Assembly (NCBI GenBank): GCA_964057225.1
Contig: OZ059898.1
Coordinates: 4,464,001 to 4,528,000, forward strand
Origin: Auanema rhodensis
Lineage: Eukaryota; Animalia; Nematoda
Length of the DNA stretch: 64,000 nucleotides
Direction of reading: 5' to 3'
Below are positions 1 through 64,000 of the stretch, piece by piece. How positions within the stretch are numbered: position 1 is the stretch's first letter; every line of letters starts with the position of its first letter. Under the pieces are notes generated by a model. The model ran no database searches. It was not told where the DNA came from and saw only the letters and a program-made list of their open reading frames with translations. Position numbers and translations under genes: made by a program.

Positions 1-1071
1 GATATCTTTATTTTTTAAATTATTTTGTATATATAATTATATATTATATTATTATATATATTCATAAGTTTTTAATAGAAATTCAAATTCAAATTTCATA
101 TGATATTTGTTGTTGTCTTTCGAGTAACCTGATGGAACATGTATCTAATTAGGCTAACAAATTGTCTGATTGCAAAACGAATACTTAAATTCAGCCTGTA
201 TGCGAGATCACAATCATCAAGCAGAGATATAAATTAGTGGGCAAATGAGAGAGAGAGAGAGAGAGAGTCAGAGAAATAGATATAGAGAGAGGGATAGAGG
301 GATATAAAGAAGAAAATGTGGATGTGACCTGAGAAGGCCGTCGTTCACAGAATGAAAGTAGTGAGTGTGTTGCGTATTGTATCCAGGCCGTTTTCGCTTT
401 CCCGTAGATGGTTCGTCGGTTGCTGCTTTGCATCGACGTTATTGTCGCCGTGGGCCGTCAGTTAGCCATTACTTCAGCCACGACCACATGAAGATATCCC
501 GAAATGGAGCTCGATATGACGCAACAACAATGAATAACAACATTCTGACGATCTCACACAAACATTATAGATATATTAAAGAAGGGACTAAGAAAATGGT
601 TAATGTTCAAAACTTAAAACATAAATATTATAGTTTAATAATTAAATAATTAGAAATATAGTAATATTTATATAATAAAAGAATATATTATTATAATATA
701 ACTTATAATATAAAAAAAACTTTTTATAATTTATTTCCCCTTATATCTAAATTATAAAATATTGTATTATTAAATCAAATATATATATAATACAATTATA
801 ATTATTATCAAAATAAGGATTACAGTATTTGAATGTTTCATAGTTTTTTCTTTGGAATATTTGATCATATTTCATATTCTGTATTTGACTTTTACATCAT
901 TACGTCATCACATTTAACGGATTGACCATCATGAGTTCACGCATCAAGCTGAACAATCAAGAAACAAAATATTTCTTTTACTATACTACATCTATAATAA
1001 TAATATTATTTTTTTATTATTAATATAATATTTTTTCTTTTTGATTAAAATAATAATAAAATTATTTTAAA

Positions 1072-1073
<2 letters not shown>

Positions 1074-1108
<35 letters not shown>
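1074..1108. repeat. (TA)n microsatellite
   Basis: Perfect TA run. Confidence 0.95.
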
Positions 1109-1112
<4 letters not shown>

Positions 1113-3008
1113 AATATATATATATTTCCCTCATAATTTTATATAAACATACAAGTTGTAGTTAAAAAAATATTTTTTATACTGGTCAGTATCCGGTTTT
1201 TCTTACATTTTCATTTGGTTTAAAATAAAAAAATAACCCGCATGTTTTGAAAGCAAAGGTCTGTTTTCTCCTCACATAATATGCACAAGGTTTATCTCTA
1301 GAGGAAAAGCCGATTGACACATATTAGAGACCAGCCAGCTCATGTACTCCAAACTAGGCCAAATGCATTTGAACGGTTTTTTTTGAGATGAGGCTTGATT
1401 CTACCTTTAGGATTATTGCAAAACTTTCTCTTGCCTCTCCCTTTTCATGTCCACTTTCATCCAATCTTTTCCTCAAAGCATATCTCTTTAGTCGTCCTGA
1501 CTACCGTAGTCTATATAGTTAATACCGTTGTGTCAATGAATTGTACATGAGTTGTAAGCATATAACAATAAAGGAAAAGAAGAAAAAAGAAAAAAGAAGC
1601 AATAGAAAAGAAGATTCAAGTAACTAGACATTTTCTTTTTTTTTCCATACCTTCATAGTTACATTCAATCTTGTCTGCTTTTTTCAATCCTCGAACTTCT
1701 GAATCAAACCTAATCTCCTTATCGTATATTCTTTTAGCCATTTTAAACTTTTTACTCTTTATCTTTCTTTTCTCTCATAGATTGTTGTCATGAAATTAGA
1801 CCTGTTAGTCGTTTGAATAAAACTAGTCAGATTATCAAAAGTCTGATGAGCCACATTCCATGACCTGTCCCTATGATTCTGATACGAGACAAGGCATGAA
1901 GTAGTAGCAGTTAATGTGCTAACTACCTGATACAAGCAGATTTCCAGTTAGACCAGATTTTAGTTTGTCATGAGTTGTTCGGTCATTTTTAAAGTTTTGA
2001 CCACAAAAAGGTTCATCAAAACATATATTATTCTCTCATCATTTTAAGAAGCTTAAAAGTATATCAAATAATTGTATAATTCTTGTTTATTTACTAGTGA
2101 CAAGTCTACGAAAGACAACAAATAGGAAATAATACATAAAAATGTAGAAAATAGAAGATTAAATTGAATAAATTTATATTCTTTTCAATCATCTTCATTT
2201 CATATTGTTTCACTTTTAAGCTTTTTTTATACATATTGATGAGTGACCACTCAAAATGACTTTTTGTTTGCCAAAATTCTCACGAAATGATTTGTCCCAA
2301 TCGTGCAATGAACAGGGTAACCTCTCATCTCACTTAAGATATTAACTAATAAAAATAATTAAATATAATATTAAATATAACTAAATTTATATTATTATAT
2401 ATTATTTTAGTTTATTTTAAATGTATAAAAACTGATGATTGAACATACTTGATGATGTTCATGACCCATACTTGTATACTTGTGTCTCAAGTTATTTTTT
2501 CTTTTTTCAAAAAGTATGGAAATGTAACATTACGTTTTCGTTTCTTTCTTTTGTATTTGCTTTACGATCATCTATCCAGAGCCTACGAAATCAACGACAT
2601 ATCGTCCGGTCATTCCGGACGGAAAAGCGTGGAAAATTATGTATTGTAAATAGTACAAGGGACAAACGTTTTCTCTCAGTTTCCTTTTTTTCACTAAATG
2701 TCTTTTTTTCTTCTTTATCTCCTCTTTCTATTATATTTACGTGTAATATTCAAAGAGAGTATTATGTACAATGAAGAGAATTGAGAGAAAAATAGATAGA
2801 AGAAATAAAGGAAGTTCAGAAAAGGAAGATTTCAAAGATAGATAAACAAACATATCGGACCAGGCACCATCAGTCATTTTTGGCCAAAAGGTTTAAGCTC
2901 GTCATGCATTATACGAAAGTCATTAGGTCATCTAGATCATCAATGAACTATACATATGAATGATAAATGTTAAAATGTACATAATATAAACAATAAACAA
3001 ATATTTTA

Positions 3009-3013
<5 letters not shown>

Positions 3014-3047
<34 letters not shown>
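3014..3047. repeat. (TA)n microsatellite
   Basis: Perfect TA run. Confidence 0.95.
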
Positions 3048-3050
<3 letters not shown>

Positions 3051-4926
3051 TAATATTAAATTATAATTATAATTTCCTCATCTCTATCTTTACTATATTT
3101 TCTTCTAAATTGATCCATATTTTCATTTTATCCTTTCATGAACTGTTTTCTTTATTTGCTACCAAACTGTCCTTCTTCCGTCCTCATTGACGGGGGACGT
3201 CCTCCATTTGCTATTTTACGTACTCTTCCATCTCTCAGGCACTTTCTTTGCTTTTCAATACTCATGTCAAAATCACTAAGAACTCTTCTAGTTGATATTC
3301 GAGTAGATATTCTCCTTTAACGAAAAATATAATTTTCTCCTTTTCAAAAACTTATTTCACGTATGATTTACGTATAGTTCACGTGAAAATATGCCTTAAA
3401 AACAATGCCATTCATCTTAATGTTTACGTGGAGAATGGTTGTGCATTTGGTTTTATCAAGGCTACAGTATATTTTTGTTTCTTCATTTACTCCATGTTTT
3501 ATTACTTTCATTTTCCCTCTGGCTATCTGATGAAAAGGGAGGAGCGCCGGATGTAAGCTCCGATTTTTCTTCTCCCTCTCTCTCGTTTCCCAACTTCTCT
3601 CTTTATATCTCTCTATTTTTCTCTCTTTTTTTCTTTTTTTTTCTCTTATTTCTCTTTCCCTATTCCATAGCCCGGAAAACGCCCCAGTCCTTTTTCAGCA
3701 ACGTCCACGGAGCCCTGTGCGTCCGTAGTTCTTGTCCTTACTTCCGTGTATGATTACCAAAAGAGTTCTAAATAGGAATTCTTTGGAGGTTTAGAAGTGA
3801 AGCATCAAGTTTTTATTTTTAATTAGTACATTCATTATCTGGAATACTTATATCTATTCAATTATCATATGTATCTTATATTCTTAATATTCTGTTGTTA
3901 TATATATCAAATTAATAATAACTATTTATGTATAACTTAACAGATATATTATACCCAACCTTTAATATAAACCTCACAGTCTCACACCTTCTTTCTCGTT
4001 TATTTATTTCCTTTTTTGATTGTACATTACTGAGCTGCTGCTGTAATACAGACGCCTGGGATGAAATCCTCATCTGAGCAACTTCTATTGAAGAATCTTC
4101 TTCAACATTATTTCAAGGCAGAATCTTTTGAACATCATTGCGTATAAACATAATTTGTAGTTTATACATCAGTTCATTTTTGGCTTTTCTGATCCGACAA
4201 CGACCTGTGAACTGAACTGTTTCACGTTTTCACCCAATAGCCAGTCATCTTTTCTCAATCATACATCGCCTGTTCTCTCGTTCAACCCGCATCAACACGG
4301 TAACGGCGAGGACGACAACGGATTATCTTCTCCGCTCTGAAGCAACTGCAGCATCATCAGCAACAATGTGTTGACGGCGATCCATATCCATACACGACCA
4401 CAACCACGTCTACGTACAGCATCAGCATCAGTCAGCTAACAACATTGTAGAGGAAGACCGACGTCCGCCCTCTCTTCTCCTTTCCAATTTCGTTTCTTTC
4501 CTATCGTCTCATCGTTTTGGTACGCTCTCGCACCTCTTTTCGCTCTTCGTGAAATCATCAATCCTCCTGAAGATAGAGAGAGAGACTGTAGGAGAGCATC
4601 AGGACATCCGACGATTAGGACGACATCGAAGACCAGGACGACGACCTTCTTCTATTCATTTTCATTTCAACCAGCTGCTTTCACCGTCTTCCGCTGTTTC
4701 TGTTTCACTCTTACTTCTAATACCATTGAAGTTGATCTCTAGATCATATAATTAGCAATAATTAACCAGTATGATCGTTTATAGTTAATTCTAATTCAAC
4801 TACTTATTTGTTTATGTTTTATAATTTTCTCTCTATCTTTCTAACTTAAATGCTTATCGCTCTTGATATTCGTCTCGTCAAATTTTAAATAGAAAACTTT
4901 GGTTACAGCAATAATCTCCATGTAAA

Positions 4927-7319
4927 ATGAATGAAGATGCTTCAAGAACGTACGAGAAGGATCAAGCAGATGTCTACAAGTTTGACATTTCGACTCATCG
5001 CCTTCCTGGCTCATCCTTTACCAGTTCTGAGTCACCAGAATCTACACCCTCATCACCACTCGTAGAGCCTGATAGTAATACAATATGTAAAATATCAGAC
5101 GGTGTCCCTTCTTCCTTAGCTACTTCTTCCTCATTAATTATTCATTCTTCTGTGCCTGAACCTCGAAAGAAGAAACCGTACAAGGAACTAACACTTGAGG
5201 AAAAAGTCCAGCTCATTCGTTTGGCTGAAGATAATGCTGGTCTAAGTCAAGCTGCAATAGCTGAACGTTATAAGATTGCCAAAAGCAATGTTTGTCGAAT
5301 ATTGCAGCGGAAATCTGAATATTTGACTGCATATGAATCAGCTGGTTTTGCTGGAAATCGCAAGCGAAAGTTGAAAGCAGAAGATCACAAAGCTTCTAAC
5401 TCTTCATCCGTTAGCTTGACTACAACAGCAAACTCATCATCACATCATCACCATGGGCAGCCAACAGTTGCAACACTACTTGATGCACATCAACTTCCAC
5501 ATGTAACTTCCACAGCACAATCATCTATACCATCCAATGGTCTTCTAGTTCCAGCTCCTCTTCCTTTTGACGGTATGACTTGAAAAAGATATTTTAGCAT
5601 GACGAATTTAATCATTCGTAATACATTATTTTAACTAAAAACATAGAATCTCTAATATTCTGATTTTTCTTCTTTTTCTTTCTTTTACAGTTTGCGAACT
5701 TATTTTTTATTTGTTCAATCTCTCATCCAATCATCATTGCACGGCCACAAATAATATCCTTTTTCTTTAACTTTTGTGACATTATGTGTACTTTGACAAT
5801 TTTTTAATTGAAAAAAACAAAAATTGACAAACAATGATCTTTTGTTTTATCTGAAACTTGCGAACTCATAATAAGTAACATTTACTTACATCTAGCAACT
5901 TAACCAAGGTTGTCAAATTATATTAACGTTTTTACAATAAAAAAAACTCAAAAAAACGAAGAAACGACCCAGTTACGTACATATTGTTTCATTTCACTAT
6001 TAGTCTTAACCCCAAATTTTGCTAATATACAGAAAAAGTGATGAAAACTACGACACACATTATGTCCTTGTTTTTTCATAGTATTTTTGATGAAACTTGT
6101 TGACGTTCAATGATCGTTTCCCGGACATTTTTCTTTAAAAAATAAAAATATTTAAAGGAAAAGCCTAATTCTTTATCTCTTTTGTCCTTCACTTTCTGTT
6201 TCCAATTGATTTGAAAATCTGAATGATTACGGAAAAATCTTGGGGGGTCAATCTTGATCATCTTTTTTGGCCGATTGTCCTCCTTAGTCGTTTTTTGTTG
6301 CTTCTTTCTTAAAATTATCTGATAAGTTTTCATCATTTATGAGAACATTTAGAGATAAAAGATAGAAAATAAAGAAAAGATATTAGATTTATATATAATA
6401 ATTTTATAATAAAATATTAAACGAGTGGGTGAAATATAGTTAGAAAAGAAAATTGAATAATCAGGATAAAATATATTATATTATTATCATTTAATAATAT
6501 TGATATTAATTTAAATATTGTCTGATAATGTTGATTAAATGCCATTAAAACTTTTTTTTCATATATTTTCTATTTTTCAAACATTTTTAATATAATTATT
6601 ATTATAAAATATATAATAAATATAAAAATATTTTTTAACTAAAATTATTTATTTTTAAATTTTTTTCAATTTCTTTTGCTTCTTCAATCCAACAATCTCT
6701 AATAGGCCAATAATTTCACTTTCAATCCGTTTCTTATACGTACTGTTTCCTCTTTTTTCAATTTTAACCCCTCTGACCCTCTTGTTCTCTCATTCTGGGT
6801 TATGTCAAGCATGAAATTTTTTGATAAGTTTTCGATTTCAAGCGAAAACTACGTAAAACCCCTGAGGGCAATCACGACATGACACGAGTGATTTCACAGA
6901 AATCTAGTAATCTTTTCTCATGAAAGCACTTTTCTATCAAGTATTTTCTTTTCTAAATTGATTGAGTGATTAGATTAATCAAGATTTCTCTCTAATATTA
7001 CATTAGCGAGATTAAAACATAAAAAAATAAGTTTATAAACATTTTATTTAAAAAATTATAATTTATATATTTCATTTTAGGTAATGAAACTCTTCGAGCA
7101 CATATGTATAAACAACATCAAATTTCTCGAATGTTTATGTGTAGATGTTGTAATTGGGCATTCCCTGATAAAACCAGCCTTCATATGCATATTCAAGTAA
7201 GTAATTATGAGTTTATAAGATCAAAACAGCTTTTTTATTATATTTTAAACAATTTCAAGATATAGTGTTTGATGTGCTTAATAGGAATTAAATCGGTGAA
7301 AGTTTAGAAAGAGAACGAA

Positions 7320-7398
<79 letters not shown>

Positions 7399-9295
7399 AA
7401 ACTTATGTGAAAGCCCGATGATAGGTTTCATCTAGATAGATCTTGGGAAACGTAGATGCTTTCTTGTTCATTCGTCCCAGATAACGAAACTTAAAACTTT
7501 CTAATTTAGTTGTTAAACGGCCTATATCTTATGCAACATAAAGAAACTTTTTCATATAATATATAAAATTAAGATAAAAGGTGAGATGAAGATATAAGCC
7601 TATACTATATATCTAATATATAAATTTAAGAATTTAAATAAAATTAATAGTTAATATTACATATTTATAATAAAGAAATGTATTATACATATATGTATAT
7701 GATTGAATATCCAGTTTCTATGATATACTTCACTTTCTATCCAATCTATCGAGTTGGGGTTAACGTTTATCAACCAAACAGCTAGATGAAGTTTGCTATC
7801 AAACATCTTGTAGTATGATCATCTATGACATCAAAGAATTTCGTTTCCGACACATCTTCTAAACAATAAAAAGATATTTTATAATTATATTATAAGAATT
7901 AAATAATTATAGGCACGAGAAGAAGGAAAATCTGTATCAGTACCTGTGATAGGAAAAGGAATGACAACTGATGGCTTAGCAATTGAAACAACTTCTTTTG
8001 CTCCTTTGCTACAAATTAATAATAATAATACAACAATTAATAATAATAATAATACTCATCATAATAATCATAATAATAATTCCACCTCGGCTCATGTTGT
8101 ACCTGCTTTAGCACCAGGTAATTCCTTTTTCGTTCAAATTATCAATCTTAATCTATATTTCTTATAGGATTATCAGCTGCTCCTCCATCAACATCTTTGC
8201 CTTTCTTTTCCGCAGTTGCTCCTCCAAATAGCTTGCCGACAGGATCGGATGAGCTTGGACGTCTCCGTGAACGTATTATGATCAATCAATTGATGAATCA
8301 ACATGCTTTCAATAATACATTCTCATGGCTTAATCAATTACCTAAGCCAATACCAAGTAAGATTAATAAATCTTTCTATATTAATATTGGATATATGTTT
8401 AAGCAACCCGCCCATTAGATTTATCTCAACATACTGATGCTGATGAGGATTTAGTTATCAATGTGGAAAAAGATATTGATAGTCCAAAGAGGGAAGATGA
8501 CGACGAAAAGGTTTTTACTATTTTCTAAATTAATTTATATTAATTTATTATTTTAGTTGAATATTTCTATCAGTGATTCTGAAGAACCAAAATCTGAAAG
8601 AACAAAAAGAACTGACAGTCCGTGTGAAAATGCCTGTTCATCTAGTACTGTTGGATCTTCACCCTCTCATACAGGCTCTTTACCATCACCTCTGAATGTG
8701 TTTAAAAAGTCTCGATCTTCACCAAGTGCTTTCCATCATCTGGTATGAACTTTCTTTGTTCTATTATATGAATTTTTGTCTTTTTTAAGAATGTAGATTC
8801 CCGGGCATTTATATCGGTGACATCTCCACACGTTTCACCCTCTGAAACGAATTCATCCATTTCTCCAGATGGTCAGGATAGGCCGGCTTGTTATGAATGT
8901 GCATTATATAAAACAAAACTTACAATGGCTGATAACAAATGTCGATATTTGGAAAGTCGAGCCAATACATTACAGGTTAGATTCTATTCGTATAATCATA
9001 TAATTATATTTTGTGATGTATAGGGTGAAACTGTTCGAGCTCAAACACAAACTGCTGCAGCAGAAACAGCTATTCGAGTTTTAGAGAATGATACACGTAA
9101 CTTACGGGAGCATACAGAAAGTATTCAAAGAAAGTTATTAGATTGTCAGGTATATCGTTTATATTAAATGATAAATATACAATATTAATATTACAGGAAC
9201 AAGCATTACGCTTTGTGCAATCTGATAAGACCGCAAATCAACAAGCTGTAGTCTTATTTTTGAATCAGTTAATACAATCAACGATTATTCGTTAA
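4927..9295 (+). CDS. Multi-exon transcription factor: CENP-B N-terminal/psq-type HTH, C2H2 zinc finger, C-terminal CxxC + coiled coil (possibly somi-1-like)
   Basis: Exon 4927-5572 encodes KKKPYKELTLEEKVQLIRLAEDNAGLSQAAIAERYKIAKSNVCRILQRK (HTH). A phase-1 splice to 7081-7196 gives GNETLRAHMYKQHQISRMFMCRCCNWAFPDKTSLHMHIQ (C2H2). Further exons from 7913 with GT-AG introns include CYECALYKTKL...LLDCQ coiled coil and end at TAA 9293-9295. An in-frame TAA at 4912 lies upstream of the ATG. The somi-1 similarity is recollection only. Confidence 0.85.
7322..7394. repeat. (GA)n microsatellite
   Basis: Perfect GA run of ~73 nt in an intron of the TF gene. Confidence 0.97.
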
Positions 9296-10035
9296 AATTG
9301 TATCCATCTTAACGCATTCTCATCAATATGAGGATTGCGTCATCTAGATGGGAACTCAGATATCATTATGAAAATGTTATTTTACAATGGATATCTGAAA
9401 TCATTATCATCATCATTCTATGGATATCATCACTATCGTTCCAGTTGTTCTCATCATCTCATCGTGGTTGTCTTCCAACATTCATATTAACTATGCGCTC
9501 AATTCATTACAACTTATTGAAGCTTCTAAAACCTACACTCCATTTAGAGTCACCTCATTATTTACAAATCACCTCATTCAAAATGTTCTTTCACAAACAT
9601 TCATATTAAGATTCGTAAAATAATCTTATATCTAGTTCCTTCATACAGATTCGATGTTTCTTTCATAACATCAAGTTATGCTTATGAACTATAATAACTT
9701 TGCCGAATTCTTAAACTCAATCAGCTTTCTATCTAATTATCTTCTTTTCAATTCCTTAAATCAGTATTCAATCTATGTGTTTCATATTGAATTGATATTA
9801 TCAATTCTTTACATTCAGATTATTGACGGTTATATTCACTTTGACTACTTGTATTTTGTTTTTTTCTGTGATATCATCATCCTAAATTCATAGCTTTCTT
9901 CGATTATGCTATGTTATCAACCTTACTTTTTTAATTTTTCATTATTATTCACTCTTTATCTTAATTTAGATTAATTTCTATTTTAATATTTCAAACTATT
10001 TTTTTCTTCTTCTTTTTCTTTTTCTTCATATGCAG

Positions 10036-10074
10036 CAGGAGTCTGCTCCAAGTCCGGGGATCGGTGTGCAATAG
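10036..10074 (+). CDS. Putative alternative terminal exon of the upstream TF gene, encoding (Q)ESAPSPGIGVQ*
   Basis: Long pyrimidine tract (~9999-10027), then a CAGCAG tandem acceptor (10033-10038), then a ~55-nt GC-rich island in otherwise very AT-rich DNA. In frame (phase 0) with the donor after 9149. Confidence 0.55.
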   Translation, partial: QESAPSPGIGVQ

Positions 10075-12534
10075 GAGGCCCGACTGAATTATACATATTT
10101 ATACATATATAATATTTAAAGGGTCTAATGTATATAGTATAATATTTTTTATTATTATTATTATTATTATTTATATACTTAATAATATATTTAATAGTAT
10201 ATAGTTGAAAACACTTATCACTACCACTTGTCTTTCGTTTTATCCTTGTAAATGATCATTTTAAAATAATATTATATGATAAAGACTTGTATGTAAATAC
10301 ATAGTATTCAATTGAATTTAATATAATTATTAGAATAACACCTTGTTACTAGTATAGATTCATATCAAAATTCTTTTTTTTTTGTTTCAAGACTCCCAAT
10401 TTGTCTTTCAAAACATTCTTTCTGTATAAATTTGAAGATGAAAATATTGTGATAAATAACCAACTGGCTTTCCCCAGGTGATTCAAATGATATTTCATTT
10501 AAACGAAAGAAGAGAAAAAGGTGAATAGTGACATATGCATAGCATGTTCGAAACTCCCTCCTCCTCCATTTTTGCCTTTTTCATCCTTTCTTCTCCTTCC
10601 TTTGATCCATCCTATCTTTGATTGTCATTTACATGGAGCTAATTTCTAACTTATTATACATATATGAGCCTTACTATATTGTGATGTGTAATATCTTTCA
10701 ATTTAATAAATAATTCTGGTCATTTTGTCTTTATAATATTTAAAAGAAAAAGTTTTTTTTTATAATATCAATATATAAAATGTTAAATGTATAATTCAAT
10801 AGGTAACATTGTTAAGATATAAAAAAAAATATTATTATTATTACATCTATCGAAATGTCATGCCGTATGTGATTGTTTCGTGTATACAAAGGATTTTAAA
10901 TCTCCTTTCGAATATATTGATCAAAAGATAGATATTGGTTTTTAATCCTACAAATAAATTGTTATCATACATTTATCTGTATTTATTGTAATATTTTTAA
11001 TTCTTGAACAACGTTTTAAAGTTCAAGTTCAATGTGTGGAGCTTTTTGCCATTTTGCTTTTCATTCATTTCTTTTAATCAAATGAATACAAATGTTATCT
11101 AAATATAAATTAGATCATTCGTCATTCTAAGATGTCAATTGTCTTTTAAATTTTGAATTTTTTAATGTTTATATCATTCATATATACGTTATATATATAT
11201 ATATTCTCATAGTATGAACATCGTGTGAAACTTCGCCATCTTCGTGTTCTTAAAGGGTGTATCTTTTTTTCTTCCAGATTTCTGTCCATGTATTGTCTAA
11301 AATACTACCGTATGGCATGGCTATTTTAATTCTCCCATAGTTTTTATAACATTGAATGTTACAAGAATGTTTTTTCTGAATACCTTTTTGAAAAAAAACA
11401 TTCAGTGTGCACTAGATTAGTCACATGTCTCCCTTTTATAGTATGAAAAGAAAATTAGTTACTGAACTATTCATGCTTTGACACCCAATGCACTGTTCAA
11501 TCTCGGTTCTTTCTTTTCTGGTAAATGCCTAATACAATTTTCTTTCTGCTCGTTTAACCAACATCATTTCGTAAAATATTAATATTTCTATTAGATTATC
11601 GTTATTAGCTTTGAGAATTACTTTGATAATATGAAACAATGTGAGAATGTTCTGTTATTAGTGTGAGTCTTCAATAACCTTTCATACTTCTTTCGTATTT
11701 ATCCTATTATAAAATTAATAAATATTCATTTATTGAAAATTCAAACCTCAACATTTAGTTTTAACTTAGAGCGTAGATATTTAAGATTTTAAAATTGAAA
11801 GGTGGTTGTTAACTAATAGAGCTAATTTTTTTTCTTTATTTATAATTAGTAAGAAACTAATTAATCTTTTTATTATTTTATAATTAATCTATTTTAGTTA
11901 AATACTATTCCTTTTACTACTACATCAATTTATAATATAATATTGATGTTAATGAAGAATTATATAAGAACATTTATTCTCATTTATTAAATTATCTTTT
12001 TACCTAAATTATGATGGCTTTTCAACATTTTATTTAACAAAAATATCTTTTATTGTTATATCTTTTAAATTTTGTAACATTATTCTTCTTTGTTTATTAA
12101 CATGAAGTTAAACATGTGAATAGTTTATAAATTATTTTTTAGATAATTTCGGGAAAGGTCATTATTGATTCGATGACATGAGCAATTTTATATTATATTC
12201 ACTTAAGAATTTAGTTGCAATAAAGTGCCATATCCTTGTCTCTCTCAAGTATAGCATATCCTTTTTTCTCCCATTTTCTCTTTTTGTTTTTTTATCTTTT
12301 TCTCTCTTTTTCTCTCTTTTACTATCTTTTTTCCTTTATATCTCTCTCTCTCTAATATTCTTTTTTTTTCTTTTTAATTTTTTTTTACTCAAATGTTGGT
12401 ACAATGTATTGCTTTAGTATACAAGTCATAATACTAACTAAAGTATTTTTCTTCAATATTCATTATTCTATAAATTGGTTTGTGCCTCATGTGTTATTAG
12501 TTTTTTCTCATAAAATCTATTTTTAGACATCAAT

Positions 12535-15500
12535 ATGCTTCGGCTGGAGGCTTTAACCTCTCGACAGAAAAAACTTACAAAAATCAATTGCAATCGAATT
12601 CGAAAGTAATTATAATCTTTTAATATTATTTATTATTATTATTAATATTATTATTAGGTGTCTTTTCAAACAAATCTATCGATGTGCAACCGATTATGAA
12701 TTCCAGAAAACTATGAACTATGAGGTGAGTAATGTTATCTAACAATTTTTTTAAATCAAATATTTGACATCACTTTTACAATTCAACATTCAATTTTCTT
12801 TTTAATTATATTTTGATAAGTATGTGCTTGTTTTGTTTTTAGAAATCATCAGATCTACCATATAGAATTATGCTTTGGAGAATACTGGTTAATCAACCAA
12901 TTATTTCAACAGTTTTAAGGATTGAAAGACCATATCCAAAGAAAGGCTCCATTCACGCCGCTCTACTATGTGGTACATACTACGGTGAGTTTGAAACTAT
13001 AGCGACGAATAGCCGTGCGCCTGAGGAGCGCCTTGTAGTGCATAGTTAATGGTTCGATTCCGCGATGTTTAATGCTGTATTCAACATGTGAATGACCGCA
13101 TAGGATCGGCGCGGGTAGATGAATTATCCAGTTGTGTTGTTCTTATATCTAAATGTTGATATAAATTAACATTCATAGCTAGATTACAAGTTTTATGGAA
13201 CTTTTCAATGTTTTGTTAATCTTCAGATTTTACTGTAAGACGTGAAATTGATATCCAAGGAATTGTTGAAGCAATAGGAATGCAAGAAAGCGAATTCAGT
13301 GCTATTGTTAAGATGATTACAACTAAAACTGGTTGTAGTTTGGGTGATTTGAATACAGTATGTTTGTTTTATTTTAAAAATTATTATATTTATTTTTAAG
13401 TTGAAAGGAGTATCTGATATTAAGTGCTATTTATCAATAACTGTAATTTATGGAAAGGTTATAAAGATGCGTTTATATTCAAATAATATAGATCTGATTT
13501 CAGATTTGTAATTGGGACCTGCCCCCTCCTTTCAAAAAAGCAGAACAGCCAGATGAGCAAGGTGTTTCGAGAAGAAAACGAGGAAGATCAAGCGTTACTG
13601 AGAAAAAAGTTCCTGTTAAACGTTCACCAAGAAGTAGAGCTGAGCATACACAACTGCCAGTGCATGAAATGTAAGTTAATCGATAAATTTATGTTTAAAA
13701 AATTTTTAATGAATATTAATGAATGCCAGTGGGAATAAAAGCTGAGCTCATTAAAACGTCTTGATGGTCAATCTTTCTTCTTTCCTTTTTTTTGTGAATA
13801 AGTGCATCTTTCAGCTCTGATTCAGCAAAACATACATATACTGAAAAACAGCCTGCTGAAAAGGAAGTAAGAAAATACACCAGAAGACAAAGTAATTCTA
13901 ATAAAAGTATAATCGGCTCACCAGGTATTGTATATGAAAAACAAAATTTAATCAGTATTATGTTAAGAATGTACAGCTACTATGTCTAAGAGATCTAGAA
14001 TGAGAAAGTCGACTAGTAATGTATCGACCAGATCAGCAAAAAAAGATTCATCAACATATATTGCTGCTGCTGTTAATAAAAGGAAAGGTGTAAGCAAAAT
14101 TGAAGAAAGATTGCTTCCAACAGAGTCTCATTCAAGTTTGTTTCAATTCTATTAAACTAAACATTGTTTTTTACTTCATTCAGCAGACGAAGTAAATAAT
14201 GATCAATCTATGAACTTTGACGAATCACATTTGGGAGATTCAGATACGGATAAATCAGATAAGGATTTGTTAGTTTAAAAATCATCTAAATAATTTTTTA
14301 TTTAATGCATTTAGTGTTGATGAGCGTGATTTCGAAATTACAATGTATAACAAACAAGTAATTTATATTTAGTAAAATTTAATTTTTAATAATATATTTT
14401 ATAGAACATTAAGGATTGCTTCCATGTTTGTAATGGACGTTTTATATTTTTCTGTATAACTGAAGGGCGTTATTCAATAGGAGAAATTATGAATTCTTAT
14501 TTAAAATTAAAGGTTTATATATGATAAATTATGAATATAATCATATTTTTGATTGCAGCATAATCGCTCTTATTATTTTTCATCTCTGTCTCGTCTTTGT
14601 GAAGATAATGATATAGCTTTTGCTGATTTAAACCTATTGGAACCACCATTTGTAGATATGAGCTATGAAGGTAGTACTTTGAATTTGAAATTATTAAATT
14701 ATGCTGTCATTAGGCTTACGAGTGTTTGCCTATAGGACATTTGGTTGGTCAATTGGTATAATAGTTCAATGTAATTTAAATAACAACTCGTTTAAGGTGA
14801 GATGTGAACCTTTTGATTATAAATAACAAATATTATAGATAATCTTTGATGACTCAAGTGAAGAATATATACGGTACAAGAATGGTAATAACGTAAATAT
14901 CTATCCTCTTGTCAAACAACCTATTTATGGGACTGGTGTATGCATTTTATATTATTATAATAAAACAAAAAAATATTATAAAATGAGAGTAATTTTAGTT
15001 AAATCTTAACACAAGCTTGATTGGTGCCAGTAAGAACATAAATCTAACTTACTCACAATCCATGCAAACTTCAGAGTCTGATACAATTGTCTTGAAGAAG
15101 GTTGGGCAATCGGTGTATTGCTGTTAATCACAACATTGTTTTAGGAGCTTGATGAACTTGAATCTAATCAGGATACTAATCAATCTCTCATACATACTTG
15201 TGAGAAACTTCAAATAGAAGAACCAGGTAGCTAATTGGTTCTCATACTAACAATTATTCAACGAAAAGCTTTAGAACTAAAGCCCCCTGAAAGCAATATA
15301 GTTGAATCGTTAACTATTATAAATAATGAAGTCATGGAAAATCACAATAGGAATCGATCAATTTTTTTGAACGTTGGTTAGTTAATAGCATATACTGTCT
15401 TATATATAATATATTTATCTTATTCGAACAGATCAAATGGCTATTGGATATCAACCAGTCTTCGAACATCCTCAACTAAGTATTCAAGAAAATATGCAAC

Positions 15501-16612
15501 CTGAGTGCAACAGTATTTTAATAAATGTAAGACCGGAATAAGATGAATGTTAAGATTTGAATATTGCACACGATACTAATTCATTGGGGGGACATGAACT
15601 TAACAGTCTTTTATCATTTCCGCAAGCTGCAGATACTGTTACAGGTGTTTTAAGATTGTAAACAATAACGCTTTAAATTGTAGTTCCTCCTGAAACAACT
15701 AACATTATGCATTTGGAAATTCCAACGGCTTCAACATCAGGAATCTCTCAGCCAGCTTTAAGTGCCCTAATATGTTAAGCTATTTCCTTCAGACTATGTA
15801 TTTTCAGATCACCTTGCTCAACAGCATCTGATTCCGACAAATGGTAATGTAACTAATGACAATAATTTAACTTTACTTCCAAATAATACATGTAGTTTAA
15901 TATTTATGTATGTGATTTATACCATTATTTTAATATTTTAAGATCTCTCTCCCATCCCTAATTATCTATGTGTCGATTTAACTCATTCTAATTCTCCAGT
16001 GGATTCTTCGATTTCAAGTTTGCAATTAACCATATTCGTGGCATATTAATTCTTCTAGATTTGATTCCTGTTCCAATGAATAGTGCGGAAATAATTCTTT
16101 CAACTGTATTGAATCCTTCGATTCTTCCTAGAATTATTGCTCCACGTGATTAAATATTCGTTTTTCTTGTTAAGCATATATTACAGGCAGTCATTCTACT
16201 TCTTTAAATACCCATGTATCTATTCATGATATTGCTTCCACTTCTACTACTGTTCCAAGTTCATCTTACCATGGTTCGTGTTAACTGTGAATCGGGATTA
16301 TTATTAAACATAATAAGTAAATATATAGTTGCAGCTAATTCCCTTTATGTTAACAAAGCTTCTATGCCTGGTGCTGATCTGACAAACTACAATATTTCTA
16401 GTCTTCCACAGCCTGTAAGCCATAAGAGGCTTTTCATTGATGAAGCATATTTAATACGTTGCGCCAATAACGTCTTTCAAAAATCAGTGTTATCAGACTA
16501 TTTAATAGCTACACCCGTAATAGGTTTGTCAAGTTTCTTTTCAATTATTATAATTAATACTTTAGCAAATATATCTGCTCCAACTCTTTGCCCATCTCAT
16601 TTTGAATACTGA
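12535..16612 (+). CDS. ~20-exon protein with a basic region, a SETDB1-like Tudor-type region and a low-complexity C-terminus (candidate N-terminal half of met-2)
   Basis: A phase-consistent chain of exons can be traced from ATG 12535 (MLRLEALTSRQKK) to TGA 16610-16612. Exons at 14404-14936 give ...EDNDIAFADLNLLEPPFVDMSYEGLRVFAYRTFGWSIGIIVQCNLNNNSFKIIFDDSSEEYI...IYPLV, matching the Tudor pattern G-x-RV-x-A...G-I...F-x-I-x-FDD. A few internal donors are ambiguous. Confidence 0.75.
13001..13140 (+). mobile_element. tRNA-like Pol III element (probable tRNA-derived SINE) inside an intron
   Basis: GC-richer island in intron 12985-13226. A-box-like TAGCCGTGCG at 13010 and a perfect B-box GGTTCGATTCC at 13051-13061, with tRNA-like spacing. 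No convincing cloverleaf. Confidence 0.5.
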
Positions 16613-17217
16613 TTTCCAGAACTACAAATAAACTCTCCTTTAATGTATAATCGGAATAGATCGAAAACATCTTTTTTGTTATATTGTTATTATTTTTTAT
16701 TTTTATTATTAATATTTTGCTGTAATAATTGAAATCAAGTATAACAATCAAATCACAAATTAAAGATATAAATAAATAAATGAATAAATATATATTATAT
16801 TATCAATTATCAATTATCGAGTAGAAAATATATATATATATATAATATATACCTAGCACTACCGCACTCTAATATTAAATATCTCACGATTACCACGAAA
16901 TGTATTTCGGCCAAAACTTTTTCGCATATATGGATCGTATAGTTGTAGACGTGAAATTTTATTTTTAGGTGAATTCATGCTTTTTGAAATTATATTTTAG
17001 TATTCACATTCTCTAGAGACCAATTCGAGCTTCAATAGTGACACTAAATTAATGTTAGACTAAAAATCAATACGCAACCACAAAATGAGTGATATTTAAA
17101 TCACATGTGCTTTAAATAGTTTATTTGAAATATTTGTGGTAAACTATAGATGACGTAGTCTTAATAGTGATTTACAGGTTCTTCTAAATAATATCAACGG
17201 CTGGCGAATCTTGTGAT

Positions 17218-19520
17218 ATGAATAGTATTGAAGAAATTATACTCACAGATGATGAGATGGAGGAACATATAGATCACAACATGAGTCAAGATGACATAAC
17301 TGTTGTTTTTGAATGTAATTTAGCTCCACGGGTTCAACAACATAATATGCCTAGTAATTCAGTAGCGTAAGATAGACGTTCTATAATGAATTGCTATAGT
17401 TTATAATAGAACCGATAGTAAGCAATACTCTGACGATATAATACCTGTTATTACGCTGTCCGACAGTGAAGATAACTTTTGTGAACAAGTACCGACCGTA
17501 TTTTTGGATGTAAGTCCTGAAACATTAGATAAAGAAGAGGAAATAATCAAGGTTTTTATTTTTCTACTGTAATGATAGCTCCATGCATATTAATCTATAG
17601 GAACTTGGAGTAAAAAAATTTAGTGAATTAGAACCTAACTCCAGAAAACTTTTAGAAGCCCGAATAAGAAGGGAAAAGTCGGAGGTAATTAATGCTTTGT
17701 ACAATGCTTTAATTGGTATTTAGGTAATTCTTGGACGAGTTGTGATCAACTATCCACATTATGAAAAGATATGGCATGAGTGCTCATCAAGTTGTCTTAT
17801 TGATAATTCGGACCCTATGAATGGCAGTTTTTCTGACGTTTCACCATTGCTTATTCCAATATCCACTGGATGGAAAAGAGAAGTTTTTAGCACAAGAGCT
17901 AAGAAACGAATTAATAAACATAATTAAGATCAGCATAATGGAGCATACAAGACTTCAAACTGTTCAAAAATATGTACTTTATACTTCTCCTTGTGGCAAA
18001 TCCTTTTATGATCATAAAGCTATTAGTGCCTATCTTAAAGTAAAATGCTTTTGTTTTGAGAACTTTGAATATCTCTGTAATTCAGAAGACAAACTGTAAT
18101 TTATCTCTTAGTAATTTCTGCTTTGATCAGATCGTAGATCCCTCCAAATTAGTTAAGGTTAATTACTTTTACTATGGAATATAAGCAAATTTTTACTAAC
18201 GAAGTTCTTACAGATTCCAGATAATCAAATTATGCATTCTGATATTAGTCATGGAAAGGAGCTTTTCCCTGTTACTGCCATTAATACAGTCGATATTACG
18301 GAAATTCCTAATGTTTGTTGACGTATACAACCGGTTTTATTTATTTGTTGTTTAGATACAATATATCACTACGAGACAATTTAGCCCTAATTTACAAGAG
18401 GTAATGGTGAGAAGTAGTGCGATGTGCTCTGGTTGCTCGTGTGAAGGTTAGCGAATCAAATATTATTAACCATGTAATTTAGTTTTTTTTTGAGACGATT
18501 GTCAAAATAGTTCAAAATGTGAATGTCAGCTACTTACTGTCGATAGTATAACGCAATTTTCAAAAAGAAAGACATCACTGAACGGGTTCGAAACTCTTCT
18601 TACACCTCACGATGACAATATTTGGTTTAGGTATACGAATCGTTTTTTAAAGCAAAAGATAATTACTGGGATATATGAATGTAACCAGAATTGCAAATGT
18701 AACACGAAACGGTGTCCAAATAGAGTGGCTCAGTTTCCTATTTCTTATCCATTATCAGTTGGTATATTGAATTTGTTCTGGATATGATTGCAAGTTATTT
18801 AGTTATTTCGGACGGGATTGAAAGGCTGGGGTGTCAGAACTTTGGTTGATATTCCGCAGGGAGCTTTTGTAATGAACTTTCTCGGACAGTTATATTCTCA
18901 AGATACCATTGACGAAGTTCCTAAATTTATTTATACAGCTGACATTGACTATATAGATACGGTTAAAATTAGTTGCTTAAAACGTATAAGTCTCATTATA
19001 TAAGTTTTAGATTGAAATGCAAAAAAAAATGGCCCAAGAACTTTTTGATAGACGAAGAAGATCCAAACAGTTTGCTTAAAAATAGTTCATTAATTGTCAT
19101 AAAATTTACAGTTTTAGTCTTCCTTGTAATGGTATAGATTGGTCATCTTGTTTTGATCATAATGAACATCTCTTTACAATTGATGCGTCCACTATGGGAA
19201 ATTTAGCTAGGTTTCTTTCTCCTCCTAAAAATAATTTATCTCATTAAGTTTAAGGTATATGAATCATTCATGCACTCCCAATGTATTTTCACAGTTTGTA
19301 TTTGTTGATACCCATGATATGCGTTTACCTTGGGTGTCTTTCTTTACTAATACAAAAATTAATGCTGGAGAGGTAACATAAATATATTGGCTTTAAAATA
19401 TAGTTTGTTTAGGAGCTAACTTGGGATTATGACTATAAAGTTAATTCTCAAAATGTACAATCGAGTTATTGCTACTGCGGGTCAACACAGTGTACTGAGC
19501 AAGGAGTTCTCCGGTTTTGA
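17218..19520 (+). CDS. met-2: SETDB1/MET-2-family H3K9 methyltransferase (MBD, pre-SET, bifurcated SET, post-SET), compact form
   Basis: Spliced translation gives [38 protein letters not shown] (MBD); [30 protein letters not shown] (pre-SET); [17 protein letters not shown] and [50 protein letters not shown] (SET with the SETDB1 signature VFVDTHD); CYCGSTQC (post-SET); stop TGA 19518-19520. Confidence 0.9.
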
Positions 19521-19749
19521 AAAAAATAGATGTATAATTAAATTTTAGGCTCACTAATTGTATTAATATCGTTTTACTTATATTTTTTCTGAAATTGATA
19601 TGCAGGTTTTATGTTTTACTCATCTTTTGGCATTTTAAAGGCATAATACAGTTCTACTCTTCCGTAAACATCGTAAATTCTATTCATGTGGTTTTCCCAT
19701 CAATATCTTATTCAAGTTCTTAGATTTCGATAAAGTTTCCTTATGACAG

Positions 19750-22700
19750 ATGAATTATTTTCTTAGCCGAACACAGCGATTATTATGTTTCCCTCAACGA
19801 CGTGCTATTAGAAACTGTAGTGAAATCAGTGAAATTATAAATAGTTTGTTTCAACTTGAATTTGCAGTTTTATCCTTCTTCAGAAAAGGAGAATGAAGCG
19901 TTACGCTATACTAAGATGACTCCTAGAGAGCACGTTCTACTTCGACCTGATAGCTACATAGGTTCAACAAGTGTTTTCGAAAACCACGTACTATTTGGAT
20001 TCATCCTCCTTTGGTTTTACATATTTTTATTTAGCCAGTGTGGACCTACAATAACTTACAACAATCAATGGAGCTTCGTAATTCTTCCTACTCTCCAGGA
20101 CTCTTGAAAATATTTGATGAAATTCTGGTTAATGCCGCGGATAATAAGTTCAGAGATCCAAACATGTCGCAAATCAGGATAAACGTGGACAAGTTAGATT
20201 TTAATATCGTTGAAAAGGATTTGAATTATATATAATTTAAAAATATTCTGAATTAGCAAATATTCAAGGAAATCTGAAGTCCAGTAATATTCTTCATAAG
20301 TAAGTACAACAGACGACATGACATAATTAAAAATTGGGCAGAGTAAAGAAAACACAAGGTTAATAAAAGAAAATAGTTTTGAGATATTTTTCTTATTTTA
20401 ACTAAATTAATTCTATTTTCTTTATTTGCTGGCAACTTTGTTCTAATATATGTATATATATTAGCATTGTTTCGGACATAGGTTTAATTTTCACGTACCA
20501 TCGGAGTACGTACGCGAAATTAAAGTTCGTCGTATTTGAATGTTTGAATATAATTTGATAAATGCTAATAATGTTCTCTATTTTATAGATCTCAGCAACT
20601 AATATCAGTTTGGAATAATGGAAAGGGTTTACCGATCGTTGTTCACCCAACGGAAAACGTGTATGTACCGACTTTAATATTTGGAAGTCTACTAACATCG
20701 TCGAATTTCAATGATACCAATGACAAATTAGTTGGTAAATCTCTTTATTTTTTTGAGATTCTTACAATATAGTTTTCTCAGGTGGCCGAAATGGGTATGG
20801 TGCCAAACTTTGTAATATATATTCGAAGCAATTTATCGTAGAAACGGCAAGCCAAGAGACCCAAACAAAGTTTCGACAGGTGTGTTTGCCACTCGTCTAA
20901 TAATATTTTCATTTTTTACAGTCATGGTATGATAATATGTCTCGATGTGATGATCCGGAAATTTATCATTGTGAAAAAGAGGAATATACTAAGATTTCGT
21001 TTGTTCCGGATACTTCTCGATTCCACAATGTCTCATTTGATAATGACCTGATACTGTTGTTAGAAAAGCGCGCTATAGATATCGCTGGAACTCTCGAAGA
21101 TGTTGAAGTTTTTTTTAATGATAAGCGTATAGAAGTAATAGGACAATTTTTATATATATTTATTTATTTATCTTAGGTTTCGTCATTTTTTAATTATTCT
21201 CGTTTATATGATCCTAATTGTATGTTCCTCGACATATCTAAAAGATGGAAGGTTACCAGTTTTAAAAACTTTTATCTCAACAAGCTGATTCAGGTGTCTT
21301 TATCAATTTCAGAAAATGGATTTCAGCAAATAAGTTTTGTTAATAATATTTTTACCTCCAAGGTATGTTTATATTTGTGCTTCTTTCACTATTTCCGACA
21401 TTTAGGGAGGAAGTCATGTCGACTATATTGTTGAGAATATCGTTTCAATATTAAAACAGGAGCTTGTGAGCCGTTGTGCCTCGGAGAGAAATATTAGAAA
21501 TCAAATGGTAAATCTGTTAGTTCTGCGAATTATGCTTAATAATTTTTTAGATAAAAAACAAGCTTTTTATAATGATCAATGCCACAATAACGAATCCATC
21601 TTTTGATAGTCAATCTAAGGAATGCTTGAATACTAAGGTAGTTGTTTGAATAAAAAATTATTATATAAAACTACTACAGTCGAAGAATTTCGGATCCCTT
21701 CCCGAATTGAATATTGAAAAAGTTAAAGAATGGGCTGTGTCTTCTGGTATTCTTGATGAACTTACAGCTTTAATAAATAATAAAAAAGTAAACAATTTTT
21801 CAAGTTTCGTTTTTCCGAATTAGTCAATCAGGTTAGAAAGTTACAACAAACACCAGATATTATACCTAAACTCGAAGAAGCAAATAAAGCGGGTACTAGC
21901 TCTTCACAGGACTGTACACTTATAATTACGGAAGGTATAGAAACTTTATAATTTTTTTATTCATTTATTTTTATAGGAGATTCTGCAAAGGCTTTAGCTA
22001 TATCAGGACTGGAAGTTGTAGGAAGAGATTATTATGGCGTTTTTCCAATTCGAGGAAAACTCTTAAATGTGTCTGAACTTAGTTCTGAAAAATTAACAAA
22101 TAATAGAGAAATTAGCAACATTATGAACATACTAGGTCTTTCTTTTGGTGTAGATTACTCCAAATCGGAAAATCGTGGCCAATTACGTTATGGCAAATGC
22201 TTAATACTGGCAGATCAAGTTAGCTTTTTACTTTCATAGTTTTTGGTTATTTTTGTTTTCAAGGATGAGGATGGTTCTCATATAAAAGGGCTTATTTTGA
22301 ATTTTTTCAATTCTTTTTGGCCATCTCTGATAGTTACAGGATTTCTCTGTTCTTTAAAAACCCCTTTGATTAAGGTATGCTATTATGAATTGATTTTTAT
22401 AACTTGTCTTTAATAGGCGTATAAGAATGGAACTGTTAAAGAATTTTATACTAATGCAGAATATTTGAATTGGAAGTTGTTAAATTCTGATGCTAAGGAT
22501 TATTCCATTAAGTATTATAAAGGATTAGGTTTTATTGTTGTTTTTAAATTATATAACTGTTATATGTAGGAACATCAACATCGGCAGAAGCCAGGGACTA
22601 TTTTCGTAATATAAAAGAAAATATTGTGACATTTACTTCTCATGATGAATCTGATCAGGACAGTATTCAGATGGCTTTTCAGCGTTTTCGAGCTTCGGAT

Positions 22701-24644
22701 CGAAAAAATTGGATAAAATCTAAGTTATCGGTATTCTTAATTTTTGAATTTCGGTATAATGATATAGTTAAGACTTCATCGTGCCTCGACGTAACCAGTA
22801 AAAAAAATGAAACACCCCTATCTACTTTTGTAAATAATGAATTGATAGAGTTTTCTTTTTTGGATTTAAAAGTAAGTACTATTTAGTTAGTAGCAGAATC
22901 ATTGTGCCTTAGAGATCCATTCCATCTTTAGTAGATGGGTTGAAGCCATCACAACGCAAAGTTCTTCATACGATGCTACAGTTTAGTCAACGAAAGGAAA
23001 TAAAAGTTAACCAATTAGCCGGTGCTGTTGCAATGCGGCAAGCTTATCATCATGGAGAAGTAACATCTTGAAATATTTAAAGTTATCTAGTTAATTTGCA
23101 GGAATCCCTGGTAAACACTATTATACGAATGGCTCAAGACTATGTTGGCTCTAACAACTTACCTCTATTACAAGCAATAGGTTTTTTATCTCTTATTCTT
23201 CAGAATATGCAACAGAAATTCAGGGCAGTTCGGTTCAAGACATAACGGTGGAGACGATGCTGCTAGTGGGCGGTATATATATACTAAACTTAGGTATTGA
23301 ATTTTTGTATTGCTTCTATACTTATTCTTACTATAGCTCTTTCACGAGGCACTTATTTCCATTAGAAGATGACTCACTTTTAGAATACAACATTGAAGAA
23401 AACCAAACAGTGGAGCCCTTATGGTTAATCCTATTCCAGGAGTCTGCATGTATTATATAATTTAGGTACTGCCCTATTATCCCTTTGGTATTAGTTAATG
23501 GTGCTGAAGGTATCGCTACTGGATGGGCTACTCGCATCCTTAATCATAGTCTACAAGGTGTAATCGATAACACTAAGAGAATGGTTGAAGGGAGAGAGTT
23601 CGTGCACATGGTAATCTATCTAGTTTTCATTAAGAGTGACATTTTTTTAGGAGCCACATTGGAATGGATTCAATGGAATAATCACCGAATTATCTGAAAA
23701 TCGATATAGTATACAGGGAAAATGTTCGATAGTAAGTAAAAAAAACGGAAATACCGGGTAATTAATTTATCTTAAATTGAAACAATTTACTTTATTTTGG
23801 TTTGATGATAAGCGAATTGCCTGTTGGTGTTTGGACAGTGAAGTATAAAGATAAAGTTTTGGGGCCATTAATTAAAAACGGATTCATTCGGTAACATTGG
23901 TTTTTTCTTGATTGAAACTGTGTATGTTTAAGGGATATTTCTGAGTATCATAAGGAAAGGAATGTTAAATTCATTATTCGGTTAAGTAAGGATGCATCTT
24001 CTCGGAGTCTTGAACAGTTACGATCAATCTTGAAGTTGACTACTGTGTTATCAACTAATTCTATGGTTAATTTTTATAATATTTTTAAAATACATTTTTG
24101 TGTTCAGGTTTTGTTCGATGAAAATGGTCATTTACAGAATTTTTCATCTACTTTAGATATTTTTCAGTCTTATTTTATAGTTCGAAAAAATTTATATAAA
24201 AAAAGATTAAAACATCTAGAGAAATATGTTGAAGCCCAAATGATGTCCCTGAATAACCAGGTGGAGCTTAACAATTTATATCTTTTTTTATATAATACGT
24301 CTTTAAGAAAAATTTCATTGAGCTAGTATTAAACCGTGGAATTGACCTCTCTAAACCTCTTCAAGCAATAGAAGAAGATTTACAAACACTTCACTTTTCG
24401 AAAAATCCCATATCCCTACTAAAACATGAAGTAACTATTATCGGAGATTATGTTAATATACGTTAAATTTCAGAATGCTGATTATTCATATCTTCTTGAT
24501 TTACCGTTATGGAAACTTTCTTTGAAAGAAGTAGAGAAATTAGATAATAAACAATTGAAAAAAAAAGAAGAATTTGATCGAATAGTTAATATGTCGTGGA
24601 GGGAAGTATGGATACAAGAACTGGAGAAGCTAGAAAAATTGTGA
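19750..24644 (+). CDS. top2: DNA topoisomerase II (type IIA), probable mitochondrial paralog lacking the C-terminal domain
   Basis: Motifs across many small exons: HVLLRPDSYIG, EILVNAADN, GGRNGYGAKLCN (GHKL); EGDSAK, PIRGKLLNV, ADQDEDGSHIKG (TOPRIM); YYKGLGTS, DGLKPSQRK, AYHHGE, GQFGSR..AASGRYIYT (catalytic Tyr), NGAEGIATGW. Ends LEKLEKL* at 24644. ATG 19750 directly follows an AG and reads MNYFLSRTQRLLCFPQRRAIRN. The first intron donor is uncertain. Confidence 0.93.
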
Positions 24645-24795
24645 TAATAATAATCATTGTAATCTTATGATGATCTTATTGTAATATTTTTATCACATTG
24701 TAAATGGCAAAAATATATTTTCTTGTGCATGCTTGTGGTTGGGAATCCGTAATATCTTTAATCAATTCAGCTGTTCAATTTATTTTTTTCAAGTT
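24645..24795 (+). promoter_or_regulatory. Probable operon intercistronic region with trans-splice acceptor
   Basis: Only 151 nt separate the TOP2 stop and the RRM ATG; TTTTTTTCAAG acceptor ends 2 nt before the ATG. Confidence 0.6.
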
Positions 24796-25811
24796 ATGTC
24801 TGATAGTAATGAAAGAACTTGTTATGTTGGAAACCTTGCCCCTGATCTAACCGATGAATTAATCAAAGAACTTTTCGTTCAGGTATTCAGTAGCTTGATT
24901 TTCATTAAAAAATATTTTATAGGTGGGACCTGTGGAGAAGGTTATTGTACGAAATAATGATTCTCGTAAATATGCATTAATAGTTTTTGAAGATGAAGAA
25001 TCTGTACCTTTTGCCATTGAAACACTTGATAATGTTCGTTTGTTTGATGTTTCAATCTCGGTAAAACCACGAAAAGGAAGTAGACAGGTTTTTTTTTTAA
25101 TTTTCATATTGATATTAATGCTATTCAGGAAATCGCATATAAAAAAAAGTATGATAGAGTTCGTAAAGAAGAAATCGATAAACGAAGATCGTGCCCAGAG
25201 TGAGTTTTTTTTCATCAGACTGTCTATTATTATTATCATTGTTTATGAGCCTATTTTCAGTATTCCTGGTATGTATCAGAATGATTCATCGCTGGGATTC
25301 AATCCAATGGCACAAATAGCTTCTTTTGCAAATGGTATATTGGTTTTGTTTTGTTGATAAAAGGTGTTTCTAATTTTTAGGACTTCCTCCACCTCCTCCT
25401 CCACCTTTTTGTACTCCACCTATGTCACGTAAAATGGAGTAAGATGTTTTATAATTTAATGTTTTCTTATGTTTATTCTTATTAAGCTATAAAATTTCTA
25501 ATTCCGCTCCACGAGATAATTGGCACACACCACCCGATAGAGGTGATTATGATTACCGTAATAACCGTAGCGGAGATAAATATAGGTATGTCGTACAAAT
25601 AAATTTCGTTTAAGTTTTCTTATTTAGTGATTATTCTTCTTCAAGAAGAAATAACGGAAAATTAACGTTTCCCTCGAAAAATGAAAGATCCGATAGAAGC
25701 AGGGAGAGGTATAACGACGGGGGTAGAGATTACGACAGACGTGATACTCGCGAATACCGGGATAACAGAGATCGAAGTCAACGACGTGGTTATGATGGTC
25801 GAAGATGGTAG
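24796..25811 (+). CDS. rbm-7: RBM7/RBM11-like single-RRM protein with poly-Pro and RD/RS-rich tail
   Basis: RTCYVGNLAPDLTDELIKELFVQVGPVEKV..YALIVFEDEESVPFAIETLDNVRLF matches the RBM7-type RRM. Last exon reads ..RDYDRRDTREYRDNRDRSQRRGYDGRRW*, TAG 25809-25811. Confidence 0.8.
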
Positions 25812-26711
25812 ACAGATGTTGTTAATTTTTGTCCTAAAATCTATTTCGTGTATCCTATGTTGGATTTTATCGAATCTGCATTAACAATGACTTAAATATT
25901 CAACAAAACACTTTGTTTATTTGAAACAGATAATCGGTATAGCATTTCTGAACTGTTCATGGCTGGATCTCCTTGGTATTATCTTTTCCTGTTGAACTAC
26001 ACAGTCTTCCTACTTGTGACCGCTTAATCATAACCAATGTTAATTCAAAATTTTTGATGTATCCTTTATAAATTGATGGACACTATAAAATGTATTTTGT
26101 TATTTTTTTTTTGATTATGTGGTTTAAATCCACAAATTACTTGTAAAGATTTTGTCTTTTTGATGAATTCTCGGATTCAGAATCTGAGCTCTAAGCTTAT
26201 TGTAGATCAATATTTCAGATTGCATGACGAGCTATCTCTAAAAATTATGAACGCTCTAGAAAACCTCGGTTAGTTTCTTATAGATTGTTTGCTGACCCAT
26301 TGAGTTGTCTAATTTCGAAGAAATTGTGTTTCAAGCTTGTTAAAATATTCAATTTTATATCTCCTGTTTCTCTCCGTTGTTACCAAACTCCGCAGGTGAC
26401 GGGGGCGTGTTTCCTTTCCTCTTAACGACTCCGCCTCTGGTATAGAGCTGAGCTAAACTGCTGCAGCATCCAGTGCTAAAGCTTGATCAATAGCTATTGA
26501 TTATTGCTGCAGTTTATGATTTTTGATGCTATATTTCTTTAGCTTTTATTTTTTATTTTTTTATTTGATTATTAGATTAGTATGTGTCTTCTCTTGCTAA
26601 TTTTTCAATTCCACATCTGAAATTTTCTTGAGTTATTGTCTTGTTCTCTACTGTTAATCAGTATCATTGATTTTGCATGTTATAAGGAATGAAACCATTT
26701 CCAGGTTATTT

Positions 26712-29700
26712 ATGCCCGACGATCGCTTTGCGGATGCTGTTAAACCAGCATTAGGTAAACGACTGTTCAGTATTTTTTATATAATTTTTGGTTGATCGTC
26801 CTTATGTTTTGAACAAATTAACATCTTCACAATTCTTCTTGACTTGATTTCATTCACGTGTTCAACATCATTCTCACCACCTAATTCTTGTCGACACTTA
26901 TTTATTTGCATGTAACTAATCAGTATGATATTCAATGATGCTTCACAAGGTATGCATGTCATATTTATATAAGTTTACTAACATATTTGAATATTTATGT
27001 TTAGTTGTATTGAAATTTCTGGAATTACGTTTTTGATTTTGCATTCCTGTGGTGTTGTAAAGCATGCTTGTGTCTTTTTCTCTCGCGCTATCTCATAATC
27101 CGGAATGCTCTAACTTGAAGTAGACTCTGCCATCCGGACTTTCCTGTGTGAGATGAGAAAAGATCTGGAATCACATGAACAGCTGATATTTTCTGTTAAA
27201 TGTAACATATAGCAATTGCAGCCAGATTGTGAAAAAATGACTTTAGTTAGTATTGCATGCCGTAATGTTGGAATCATAATTAGAATGTGTATTTGTTCCC
27301 AATAATAAGAAATACATCTCATACGGGTATTATACTCTTTTTTTTATTTTCAGAAGCCCTGCTGTCTGATCTTCAACACACAACTGAAGTTCTGCGTCGT
27401 GCTAACCTTAGTGACAGTTATTCTCAGTCTCGTGAAGATTTAGAGCCTATCTATCAGGAACAAACGAAGCGTTCTTCCAGGTGAGAAAAACTGTTTGAAT
27501 TGCAATGTTTTTTTCTTACCTAACAATGTGCTGTGTTTTTTATTTGGCATTCAGAAATGGTTCATATGCTAACGATCTTGATGATATAGAGCGAATGGTA
27601 CAAAGTTACTCAGCAGAGAGAGAAAAAGATAAAAGACGTAGTTATGATGGTGTGTTTCGTGTTTTAATAAAAAAATTGTCGTTTTTGCCGTGCTGATATC
27701 TAACTTGCTAGTACTTTAGAAGCTCATAGTCCAAGAAATAGTGTGCAACAACCTCCAAGGCCTTCTGTCCAATCTTTATTAAACCAATTAGATGATACAG
27801 TAAGCAGGTAACCATACTGTATGCATGAAGCCATAGTGGCATAATATTTTATGTTTCTTTTTTCTTACATTCGTGAATATATCTCTAACGTTAATGCTAT
27901 CGTTCTGAAGGAAGACGACTTTTCATTTTTCCCATTATCTCCCACTCACTGTTTCGCGCGGAACAAGGACCTGTTTGCTCCGCGTGCCAGTGAGTTCTCT
28001 AACCTTCCTCCGACGATCTCTATCACCATTGGCTTTTTGTGCTCTTCTGCGAATTCCGCCGCTTGAATTCAGCTGTATTCACTTATATTCTGTTCTAAAA
28101 TTACTAAATTAAAATGATGCGCGAACTGCAACAACGATTTGATCATTACAGCTCTCGACGTAGTCTCGGGCCTCCTAGTCATGCTCAATCGTACAATGAT
28201 GTGGTGAGTTCTTTATCATTTGTTTAAAATTAAATTTATATCTAACAAGTTGTCTCTGAAAGCCAATTTCATATTCTTATTTTACCGGTCTTTATTTTCG
28301 CGATATCTTCTGTTCAAAATGCTTGATCAACATCAATTTCTAATTAAAAATTTGTGTGGAGTGGGCGGTATGAAGCACTGTTTCATTTTATTCTCTTCGT
28401 GATTGCAAGTGGTGTTGAGGAATGTTTGCGAATCGGAAGAATTCCTGTGTGGAGATGAGGGGGTGAAAAGGAAGGTACGAAGATAGAATAGGGAAAATAG
28501 GAGACATAGCTTGATTTGCGCAACTTATGCCACCACCGGTCGGGCATGACAAGAGATTATGCAGCATCTTGTTGTAACTTTGATGTTCTGACTCTGACTG
28601 TTTTTATGCTTCACTGCTTATCGACAAGAAGTTCATTCAGCACACTAAGACGACTTATTAGAGAATAGAAAATGTTTGAGGATTGTGAGCGCTCATTTCC
28701 CTTATTTCTTTTAAGAGAGGACGTTCACCTTCTCGCGACCCATCTCATGCTGATTCAATGATTGGAACTCTTAACAGTGAATATAGCAGTAAGCATGGAA
28801 TATCTACTATTCCCAAAGGAGACTGTGCCTTTTGTGGTAAACCCATTGTGGGACAGGTATGTATCAATCGAAATATTATGACACTATTTTATCGTCTTAA
28901 GGTTGTTATTGCTTTGGCTAAAATGTGGCATCCTGAGCACTACACATGCTGTGAATGCGGCTCTGAACTTGGACATCGCAACTTTTTCGAAAGGTCATTA
29001 CTTTACACGTTTTATTTCTTCTACTCCTTATGTTAATCTGTGATATGCTAAAATTTTCGTGATTAATTGAATTTTCTGACTCTTTTCTATAAGTATTTTA
29101 CAGAAATGGTAAAGCTTACTGTGAGGAAGACTATCACAATCAATTCAGTCCTCGCTGTGCTGGCTGTAATAATGCCATTAAAGATGTAATTTCCTTTTTT
29201 TTTGTTATATTTTCTCGTAATGATATAAAATATGTTCTTGTTTTATAGCGCTGCGTTACTGCCCTAAACAAGAATTTCCATTTGCAATGTTTCTGTTGCT
29301 CTGAATGTGGTAAAGAATTAGGAGAAGAAGGGTTTCATGAGAAGGTGAATTTTCATACCATTTTTTGTATTGTTCTTTTTTTATATTCTGTAAAGCATCT
29401 TTTTTTTAGAACGGTCAAGTTTTTTGTCGTAAAGATTTCTTCCGTTTATTCGCACCCAGATGCAACGGATGTCAGCAAGCTATTACTGCTAACTTTATCA
29501 CAGCTCTTGGAACTCATTGGCATCCAGATTGTTTCGTATGCCAGGTAATTTAAATTTATCTTCATGATTGTTTGGCTGCCCATATGGGTTTTCGATGTTA
29601 TCGTCATGTTTGTTGTCGTCGTTGTTGAAATTGTTTGTTTTGTCTAGACTTGCGGTGTTGGATTTGACGGAGGATCGTTCTTCGACCATGCTGGATTACC

Positions 29701-29941
29701 ACTTTGTGAGCAACATTATCACGAAAAGCGAGGAAGTCTTTGCGTTCAATGTCGCCATCCAATAACGGGAAGATGTGTGACTGCAATTGGTAACAAGTAT
29801 CATCCAGAACATTTCCGATGTACATATTGTAACCGTCAATTAACAAAAGGAACTTTCAAGGAAGTTGATAGACGACCATTCTGTCACAAATGTTATAATA
29901 CTACTTTTGCTCTTTCTCCTAACGAGAACTACAGAGCATAA
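26712..29941 (+). CDS. pxl-1: Paxillin (LD motifs + four LIM domains)
   Basis: [32 protein letters not shown]-terminus; four LIM domains starting [33 protein letters not shown]; stop TAA 29939-29941. Confidence 0.95.
28114..28203 (+). CDS. pxl-1: Alternative first coding exon of a short, LIM-only pxl-1 isoform
   Basis: ATG 28114 [30 protein letters not shown] followed by a GTGAGT donor, in frame with the exon at 28716. An internal acceptor at 28150-28151 is usable by the long isoform. Confidence 0.65.
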
Positions 29942-32900
29942 AAAGTTATGTAACAATCATATCCAGTGCATATTGGCCGCACCAATAATTCTCTAACGTT
30001 TCAATTAATTTGTTTAATCTTCCCAATTCACTTATACTACATACATATATGCCTTCAACATTTCAAACTTATATCAGCTCTGTCTTTGCTCACACTTGAT
30101 TTTATAAAACTAACTACTCACTTATTTGACTATCTATGTCATTGGCGTTGCAATATGTTTCATATTCATACTTTATACTCTTTTAGTTTTGTACGTGTTT
30201 CTCTTTATTGAATATCATGATCACTAATAATCTAGTTAATGACTTAATTGTGTTAGTTGTAGTTTTATAAATAATCAAAGTTGCTATTTCAATTTACGAA
30301 ATACGATTTAGGGAGATGAACATTTCGCTAAACTTTGTCCAATGAGCGTTACATACTTTGAAGAAGAAGAGGCATACTAAGCGTTTGTAATCGATTCTTA
30401 TATACTAATCTATACCTGTAATAAATGTTCCTAATCAATAATGGTATTTTATCAGATGTATAGTGCATATATTATTTTCAATCAGTCTGCTGCTCAGACA
30501 TGAAGTTAGAATCAAGTAGAAAAAAAAGCAATCAAAAGATCACATCATTCAGGAAAAATACATATTTTATTTCACTTCACTTCACTGATGAAACAAAAAA
30601 TGAGGATCAAGATAAACTAAAAACCTATTGAACAAGAATTTAGAAAGAAGAGATACCATGAGAAAACTATATGTGACAAATACTTGATGGATCGGGTGTA
30701 TAAGGCTGTATATCGGCTACCATCTTGCATACACAGACACGCAGTGAAGTGGGAGACAATGCCTGTGTGACCTTCGTGTAGAACTGTCGAGCAAATAGAT
30801 CAATTCTCGTTTACTGTAGCTGGGTGTTGTGTGTCGATGACGATATACGTATTGTGAATACGTGGGTTCAGAGACGAAGAGGGGGAAGAAACGAAGGATA
30901 GAGAAAATACGAAGAAAGGAGATAGGACGTGTAACTAGAGAAACGAAGAAAAGAATGCAGACCTTCACGTTGTCGGTTTTCAATCGATGATTTCAATATT
31001 GCTTTCAAGAGAATAACAAACTATGACCTTCTTCGCTTTTACTTTTCTAACAATGTCGTTGTTGCTGACGGCGTGTACTTTGTCATGTTTTCTAACCGAT
31101 ATACTCTGACAATATGACTTCGTATATTCTTCGAAGGAGGAATGTATTGGTTTTGAACTTAAGGACGATAAGCAGCATTAAGCGGAAAAGAAAAATTCAA
31201 CACAAGTCTTATAAGAATACAATGTGAAATGCCACACCTGTACGAATAAGGATGAATCGTTTTAACTACATATTTTGTCAGCAAGATTTTGAAGATATGT
31301 GAAATAGGAAAAATGGAGACAAGGGAGGGTTGGCATTGGGACCAAGAGAGCGTTTGCTAACTAGTCAGCAGCAGTACTAGCAGCAGCAGCAGCAGATACC
31401 CAGTCCCAATATATGGAGCGCGGTCAATGAACACATTGGACTAGAGGGAGATGAATGGATAGACGTAACGAGAGAGAAGGGAAGAGGAAGGGGAAGTGGA
31501 ATAGAATCATAGATGCAGAGTGTAGGCATAGCTACTGTTATACGAGTGCAGTTGAGAAACAGAGATAAAGAGTGGAGTAGTGCGCAAAGACCCAGAGACC
31601 TTGTGCAGGCAGCGAAGCAGACACAGGGTCATAGTAAGAGAATAAAAATAATATAGAATTAGAGAAGCAGAAAAGAATAGAGAAAAGGATATAGTGAAAA
31701 GAAAGAAAGAAAGAGAATGTCAGAGAAAAGGGGGAAAGATAGACGTACACATAGCCCCTTCGCCACCATTAGGCCACAGCCATTATCGATTTTCGACGCC
31801 CACCCTCCCCATAGCATTCGTGGTAGTATGGGGAGAGAGTATGTTGTTCTCCTCTTCTACTCCCCCATCCAACAACCCACTCCCAACCAACCAACGCATA
31901 CAGACAGCCTACTCGTTTTCTCCTTGTAAACTAAGCATTTTTTTGCTCTTTGTCATTAAGGGATTCCTTTAAGTATATATCTAACTTTATGTGTCAATTT
32001 TTACTCATACATATCTTTTATTTTTTGTAGGTTTGTCTTTTTTATCTTATTTTGAACACTAGTAATTCATTAAGATTTTTTTATTGAAAATAAAAATAAC
32101 TTCATGAAGATCTAGCTCTTTTTCGTACTATTTTTCAAAATTTTCCGTTATAAGTAGAATTTCTACTTTCAACAGTTCTGTTTATAAATTCTGTCAAAAT
32201 ATTTAAAATAAGAAATGGATAATTTTGCAACACAATGAACATTTCCTTATTTCCGAAAAGCATTACTTTATCAATTCTAATCGAAACTATATTTGCAACT
32301 CCCATTCACGTAGCTTCAACGTGACACTCGAATCATTGATTGATTTTTCAAATTTTATTCTGCACGTACTCATTTATAAGAGATTGACTATAATTGATAT
32401 AGTTCTTCATTTTTCTTTTTCAAACACCTTTGTGAAATGTTATCATCCACACAGATATCGATTTGTTTTCGTCATGGTAGTTTTCTTACTTTCTTTTATT
32501 AACAATATTTTATTACTGTTATTTTTTAAATAATTCAGTTGATGTATTAATTTGAGTATTTTTAATTTATAAACTGTCTTGAAATCGGTATTGCAGATTC
32601 ATTATATTAGTTTCATTTCCTACGCATTGTTCGAAAGGACTAGCACAGTTTATTGTATTGCTGTCATTTTTTCTTGTCTGCAATTCTTTTCTTATCTTTT
32701 TCGTGAATACTATATCTTCTATATTGATTGTCGTACTAATTAGATATCAACTCGCGTAAAAGCGAACAATTCTCAAGCTTCCGCTATGAAATTTTTTTTT
32801 TGTTTATTATACTTTCTTACTGGTATTCGTTTATTTATTATTTCATGTGCAACAATTGACTTTCTATAAATTCATATCATTAGTTATAGACTGCGCACTT

Positions 32901-33066
32901 GTATATGTTCTTGTAATTTCTCAGGAGACAGTTGATTATTTTGCGGGATGAGCTTATGCTATAATTTCATTCCAATTAACACTGTCATATTTCCCCTGCA
33001 CGGATTTTCAACTCAATAGGTATGTTAAAAACATATAAATAAAAATAATATTGTTCAGTTCTGAAA

Positions 33067-36000
33067 ATGAAAGAAATGTTGGGGGGATGCTGTGTCTGTT
33101 CAGACGAAAACGGATGGGCAGACAATCCCCTCATTTATTGTGATGGCCCTGGCTGTGAAGTAGCTGTGCATCAAGGTTTGATATTTTTATCTATAAAGAA
33201 AACACTCTTTCTGCTAATATATTGATTGTTCTATTTTATTCAATTTTTTCTTGAACTTTGCTAATGTGAAGATACATCTCCGTTGTCTTTTTTTGAAAAG
33301 CTGTATTATAGGTTGCTATGGGATTCAAGAAGTCCCTGAAGGAGAATGGTTGTGTGCTAAATGTCAAGCTTCTACTTCCTTTGATGGTGAGACCAAGGTT
33401 GCTCGTTGTGAACTGTGTCCTTTTGGATATGGAGCACTCAAACGGACTAACAAAAATGGTAGGCTCTCTATTTGTTTTGTACTTTCAATACCAAATATTG
33501 CCTTCAGGATGGGCACATGTTATATGTGCATTGTATATTCCCGAGGTTCGGTTTGGCGATGTTCATAGTATGGATCCAGTAATTCTAACCGATATTCCTG
33601 TCGAGCGTTTCAATAAACCGTGTTACCTATGTGAACAATCCGGGAATCCAGCTGCAGCTGCCGTAGGTGCCTCTATGTATTGCAACAAAAACGGCTGCAA
33701 GGTTTACAAAGTTCCAATGTTCTATGTTATAATATTCGCTTTAGCGTGGATTTCATGTAACATGCGCACAACAACAAGGCTTGTTATGCGAGGAAGGAGG
33801 GGTCGGAAAAAATGTAAAATATTGTGGTTACTGTGCTCATCACATGAAAAAAGCCGTAAGTTTTAATCTTGTATCAATTGCTTGCCTGTTTCGTTTTTTT
33901 TCTATATTCGCAACAGTAATCAATTCTGCTGAATACTCTATATTCATTTAATTACCTTTTTTATCAAAACAAATTTGTTCAAGTAATATTATAATTTTTG
34001 ATTGGATTCACAGAGGACTTAATGTTTTATCAAGAATTTTATGTTCATGTGTATACTCTGACATAACGTTTATTCTGTATTTTTTTAAGTTCGGCCTTGG
34101 CTATAGCGCTAATTGGTGAATAGCTTGAACAAAAAAAGGTATTAGTATATGAGACACAGATTCCAATCAATACAGCAAAATACTCTGCTTTCTCCCTCAA
34201 TCACTATCATAGCGCAGCAAACCCATTGATGTGAACTTTTCTCTCATTCTTCAACTGTTCTTCTCATACGTTCTCCTAATATTACGCCGATATATGCTCT
34301 CTGTTCACGAGCTCCTTCCTCTTTCTTGTTCTCGTTCGAATCATATACACCGCTTTGTTTGATGCTGGGCTAAATGTATACATATGAGTCCTACGTGTAT
34401 GTGTAGACAGGATCCTATTATTGATGTGAAGCAGTTATTCTAAAGTTGGTTACTGTCTTTAACCTCACCTTCTTAAGAAAGTGGGTAGCAATCATTATTG
34501 CAAAATTAACTTAAGCATAGTTACTCCTCTCATTGATTTTATGCGTTCTTAAGATAACGTAGTGAGATTATGTCTTTACGTTGACGATTCATGATTAAAA
34601 TATCGTTTTTTAATAGTTTATAATATCTGCTTGATTTTTCATTCAACCAATAGTTTGTAGACTTCAATGTTTATATACAGGAGAGAGTGGCTGTCAGAAT
34701 GAAAAACATAATCAGCCAGTGGTATAATGGGGTCTACATTTGGCTATTAGCCAGCTGTAACAAGCGAATAAGATGATGTTTGTCCTTGAAAAAATTATCT
34801 CATACCTGTCACGCTATCATCGCTATGCATGATCACTTATCTGATCAGTTCTTGTTAAGATCTTGTCATCATTGAAATATTCTGATACTTTTACTATTAA
34901 AGGTATAGAAAACAAATAATGTGAGCTCATTTTTGATTACGTATCACAATCACTTTTGGTTTTCTATGTTCTGTTGCAGATATTATTTCTGTAGTGTTGC
35001 CACGACATCATTTTTCCTATGTGCATTGTAGTAGATTTGCACTTTATTTTATTGATTGTTTTAAAACCAAATATGATATCTAATCGTTGGTTAATAAGAG
35101 TCATTGAAGTTAAATACATCACACAAAATTCTATTGCAAATATAAAACAGTTTGGTCAGATATATCAATAGCAAGTTCGGTCATATGGGCCATGAGTCAC
35201 AGCTTCCCAACCGCTTTCTCTACAACCAGAACTTATCTTGTCCGGTGTTTTCGATATCATTGACTGAAAACGATTGAATTCTCTACATCGACAATCTGAC
35301 TCTTTCGCTATTCCCTTGTTGACTTTTCCGCAAAAATCGATCAATTGTCAGCATTGAGTGCAAGGTGTCTGGGTCGAGGTCTAGTCAGTCAGTATCGGCA
35401 GGGTTGCTGTCTTTCGTTCTCATTCTCTTCCATTTTCTGTCTTCTTCTATGCTTATCTATATTCAAGTAGTTCAATAATTCGGAGCCTATCGTTTGGTGG
35501 TATTGTATCATTGTGTTAAACATGTCGATAACAATGTTACTACTTCCACTGGTATTGATTGCTTTCGTTTGAATTAAAGACTTGGCAAAAGTAGTTTTAT
35601 CCACATTTATCGATGTAACCTTCTTTCTACTAGGTTTCACTAGGTTCTAATTATAGTTTTCATTATTCTCTGTATGAACACTTTCTTATATTATTCTCTC
35701 CTTCTCTCTCTATATATATATATATATTTGCGTGCTATAGCGCGATAACTTCTTTTATTTGTGAGTCTTCTGGCACGTATACAAATCTCTTGGTTTCCAC
35801 ACAGGAGCCAATCGATTAGATGACGTCTCTGGGTCCATCTCCCCATACTAGCCTTTTCTGTCACTCTCGCTCTTTCTTTTTTTTCATTTGTATATATAAA
35901 TAAAAAAAAAATATATATATATATATGTGAAATTTATGTTTTATATGCATTACTTTACTTATATTTTTTAACTTTATATATAAATATAAATATATATATA

Positions 36001-39000
36001 TATTATATAAGTAAGTAGAGGGAGAGAAAGAGAGAAAGAGAAATGGATATATATATATGTGTGTGTGTCTGTGTGTGCTGTTTGTGTGTAGTAATAACAA
36101 TGGGGGTCGTAGGTCGTGGACGCGGTGGCGCTAGCCCTCTGTTCCTCTTTCTCTCGCACGCTCCCTCCTCTCTTCTCCTCCCCTCTCTCTTCACTAATGC
36201 CCACAATCGATTTATGCCTTCCTCTACCCTCAGACCTTCTCTATGTACATTTGCAACACAGACAGCTTGCAGTCAGTCATAACACTATTTAATGAGATTT
36301 ATATTTCGTGTAATATCTTTAATATTTTCATGTACTGATATATAGTTCCACATTCCATTTGCTAATACTTCAAGATTCCTCTTTTTTTTTCTTTTTTTAT
36401 TAACTTTCTATGTAAGTGAGGTTTCTTTTAACAGAAATGACGTTAGATTATTGGCATGACTGTTGTTATTCTGGATTATTATATCTTCATACTATTAAAA
36501 ATCCAAAGACATTGCTGTTGCTGATTTTGTAATTGCAGTAGTATCGACTTTTATCATTTCACATGCAAGTTAATTGTACTGATTGTACCTCGTCTGGTCT
36601 ACTCTCGAATATTTGAAAGAAAAAGGATGCAGAATGCAGAATTATATATATATATATATTTTTGTATGAAAGTTCCATTTCAGTCGCTGGTAAAAGAGAT
36701 CATTTTCCAAGTTTAAGGTTTTTGATATTGATTTAAATCGTTCTATACACCTAGCAATCATGTACATAGTGTAATTCCTAGGATGTTGGAATGTTGAAAG
36801 ACCTCGTAAGGCCTTTCGCCAGTGCATACGTTTAGTGAATTTCTTCTTCTCTTTTAATGTCTTCACGTGTCGTATGAATCAATGAAATGAATAGGTTGAA
36901 TGATAGAAAGGTGGAAAACGTTTTATTCCACTGTCTGATTCAATGACAACTTCAAATCTATGTTTCATTATTACTTATTTTTATATGCTGTTATATCTAT
37001 TACAAAGCGTTTAACGAAAAGTTTCAGTCGTCCTTAAGCTGTGTGAACGACCAATCATTTCAATCCTATATCCCTTTGCCTATCTTTTTCGACTCTAAGA
37101 GTCCTCATTCTCTTGGTCATTATTGCCAAATCTTGTTCCTTACGAGACAACCGAAGCAAATAACAGCAGCTTCAAATTCCTAGTAGTTTTAATCATGCTT
37201 ATGTTCTACTTTTTAAGTAAAAGGATGTATTCGAACTTTTTTCTTTTTTTAACTTTCCAAAACTTTGCTTATTATACGAAGTTGAAACTGGTGTATTTCT
37301 TGTTCTTAGCCTTGAGTACTCCATTTTTCATTTCCTCGTGTTTTCTCTCTGCACTGTATCTACTATTCATGTTCAAGGTACGCAGATGAAGACAGAGATA
37401 GTCTAACTTGCTGCCGTTTGGGCTATTTGACTAATGAAACTTAAGTTCATTCTTTTCCCGCTCATCACTCTCCTTTTCTTAAATTTATCTTGTCGTGTTT
37501 TCAAGCGGAGAATATTGATTCGTTTTCTTAATTTTAATAATTTAAATATCTCTTTCCAGGCATTAGATCCTTGCATAAAGCGTATACCACCCTGCCGGAT
37601 CCGTGCTCATCCATCGAGCAAATCGGAGTTGAGTCAGCCGACTCCACCAAGCAGTAACAGCAGCGGCCACATGTTAGTTGACCCTATTGCAAGGTGAGAA
37701 CTTCGCAAATGTGCTTATATATCTTCATTTTGTTATAGATCAGAGCAAGTTGTTTCTGTTTTGGGATTAACACAACCTACTGCTGATGATGCACATTTGG
37801 TTAACAATTTTTCACCTCCATTGACAACTTCCAGCAGATCGTCTGTGGTATTGGATGCTACTCCCCCTATGTCCAACAACACTGTATTTTTAAATATCAT
37901 ATCCTTGTAATTACTAGTTTTATTTCAGTCAAAACATGAAGGTTCAGACCATGTTTCGAATGGCCCCTCAACTAGCGCCTTACATGATTTTGCCAATGTA
38001 GCTATCGCTGGACAGGTATGGCTTGAATAAATATATTAATTTTAAAAGAAATGTTTAGAATCATAATCGGTTAAACAATGCTATTGATTTGAATGGTCAT
38101 ATTGACGAAAAACCTGGAATTGATGATAATTACCACAGTACAAGCCCTTTAACGTCGAAAGTTCTTCCAGGTATGATATTACTAGTCTTCCGAGATTCAT
38201 GTTTTGATTAAAGTTATAGGCAATAAGCGGCCACGAGATTTGAAACCTGACCCTCTTGGTGATAAATCCAAGCGACCGCGACCTAGTCATCGTAATGCAC
38301 AGGCGAAGAACATGAAAGCCTTGTTGGATGCTGTCGGTCCTCTTGTGTCTGAAACTGTATCAGATTTTCAAAGAGATCGGGCTGCGGGGCGCACAGAAGC
38401 TGAACGGCGTGTAGTTGTTCAAGCAACACCTTCCACATCGCATGATCAATCGCCCACAACGGCTCACTATCAGCAACATATTCCAGTTACCCATACAGGT
38501 AGAATAAATGTCTTTTTTTTTTAACAAATCTTATATTTTTAGTAACTCCTGTTGGTAACTCACATCTGGTTGGATCCAGTCCATCTACCAGTAGAAATCC
38601 ATGCACTCTCCCATCATCCATGGAACAACTCTTGGAACGGCAGTGGGTTCAAGGATCACAATTTTTAATATCTCAGGTATGCTTAACTACTTTTATTGTT
38701 ATTATTACTGTATGTGCGTTATAGGCCCAATTTGATGTTGCTCAATTACTTAATTGCCTACACCAATTAAAGTCTGAAAATGTGCGATTGGAAGAACAGT
38801 TGAGCTCTCTTAATCGAAGGAGAGATCACTTGTTAGCCTTGAATGCTAGACTGCAAATACCTTTAGTTGCCGGTAGCTTGAACAATGTCTCCACTGGTCA
38901 ATCTGCAACTTTGAATGTTCCTAGTAGCCAATCTTCATCCCAGGCACCTGTAAGATATTTCTTAGTTTCGTCTTCATAAATATTTATTTTAGTTGGCTAG

Positions 39001-39700
39001 TCCACATCATTCGCCCAAAGTAAGCCTATCATCTGTTTCATCTAGTCAAACTATTTCGGGGATTCCTTCTGGCTCGATGCCTGAAGAGCCAATGAATCAG
39101 TTAAGAAGTTTAGCTGCTGGTGGAGTTAAAGCAACAACTGCAACTGGCGCAAGTAGCACAGGTACCCAGCAAGCTTCAGTTTCTTCTGCCCAAAATCAGT
39201 TCAACCATACTTCCCAGCCTAGGTAACTGTTCTTTTTTAATCTAGTTATATTCTTTGTTACTCAGGACATCAAGTACGGGTGGAACAACATCGGTGCAAC
39301 CTCCATCTGCGGTAACTACTTCAGTGGCGTCGAACCAGACATCTACGACATCCACTCCACAAGCAGCGCAACCTCCAACATCTCTATCAAATGCCAATAT
39401 CAATGATCTGGTCTCATCGTTGAATCTTAACAGTCCTCTGGTAGCTTCACTTAATCCAAACCTTTTCAATAGGGGCGGCAACCAACTTTTACCAACTGTA
39501 AGAATAATAAAATGAAGAAAAAATAGTTATAATATTTACAGGATTTGATATCGCAGCTCATCCTACAGCATGCTGCAGTTACCCAAAGTCAGCTGAGGCT
39601 TCAGCAGAACTCTGCTGCTGGCTTATTGTCATCTTTTGGTAATCTAATGCCTCCGATAAACGGTACTGGTGCTGGTCAAGGGAGTAACGTTAGTCAATGA
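33067..39700 (+). CDS. zfp-1: AF10/MLLT10 ortholog (PZP domain + octapeptide motif/leucine zipper), DOT1L partner
   Basis: MKEMLGGCCVCSDENGWADNPLIYCDGPGCEVAVHQGCYGIQEVPEGEWLCAKC..CELCPFGYGALKRT..WAHVICALYIPEV (PZP); intron 33856-37559; EQLLERQW..LHQLKSENVRLEEQLSSLNRRRDHLLALNARL (OM-LZ); stop TGA 39698-39700. Confidence 0.96.
36095..36285 (+). promoter_or_regulatory. Probable internal promoter of zfp-1 (short isoform)
   Basis: GC-rich patch followed by a CT-rich tract in the 3.7-kb intron, the same architecture as regions upstream of other genes here (e.g. 3530-3730, 55420-55620). Confidence 0.4.
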
Positions 39701-40580
39701 ACATTCGATGCTACCAAGGTGCCTAATGTAAGGAGGATTGTGAAGTTCATAAACCACTTTGCCTTATACCTTTATTAGTTTTTAAATAGATTCCTCTTAT
39801 GCGCAGCGGTGAAAGTTATTCTTTTTCCAAACCTTTGGAGCGTTTGTTCCATTTTTGGTTGAACCAACTTGTATCCTCTGACATCTGCCGGTGTATTCAC
39901 TAGTATCTGATGTATATTAATTTTTTTATGTTTCTTCTTTGTTTATTTCTATCTCCCGCCCGCGCACATATATAAAGAGAAATTTATATTTTTTATAATT
40001 CCTTAATGGATTATATTATCCATTGCCAAACATTTGATGCTATGCTATAACTGGCCTTCTTTAATATACCTCACATGTCCATCCAAGTTCCACTATTGTG
40101 TGCCTTCGTCTGCTATCCACAGAAGTTTTATGAACGATATTCTTCATGATCTGGGATGCAGCTTTTTCACCTCTGGACCCTAATTTTTTTTTCGGTTGAT
40201 ACTCTTCTAAGAAGCATTTCTATACATATTGCCGGAGATCTCTGAGAGAAATTAGTTTTTCGTTTTGTTGTATAATCTCTAATATTTTCTCTTGATTTTC
40301 GACGATATAGTCCAAGGGGTTGTCATCTTTTCCATAACATCATTCTCATAGCTAATAACTGTTCCTTCATAACTTCTCGACCATAGCCTACAAAATTTCT
40401 GTACTCTGTATGTAAGTATCAAAATGATTCATTACCTTCTCTTGTTTGTTGTTCAAAGTGTGTTATGTCATAAATCGAAATCATATGCTAATATTATCCC
40501 AAATCCACAACACTTAACTATTTTCCGTTGTTGTCAACCTTATCTACGTAGTTAGAAATGCAACATTTCTTCTACGTTCT

Positions 40581-40586
40581 AATAAA
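40581..40586 (+). terminator. AATAAA polyadenylation signal of zfp-1
   Basis: Canonical AATAAA ~880 nt after the zfp-1 stop and ~200 nt before the DCAKD acceptor. Confidence 0.55.
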
Positions 40587-40790
40587 ATTATAAATTTGCT
40601 TCTCAGTTTTTCCCAATGTGGTATTGACAGCCTATATCTAACAGATAGTAAAACATGCAGTAATGTAGTATCTTCCGCAGCCTTGATAGGTTGTATATTC
40701 AAAAGAAGACATATCATTATTTGTTTAAGACGGAAATTATATCAATTGCTAATAACATTTAAAATATAGTATCATAGCTTGTTTGTAGAG

Positions 40791-41800
40791 ATGGTAGTTT
40801 ATGGTTTGACAGGTGGTATTGCCACTGGAAAAAGTACAGTTTCCTCTGTTTTTCTTAGTCATGGTATTCCTGTTATTGATGCAGATCTAGTTGCAAGAGA
40901 AGGTAGAATTTTTAACATTTGCTCAAAGTTTTCATGAAAGGCACAAAACCATGGTATGGTTAGGAGTCGATTAGTTGTCAAATATTAATTATGTTTATAA
41001 TAAGGAAATAAATGATAAGGCATAGTGATATCACAAATTTATATCCTTTAGTTGTGCAACCGGGAGAATCCGCATATAAAAAAATTAGATCAGAGTTTGG
41101 AATGGAATATTTTGATGATGACAATGGCGGCATCCTTATTAGAGAGAAATTGGGGAAATTAATTTTCAATAACCCTGAAGTGAGTAAATGAAATTTTTCA
41201 CAATTCTACTATATACTCCAGAAAAGGCTACGTCTTAATAAGATCATTCATCCTGCGATTAGATGGAGGATGTTTTATCAATTTATGTACCATTTCTTCA
41301 CATGTTAGTTGATTAATAATAAGCATATATTTATTATTCTAAATATAGCATCGAAATACATTATATTGGATACTCCCCTGCTGTTTGAAAGTGGTTATGA
41401 TCGAATACTGAGTACAACAATTGTTGTGTGGTGGTAAACGTGCCTTGATATTGATAGCATATAGCTGAGATATTTAGTGATGCTGACAAAGAGTTAGAAC
41501 GTTTGATGGCTCGTGATGGTTTCAGTGAAGAAGATGCGAAAGCAAGGCTGAATTCTCAAATGCCCATTGGAGAAAAGAAAAGGAGAGGGAAAATTATTAT
41601 TGAAAACAATGGCAGCAAAGAGGAGCTTGAGAGCAAGGTTTTTCTCATGCGTATGAACAAAATTAGTATTATAATTTCAGATAAATGATCTTATCAAAGA
41701 TTTGGATTCTTCTTGGACTCCGTTAGTCTTCCGAATGGTTATTCCTGTATGTGTTTTAGTTGCCACCCATATCTTTGCCAAATTCCTCAGAATGATCTGA
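40791..41800 (+). CDS. DCAKD: Dephospho-CoA kinase (CoaE/DCAKD family) with hydrophobic C-terminal tail
   Basis: [18 protein letters not shown]-loop, [57 protein letters not shown]; stop TGA 41798-41800. Confidence 0.94.
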
Positions 41801-42107
41801 GACTGTCATATCGATGTCATAACAATAACTGTGATTCATTAAATAACATACATGCTTAAAAATTAAATTATAAAGAATGCCGATTTATATAAATAAAAAT
41901 ATATTGATTACTAATTGTTTCCGGTATCTAGTAGAGCAAGTTAATCAATAATTACGTATTTGAGGGAAAAGAACTTAATTAAAGTCTGCTCAGAACCAAT
42001 TTTTACCAAAGGCGGATATGATATGATTTTGAATTTTCTTATGAATAACTAATACATTGGTCTGAATTGTGTAAGTAGCTTTAATATATTACAACTAGTT
42101 CAACAGT

Positions 42108-43408
42108 ATGACTGGCACGATTCCTTCATTCTGGGAAACATATGCGGATTTTGGATATTTTGGCTTATATGATGGAGAGTTTCCAAATCTGCATATTTCC
42201 AGTAAGTCAGAGATTTATAATTTTCCCTAGTTTTTAATTGAAGGGAGCGACTTTGACGGCTTTTCGTTATCGGATGGCAACGGTTTTAACAATTCTGTAA
42301 TTTTTGAGTAATACTTCCTTGCACATTTGTTGTTTAGTTAGAGCTACCATCTAGAAGTCGGGAATACCCTCGCGGATCTCCTGATGTTGATAATTACTAT
42401 TCAACTACAAACAGACCTCTCCCCCCCATTTCAACTTTTTTTGAAAATACAAGAAGACCCCAAGGAGAGAGTTTATCACTCATGCCATCAGATGAACTTT
42501 TAGCTTTTTCGGAAATGTTTCATAATTCTTCCGAAATACATTTAGAAGAGGATAATGTACAAAACCAAGGTAAGGTGAATCCTTACAAACATTTTAGATA
42601 TAGTCTTTAAGCAGGTTTTACCTGCGAATTTTGCGGTAAAGTTCTACCATCGAAAAAGTCTCTCAAAAATCATGATTATCTTAATCACGAAGTGATTAAT
42701 AAGTCATGCTCTTACGAATTTTGTACATAGTAAGTTATAATTTAGTTCTCTCTGTAATTGTATTTTATTCTTTTTAGTGTCTCAAAAACCAGAAAGGAAT
42801 ATAATACTCATATCCGACAACACAATCTCGTAAATATCCACGAGAAAAAGAGAGCTGAGTTTGAAAAAGTTAATTATCTTGAACAATCTGTCAAAGTTAT
42901 TCTTCAAATTTATAGCGCAATATGGAGATGAATGTTAGTTATACAATTCGTAATCAAAAAGAATTGGAAATTTATTTGAAAACATGTTCAGGTAATCTTA
43001 CCATCATAGAACCATATTCTATTTTTAATAGATGAAATGATAGACAAAATTCACCAAAATCAAAAAGATCTACTTCTTGGAAGGACAAATATTCCTAGCA
43101 TGAATTTGTATATTGTATGTAATTATTTATATCTTCAAAAAGTAAATATATTTTAGGAGTTTGATACTGGTTCAAAAAAGTGGAGTTTCAAGTATACTTG
43201 CATTGGCTGTTCTAAAGATTTTGCTAGAGATTATAATGCGAGACGACATTCTGAAAGACACTCGTACGTTTTTTGAATTTTTTCATAATTTGTTCTGAAA
43301 TTTTTAAGCTTAAGAGATATCGTCTGTCCCTTATGTGATCGCCTGGTTAGAGGTGTCATGGCCTTGAAAACGCATGTTACTAAATATCATCAATTTTCGA
43401 GAGATTGA
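42108..43408 (+). CDS. C2H2 zinc-finger protein, four fingers in two pairs
   Basis: Spliced fingers FTCEFCGKVLPSKKSLKNHDYLNH, SCSYEFCTYVSKTRKEYNTHIRQH, YTCIGCSKDFAREYNARRHSERH and IVCPLCDRLVRGVMALKTHVTKYH; stop TGA 43406-43408. The start follows an acceptor at 42105-42106; an upstream exon ending at 42070 exists. Confidence 0.82.
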
Positions 43409-43525
43409 AAAAAAAACTTTTTGTTTTCAAAAAAAAAAGAAGAAATTCGAATTTTTTGTTAATTTGATACTAATGAAAGCAGCCCGTGATACCCCAATAC
43501 AATGCTCACTAATTCAAAATCATAT

Positions 43526-43830
43526 TTATTCGGCACATTCGTGTATCGTTATTCCGTGTTCATCACAGTATTCAATACAGTTTTCTGGTGCACAAAACAG
43601 TTTTCCACAAGCTACTGAAATTATGAAATGAGATTTCAATAAAGTTTCATAATCTATCTTACCTAGTCCTTTTTCGAACTTGTTTGATACTTTCAATTCT
43701 CCTAATTTTACTTTAGGAGGCAATAGAAATGCACTGCATGATGAGAACAGTATCTAAATTTGTTTTTTCAGATGTAACAGTACAAATCCAGTATTACCAA
43801 AACGAAAAGATGAAGCAGAATAATCTTCAT
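43526..43830 (-). CDS. Small secreted cysteine-rich peptide (~70 aa, 3 exons)
   Basis: On the - strand: ATG 43830 MKIILLHLFVL | GT..TTTAG intron | ILFSSCSAFLLPPKVKLGELKVSNKFEKGL | 48-nt GTAAGA..TTTCAG intron | VACGKLFCAPENCIEYCDEHGITIHECAE*. Classic signal peptide; the stop overlaps AATAAA. Confidence 0.72.
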
Positions 43831-44199
43831 GATTGAACAAGGTTCGTGCCCTTTTCTTAAATAGAGGAATTTATAAAATACACGAAAGAGGTACAGAAAA
43901 CCACGTGATTTAATGAGTAAAGGGGCGCAAAACTGAAGAAAATATTGACCTGGGAACAATAAAGTCAATCGATGGGCGACATCACACTTTGAAAGCGCAT
44001 TCTGGCGTTTATGCTGTCAAAGTTGTAATACTGTACACCTGATGCCCAGAAACGAATTCCCCGAAATAGTTCAACGTTGTGATCAAATTGCACAAGAAAT
44101 TGTTGCTTTCAATCAGTAGCTGATTTCGTAGTTTAGAAGTAATTAGGGAATTGAATAATTTTAAAGCGGAATGAAAGTAGTTTGGTGTAAATAACATAG

Positions 44200-46109
44200 C
44201 TATCTGCAAATAAAATAATATATTCCTTACATTTAGGTTACACTTTAGCTGATTCACTGATAGTTCCAGATCGTATTATACAATTCATTGCAATTGAACA
44301 TTTTGCTCTTTAGCCTATTTTTAAGACTTATCAAATTGCCATTTTCTGCTTTCTTTATATGTTCTTTTTCATTTAACTTATATTATTTTTCAAGATTTCA
44401 TAGTATTGATTGTTTCGTTCCATCATGCCTGTTCAATCAGATTGTTTCTTTCGTATTATTATAGATATCTTTTTTTCTGTAATTATTACTTGGAAGAGTA
44501 ACAGCATTGAGTGACTGTTTATTTCTTTCCTCTTGGAATATAACTCCTGATTTTTTTAGATTGTGATGCATTCTGTTTTGTAAAGTGTTTTAACGTTAAG
44601 TGAAATTTCTGTGATTATTAGAGATGCAGATACGAAATTCGCGGTTTTTCGAAAATATTCTGCTGTTTGTAAAATTTTGGAATACAAAGCTTATTGTACC
44701 TGATCAGGAAATTGTATCATTTCATATTTCTCATTAATGAATAGATCTATTTGATTCTGTTGTCAATTTTTACTGTCTTCTTTTTCATCATTTTTTATCA
44801 ATTATGTAACATTGCTTACATTGATATAATATCATGCGATACAAAGAAACCAAATAATCAGGTTCTATAACTTAAAGATTTTATGCATTTTATATGTTTG
44901 CAAACTTTTCAGCTTCGTTTGGAGTGAATGTTATTAATAGTTTTGATTTAATTAATTTCAAAAGTTAGTACCTATCTTGAGTTAAATTGTGAAGTTTGCA
45001 AAACATGCTTTTTCAAAGTATATCCTAAGTAATTATTCTATTTAATATCAGGTTTTAATCAATTAGTTATTAATTTTCATTTTCAAAAGAATCTCATACA
45101 TATATAAGAATGAATATACAGATAAAACATTAGTATCACGTTTTCTAACTAGACTAATAAACGTGTGTTTCATTTCCGATGCAACTGAACGTTATTGCTT
45201 CTCTTATTTTAGTACCTTCACTTGTCATGCAAATGCTTTCAGGCTATAGCTCGAATCATTTTTATCATTTCCGATATTGAAGTTTCAATACCTCTTGCTT
45301 CAGTTTCAGCATTTTAAAGTCGTGTATTTGACATTTTAGCTTTTTCAGCATTTTATATCGAATTTTTCATAACAGAAAATGTTATAGAACTAGTTATTTC
45401 TAGTTCTTTTTTTAGCTGTACATGAAAATATTTATACCTCTATTCACACAAATGAGCTCTGAAATGCTCTTTTTGCATAATGTATATAATTTAAAATTCT
45501 TGTTCCCCATCTTCCATTTTTTCACTTTCCTATTTTATCATTTGTATTTGTCTATTTTTAATGAAACCCTCAAATTACCCAATCTTTAATGTTCATGAGA
45601 ATAGAAAAAAAATATCCATACTTATCCTCAAAAACTAATTTCAATCAAAAAAATTCTGCAAACAACTTAAGTTTTCGACTGCATGTGGCTCAAGAAGTTA
45701 ACCTGCATCATCTGTATGTGTATTGGTGTTTGATCATCAATGATAGTCATTTGTTATCCTAGATAGACTTCCCTATTTTTTTATATAGTTGAACTAAACT
45801 CAATTGATGATCTTCTTTGCTTTCTTTCTCTTCAACTACTGTTTTTTAGCCTCAATATGTTTCACTATCTTATCATTTATATATCTTCAACTTATGACTC
45901 TGATTGAATATTTTCAGCAATATCTCTATCGGTTTATCAACATATGTGATAATCGTTTTCATTTAACGGTGCAGACTTTCAATAACTTTTTGTGTAATAT
46001 TATATAATTTTGCACTGTTATTATACATTATCTGGAATTTTAATAGTTGATAGCATGAGACAAATTAAAATTATAAGTATATTAATGAAGTTATAACAAT
46101 TACTTTGAA

Positions 46110-46140
<31 letters not shown>

Positions 46141-47690
46141 TCTCATATTTAACTTATGTGCTTGTAATAGTAAATATATTATTTAATTAATAATATAATT
46201 CTAAGCTTTTCCCTCTATAATTTTCTTTTATATAATTATAATATCATGTGAAAAAACTACGAGTTGTTGCTATTTAAACATATTCTTGTTGGTATCGATG
46301 ATATGTTTGTCGTAATTTTGTAATATATCTACATTTACTTTTGATAATCTCTGCAAATGAAGAGTATTTCTGCATTCATTTTTACATTATATTACAGTCA
46401 ATATGTCTTTTTGTCTTTTTAGATCTTTGCAATAATGAATTATAGGAAGGAATTGCTTAAAATGTTCAATTTGTTAGTTGCATGCTCTTTTTCTTTTCGT
46501 CTATCCCATTGACTTTTGTAGTTCTTATTACGTACTTTTTCCCCATTAAGTCAGTAGCTGATGTCGTTGTGTTCTATATCTTTTCTATTTCTCTGAATTT
46601 CATTGATGTATACTTCGATTTCTTATGTTCAGCATATCTAGTAAAACAGTATTTAACTTTGTACCAAAAATTGTGATATATTGCTCAACATTTTTTTCTC
46701 CTTGTTTTATACATTGACAAAAGTTTTTTTTATGGAAATGTTTTGAATAATATTTCCAAATAGTAGGGAAATTTTGAGCAAAACTGTGAAAGTAGCTATA
46801 ATTGGTTTATAATTTCTAATCATTGCTAGTAAAACTCAACAGAATAATCAGCATAGCTTTCATTAGAATTAGCTGTTAATAACAGGTTTATTTATTTCAA
46901 TTATTATTAATATTCTTTTAAGAATACCAATGGTTGAGATTGCTGAAAAAGATTAAAATTTTAAAAATATGTTTCAATGAACAGCTTGTTATAAACTTAG
47001 GTTTTTTACGCTTAGAAGCCGCATTTTTCCATATGACTTCAATTGTATTTCTGTCTTCCTTTATTGCAATAAAACTAACCAAGTTTGTTGCTCGAACAAC
47101 TTTCCGTATTACTGAAGCAACAAAAAAAGCAGGGTTGCTAGTTTTTCAATTATTCAAAAAAAAAACGAAAAAAATGCTTTACCAATTACAGATGTTGGCA
47201 ATGTAGTTGTATTCTCTTGTCTATAAAAACATATTTCTGATGAAAATCCTCAGAAACTGCTCTGCAATATTGTTTTGTTGAAAAAATTTCTGAAGAGCAT
47301 AGAAACCCACACAATCACTAAGTATTCAACGTTCGCATCTACCCCCATTTCATCAATTTCAAGCCTTGTATTCTAGTTTATTTTCTCCTTTTTTTCAACT
47401 ATGAATTCGTTTATAATCCCAGAAACATCGGTTATACATTGTTTTTCTTGTTGAATCACATTTCTTCGTTCAAATCCTTTAATTCGTGCTGGAAACTGAT
47501 TTTTGTTTTCAAATGTTTTTTGTTCATCTTTTACATCTAAGCATATTTTCCTAATATAGTTTGCTGCGAATCGATTTTTGCAAATATAAGGTTGTACGAA
47601 TCGTGAATAATAATTGCTCGTTTGAAAGTAGTTTACTTTGTATTTAATCATAAATTCCTCTTATCTTTTAGAAAATTTAGATTTGAAACG
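44200..47690 (-). pseudogene. Decayed coding-like tract of unknown origin (pseudogene or transposon/viral relic)
   Basis: The - strand is purine-rich and yields protein-like fragments (ORF 47373-47651; QNQIDLFINEKYEMIQFPDQ; NLKKSGVIFQEERNKQ) broken by frequent stops and frameshifts. No consistent exon chain could be built. Confidence 0.35.
46117..46140. repeat. (TA)n microsatellite
   Basis: TA run in an AT-rich patch interrupting the decayed tract. Confidence 0.9.
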
Positions 47691-50600
47691 TTGTCATATA
47701 GATGATGAGAAATAATATTTGAAGCTTGTTGAATCAGCTAACTCAAATGGAAAAAAACAATTGTATATGCTCTTGATTCATAGTTACTTTGGTCATTTTC
47801 TCATTAGTAATTCATTTAATTCATATACATATGTACATATATATGTATATATAATAACAACTAAAATATTCTTTCTCAATTGTTCAACTTGGCTTTGCTC
47901 AAATGAAAGTAAATTAAAATATTCGTATCCGTTCGTCTTTCTTTACTCTACTTCTCTTCTCGTACTCTTATTCTATAGCCAACTAGCACATGCCCACATG
48001 TATACATATAGTATTCATCTATCTAACTATATATGCATATTCTATATTTCTTATACATACTATTATTTTTGATTTTCTCTCATTTTACTAAATCTCATCT
48101 TTGCCTTTTTTTTCTGCTTTTTTCTTTTTTTTTATCTTCCACCATTTCTTTCTCTTCTCAATCATGCTCTCAATGTTCTAGTTGCATCTGCACATGATCA
48201 TCAAAGAATCATGAGTATGCATAGCTGCCTTGCAATTTTTACTCTACGTCTTTGGCCAGCATTATGTTAGAAAGTGGCTTTCCTTCTTTTCTTCTTATCC
48301 GCAGTGTTTCTCCTGCCATCTATCTTCTCTCATCTACATTTGCACCTCTATTTCTCTTTTTCTCATTTCCGTTCATCATCTTTCTCGCATTTCCGCATAA
48401 ACTACTCCAGTTCACTGCTTCGTTTCATGTGCACATTATGTATCCATCTTTTATGATTCTCTTCTTTTAACTTATATTTTTTAACTTCCTACATCATATT
48501 TAACATTTAAAACAGTTTTTTCATATAAAAAAAGGTAAAAACTACAAATATTATGTACTACTAAGATACATCATTTTATCATAGTTTGAAGAATATTTAT
48601 TTATGCAGCTTTAACTGTTTAAACTAGAAGCAATTTTTGGCACGCATGAAATGTGTTTTCAATAAAAAAATTGTCTCTCAACAGATCGTTGATATGCAAT
48701 ATATTTATTGCATTACTTGTCCCAAATATCTCTCACATTATCGGAGCTTACTCCTGTTTCTTTTGATGTTGTTGTTTTGCAGATGTAGTTGTGCAATTTC
48801 TATATTCAACAATTCCGTTTTGCGATACCATCATCTTATTTATTGGTATGAAAAGCGTTCCATTTGCAAAACTGTTCCTCATACCTTCTTTTTCTTTTCA
48901 TTTATGTATTTGTGGGTTTCATAACAAGTTATCTAACTGTATATCTAGCAATAACTCGTATTCCACCTAAACAGACATAAACATAGAAGTCATTTGAGGT
49001 TGGTTTCAGTACACACTTCCAACTTTTCCATCTCATTTATACTTCCTTCTCACATCTTATGTAAAATTGTTCGCAGCATAACAGAATATTACGATAATTT
49101 TAAAACTTCCTTCTTATTTTTGAACATTCATTATATATTTTTTATCTTTCGTCTTAAAATCTCATGAGATTTGATCCAATGAAGAAAACAGTTTATATAA
49201 GAGAATTGATAATGACTGTTTTTTTTTTATAAAACATCAATGATTCGTTAAATTCATTTTAATAAACTAGTTGAGTGTTTACATAGCTGTCAAAAATCAA
49301 CGCGGTATTCTCACACTTATCGTAATTCACATGTTTCACGTAATATTTTATTTTATGCAAGTGCAGGTGAGCAAGCCGGTTGTTATCGCGTTTCGTTTTT
49401 ATTAAAAAGGTACCCCACATGACTTTTGTCATCGTCCAATGACCATTTATTGTCTTTATGCTATATGCAAAATCATTTGCTAATAATAGAAATATAAGAT
49501 TTATGTTTATTAACCTCAAAAAAAAATAAAAAATATAATACATAGTTTAGACAAATTATTTTGGATACTTATATATAATTTTACTTAACTTCACATATGT
49601 AAACTTTTTACATAATGTAATATTTAATGTCGCACGTGGCTTTTAAGCATTGCAGGTTCATTCATTCATTGACTTTTCTTTGTTAGGAAGCACATTTAAC
49701 AATATCTTATCAAAGTTACATTTTCAATGTGATGAGACGCAAAATGCTGGCAGCCCGATAGAACGCAATCAGGCATAGAGAAAACAAACGAAGAATTCTT
49801 GCTCACCCAAACATTTTAGATTACTATCAGTTGTTTACCGACACATACAAAGAAACGTTACCTCATCGGTGATATTATATCAAAAATTTCTCGAGATTTG
49901 ATCAGTTGTCAACTGCTTCTACTTGATCTTTTCTTGATTTGTTAGTTCAAAAATGATTCAGTTTCGAAATAATCAATGAATATAATCATTGATGTTATCT
50001 ATAATTTGTCTATTTCATAACAGAATCTTTTCAACTATTGTTCAGAAACGCAATGTCTCGTGGGGATGATCTATTTCCAATTTTTGTCTTTAATAACAAA
50101 ACGTATATGCTGATAAGAAGGGGGGGGGGATTCAAGAAAATTTTCTTTTCAATCGACTCAACGTCTATTATCATAAGTGACCGATGGACTACAGTTTCAA
50201 TTCGAACTCTTATCAGTAGGCCATCAGATATTTTATAGAAAAATCTTGTACTGTTTGCAAAACATAAAAAGAACTGTAGAGAAAATTTGCAAATTATTTG
50301 ATCGCTCCTAAGCGCTCCTTCGGTGGCTCATGATAATTTTAATTATTATAGTGAATTTAATTAAATAAATCTGATATACATGTTGAATTTAGCTTTAACG
50401 TCTTTTTCATTTCGTTTATCTTAGCTTATTTATCAACGTTTCCATTGTACTTTTCTTTTTTTCCCAGCAAAATGAATGAATGTGCGTATGTATGTCAGTT
50501 TTGCACTTGATCTGACTGCTAGTTGTGATTGCTGCACAGCTGTAAACTTGCAAGATCACTATAACGTTTCTTTTTGATTATTTTAATTTGAAAGTTTTCA

Positions 50601-52683
50601 TTAAATCCTGAATCCATCTTATCTTAATGAACTAATATTACTTGCTCATAATACATCATCGTCATCGGATTATTTTTCCAGTTTTATTGACAATCAATAA
50701 TAACATGACTCGTATTGTAGTTATATTCAAGTAGTTGCAGCAGCCTTTTTTCTGTCTTTCGGAATAGCAAGTACCCGCTTTGTTATGCCGTTGTTTTCCT
50801 GTTGCTACTTTTTGTTGCTGTGAACGAATGAAGAAAGCTATAACCATAAAGGGAAAGTGAATGTGTAGAACACGAGGCACGATTAGAAGGAAACTAAGCA
50901 GGTAGAGAAAGAGACAGCGACAGAGCAACAGATAGAGAAAAAGAGGTTGTGAGATAAAAATGGAGATCACAACAAAGCTGAACAGACATTTAGAGTATGA
51001 ATGCTGTTTGGTTAAATCATTTTATGCTTTCAACTCATGTTATCCTTCTTTATCTCTACTATCCTCACTTTATTCTATTCAATATGAACATATGTGCATT
51101 CATTTTTTTCAATCTATGCTGTCAATTCTTTCCATATACGTACGTAGCCTATGAGATAGACTTTTGAAGAAGCAATATACGTCATAGCTAGTTGCAAATG
51201 GCGAAAGTAGCCACACTTGAGTCTCTTTTTTGCATTCAGTTACACTGACGCTGTGTTTTGGATTCAGTAGCTTTATAGACCGTGTTTTGTCCTAATGTCC
51301 TAGCATATGAATTGCTTCTTGATTTTCTCGAAAATATGTGAATCTTTCATATTATTTGTTAACAAGAAAGCTTGAGTTTGTTTTCTAATCACTATCTGTA
51401 TAAGTCACTTTTATATATGTAATTTGTTATTCGATACGAGTGATTTGATATTTTTAAAATTTGAATTTTATTCTAAAATAGAAAGAATTTTAAATTGATA
51501 TATACATATGTATATGCATACATATTCATACATGTAGTTCAATATTTTTTACTCAAATATCATAGTACATCATTGTTGCTATTCTCTGAATTTGATTCTC
51601 TGAATAGAGGAAATAGCTTTCTTTTTTTTTCGAACATTTTGCTTTTCTCATGACGAGAATAATAAATCCATCAGCGTTAGTGTGTCATTAGGTTGGTATC
51701 AGTTTATGTGCTTGACTTTTCATTTATTCATACATCTTCTATTTTCTAGGGGAAATATGAAAAATAATTCATTTTCACTTTACATGAAAGTTCTAGATAT
51801 CGTTATAATATGGCATTTGATGATAACATACATATCTATGAATATCGTGATGTTCAGAAATTACACAGTGTTAAAGAAACATTGCTTGTTTTGTTCATCT
51901 TTTTTTTTCTTTATTGGGGTTTTAAGATGTTCGAAAAATGTATTTTTCCGCATATTTTTCTCTCATATTTGTTCTAAAACATAGTTTAGTAAAAGTTCAA
52001 GAGCGCCATTCCCTATTTTTCTTTGAACTTTAATCTGCGACCTATGTATTTATATGCATACACAGACATAGATATATATACATATATCTGAAAAATGGTG
52101 AACATTTCCATGTTTTTTTTAACTTAACTTGTTTTTCTTCATGATAGCTCTTTAAATTAGAAATAAGTTCTTCAATCTTTAACATATAAAACATATAAGA
52201 TTTTAAGTTTTAGCTATCAACTTACTACAGTTTTTGAAGAAAAAAAATGTAATAAGTACGATATACGTATATCAATATACTATCGTTTTGCAAATAATAT
52301 TATTCTCATTTTAACTTGTTAAATTTTTGCAAAATGTTCATTTTCTCATTAGATAACATCGCATCATTTAATATTTATCTTATTCGTTTTAGGAGTTGTT
52401 GTTCATTTTCGTTTTTTTTTAATTTTGTCTCAAAACATCCGAGATATTTCTTATAACTCTTACTTCATCAGATCTTGTTGTCAACTTTTATTCTAATTAT
52501 AATTCAGCTAAAAGACGTTGGTGAAAATGAGGAGGTCCTTGAAGGTCATAAAACATTAAACAGATATTCTGTACTTCTACGCTTTTGGTAATATTGTCAA
52601 CATCCTGCTTACTCGCTAGAAATGGTTTCACTCTTTTCATCCTCTCTCGTTAGCATCATTCCTCTTTACCTAAAAGTATTAGT

Positions 52684-52687
<4 letters not shown>

Positions 52688-52714
<27 letters not shown>
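52688..52714. repeat. (TA)n microsatellite
   Basis: Perfect TA run. Confidence 0.92.
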
Positions 52715-52720
<6 letters not shown>

Positions 52721-53261
52721 TTTTTTCCATGAATGTGTTCAATAGATATGAATATATGGACATGTATATGTGTGAATATGAAGCACAACGATTTCTTTCT
52801 TGCTTGAATATAAGCATAAACGTATATATTTTTTTAAAGAAACACATACATTTATATTTATATTTTTGACAAGCAAATGATATATCTTAGATCTCAAACA
52901 TCGTTACCTTTTATAGTATTTCATTTTTCAGTTTACATAACATTTTCAATAATTATTTCATAATATATAGATATTATGTGTGCCTTTTGTCTAGTTTGAA
53001 CTTATCTCTAACTAAACTAAACCACAATATCTTTAAAACATAAATATATACATTTTCATATTTTTATTGCAATGCTGTAATCTGTTTCAATCTTTGCACA
53101 TCATTTTATCCTCCTGTCTAACTTTGTGTAATGAAAAAACGCATCAGCATTAGGCACATGATTCTGTTTTATCACAAGATCTTCATATTCTGTTTATATG
53201 TTCTTCGTTTAGAATTTTCAGTTATAATATTAATCTAATTTTTATTTTTTTTATGTTTTAG

Positions 53262-54415
53262 ATGTCATCGGGAAACATCTCAATATTTTGTCCTTACTGT
53301 CGATGCCCCGAACTTTCTTCTCCTGAAGAGCTATGTCTTCACATAGATCGTGATCATAAAATGTCCGTAATTGTGAACAAAAAACAATTTGATCAATTGG
53401 AAGACTTTCAAGTAATCATTCATTCATAATATTTATATTACCTGTAATTGATTAGAAATGGCTAAGTTCTGTTGAAGTAGCACGAACTGATGGAGGCTTT
53501 CTTGGATCTGATATCGGACCTACTAGTGATGATTCGGTATATTCTTATTTCTCTTAATGTTATTGTTATTAATATATACTTTAGGAATATTATTTACTAT
53601 GTCGACGACGAGATTCACCATTATTAAAACGTCGTCGCCTGATCTCACCTTTGAGGGGGCGACGTCAGTATGATCGGATTAATGTTGTATCATGTACAGC
53701 GTTTGTTCATGTTGAGCTTTCTACTGAAGGGTAAGACTTTATGAAATAATCGAACTATATTTTACGAATTTTAAGTTGTATAAACGTTCTATATTGTTTG
53801 GATCATTGCTATAATTGTGAATCAGTAAACAAAATTAATGCCCAAAAAAACTTTCAAAAAAGGTAATATCCTATCATTTTTTCAATATTTTACTTTATAA
53901 TCGAATTATAGAATTAAATCGAAACGTAGTTTTGAATGCTTGTCACATGAGAAATCCGACACTCAGGTTTTCATTGTTTCATATCAAAATACTATTAATT
54001 TATCCAACAGACTGTTCCATGCTGCTCCTTGACATCGGTAGATGATGATATGATTGATGTCAGTCAAGAGCTTGAGAATACTTCATCTAACGCTGTAGAG
54101 CCAACAAAGTGTTTTGAAAAAAATGTAGGTCTTCATGTTTTAAGATATTTGAAAAAATAATTAACTGTTTTGTTAAATACAAACTTTTTTTAGGAAGATG
54201 ATATTTGTTATGACATATCACTCATGAACAAGATGATAACACAAAGACTTGACCATACTGCTAATAGGTTACGTGCACTAACGCAGGTTTGTAATGACTT
54301 TTAAACCTTTAAAAGTAATAAATGAATCATATTTTCTGTTTTTAAGCTATTGGCCGATCTCGCCGTTGATATTCGAGCTTGTGATACACCAACTAAAGCC
54401 ACAGTGTTCATCTGA
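53262..54415 (+). CDS. C2H2 finger + WRKY/GCM1/FAR1-like (MULE-type) zinc domain protein with short C-terminal coiled coil
   Basis: Eight phase-consistent exons: MSSGNISIFCPYCRCPELSSPEELCLHIDRDH..FDQLEDFQKWLSSVE..YYLLCRRR..SCTAFVHVELSTEGCINVLYCLDHC..MITQRLDHTANRLRALTQLLADLAVDIR; stop TGA 54413-54415. Confidence 0.8.
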
Positions 54416-57307
54416 AATTATGAAAGGCATATTTGAGACATGTAGTTTGAACTTGGATCTCAATCCTCACTAATGATTTTGAACATATATAAATGGAAGT
54501 TTGTATATGCATGTTTCTTTGAGTTTAATTTGAACGTAATCTTTAACACAACATTCCTCTCGTTTTATATTAAACGGCTATTGTTTGATAAATACATATG
54601 TATGTATGTATTCATATATGTACGAAACTTGTCATATTATATATATATTATAATAATATAGAAAATAATGTTTATTTCAAAAAATTAAGTTGATTATTGT
54701 GATGTTGAATAATAAATTCATTTGATTATAAATTAATGAATACACACGAACTGTGTGAAATGCATTTTTTCAATATATTATACTCCAGAATTTCGTGATA
54801 TTTTAAACTTTATAGTCAATATTTACAAAATTTTTTAATTCTTGCTAATTTTTTCAACTTTTTCAAAACATAAGCAATAGATAAGAATATATTATATATT
54901 ACATGTTACTGGAATGCGGACCAATTCAGTATCTTACTTCTTTGTCTTTAATTAGAAATAATGTTATCGTTCGTCATTCAAAGCTATAAATTATATATGA
55001 GACATTGTCCAATTAAATACAAATTGCTTATATAATTGACTAATGGCTCAAGCATGGTTATCTGATGAATAACCGTTCTAAAACACTTTTTCAATATACA
55101 ATATTTCTCCATCTATTCACATAGTTAGCATGGAATTAGTAGAATAAGCTGGTATTTAGTTGTCATCACATATGCGGATCTGAAAATCTTATTTCTGGTT
55201 ATCGTAAGTCTTTTCAATGAACAAGGTCATTTATTTATTGTTGCGTTGCTTGTGCTACTAAAACGGAGAGACGCAGAGGTCTGAAGACGTAAAGCAGTTG
55301 ATTTTTTTCGTAGAAAATATTGTAAAGCTAGTTGAAGATGTCCGAATATACACTGTTTCCTAAAAATTATTATGAAAAAAATAAATGTAGTCAATATGCT
55401 AAATGACCTTGATGGTCAATTGGAGAGGGGGTGTACGCAAGGGATGGCTGCTGCTAGGACTAGGAAGGGTGGAAGAGACCACTACTACCCCACGACGAGC
55501 GCTCTGTTTCTCTCTCGTCTCACGACTTCCTCGCTCTCCATTCTTCATTCAGTTTCTCTGCTCTCTAGCCTTTTGCCTCTATTTATTCTTTCCCTTTCCA
55601 TCCACTGGTTCTCCTAAAACAGCTACATCCCTTATTCATTTTCAACTATCATTACAATCTTTAGCTTAATTTTGTTCTAAGAAAATTATAACAATGTTTA
55701 TTTATATAATTGAAATATACTTACATTAATATTGAATGTACGTATCTTTTTAAGCTCTAATTATTTTTGTGTCATGAATTTTAATCATTGTTTGAATTTA
55801 TCAAGCGGAAAGTTCGTCAAATCAAGACATCAGACTGTGATCTATAAACTCTAGCTTATCGAATGTCGTTCAGAATGTCTTGTTTTTGTCTGAGGCAGTG
55901 GATGTTGTTTGAGTGTTTTTGCGTTCATTTTTTCCTCACTTATTAGAACTATTTAATATAAAATGAATTTTATTTTGTTTAGTGACCCATGGATAAAAAA
56001 GGGATTTGAAAAAGTATGTTATTCGCTTTATCTGGTTTTTTCTATCCAAATTTTAAACTTTTTGATGGTATAGCGTCTGTACAACAGATTATTAATATCA
56101 TGTTTCATTTAATAATCATATCATCAATGGTCAATGGTTAAAAAATAATTTCAGAATCTAAGACGTAAAAGAAGAGGAAATGGAAGATAATGGTCCGGTT
56201 CGTGTGGGTTTCGGGTGAAAATAGTAGACAGAGTGGTGAGAGTATGACACAAGGAGAGACACGCAGAGTGTTTGGCACCGACCGCCGCATTCTCATATCG
56301 CCCGCTGTTCTCTATTGGCGCCTGCTGCTTCGCTCCAATTTTTTTACGTTTAACATCGTCCTGTTATTGTGCTTGTTCAGTATATGGAATTAAATATTTA
56401 AATAACTCCTTATATCATTTAATTTTTTTCCGCGTTTTGAAGCCATGTTTAGAATTCTTGCGCTTACTGACCCCAACGCGTCTTTTTGCTATTGATTTCT
56501 TCGCTAATCAATCTTCACTACAGTCAATCCAGTTCATCTGATTTTGATTGGTTAACTCATTTATTTAACAATATATATATATATTAATATATTTTAATTT
56601 GTTATATTATCTTGTGGATAATTTAATTTAACATGATATATTCATTTTTTGTAAAACTTTTGATATCAGTACAATTTTTCAGTTGTTGTCTTTATTATTT
56701 TGCTTTCAAACTCAATAGTAACTCATGATATAGAAGTTTTTTACTGCCTGTTTATATTAACTGAAAAGTTTAGTAATGCTCCATATATTATTACTTAGAT
56801 AATAACGATATCTAGAAACCTGTATTTTCTTTGAAATATTTGTCTTCACATGTTGATCTGCGCAAACCGCTCAAAAAGTATTGATGTTATGAAGTGCTTA
56901 TAGTGCATTTTTATTCCTTCTTAAATTTCATAATGACTTCTTCATTTCTAGACTTGAGAATTTTTGATCCATGTTATTTCATTTTTTATTTGATAATCAA
57001 ATATTTCCGTTAGTCATAGTTCACGCATTGTGTATTATTCATAATTTCACTGCACGTATGGTTTAGTAATTAATTGTATTTTTCATGTTCTGCCTGTTTT
57101 TTCTTGTGTTTTTTAATCTTGTAATTATTAATTGTTCAACATCTGGAAACATGGTGACATATATTCTATATATTAGTTCTTTTTCAAAATGTATTGCAAA
57201 ATACTATCTCTCTATGATTGACTTTATAACTGCGGATGAAATACTTTAATTGTTTTCAGGTTTATTCGGTTAACCTCAAACTGGTTATGAGCAGCTAATC
57301 GCTTGTA

Positions 57308-60300
57308 ATGCAAGCTGCTTCTTCATTGCGTTCCCAAGATTCAACTAAGGTATATTTTATTCTGTCATAATATGAAGATATATAAGTTGTTACATGTTGA
57401 ATTATTCATAAAAGTGTTCATTTTCATTTTTAGTATTGTATTTTCAGAAAATGTCATCGGTTGCCGTTAAATCTTCTTCATCTCAACCATCTACCAGCCA
57501 GAAGGTTTTTGATGACTCATGTTTTAAAGCACCTCTGCCACCATCTAAGTATTATCATTAATTTTTTAATCAAGCGGAAGTATGTATTATTTCAGATACC
57601 GTCGACATGTACAGCAACAGCGGATGCGTGGCAGAGGTAGCCATACTTCAAGTTGTCGTCTTAGTTCGCGACATCAGGAACTTTTGGCTAGGTTGAGTGC
57701 TAGACAGAGAGGACTTCCATCTACTCGTGGTCAAAAAAGGGGTGGAGGCACAGGAAGAGGTTCAAGAAGGTATTACATTAATTTTATTATTTTCATCACT
57801 TTTTTTTTTCAGAATCGTTCCACAAAAGCCTCCTCCACCGCAGCCTAAATTTTTCTTACACGATATGTTTTGTCCTCATACTAACAAATTCTTAGGTAAT
57901 ATATTATGACTTTTCTTTAAAATGCTTTATATTTCTAGGAAAATTACCATTACCTTCTTTTGCTACTCAGCAACCTGAAGGTTTTCCACGCCCTGCCACT
58001 TCTTTGACTGACCCAAAGCGCAGGAAAAAGAAGAAGAAGAAGAATGAAAGTGACACTGAAGCTGCTACAGAATCTAAGACTGTATTAATTTCTTCTGAAT
58101 CTAAAAAAGTACTGGACAATGTGGATATTATTGGCAAAAGTTCAAAGAAAATTGACGATAAAAAGAGAAAAAGCATTGATAAGATTAAAAAAGCCGAAAA
58201 GTTAGAGGATAGCAATAACTCCGAATCAACAAAAATGGATAACGACTCTAATGGCCTCACAAATCCCAAGAAAAAGTGTGAAGACAATGATGTGTCTATC
58301 AATTCATCAGTGGAAACCGTTGACCATGTGAAGAATGTAACGACCGATGAAGAAAGAAAAATCGCCGTATTTTTTTTGTTGTGTATTCTTTCTTACTATA
58401 TTTTTTCAGAACAATACTGTTAAACAGGAAATAGACGAAGAAGATACAGATACTACTATTCCCAATACGAATGTAAACAGGTAGTTTGCTTAATTTGTAA
58501 CAAAGTATTTTTTTCAGGGTATATGTAGCAAGGAGAAAGATAACAAAGAACATATTTCTACTCTTATTAAAAATGAGGATACAGTGGACCAAAAGAATAT
58601 CAAAATACCTTTAGCATTGACAAGAGTTTGTTTCCGATTTTATGATACAATAATTGAAAATATATATTAGATTGAGGGAAAAGAAGGAGTACCGTTTGTT
58701 GAAGAACTAGTTATTGATGAATATTCTTTATTGTTATTTACCTGTGCCGAGGACGGAAAAGTATCTATATATTCGATTATACTTATACATTTAAATCGTA
58801 ATGTTTCAGAAATTTGCAATAGAAGCACAAAAGATACGAAATATCACAGAAATTAAAAAAAAGCGAAGCACTAGAATTAGAAGAAAAAAATTAATACGAG
58901 TAAGAAGAAGAATTCGTAAAAAGAGGGTAAGTGTGTTCTTTTAATTGATTTCAATATATGCTTCTTTGACCAACATCCCTTTTGAAACTGTTCATATAAT
59001 CCTCTTCAATTGAATTTTCTTTAGCTTGTCTGCGAATAAACACGTAGCAACAGTTTGTCTATATTTGCATCTCCTACTCAAACATTATCACTTTTCTGAC
59101 TCTCCCTAATTTCCATTTCTTTTCTCACGCATCCCACTATCTTCTTCTAGAAAGTCTTTTTAATGTTTGTCCTCGGTGCTTTTTTATCTAGCGTCATCAT
59201 ATGCGGGCTATCCATATGCCAAGCTTCTTTTTTCCTTTACTTTCTCTCTTGACACATGGTTCAGTTTACATTTGTTGTTGTCCTTTCAAACTGTTCAAAA
59301 ATCGGATAGAAATTTTCAATTGGCATCGTCGTTATTTACACTTTTATTAATCTGTCTTGTTGCTACCTTTAAACTATAATATTTTTTAATATTTAAAATA
59401 TTAACCTGATTTTTTCCTTATTTATGAATTATTTATAGCTTTTTCAAATTCAGATATTTCTATTTACTTTAACATAATACTTATTCAGTATATTCTGACC
59501 AACCCAAAAATCGTGAATTATTATCAAGTGTAAGACATTTGATAATAATTCACTATTTTTATATATAATTGGGTTGGTCAAACCTTTTTTGAGTTATTTT
59601 TTTTGCCATGTTCCTGTAGCGTACATGAATTGTATTGTTTCTTTTCATCGATCCCTTTTCAGACACATGTTCTCTCTTTTTCTTCCTCTTCAGGTTTTTG
59701 CGCTCTCGTGACTCCACGAAGCCACTCATCACTTTCCTCCCGTTGCACCAGCTGTCCTTAATCGCGGTTTTTTTGCATCTGTCTCTTGTGGGCGTGATGA
59801 TTTCATCGTTCTTCTGACAGACCGGTGGTTTCTTTACAACTAGGGTATGAGGAAGGGTATTCCACTGATTTGACGTTCTCGTTCTCTCACAAGTATCTAA
59901 TTGCTGGTGCAGTTGATCATTGGTATATATATATATACATCTCCAAATTTGTTTTTCTTTGTATATTGCCATGATATTATTGGTTACTATTCCAATTTTC
60001 TTGTCGCCTGCGTATCAGATAGCATCAATCATGCATGGAACCATTTGCGCGCTATAAATTAGAAGTGAAACCTAAAAGCAAATCACATTGTAAACATTAG
60101 TTCTCTGATGAGCGGTGGATATTGCGTACTGGGTGTTTAAAACATTAAACTTAAACTAGTTTAAACTTTTAATGGCGGTTGATTTTTATATATTTTCAGA
60201 AATTGATAGAGAAAGCTCAAAGAGGTCATAGAAAGCGCATTCGCGCTGCTCGAAGAGAAAAACTTCGTAAACAACGAAAAGAACGACACGCAATATTAAG

Positions 60301-60901
60301 AAAAGCTATTCTTGACGCCAAGGCTGCTGGTAAAGTTAGTAAGGTACTTAAATCACAGTGGCGCGAGGACAAGGAACGGACCTTGCAGAGGAAGGTTAGT
60401 TCGTTTGAATTTTCACTTTTCGCTCCGCTTTATTTATGAAAGTGTCAAGGACATCATGCGCGTTGTGATTTTTTCGCCATCTCATCGTCATCTCCGTATC
60501 TTTCCGTGTTTTGTCTGTACATTTCTCATTCGCTTTTTTGTATCCACATGTGTATAATCGGTTTTGATTGGAATTGTCCAGCTTGGCCACGTACACTCCA
60601 CACATGCACATAGCGAATGGGATGCATACAAACAAAAAATGAATAAGCGTCACTTTCTATCTATATTTGATTTTGATAGTATATATCTCTTATGGATTTT
60701 GTTTTGAATTATAATATTTGGAACTTTTCACTTTAATCATGACGTAATTCTTTCATAAACTTATTTTAGGCTGATATTAAGAAACGGAAGGAAGAGCACG
60801 AAGCCCGAAAAGAAGGACGTCGGCAACAACGTGAAAAGCTAAAGCGGGGCAAAAAGAGAAAAGGCAATAAAAAGCCTAAAGAACCAAAAAAGAAGGAAAC
60901 T
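57308..60901 (+). CDS. 5' part of a very Lys/Arg-rich, probably nuclear protein; 3' end lies beyond the window
   Basis: ATG 57308 (MQAASSLRSQDSTK) splices in frame to KMSSVAVKSS at 57448. A chain of exons includes DPKRRKKKKK, RIRRKKLIRVRRRIRKKR and KRIRAARREKLRKQRKERH. The last visible exon 60770-60901 ends at a GTGAGT donor with no stop. Confidence 0.8.
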
Positions 60902-62763
60902 GTGAGTTTTGTTAAAGTATTATTTCTCTTTTTTTACTTATTCTAAAGGTAGGTGATGTTTTTTTGTTGATTTTTTCTTTCTTTCTTTCTTTCTTTCTTC
61001 TGAGAGTCTAATACATTTTCTTTACGGCTTTTTTTTGATTCTTTGAACATTTTGTTTGCTCTATTTCATGCAGACAAACAGTTTTTTACTGTTTCTTTAC
61101 AAAAGTTCAAGATTTGCGTCTCACTTGACCTTTTCTCTCAGTCTAATCGGTGGAGTTTTATATATTTGCAACTTTTCCCCGAATATTTCCGTCAGTTGAT
61201 GAAAACTACCTCTTTTTTGACAATGTGTATGCAACATACATATAATGCATTGGTGCGATCGATAATTTGCTTCAATGATAGTTTATGAAGCAATGCCAGT
61301 GTTTGGTTTTAAAAAAATCTCCATCAATATAACTTCATCATCTTTTTGCTATTCGTTTCTCTCATATTTTGCTTTTTTTCCCATCTTGTTGGGTACATTG
61401 CGTCCTGTGTCTCCTTTTCTTTTCATCGTTTTTCTCCTTTCTTAAACTCTCTTCGCTTTAATTCTTTTTATCCTCCCTTTCCCTGTTTCCTCTTTCAACT
61501 TGCCAGGCCGTTGTAGTCGACGCCTATCGTCATCGCGAGTAATTTATTTTGCGTTCTTTGGTCATTTCTCTCCCCTGTCCTCTCGTTCAATCTGTGTTCT
61601 GATTCACAGTTTTAGATCTGTATATAATGCTAGCCTAACTATGCATGACATACGTGTGCCACTATTACCAACATCATATAAACACTTGGACATTGTCCAA
61701 AACATTTTAAGTTTTATCATTTTTGTGTGTTAGCTTATGAGAATCACATACCCTTCTTTGGTTAGCTTAGTTTAATAAGCAATTTTTATTGATTTTTCCT
61801 TTAAATGTTTTAGCGATATTGCATGTAGATTCTTCAACAACAGATAAATGATTTTATTAGTTTAGACCAATTTTTTAAAACCCTATTAGCTCTTTTTTTT
61901 ATTATCTCATGATCATTTTTTTATTTAGAATGATTGATAATATATAGAACTATTTTATCAATTGTTCTAAGAATTTTTAATCAAAGTTTGATCTGCTTCC
62001 TTATTATTTCACTTCTTTTGCACTTATGCTCTCAAAATAATTGATCATTATAAGTTTTCTGGGCGGAGTTTTGAATCGGCCCACAACGTGTACTCATAAC
62101 AAGAACGTGAAGCATTGACTCTGCGTCATTGATACAGCGAAGAAAATTTTTCCAGTCTGTCAATTTGCTTTATTTATTTTGCTTGTGATATGTGATTCAG
62201 TTGTTTCTAATCTGCCCTAGCTTAGGCAGGCTGTATCATATTATCAATTACAACGTCTTTACACTGTTTAAGATGGGGTGGCTGTCCCAGCGGTGAGCTA
62301 TTAGAGTTCTTTCCTTCTCTTTGTTCTTCTTGGGGCCGTTTCTTGTTAGTCACGCCTCTTCCTTCTGTGATCTTTTATTTCTCCTTCCGTAAGATTGTGT
62401 TACTCTATAGAGGCCAGATGATTAGCCGCTTTTTTCATCTTTTCTCGTCTCCCTTTCTCTGTCTATTCGTTTGTCGTAGCAATCGATTCAACAAATCGAG
62501 AGCGCTGGCGAGAGAGCGAGATAATAATGAAAAACATTTTTTCACTCTCCGTAGAGTGCATGTTCTGCCTTTAGCTGTATTTGCTCAATTTCCGCGTCAT
62601 TGTTATTCAATTGATCCCATTGATATTCAGAGCCGTCCGTTTTCTCTTTGTTGTGCATCCACATTCGAGTTTTGTCGCGTATTATTTCCATGATGTAGGT
62701 CTTCAGTTGATTAAGCCATGGTTGTCCACACATATACTTATCATATATGTACACATGTACACC

Positions 62764-62773
62764 TATATATATA

Positions 62774-62832
<59 letters not shown>
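62764..62832. repeat. (TA)n microsatellite
   Basis: Near-perfect TA run of ~70 nt. Confidence 0.95.
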
Positions 62833-62838
<6 letters not shown>

Positions 62839-64000
62839 TATATGTATATATTTTCAACATACATCATTTGATTTGCTGTTACTGCTGGACATATCTTAGT
62901 GCTTAGAAAAACCAGTTCTTTTCGTATCGACATTACTGTTTCTTCTGTTATCTTGCTTTGATGATGAACGTTTTTTTTCTAATTAACAAATCCTTAACGT
63001 CAATGACTTCAATTATTCAACGTGGTCTTGTCGTTCTTACCTCATTTTGTTGGTTGGTTATTGGTTGCAGCTTTGTTGCTTCGTTGTGCTTTGGTCCTAC
63101 TGCCTTCTTTTTCTGTTTGTTCTGAAGCCTATCCCATTTCAACCCATTCCCACGAGCTAACTACAGAGAATGAGAAGGACAACCGAATAGAGAAATGAGT
63201 GGGATATACACATCCCTGCTGCTCCCCCATTTATTCGATATTTCTTCTCATTATGCTTTCCTGTTCGATGTTCGTCATCTTTTTGTTCGACGCCGGGAAC
63301 CTAATTTTCGTTTGGGATTCTCTCTCACAGTTTTTTTCCGTTTGCAAACAGCGTTCCGTAGTAGCATCTTACTATCGTGCTCATCATTTGTCATTTTCGC
63401 TTTTCATTTTATACGTATTTTGTGCTTGTTTGAACTAATATTAATTATATCTTCATCTATATTTATAAATATCTATATTTCATCGCCTGATATATTCTCT
63501 TACTTTATTTGTTATTTGTTTGTATAAGTCAACAATTTTACACGTTCACTTTTAATTTGCTCATCGCAACGTTGGTAATTTCGGAAGTTTTCTTAATAAG
63601 TGAGTATGGCCGCCCATTTGGATGCGTACTCGTCATGTTTCCGTCAACCGACCTTCTCTGACCGGTCTCCAAGGTCACAAACTCTTTATCGAGGCCTCAT
63701 TTTCTCTCAACCTTCTCTCTAACGATTCAAATGTGGTAGAAAATTGATGTTGCATTAATGCGCCATTGACCGGCTTGTGGGTCTTCTTTCATCTGATAAA
63801 GAAGCAAAAGAGCATCATTTTTCTTTTTATCTTTCACACGCTGTTTCACTGTTATCTAAAAATTCCGGAATGTTTTTTATAGTATTGACAATCTTATCGC
63901 TGTAGTTGTCAACTTTTTTTATTAGCCGCTTCAATTTTCATCACGATTAATGTACTTGACTTGCTACGCTTTTACATATAATGAAAAATTGTTTATGACT

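Follow-up and report, generated by a model that had tools for sequence, protein, structure and literature searches.

The question raised by this locus is what is represented by a G+C-rich island that lies downstream of a transcription-factor gene in the window (the whole 64-kb stretch of DNA that was analysed). In the preliminary description it was taken for a cryptic last exon that would replace the normal end of the protein, and perhaps for a splice-in tag shared among genes. It is considered very probable here, from comparison of sequences, that the island is a conserved miR-235 response element in a probable long 3'UTR of the gene. In nematodes, the miR-92/25 family is represented by miR-235. 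A miRNA response element is a familiar kind of switch; here the match to miR-235 is unusually full, and seed matches to it are retained throughout the phylum.

Host gene and its probable 3'UTR

The protein encoded upstream of the island combines a psq-type HTH with C2H2 fingers and carries a coiled coil at its C-terminus, and its orthologues in many nematodes carry the name 'HTH psq-type domain-containing protein'. No Caenorhabditis orthologue was present among the protein search matches. Neither word searches nor an exhaustive search returned a protein at 100% match to the gene product, and the set of 147 proteins referred to below reflects other species. The closest relative found for comparison was Auanema sp. 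JU1783. The gene is composed of the following parts:

4927..5580, + strand: first coding exon, with the CENP-B_N / psq-type helix-turn-helix (Pfam PF04218, E 6e-8)
7081-7197, + strand: C2H2 finger exon (zf-C2H2 Pfam matches)
7913-8117, 8168-8356, 8404-8510, 8557-8742 and 8790-8975, + strand: further coding exons (exon matches)
9024..9149, + strand: penultimate coding exon, with phase 0 on either side and the donor at 9150
9197..9295, + strand: normal last coding exon, EQALRFVQSDKTANQQAVVLFLNQLIQSTIIR followed by TAA, 97% identical in Auanema sp. JU1783
9296..10300 (end approximate), + strand: probable long 3'UTR of the HTH-psq/C2H2 gene, suggested by the absence of poly(A) hexamers and by conserved blocks

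The normal last exon is also recognisable in strongylids, Brugia and Pristionchus. Logan contigs from four sequencing runs of a single study, presumably of RNA and amounting to 18-21 Mb per run, contain 54-56% of the words of 4800-10700. Poly(A) hexamers (AATAAA, AATGAA, TATAAA, CATAAA and GATAAA were counted) are absent between the stop codon and the site described below, both in the window (0 against 2.3 expected) and in Auanema sp. JU1783 (0 against 1.8 expected); this depletion is weak when taken alone, with p about 0.09 and 0.16, respectively. The first such hexamers follow just past the site; those of the window are at 10278 and 10425, and Auanema sp. JU1783 has its first at L002:16065. 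We infer that the site at 10051-10073 is transcribed within the 3'UTR.

Sequence features of the island

Every feature that had been described at the island was found again at the same coordinates, namely the pyrimidine tract with the CAGCAG acceptor, the G+C-rich island itself, the in-frame QESAPSPGIGVQ with its stop, the second frame and the possible pairing of AGTCCGGG with CCCGACT. As read from the sequence, a pure pyrimidine run of 29 nt occupies 9999-10027 and CAGCAG follows at 10033-10038. The G+C-rich stretch spans 10039-10086, while the surrounding DNA has 10-25% G+C; in 100-nt bins, the G+C fraction is 0.42 for the bin at 10000 compared with 0.09-0.27 for the neighbouring bins. The exon at 9024-9149 closes in phase 0 before the GT at 9150, and the frame that starts at 10036 is open, in phase with this donor, and ends with a TAG at 10072-10074. 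The clean end that had been noticed in a second frame (...GSVCNRRPD) was confirmed, with its stop at 10085-10087. The features around the site are as follows:

9999..10038, + strand: pyrimidine run and CAGCAG, acceptor-like; lineage-specific, with no counterpart ahead of the conserved block in Auanema sp. JU1783
10051..10073, + strand: element complementary to miR-235 (miR-92 family), 8mer seed match with extended pairing
10121..10137, + strand: second conserved block, GGGTC..TGTATATAG, collinear with L002:16044-16060 in the same blastn alignment as the first

Acceptor-like features, defined as at least 28 pyrimidines per 30 nt followed by an AG at most 10 nt further on, are rare; the whole 64-kb window has four of them on its + strand. 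The rare and strong acceptor-like signal at 9999-10038 is a point against reading the island as a miR-235 site, and it is not accounted for by that reading.

The 81-nt island is single-copy in the 181-Mb genome. A metagenome scan for a 20-mer, in which the variable base was entered as Y and exact identity was required, gave no matches. The island had no Rfam match when 9000-11000 was searched at E up to 10, and elsewhere in that search only weak, chance snoRNA-like matches were obtained. A miRNA precursor at the island itself was considered and rejected: no complementary arm lies within reach on either side, Rfam gave no match, and the folds are no more stable than those of shuffled sequence.

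Complementarity to miR-235

One mir-92/235 hairpin was found in the genome (G000:C3:18568735-751, minus strand). It scored 26.3 bits (E 1.4e-4) against the Rfam mir-92 model and 23.1 bits against mir-235, both below the gathering thresholds, and its fold has an energy of -33.7 kcal/mol. The 3p arm, UAUUGCACUCGCCCCGGCCUGA, agrees with the consensus arm of Rfam mir-235 at 21 of 22 positions, and the mature miRNA is presumably this arm, as in C. elegans.

RNAduplex was run against the 3p arm of this hairpin, i.e. that of the genome's own miRNA. On the sense strand, and starting 771 nt past the stop codon of the HTH-psq/C2H2 gene, a perfect 8mer GTGCAATA at 10066-10073 faces the miRNA seed UAUUGCAC, with an A opposite nt 1. 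Further along, G10064, G10063 and C10062 pair with miRNA nt 9-11, CCGGGG at 10054-10059 pairs with nt 12-17, and A10051-G10052 lie opposite nt 19-20. Bulges occur on the target strand only (U10065, A10060-U10061 and U10053). In the predicted duplex, nt 1-17 and 19-20 of the miRNA are thus paired (19/22) and nt 18, 21 and 22 are not. The predicted energy is -26.5 kcal/mol; random contexts with the same seed gave -12.4 ± 2.2, and none of 5000 equalled the site. The combination CCGGGG-N(0-10)-GTGCAATA occurs just twice in the 181-Mb genome, in the mir-92/235 gene and in the site at 10051-10073, and the controls gave no occurrences.

If this reading is correct, miR-235 loaded into Argonaute would bind the host mRNA through the perfect 8mer seed match (GUGCAAUA), and the unusually extensive pairing beyond the seed would make this a site of very high affinity. 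Repression of the psq-HTH/C2H2 mRNA would be expected to follow from binding. The pyrimidine tract with CAGCAG would then be lineage-specific sequence adjoining the miR-235 site, and the apparent peptide would be a by-product of reading a miRNA site in frame.

Canonical sites of this type are known from the 3'UTRs of developmental regulators, the let-7 sites of lin-41 being an example. The window site has in common with canonical animal 8mer sites with 3'-supplementary pairing a perfect seed, an A opposite nt 1 and pairing in the 3' half of the miRNA. It also shares a position in the tail of a transcription-factor mRNA (about 0.8-1.1 kb in) and conservation of the seed in distant species; here a PUF-type motif adjoins. 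It differs from canonical sites in that it pairs far more extensively, without a break on the miRNA side over nt 1-17, in that this extended miR-235 site is the single one of its kind in the genome, and in that the host gene is uncharacterised.

Conservation among nematodes

In Auanema sp. JU1783, a block of 23 nt about 1070 nt past the stop (L002:15989-16011) is identical to the complementary block at 22 of 23 positions and starts at GTCCGGGG, corresponding to position 10052 of the window. The sole change is C10062 to U, by which a G:U pair is retained. A blastn alignment between the two species covers 10052-10165 (E 4.6e-9), and together with 9369-9475 this is what is conserved downstream of the stop; the UTR is otherwise largely unalignable. 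Inside the second block, a motif scan detected a PUF-type UGUAUAUA at 10129-10136. The Pumilio/PUF consensus is UGUAnAUA, and on this basis we take the motif to be a putative PUF element.

Of 11 nematode orthologues, which represent clades III, IV and V, 10 have miR-235 matches of the 7mer-m8 or 8mer type past the stop. The full 8mer GTGCAATA is present within 1.5 kb of the stop in six of nine species, where about 0.02 would be expected per species, and among 1680 8mers of the same composition it alone reaches six species, the runner-up reaching four. The shorter GTGCAAT is present in eight of the nine, with 13 sites where the null mean is 0.55 and with no site on the antisense strand; beyond these nine, Diploscapter and Globodera add one 7mer-m8 site each. 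These counts of predicted sites show that miR-235 seed matches downstream of the psq-HTH/C2H2 gene have been retained phylum-wide. The extended pairing was observed only in the species of the window and Auanema sp. JU1783; the other species have plain seed sites, with duplexes of -10.7 to -12.4.

Alternative explanations

The acceptor-like signal leads to the proposal that the island is an alternative exon peculiar to this species, either a last exon or one within the 3'UTR. The donor at 9150 would be joined to 10036/10039, so that the 32-residue tail is exchanged for QESAPSPGIGVQ and the miRNA site comes to lie at the very end of a reading frame. The 29-nt pyrimidine run, the tandem CAGCAG, the open frame in phase with the donor and the scarcity of such features in the window speak for it, but the proposal is judged quite unlikely. 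The locus of Auanema sp. JU1783 has neither the pyrimidine tract nor an in-frame AG ahead of the block, and no nearby AG would retain the frame; conservation begins 16 nt inside the proposed exon. The gene's eight introns have U-rich acceptors, to which the bases ahead of the AG (AUAUGCAG) conform less well, and the tail that would be replaced is among the best-conserved parts of the protein across the phylum. The normal tail was present in all 19 retrieved proteins that have a C-terminal coiled coil (…LIQSTIIR, or ATIIQ, TTFLR, ATLLQQ, FTMLQ or KITLV), and none of the 147 database proteins examined, orthologues and unrelated psq-domain matches alike, has an end of the proposed kind or finishes in GVQ. 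The wider suggestion of a shared peptide or RNA tag (a degron, an LC8 site or a readthrough hairpin) fared no better. It had drawn on a supposed recurrence of the motif and of GVQ ends, which does not hold here: with up to two mismatches allowed, the 15-mer has 47 occurrences in the 181-Mb genome, compared with 57 for its reversed control. Recurring GVQ ends possibly stem from GTG-CAA-TAx, the miR-92/235 8mer match, which is common in the 3'UTRs of regulators and would give V-Q-stop on translation. The view that the constraint acts on nucleotides rather than on a peptide was upheld, the GTGCAATAG ending being the meaningful part. Such constraint could also reflect a structured RNA or a small RNA gene; a hairpin at the stop codon, a minus-strand miRNA precursor and other kinds of ncRNA fall under this reading, which is extremely improbable. 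A pairing of AGTCCGGG with CCCGACT around the stop had been proposed; the prediction does yield this hairpin, but shuffled sequence folds at least as well (z +0.3 to +1.0, + strand). Auanema sp. JU1783 can form an analogous hairpin from a G-run and a C-run, with the seed match in the loop, and the minus strand contains a miRNA-like UAUUGCAC...CCCCGG. Against these points, on neither strand do the fold energies improve on those of shuffles (z from -0.6 to +1.2; a 141-nt minus-strand context has z -1.7), and the Rfam search of the island was negative, as given above.

[quoted passage not shown] By this unlikely scheme, the mRNA site would bind miR-235, the EBAX-1/ZSWIM8 ligase would destroy Argonaute together with the miRNA, and the transcript would set the level of miR-235 instead of, or besides, being repressed; there is correspondingly a small chance that, in rhabditid nematodes resembling Auanema, the psq-HTH/C2H2 transcript naturally triggers TDMD of miR-235 or acts on it as a high-affinity sponge. 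Mammalian and fly triggers are known to combine seed pairing with pairing of the 3' end of the miRNA. The window site resembles them in its high complementarity with bulges, and a seed match with extensive bulged pairing at -26.5 kcal/mol is the architecture of known triggers; moreover, the full complementary span, including the bulged bases, is kept between the species of the window and Auanema sp. JU1783, and the extended site has no second copy as a target in the 181-Mb genome. Unlike those triggers, it leaves miRNA nt 18 and the two 3'-terminal nt unpaired, and it pairs nt 9-11 instead of looping them out. In favour of the scheme, miR-235 itself is known to decay via EBAX-1 in C. elegans; the decay is rhythmic and depends on the seed and on EBAX-1, its trigger is yet to be identified, and the rhythmic homologues were noted to have nt 1-9 and 16-19 in common (PMC11109986). 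The sole identified nematode trigger is the C. elegans lncRNA tts-2, which acts on miR-35-42 and needs seed pairing alone (PMC12324485). Because tts-2 works by the seed alone, the extended pairing of the window site is not diagnostic of TDMD in worms, which counts against the scheme (PMC12324485). The site also cannot be the C. elegans miR-235 trigger, because the searches yielded no orthologue of the host gene from Caenorhabditis. If the TDMD scheme were true, EBAX-1 would be brought in by the extended pairing, which would thereby influence how a miR-92 orthologue decays rhythmically, and nematodes would have a trigger of the extended-pairing type that contrasts with the seed-only tts-2.

Biological significance

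With the island read as a miR-235 response element, the puzzle of an 'orphan exon' becomes a testable regulatory link between miR-235 and an uncharacterised transcription factor. A caution for annotation also arises, in that miR-92/235 8mer sites translate to V-Q-stop and can be mistaken for short conserved C-termini. The extended site is a concrete candidate for studying the role of 3' pairing in the EBAX-1-driven decay of miR-235, a question left by a 2024 study. The model worm may not reveal the pair formed by miR-235 and the host gene, since no Caenorhabditis orthologue turned up. The retention of miR-235/miR-92 sites past the stop in nematodes of clades III, IV and V suggests that this miRNA-target pair is old and important.

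A conserved element in place of a cryptic exon

The preliminary description had proposed a cryptic last exon downstream of a transcription-factor gene, entered at 10036/10039 and perhaps serving as a shared splice-in RNA or peptide tag with a GIGVQ ending. Its account of the island itself is accurate: on the + strand, a pure pyrimidine run occupies 9999-10027 and CAGCAG lies at 10033-10038, and the stretch to ~10086 is G+C-rich in surroundings very poor in G+C. Upstream, exon 9024-9149 has a phase-0 end followed by GT, the frame from 10036 reads QESAPSPGIGVQ and then TAG (10072-10074), and the second reading frame terminates at 10085-10087. Acceptor-like signals of this strength are rare, with four on the + strand of the 64-kb window. 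The exon and peptide-tag readings nevertheless appear to be contradicted by the orthologous locus of Auanema sp. JU1783 (L002; hereafter Auanema) and by protein databases. The Auanema locus has neither a pyrimidine tract upstream of the block nor a frame-keeping AG, none of 147 collected proteins has a GVQ C-terminus, and the motif does not recur across the window's 181-Mb genome. The normal tail (…LIQSTIIR; variants include ATIIQ, TTFLR and ATLLQQ) was found in all 19 fetched proteins bearing the C-terminal coiled coil. The suggested stem of AGTCCGGG with CCCGACT is indeed predicted, but its stability does not exceed that of shuffled sequence, and the hairpin reading was rejected for lack of thermodynamic support.

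With the 12-residue "exon" as query, a translated search matched the Auanema locus ~1050 nt past the Auanema stop, where conservation is short and at the nucleotide level: window 10052-10074 (GTCCGGGGATCGGTGTGCAATAG) and L002:15989-16011 are identical at 22 of 23 positions. When ~1.9 kb after the window's stop was compared with ~2.3 kb after the Auanema stop by sensitive blastn, only two significant collinear alignments were obtained, 9369-9475 and 10052-10165, the latter with GTCCGGGG as its very first bases, inside the proposed exon rather than at its acceptor.

Further conserved blocks after the stop codon
Window 9369-9475; L002:14931-15039: ~107 nt directly after the stop codon, 70% identity, E 1e-8
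Window 10121-10137; L002:16044-16060: GGGTC..TGTATATAG, ~50 nt 3' of the miRNA site, within the 10052-10165 alignment

The first block may be another 3'UTR regulatory region; the second holds, by sequence match, a Pumilio/PUF-type motif, UGUAUAUA. A further TGTA[ACT]ATA occurs at window 10292.

The putative miR-235 gene and predicted pairing

The miR-92/25 family, whose nematode member is miR-235, has the seed UAUUGCAC, to which GTGCAATA is an 8mer match. The window lies at G000:C6:4464001-4528000 in a genome of 181 Mb and 112 contigs. In that genome, TATTGCAC-N4-CCCGG has one locus, the single mir-92/mir-235-type hairpin. This matches Rfam mir-92 (E 1.4e-4, 26 bits) and mir-235 (23 bits), both under gathering thresholds, and its 3p arm, UAUUGCACUCGCCCCGGCCUGA, is one base off the Rfam mir-235 consensus arm.

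The miRNA hairpin and its predicted duplex with the window site
G000:C3:18568735-18568751 (L003:174-245), minus strand: hairpin, folding at -33.7 kcal/mol
10066-10073: opposite miRNA nt 1-8
G10064, G10063, C10062: opposite miRNA nt 9-11
10059-10054: opposite miRNA nt 12-17
G10052, A10051: opposite miRNA nt 19-20

RNAduplex scored the 3p arm against 10051-10073 at -26.5 kcal/mol, with all bulges on the target side (U10065, A10060-U10061, U10053). Random upstream contexts with the identical seed averaged -12.4 ± 2.2 kcal/mol, and 0/5000 reached -26.5. The sole base that differs in the Auanema block, U for C10062, would replace a C:G pair by U:G, and the predicted energy for the Auanema site is -23.5 kcal/mol. 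The genome contains CCGGGG-N(0-10)-GTGCAATA at two places, antisense to the miRNA gene and at the window site; its reversed control does not occur.

The host gene and the age of the site

Host gene exons
4927-9295, + strand: encode a CENP-B_N/psq-type helix-turn-helix (Pfam PF04218, E 6e-8), C2H2 finger sequence and a C-terminal coiled coil

This model lacks one or more coding exons between 5581 and 7080, since finger exon 7081-7197 starts within a C2H2 unit. A long (GA)n microsatellite (~40 units, 7316-7395) lies inside an intron. Homologues are nematode proteins named just "HTH psq-type" or "C2H2-type domain-containing protein", from Auanema (the closest, exon identity 82-100%), strongylids, filariae, Strongyloides, Steinernema, Pristionchus, Globodera and others. 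Searches of protein collections returned none from the window's own species and none from Caenorhabditis, although the gene is otherwise phylum-wide and Diploscapter has a homologue; the Caenorhabditis absence may reflect lineage loss or strong divergence. Public annotations of the Auanema, Oesophagostomum, Dictyocaulus and Brugia loci (L002, L004, L005, L006) divide the gene in two, a small protein with the HTH alone and another with the zinc fingers and the coiled coil, and that of Diploscapter pachys fuses its C-terminal part to a ubiquitin/RPS27a gene; these models are probably annotation artefacts.

We infer that the miR-235 site is part of the host mRNA. Between stop and site, no common poly(A) hexamer occurs in the window (2.3 expected, p ~0.09) or in Auanema (1.8 expected, p ~0.16), and the earliest occur directly after the site in both, a pattern weakly consistent with a 3'UTR of ~1-1.4 kb.

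Orthologous loci from ten other nematodes were scanned for 1.5 kb beyond each stop. The 8mer, expected by chance at ~0.02 per species, was found in the window, Auanema, Oesophagostomum (two copies), Nippostrongylus, Brugia and Steinernema, and 7mer-m8 sites in Dictyocaulus (two), Mesorhabditis, Diploscapter and Globodera; only Pristionchus entomophagus, where a neighbouring gene begins ~550 nt away, had no site in the scan. Among the first-tested species, GTGCAATA was present in 6/9, alone in this among 1680 same-composition 8mers (runner-up, 4), and the 7mer occurred 13 times, where the null mean was 0.55, and never on the antisense strand. Strongylid orthologues hold 2-3 seed sites (L004:17064-17469, L005:17256-17594, L010:16981-17516) with the common flanks …atGTGCAATG… and …aataaGTGCAAT…; these look orthologous and retained since the strongylid ancestor, and because of their common flanks they were counted as one lineage. 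On this count, and as judged from sequence comparison, a seed site is retained in at least five independent lineages. Outside the window and Auanema, duplex predictions gave no site with pairing past the seed.

Repression or miRNA decay

The evidence fits best with an ordinary predicted miR-235 site, though one of very high affinity and with a PUF element nearby, at which miR-235 would bind 10051-10073 and repress the host transcription-factor mRNA. [quoted passage not shown] The idea draws on C. elegans, in which miR-235 undergoes rhythmic, seed-dependent decay that requires EBAX-1 and has no known trigger (PMC11109986), but no Caenorhabditis homologue of the host gene was found in protein searches, and the miRNA's 3'-terminal nucleotides are unpaired in the predicted duplex. 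Moreover, seed pairing suffices for tts-2, the one nematode trigger known (PMC12324485). The element, read as a repressive miR-235 site, is genuine, under selection and of a kind already known; what is noteworthy about it is the near-complete complementarity to the miRNA and the age of the pairing between miRNA and gene.

What the first reader, a model, noticed from the sequence alone, without database searches (positions are those of the whole stretch)
12535..19520. met-2/SETDB1 locus apparently divided into a Tudor-bearing gene and a separate MBD-SET gene, possibly rejoinable by splicing
Seen: the upstream unit carries a Tudor-like segment (NDIAF..GLRVFA..GII..FKIIFDD..IYPLV) and closes with its own terminal exon, TGA 16612 and AATAAA signals (~16627, ~16771). 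The downstream unit has its own acceptor (17176-17177), an in-frame TAA at 17185 before ATG 17218, and only MBD/pre-SET/SET/post-SET. Known: SETDB1-family proteins normally carry Tudor, MBD and SET in that order in one polypeptide, which is the order here. Also seen: the phase-1 donor after 16523 is in frame with two AGs inside the first SET exon (17247-17248 and TTTAG ending 17323), so a full-length fusion mRNA is possible. Inference: either gene fission separating the reader from the writer, or one locus producing reader-only, writer-only and full-length forms.
Basis: partly seen in the sequence, partly recalled or inferred. Interest (0 to 1): 0.78.

Follow-up and report, generated by a model that had tools for sequence, protein, structure and literature searches.

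The report
SETDB1/met-2 split into two genes
In this nematode the histone H3K9 methyltransferase gene met-2/SETDB1 is broken into two neighbouring genes, one keeping a Tudor 'reader' part and one the MBD-SET 'writer' part, and RNA assemblies show them as two separate messages rather than one.

Summary
Spliced RNA contigs from four runs of one study show two transcripts, never one.

- **Upstream gene U:** 25 exons, 831 aa, TGA at 16610-16612. Its contig runs at least 107 nt into the 3'UTR.
- **Downstream gene S:** 15 exons, 555 aa, ATG 17218. One of its contigs starts at 17179, just after AG 17176-77.
- **No fusion joint:** the 34 joints seen equal the 20 U introns plus 14 S introns.

S has MBD, pre-SET, a bifurcated SET and post-SET. 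It sits at the ancestral met-2 position upstream of a TOP2-like gene.

U exons 11-13 match the second Tudor of nematode MET-2/SETDB1. The support is a collinear profile chain (shuffle P = 3e-4), motifs DIA, GLRVxA and IIFDDxxEY, and two shared intron positions. The first and third Tudors are not detectable.

U's first ~150 residues are a lineage-specific module. In Auanema sp. JU1783 that module is a separate 226-aa gene, and no Tudor is found at that locus.

Verdict: a real gene fission and a new variant of a known family. Rejoining by splicing is unsupported. The spliced proteins were not searched or folded whole.

The parts
12535..16612 (+). Gene U coding region: 25 exons, 831 aa (N-module, basic/disordered stretch, Tudor-like region, long S/T/N-rich tail)
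   Evidence: Exons 5-25 fit the joints and per-bin depths of the RNA contigs. Exons 1-4 rest on ORF and GT/AG only. Contig length upstream of 13968 (801 nt) equals 688 nt of CDS plus about 113 nt of 5'UTR.
12535..13560 (+). N-module of U (exons 1-5 start, ending in the motif ICNWDLPPPF), with no similarity to SETDB1
   Evidence: Exon 4 matches Auanema locus L001 8725-8844 (tblastn E 9e-8, 40% identity; reciprocal E 1e-7). Exon 5 start aligns to L001 8993-. No Pfam hit. Not found in 135 SETDB1-family proteins.
14559..14937 (+). Tudor-like region, exons 11-13 (14559-14670, 14714-14796, 14839-14937), orthologous to the second Tudor (TD2, Pfam Tudor_5 region) of nematode MET-2/SETDB1
   Evidence: - Exon 13 is the top hit in the whole window for three Tudor profiles. 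In U-only search space E is 0.004-0.024.
- Collinear exon chain scores 11.4 bits, shuffle P 3e-4.
- MAFFT places the three exons collinearly on DIA, GLRVxA, WxxGxI and FFDDxxxYV.
- The phase-0 intron before IIFDD is shared with Mesorhabditis, C. auriculariae and Pristionchus. The phase-1 intron in the Gly codon of G|LRV is shared with C. auriculariae.
16566..16612 (+). Terminal coding exon of U with stop TGA 16610-16612
   Evidence: Contig pieces and bin depth show splicing 16523>16566 in all four runs. Stop confirmed.
16613..17177 (+). U 3'UTR (at least to about 16719-16739) plus spacer. Holds AATAAA at 16627 and 16771/16775/16783. 24% GC.
   Evidence: Contig ends were computed from record coordinates. 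Zero depth at 16784-17178 in all runs. Signals listed.
17176..17217 (+). Acceptor AG 17176-77 and 5'UTR of S, with in-frame TAA 17185-87. Likely trans-splice site (inferred).
   Evidence: The S contig of run X2 starts at 17179. None of the four extends upstream. Sequence checked.
17218..19520 (+). Gene S coding region: 15 exons, 555 aa
   Evidence: All 14 introns are seen as GT..AG joints in four runs. The frame stays open. Exon-for-exon similarity to Auanema P0001 residues 22-523.
17850..18039 (+). MBD (end of exon S4 with GWKRE, plus exon S5)
   Evidence: Pfam MBD E 1.3e-3 on the partial ORF. Aligns to the MBD region of P0001, P0004, P0007 and P0018.
18356..18757 (+). Pre-SET zinc cluster (exons S8-S10)
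   Evidence: Pfam Pre-SET E 6.6e-9. 132 family hits in the representative library.
18803..19372 (+). Bifurcated SET domain: N part 18803-18961 (GWGVRT), short insert (exons S12-S13), C part 19255-19372 (NHSCTPN)
   Evidence: Pfam SET E 0.022 and 7e-7 on the two pieces. 71-77% identity to Auanema in these exons.
19413..19520 (+). End of SET (ELTWDY) and post-[11 protein letters not shown], stop TGA 19518-19520
   Evidence: Read directly from the translation. 68% identity to Auanema.

Best explanation
The ancestral single met-2/SETDB1 gene (Tudors, linker, MBD, pre-SET, SET, post-SET) is represented here by two adjacent, co-oriented genes.

- **Gene U** encodes a lineage-specific N-terminal module, a disordered basic stretch, a MET-2-type Tudor (TD2-like) and a long disordered tail. 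It ends with its own stop and poly(A) signals.
- **Gene S** encodes a complete MBD, pre-SET, bifurcated SET and post-SET enzyme. Its catalytic motifs are intact.
- The break lies in the old Tudor-to-MBD linker. The third Tudor is lost or unrecognisable.

Shown: two separate spliced mRNAs, both present in all four runs.

Inferred:
- The S mRNA 5' end is made at AG 17176-77, probably by spliced-leader trans-splicing. Nematodes use this to cut out downstream genes, so a fission needs little more than a stop/poly(A) site and an acceptor.
- The writer works without a covalently attached reader, as vertebrate SETDB2 does. U acts as a free reader or scaffold that may still associate with S.
- The split predates this species, because the Auanema sp. 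JU1783 locus has the same Tudor-less gene model.
For: **Two transcripts, no fusion joint.**
- There are two contigs per run in 4 runs.
- The U contig includes the terminal exon, the stop and at least 107 nt of 3'UTR.
- The S contigs start at 17179-17227.
- The 34 joints equal 20 U introns plus 14 S introns.
- The contigs show no sequence differences from the window.

**S is a full catalytic module at the ancestral locus.**
- Pfam gives Pre-SET, SET and MBD. NHSCTPN, ELTWDY, GWGVRT and CYCGSTQC are present.
- A TOP2-like gene follows directly, as in C. brenneri MET-2, P. mayeri, C. auriculariae and Auanema.

**U carries met-2's Tudor.**
- Exon 13 is the best Tudor-profile hit in the 64-kb window.
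- E is 0.004 against Mesorhabditis SETDB1 in U-only search space.
- The collinear chain of exons 11-13 gives P 3e-4.
- Motifs align.
- The intron before IIFDD (phase 0) is shared with three full-length genes. The intron in the Gly codon of G|LRV (phase 1) is shared with one.
- The matched Mesorhabditis region is Pfam Tudor_5 (E 8.6e-9). It also hits solved human SETDB1 Tudor structures (E 1.6e-6).

**Relatives.**
- Full-length architecture holds in Mesorhabditis, Caenorhabditis, Pristionchus, Heterorhabditis and Haemonchus.
- The Auanema model starts about 20 aa before the S2-equivalent exon, with an in-frame stop upstream and no Tudor nearby.
Against: - The Tudor evidence is modest exon by exon: no Pfam hit, window-wide E only 0.06-0.7.
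- TD1 and TD3 are not detectable.
- Spliced proteins were not searched or folded whole, so the fold is not verified.
- The RNA comes from one study and only as contigs. Contigs hide rare isoforms and cannot show 5' ends, spliced leaders or poly(A) sites.
- U exons 1-4 were outside the stretch laid.
- The rest of the genome could not be searched for another met-2.
- S exon 1 shows no significant similarity to the Auanema first exon.
- The Auanema gene models have no RNA support here.
Confidence: 0.75

Rival explanations
1. One locus, three products. Besides reader-only and writer-only mRNAs, a full-length MET-2 is made by skipping the terminal U exon and splicing the phase-1 donor after 16523 to AG 17247-48 or 17322-23 inside S exon 1.
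For: The phases match, and both AGs have acceptable acceptor context (tactcacag, gtaatttag). Contigs drop rare variants (tool note).
Against: None of the 34 joints in four runs is such a junction. No contig covers 16784-17178. In every run the U contig continues into the terminal exon and 3'UTR.
Confidence: 0.1
2. U is an unrelated neighbour gene and its Tudor resemblance is chance. The met-2 gene of this lineage simply lost its N-terminal half and became SETDB2-like.
For: - The N-module of U matches a stand-alone 226-aa gene in Auanema.
- There are no Pfam hits on U exons.
- TD1 and TD3 are not detectable.
- Auanema has no Tudor at the locus.
Against: - Collinear chain P 3e-4.
- The best Tudor hit in the window falls exactly here.
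- The nematode-specific GLRV motif is present, and two intron positions and phases are shared with full-length met-2 genes.
Confidence: 0.08
3. A variant of the history, compatible with the split. The N-module was an independent upstream gene, as in Auanema. In this lineage it captured the 5' half of met-2 by splicing over its old stop, so U is a fusion made at the same time as the fission.
For: - The Auanema homologue ends 38 aa after the WDL motif (L001 stop 9107-09).
- Here, reading through the exon 5 donor meets TAA at 13672-74 and AATAAA at 13734-39. This looks like a relic gene end at the same place (note 72).
- The N-module is absent from all full-length SETDB1 proteins tested and from the Mesorhabditis and C. 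auriculariae loci.
Against: The opposite order is equally possible: an ancestral long U, with Auanema truncating it by intron read-through and deletion. MET-2 N-termini evolve fast, so a diverged N-module could be missed. Only two species of this clade are available.
Confidence: 0.35
4. U and S are partial paralogues, and a complete met-2 exists elsewhere in the genome.
For: The rest of the genome could not be searched. Earlier notes of this scan hold nothing on it.
Against: U and S lie in the ancestral order and orientation, directly upstream of the TOP2-like gene that follows met-2 in four other nematodes. Auanema shows the same arrangement in collinear synteny.
Confidence: 0.06

Closest known systems
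C. elegans MET-2 / human SETDB1 / Drosophila Eggless (single-chain Tudor-MBD-preSET-SET-postSET H3K9 methyltransferases)
   Same: S has the MBD, pre-SET, bifurcated SET and post-SET in the same order, with the catalytic motifs. It occupies the met-2 position upstream of the TOP2-like gene. U exons 11-13 carry the nematode MET-2 TD2 motifs and shared introns.
   Different: Reader and writer are on two mRNAs and two polypeptides. Only one Tudor is recognisable. The SET insert is very short (about 50 aa). U carries an unrelated N-terminal module and a ~370-aa disordered tail.
Vertebrate SETDB2 (Tudor-less MBD-SET paralogue), as described in the review PMC13108219
   Same: S has the same domain content: MBD and a bifurcated SET without Tudors.
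   Different: SETDB2 arose by duplication and coexists with a full SETDB1. Here the Tudor-less gene sits at the only known met-2 locus, and the Tudor part survives next door.
Mouse short SETDB1 isoform containing only the Tudor domains (PMC13108219, section 8)
   Same: It is a reader-only product of the locus, lacking MBD and SET. In mouse it still represses through HDAC1/2 and Sin3A/B.
   Different: In mouse it is an alternative transcript of an intact gene. Here it is the only form seen, it is fixed at gene level, and it is fused to another module.
Nematode operons / spliced-leader trans-splicing
   Same: The genes are co-oriented, about 400 nt separates the U poly(A) signals from the S acceptor, and the S transcript begins right after an AG.
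   Different: No spliced leader, polycistronic RNA or SL2 was observed. The spacing is longer than the ~100 nt typical of C. elegans operons (my own knowledge), and an internal promoter is equally possible.

Membership tests
SETDB1/MET-2 family (gene S) | Pre-SET zinc-cluster motif | tested here: met
   Pfam PF05033 E 6.6e-9 on window:18494-18784
SETDB1/MET-2 family (gene S) | SET domain with NHSCxPN and ELxxDY motifs, split by an insert (bifurcated) | tested here: met
   Pfam SET hits on two separate pieces, profile positions 1-35 and 62-98. YMNHSCTPN and ELTWDY appear in the translation, with exons S12-S13 between the halves.
SETDB1/MET-2 family (gene S) | Methyl-CpG-binding-like domain N-terminal of pre-SET | tested here: met
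   Pfam MBD E 1.3e-3, below the gathering score because only part of the domain lies in one ORF. Aligns to the MBD stretches of P0001, P0004 and P0007.
SETDB1/MET-2 family (gene S) | Post-SET CxCxxxxC | tested here: met
   CYCGSTQC at 19470-19493, read from the translation
SETDB1/MET-2 family (gene S) | Tandem Tudor domains in the same polypeptide, N-terminal of the MBD | tested here: not met
   The S ORF starts at ATG 17218 with an in-frame TAA upstream. RNA contigs start at 17179 or later and are not joined to U.
SETDB1 triple Tudor (gene U) | Second Tudor (TD2; FLIFFDDGY..YV motif preceded by G[TL]RV.A) | tested here: met
   Exons 11-13: chain P 3e-4, alignment A1, shared introns. The matched Mesorhabditis region hits solved human SETDB1 Tudor structures, E 1.6e-6. 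The fold itself was not tested.
SETDB1 triple Tudor (gene U) | First and third Tudors (TD1; TD3 with the YRGSxR motif) | tested here: inconclusive
   Exon-wise nematode profiles give P 0.23 (TD1) and 0.12 (TD3) against shuffles. A whole-protein search was left out.
Nematode operon | Downstream gene trans-spliced (SL2), polycistronic precursor, short intercistronic region | not testable with these tools
   Only contigs were available. They show the S 5' end next to an AG and no coverage in the spacer, but no leader.

The most novel reading that the evidence does not exclude
A natural two-gene SETDB1. They work either as a non-covalent two-subunit enzyme or independently. This would mean the Tudor module of MET-2 is dispensable or replaceable for H3K9 methylation in these nematodes.
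Probability: 0.3. Interest if true: 0.7.

Novelty: new variant of a known kind. Interest (0 to 1): 0.55.

Why it matters
SETDB1/MET-2 is the main H3K9me1/2 writer for silencing repeats and germline genes. What its Tudor module contributes is still debated: non-catalytic functions, H3K9me/K14ac reading, binding of non-histone partners (review PMC13108219). One can ask whether the two proteins still bind each other, whether they share targets, and what each loss does.

It is also a clean example of how a nematode can split a gene in a disordered linker. Public gene models in this clade are unreliable here, because several fuse the SET gene with the neighbouring TOP2-like gene.

Tried and rejected
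- **Pfam on single U exons:** no hits.
- **PDB sequence search with single Tudor exons:** only an insignificant SH3 hit, or nothing.
- **Broad SETDB1 Tudor profile against six-frame segments:** exon 13 not above noise (E 3.6). Exon-wise blastp was mostly noise.
- **Search for the N-module:** not found in 135 SETDB1-family proteins or in the Mesorhabditis and C. auriculariae loci.
- **Apparent Tudor-profile hit in Auanema at L001 6573-6626:** rejected as non-coding low-complexity sequence.
- **S exon 1 against the Auanema first exon:** no alignment, so I do not claim a conserved start codon.
- **Word-based protein search with the Auanema S part:** no closer relatives and not the window's own protein.
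- **Literature:** no paper on SETDB1 gene fission, or on gene fission via operons in nematodes, in the library.
- **Earlier scan notes:** nothing relevant.
- **tRNA-like island in U intron 3:** no tRNA, no Rfam family, no fold signal.
- Exons were concatenated in scripts only to check open frames and count residues.
Full report
**What is in the sequence.** The window is AT-rich (32% GC) with 40-60-nt introns.
- ATG at 12535.
- A phase-1 donor after 16523 (TAATAG|gtttgt).
- A last small exon 16566-16612 ending in TGA.
- AATAAA at 16627 and a cluster at 16771-16788.
- AG at 17176-77, an in-frame TAA at 17185-87 and ATG at 17218.
- Two in-frame AGs inside the first S exon (17247-48, 17322-23).

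**RNA evidence.** Four public runs of one study hold about 45% of the words of 12500-19600. Laid on 13600-19560, their contigs are spliced with GT..AG joints, so they derive from RNA even though the record does not say so.
- Every run gives two contigs and no more.
- The upstream contig (2732-2751 nt) covers the U exons. It is spliced from 16523 into the terminal exon and runs on to about 16719-16739, at least 107 nt past the stop.
- The downstream contig (1802-1866 nt) starts at 17179 in one run and at 17198, 17198 and 17227 in the others. It shows all 14 S introns.
- There is no depth between 16784 and 17178.
- The tool reports 15 joints plus 19 not shown. That total of 34 equals the 20 U introns in the stretch plus the 14 S introns, so no U-to-S joint exists in these assemblies.
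- No base differs from the window.

I used the record coordinates and the per-bin depth to pick the U exon chain among 2420 frame-compatible chains. The chosen chain reproduces every bin to within a few bases. The result is U with 25 exons and 831 aa, and S with 15 exons and 555 aa. U exons 1-4 lay outside the stretch I could lay. They rest on ORF and splice-site logic, and on the fact that the contig has 801 nt upstream of 13968 against 688 nt of modelled CDS.

**Gene S.** Pieces of S hit Pfam Pre-SET (E 6.6e-9), SET (two pieces) and MBD (partial, E 1.3e-3). The translation shows GWGVRT, NHSCTPN, ELTWDY and CYCGSTQC, so nothing suggests a dead enzyme.

A search of 1.84 billion representatives with the pre-SET ORF found 132 family members. 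The closest is a protein of Auanema sp. JU1783. That model, and those of Heterorhabditis and C. auriculariae, run on into a TOP2-like gene. This is an annotation fusion, but it reveals synteny. The order met-2 then TOP2-like is also seen in C. brenneri (bona fide MET-2) and Pristionchus mayeri, and in this window (TOP2-like from about 19916). S therefore sits at the ancestral met-2 locus.

**Is U the other half of met-2?** Exon by exon the signal is weak:
- No Pfam hit.
- No useful PDB hit.
- A broad Tudor profile built by jackhmmer from 54 family members scores exon 13 no better than noise.

Three things change the picture.
1. With position-specific matrices seeded on Mesorhabditis, Pristionchus or thrips SETDB1, the best or second-best hit in the whole 64-kb window is exon 13, or exons 12-13 (E 0.2-0.4). 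Within U alone E is 0.004-0.024.
2. A profile of only the nematode TD2 region again puts exon 13 first in the window. It places exons 11, 12 and 13 collinearly. The chained score is reached by 1 of 3000 shuffles.
3. Gene structure is shared. The phase-0 intron between SFK and IIFDD lies at the same place as in the full-length genes of Mesorhabditis (QFL|IFFDD), C. auriculariae (RFL|VFMDD) and Pristionchus (EYA|VAFDD). The phase-1 intron inside the glycine codon of G|LRV is shared with C. auriculariae.

MAFFT aligns the three exons, given separately, onto DIA, GLRVxA, WxxGxI and FFDDxxxY(V/I) of eight nematode proteins. The Mesorhabditis segment they match is Pfam Tudor_5. It also matches the solved human SETDB1 Tudor structures at E 1.6e-6.

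I conclude that U exons 11-13 are the TD2 of met-2. The same exon-wise test finds neither TD1 (P 0.23) nor TD3 (P 0.12). Either may be lost or too diverged.

So the whole U and S proteins were not submitted to Pfam, PDB, homology search or structure prediction. This is the main gap.

**The rest of U, and the relative.** Residues 1-150 of U are not SETDB1-like. Exon 4 and the start of exon 5 (WDLPPPF) match a 226-aa gene that lies directly upstream of the MBD-SET gene in Auanema (E about 1e-7). That Auanema gene stops shortly after the motif.

The two loci are collinear over the flanking genes as well. The Auanema MBD-SET model begins about 20 residues before the equivalent of S exon 2, after an in-frame stop. 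I find no Tudor in the 10 kb upstream.

So a Tudor-less writer is probably shared by both lineages. A possible relic favours neither direction decisively: reading through the exon 5 donor meets TAA at 13672-74 and AATAAA at 13734-39, about where the Auanema protein ends.

Full-length Tudor-MBD-SET proteins occur in Mesorhabditis, Caenorhabditis, Pristionchus, Heterorhabditis and Haemonchus. The single gene is therefore ancestral.

**How it most likely works.**
- Shown: two mRNAs, each with a complete ORF, and both present in all four runs.
- Inferred: the S mRNA is capped by trans-splicing at AG 17176-77. One contig starts 2 nt after it and none crosses it.
- Undecided: whether U, S and perhaps the TOP2-like gene are cistrons of one precursor. 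The spacings are about 400 nt and 200 nt.
- Functionally, S should methylate H3K9 as a SETDB2-like enzyme. U would be a free Tudor-containing scaffold, comparable to the Tudor-only mouse SETDB1 isoform that still represses via HDAC/Sin3 (PMC13108219). Whether U and S associate is unknown.

**Rivals.**
- A rare rejoined isoform is not excluded by contigs, but it has no support.
- Chance resemblance of U to Tudor is unlikely given the shared introns.
- A second complete met-2 elsewhere could not be tested, but synteny argues that this is the orthologous locus.

**Verdict.** The rejoining idea is unsupported. This is a new architectural variant of a well-known family, of moderate interest. No paper in the searchable library describes a SETDB1 fission.

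Noticed in passing
window 12990-13140 (U intron 3): A unique GC-rich island (46% GC) with a tRNA T-arm-like GGTTCGATTCC motif. ARAGORN, Rfam, fold z-score and self-BLAST all give nothing. Unexplained.
   Followed up: partly
window 13671-13814 (U intron 5): Reading through the exon 5 donor meets TAA at 13672-74, and AATAAA lies at 13734-39. This would end the protein right after the N-module, about where the 226-aa Auanema homologue ends. It may be a relic of an older gene end or an alternative short isoform. No RNA evidence was seen.
   Followed up: no
window 17438-17473 (S exon 2): A SUMO-interaction-like motif [12 protein letters not shown], conserved in the Auanema protein (IPLITLDSDDE). 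Similar motifs sit at other positions in other SETDB1 proteins.
   Followed up: partly
window 19521-19920; loci L001, L003, L004, L005: A TOP2-like gene follows met-2 in five nematode genera. Here the S contig ends near 19663, and the next gene has AG 19866-67 and ATG 19916-18 (about 200 nt of spacing). Public models P0001, P0007 and P0008 wrongly fuse the SET gene with the TOP2-like gene.
   Followed up: partly
L001 3879-10000 (Auanema sp. JU1783): No Tudor-coding exon is detectable upstream of the MBD-SET gene. The N-module homologue (7949-9109) is a stand-alone 226-aa gene model with no Pfam family.
   Followed up: yes
L003 11943-12211 (C. auriculariae met-2 homologue): The intron in the Gly codon of G|LRV appears to use a GC donor (TATATAG|gcaaat) in the annotated model.
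   Followed up: no
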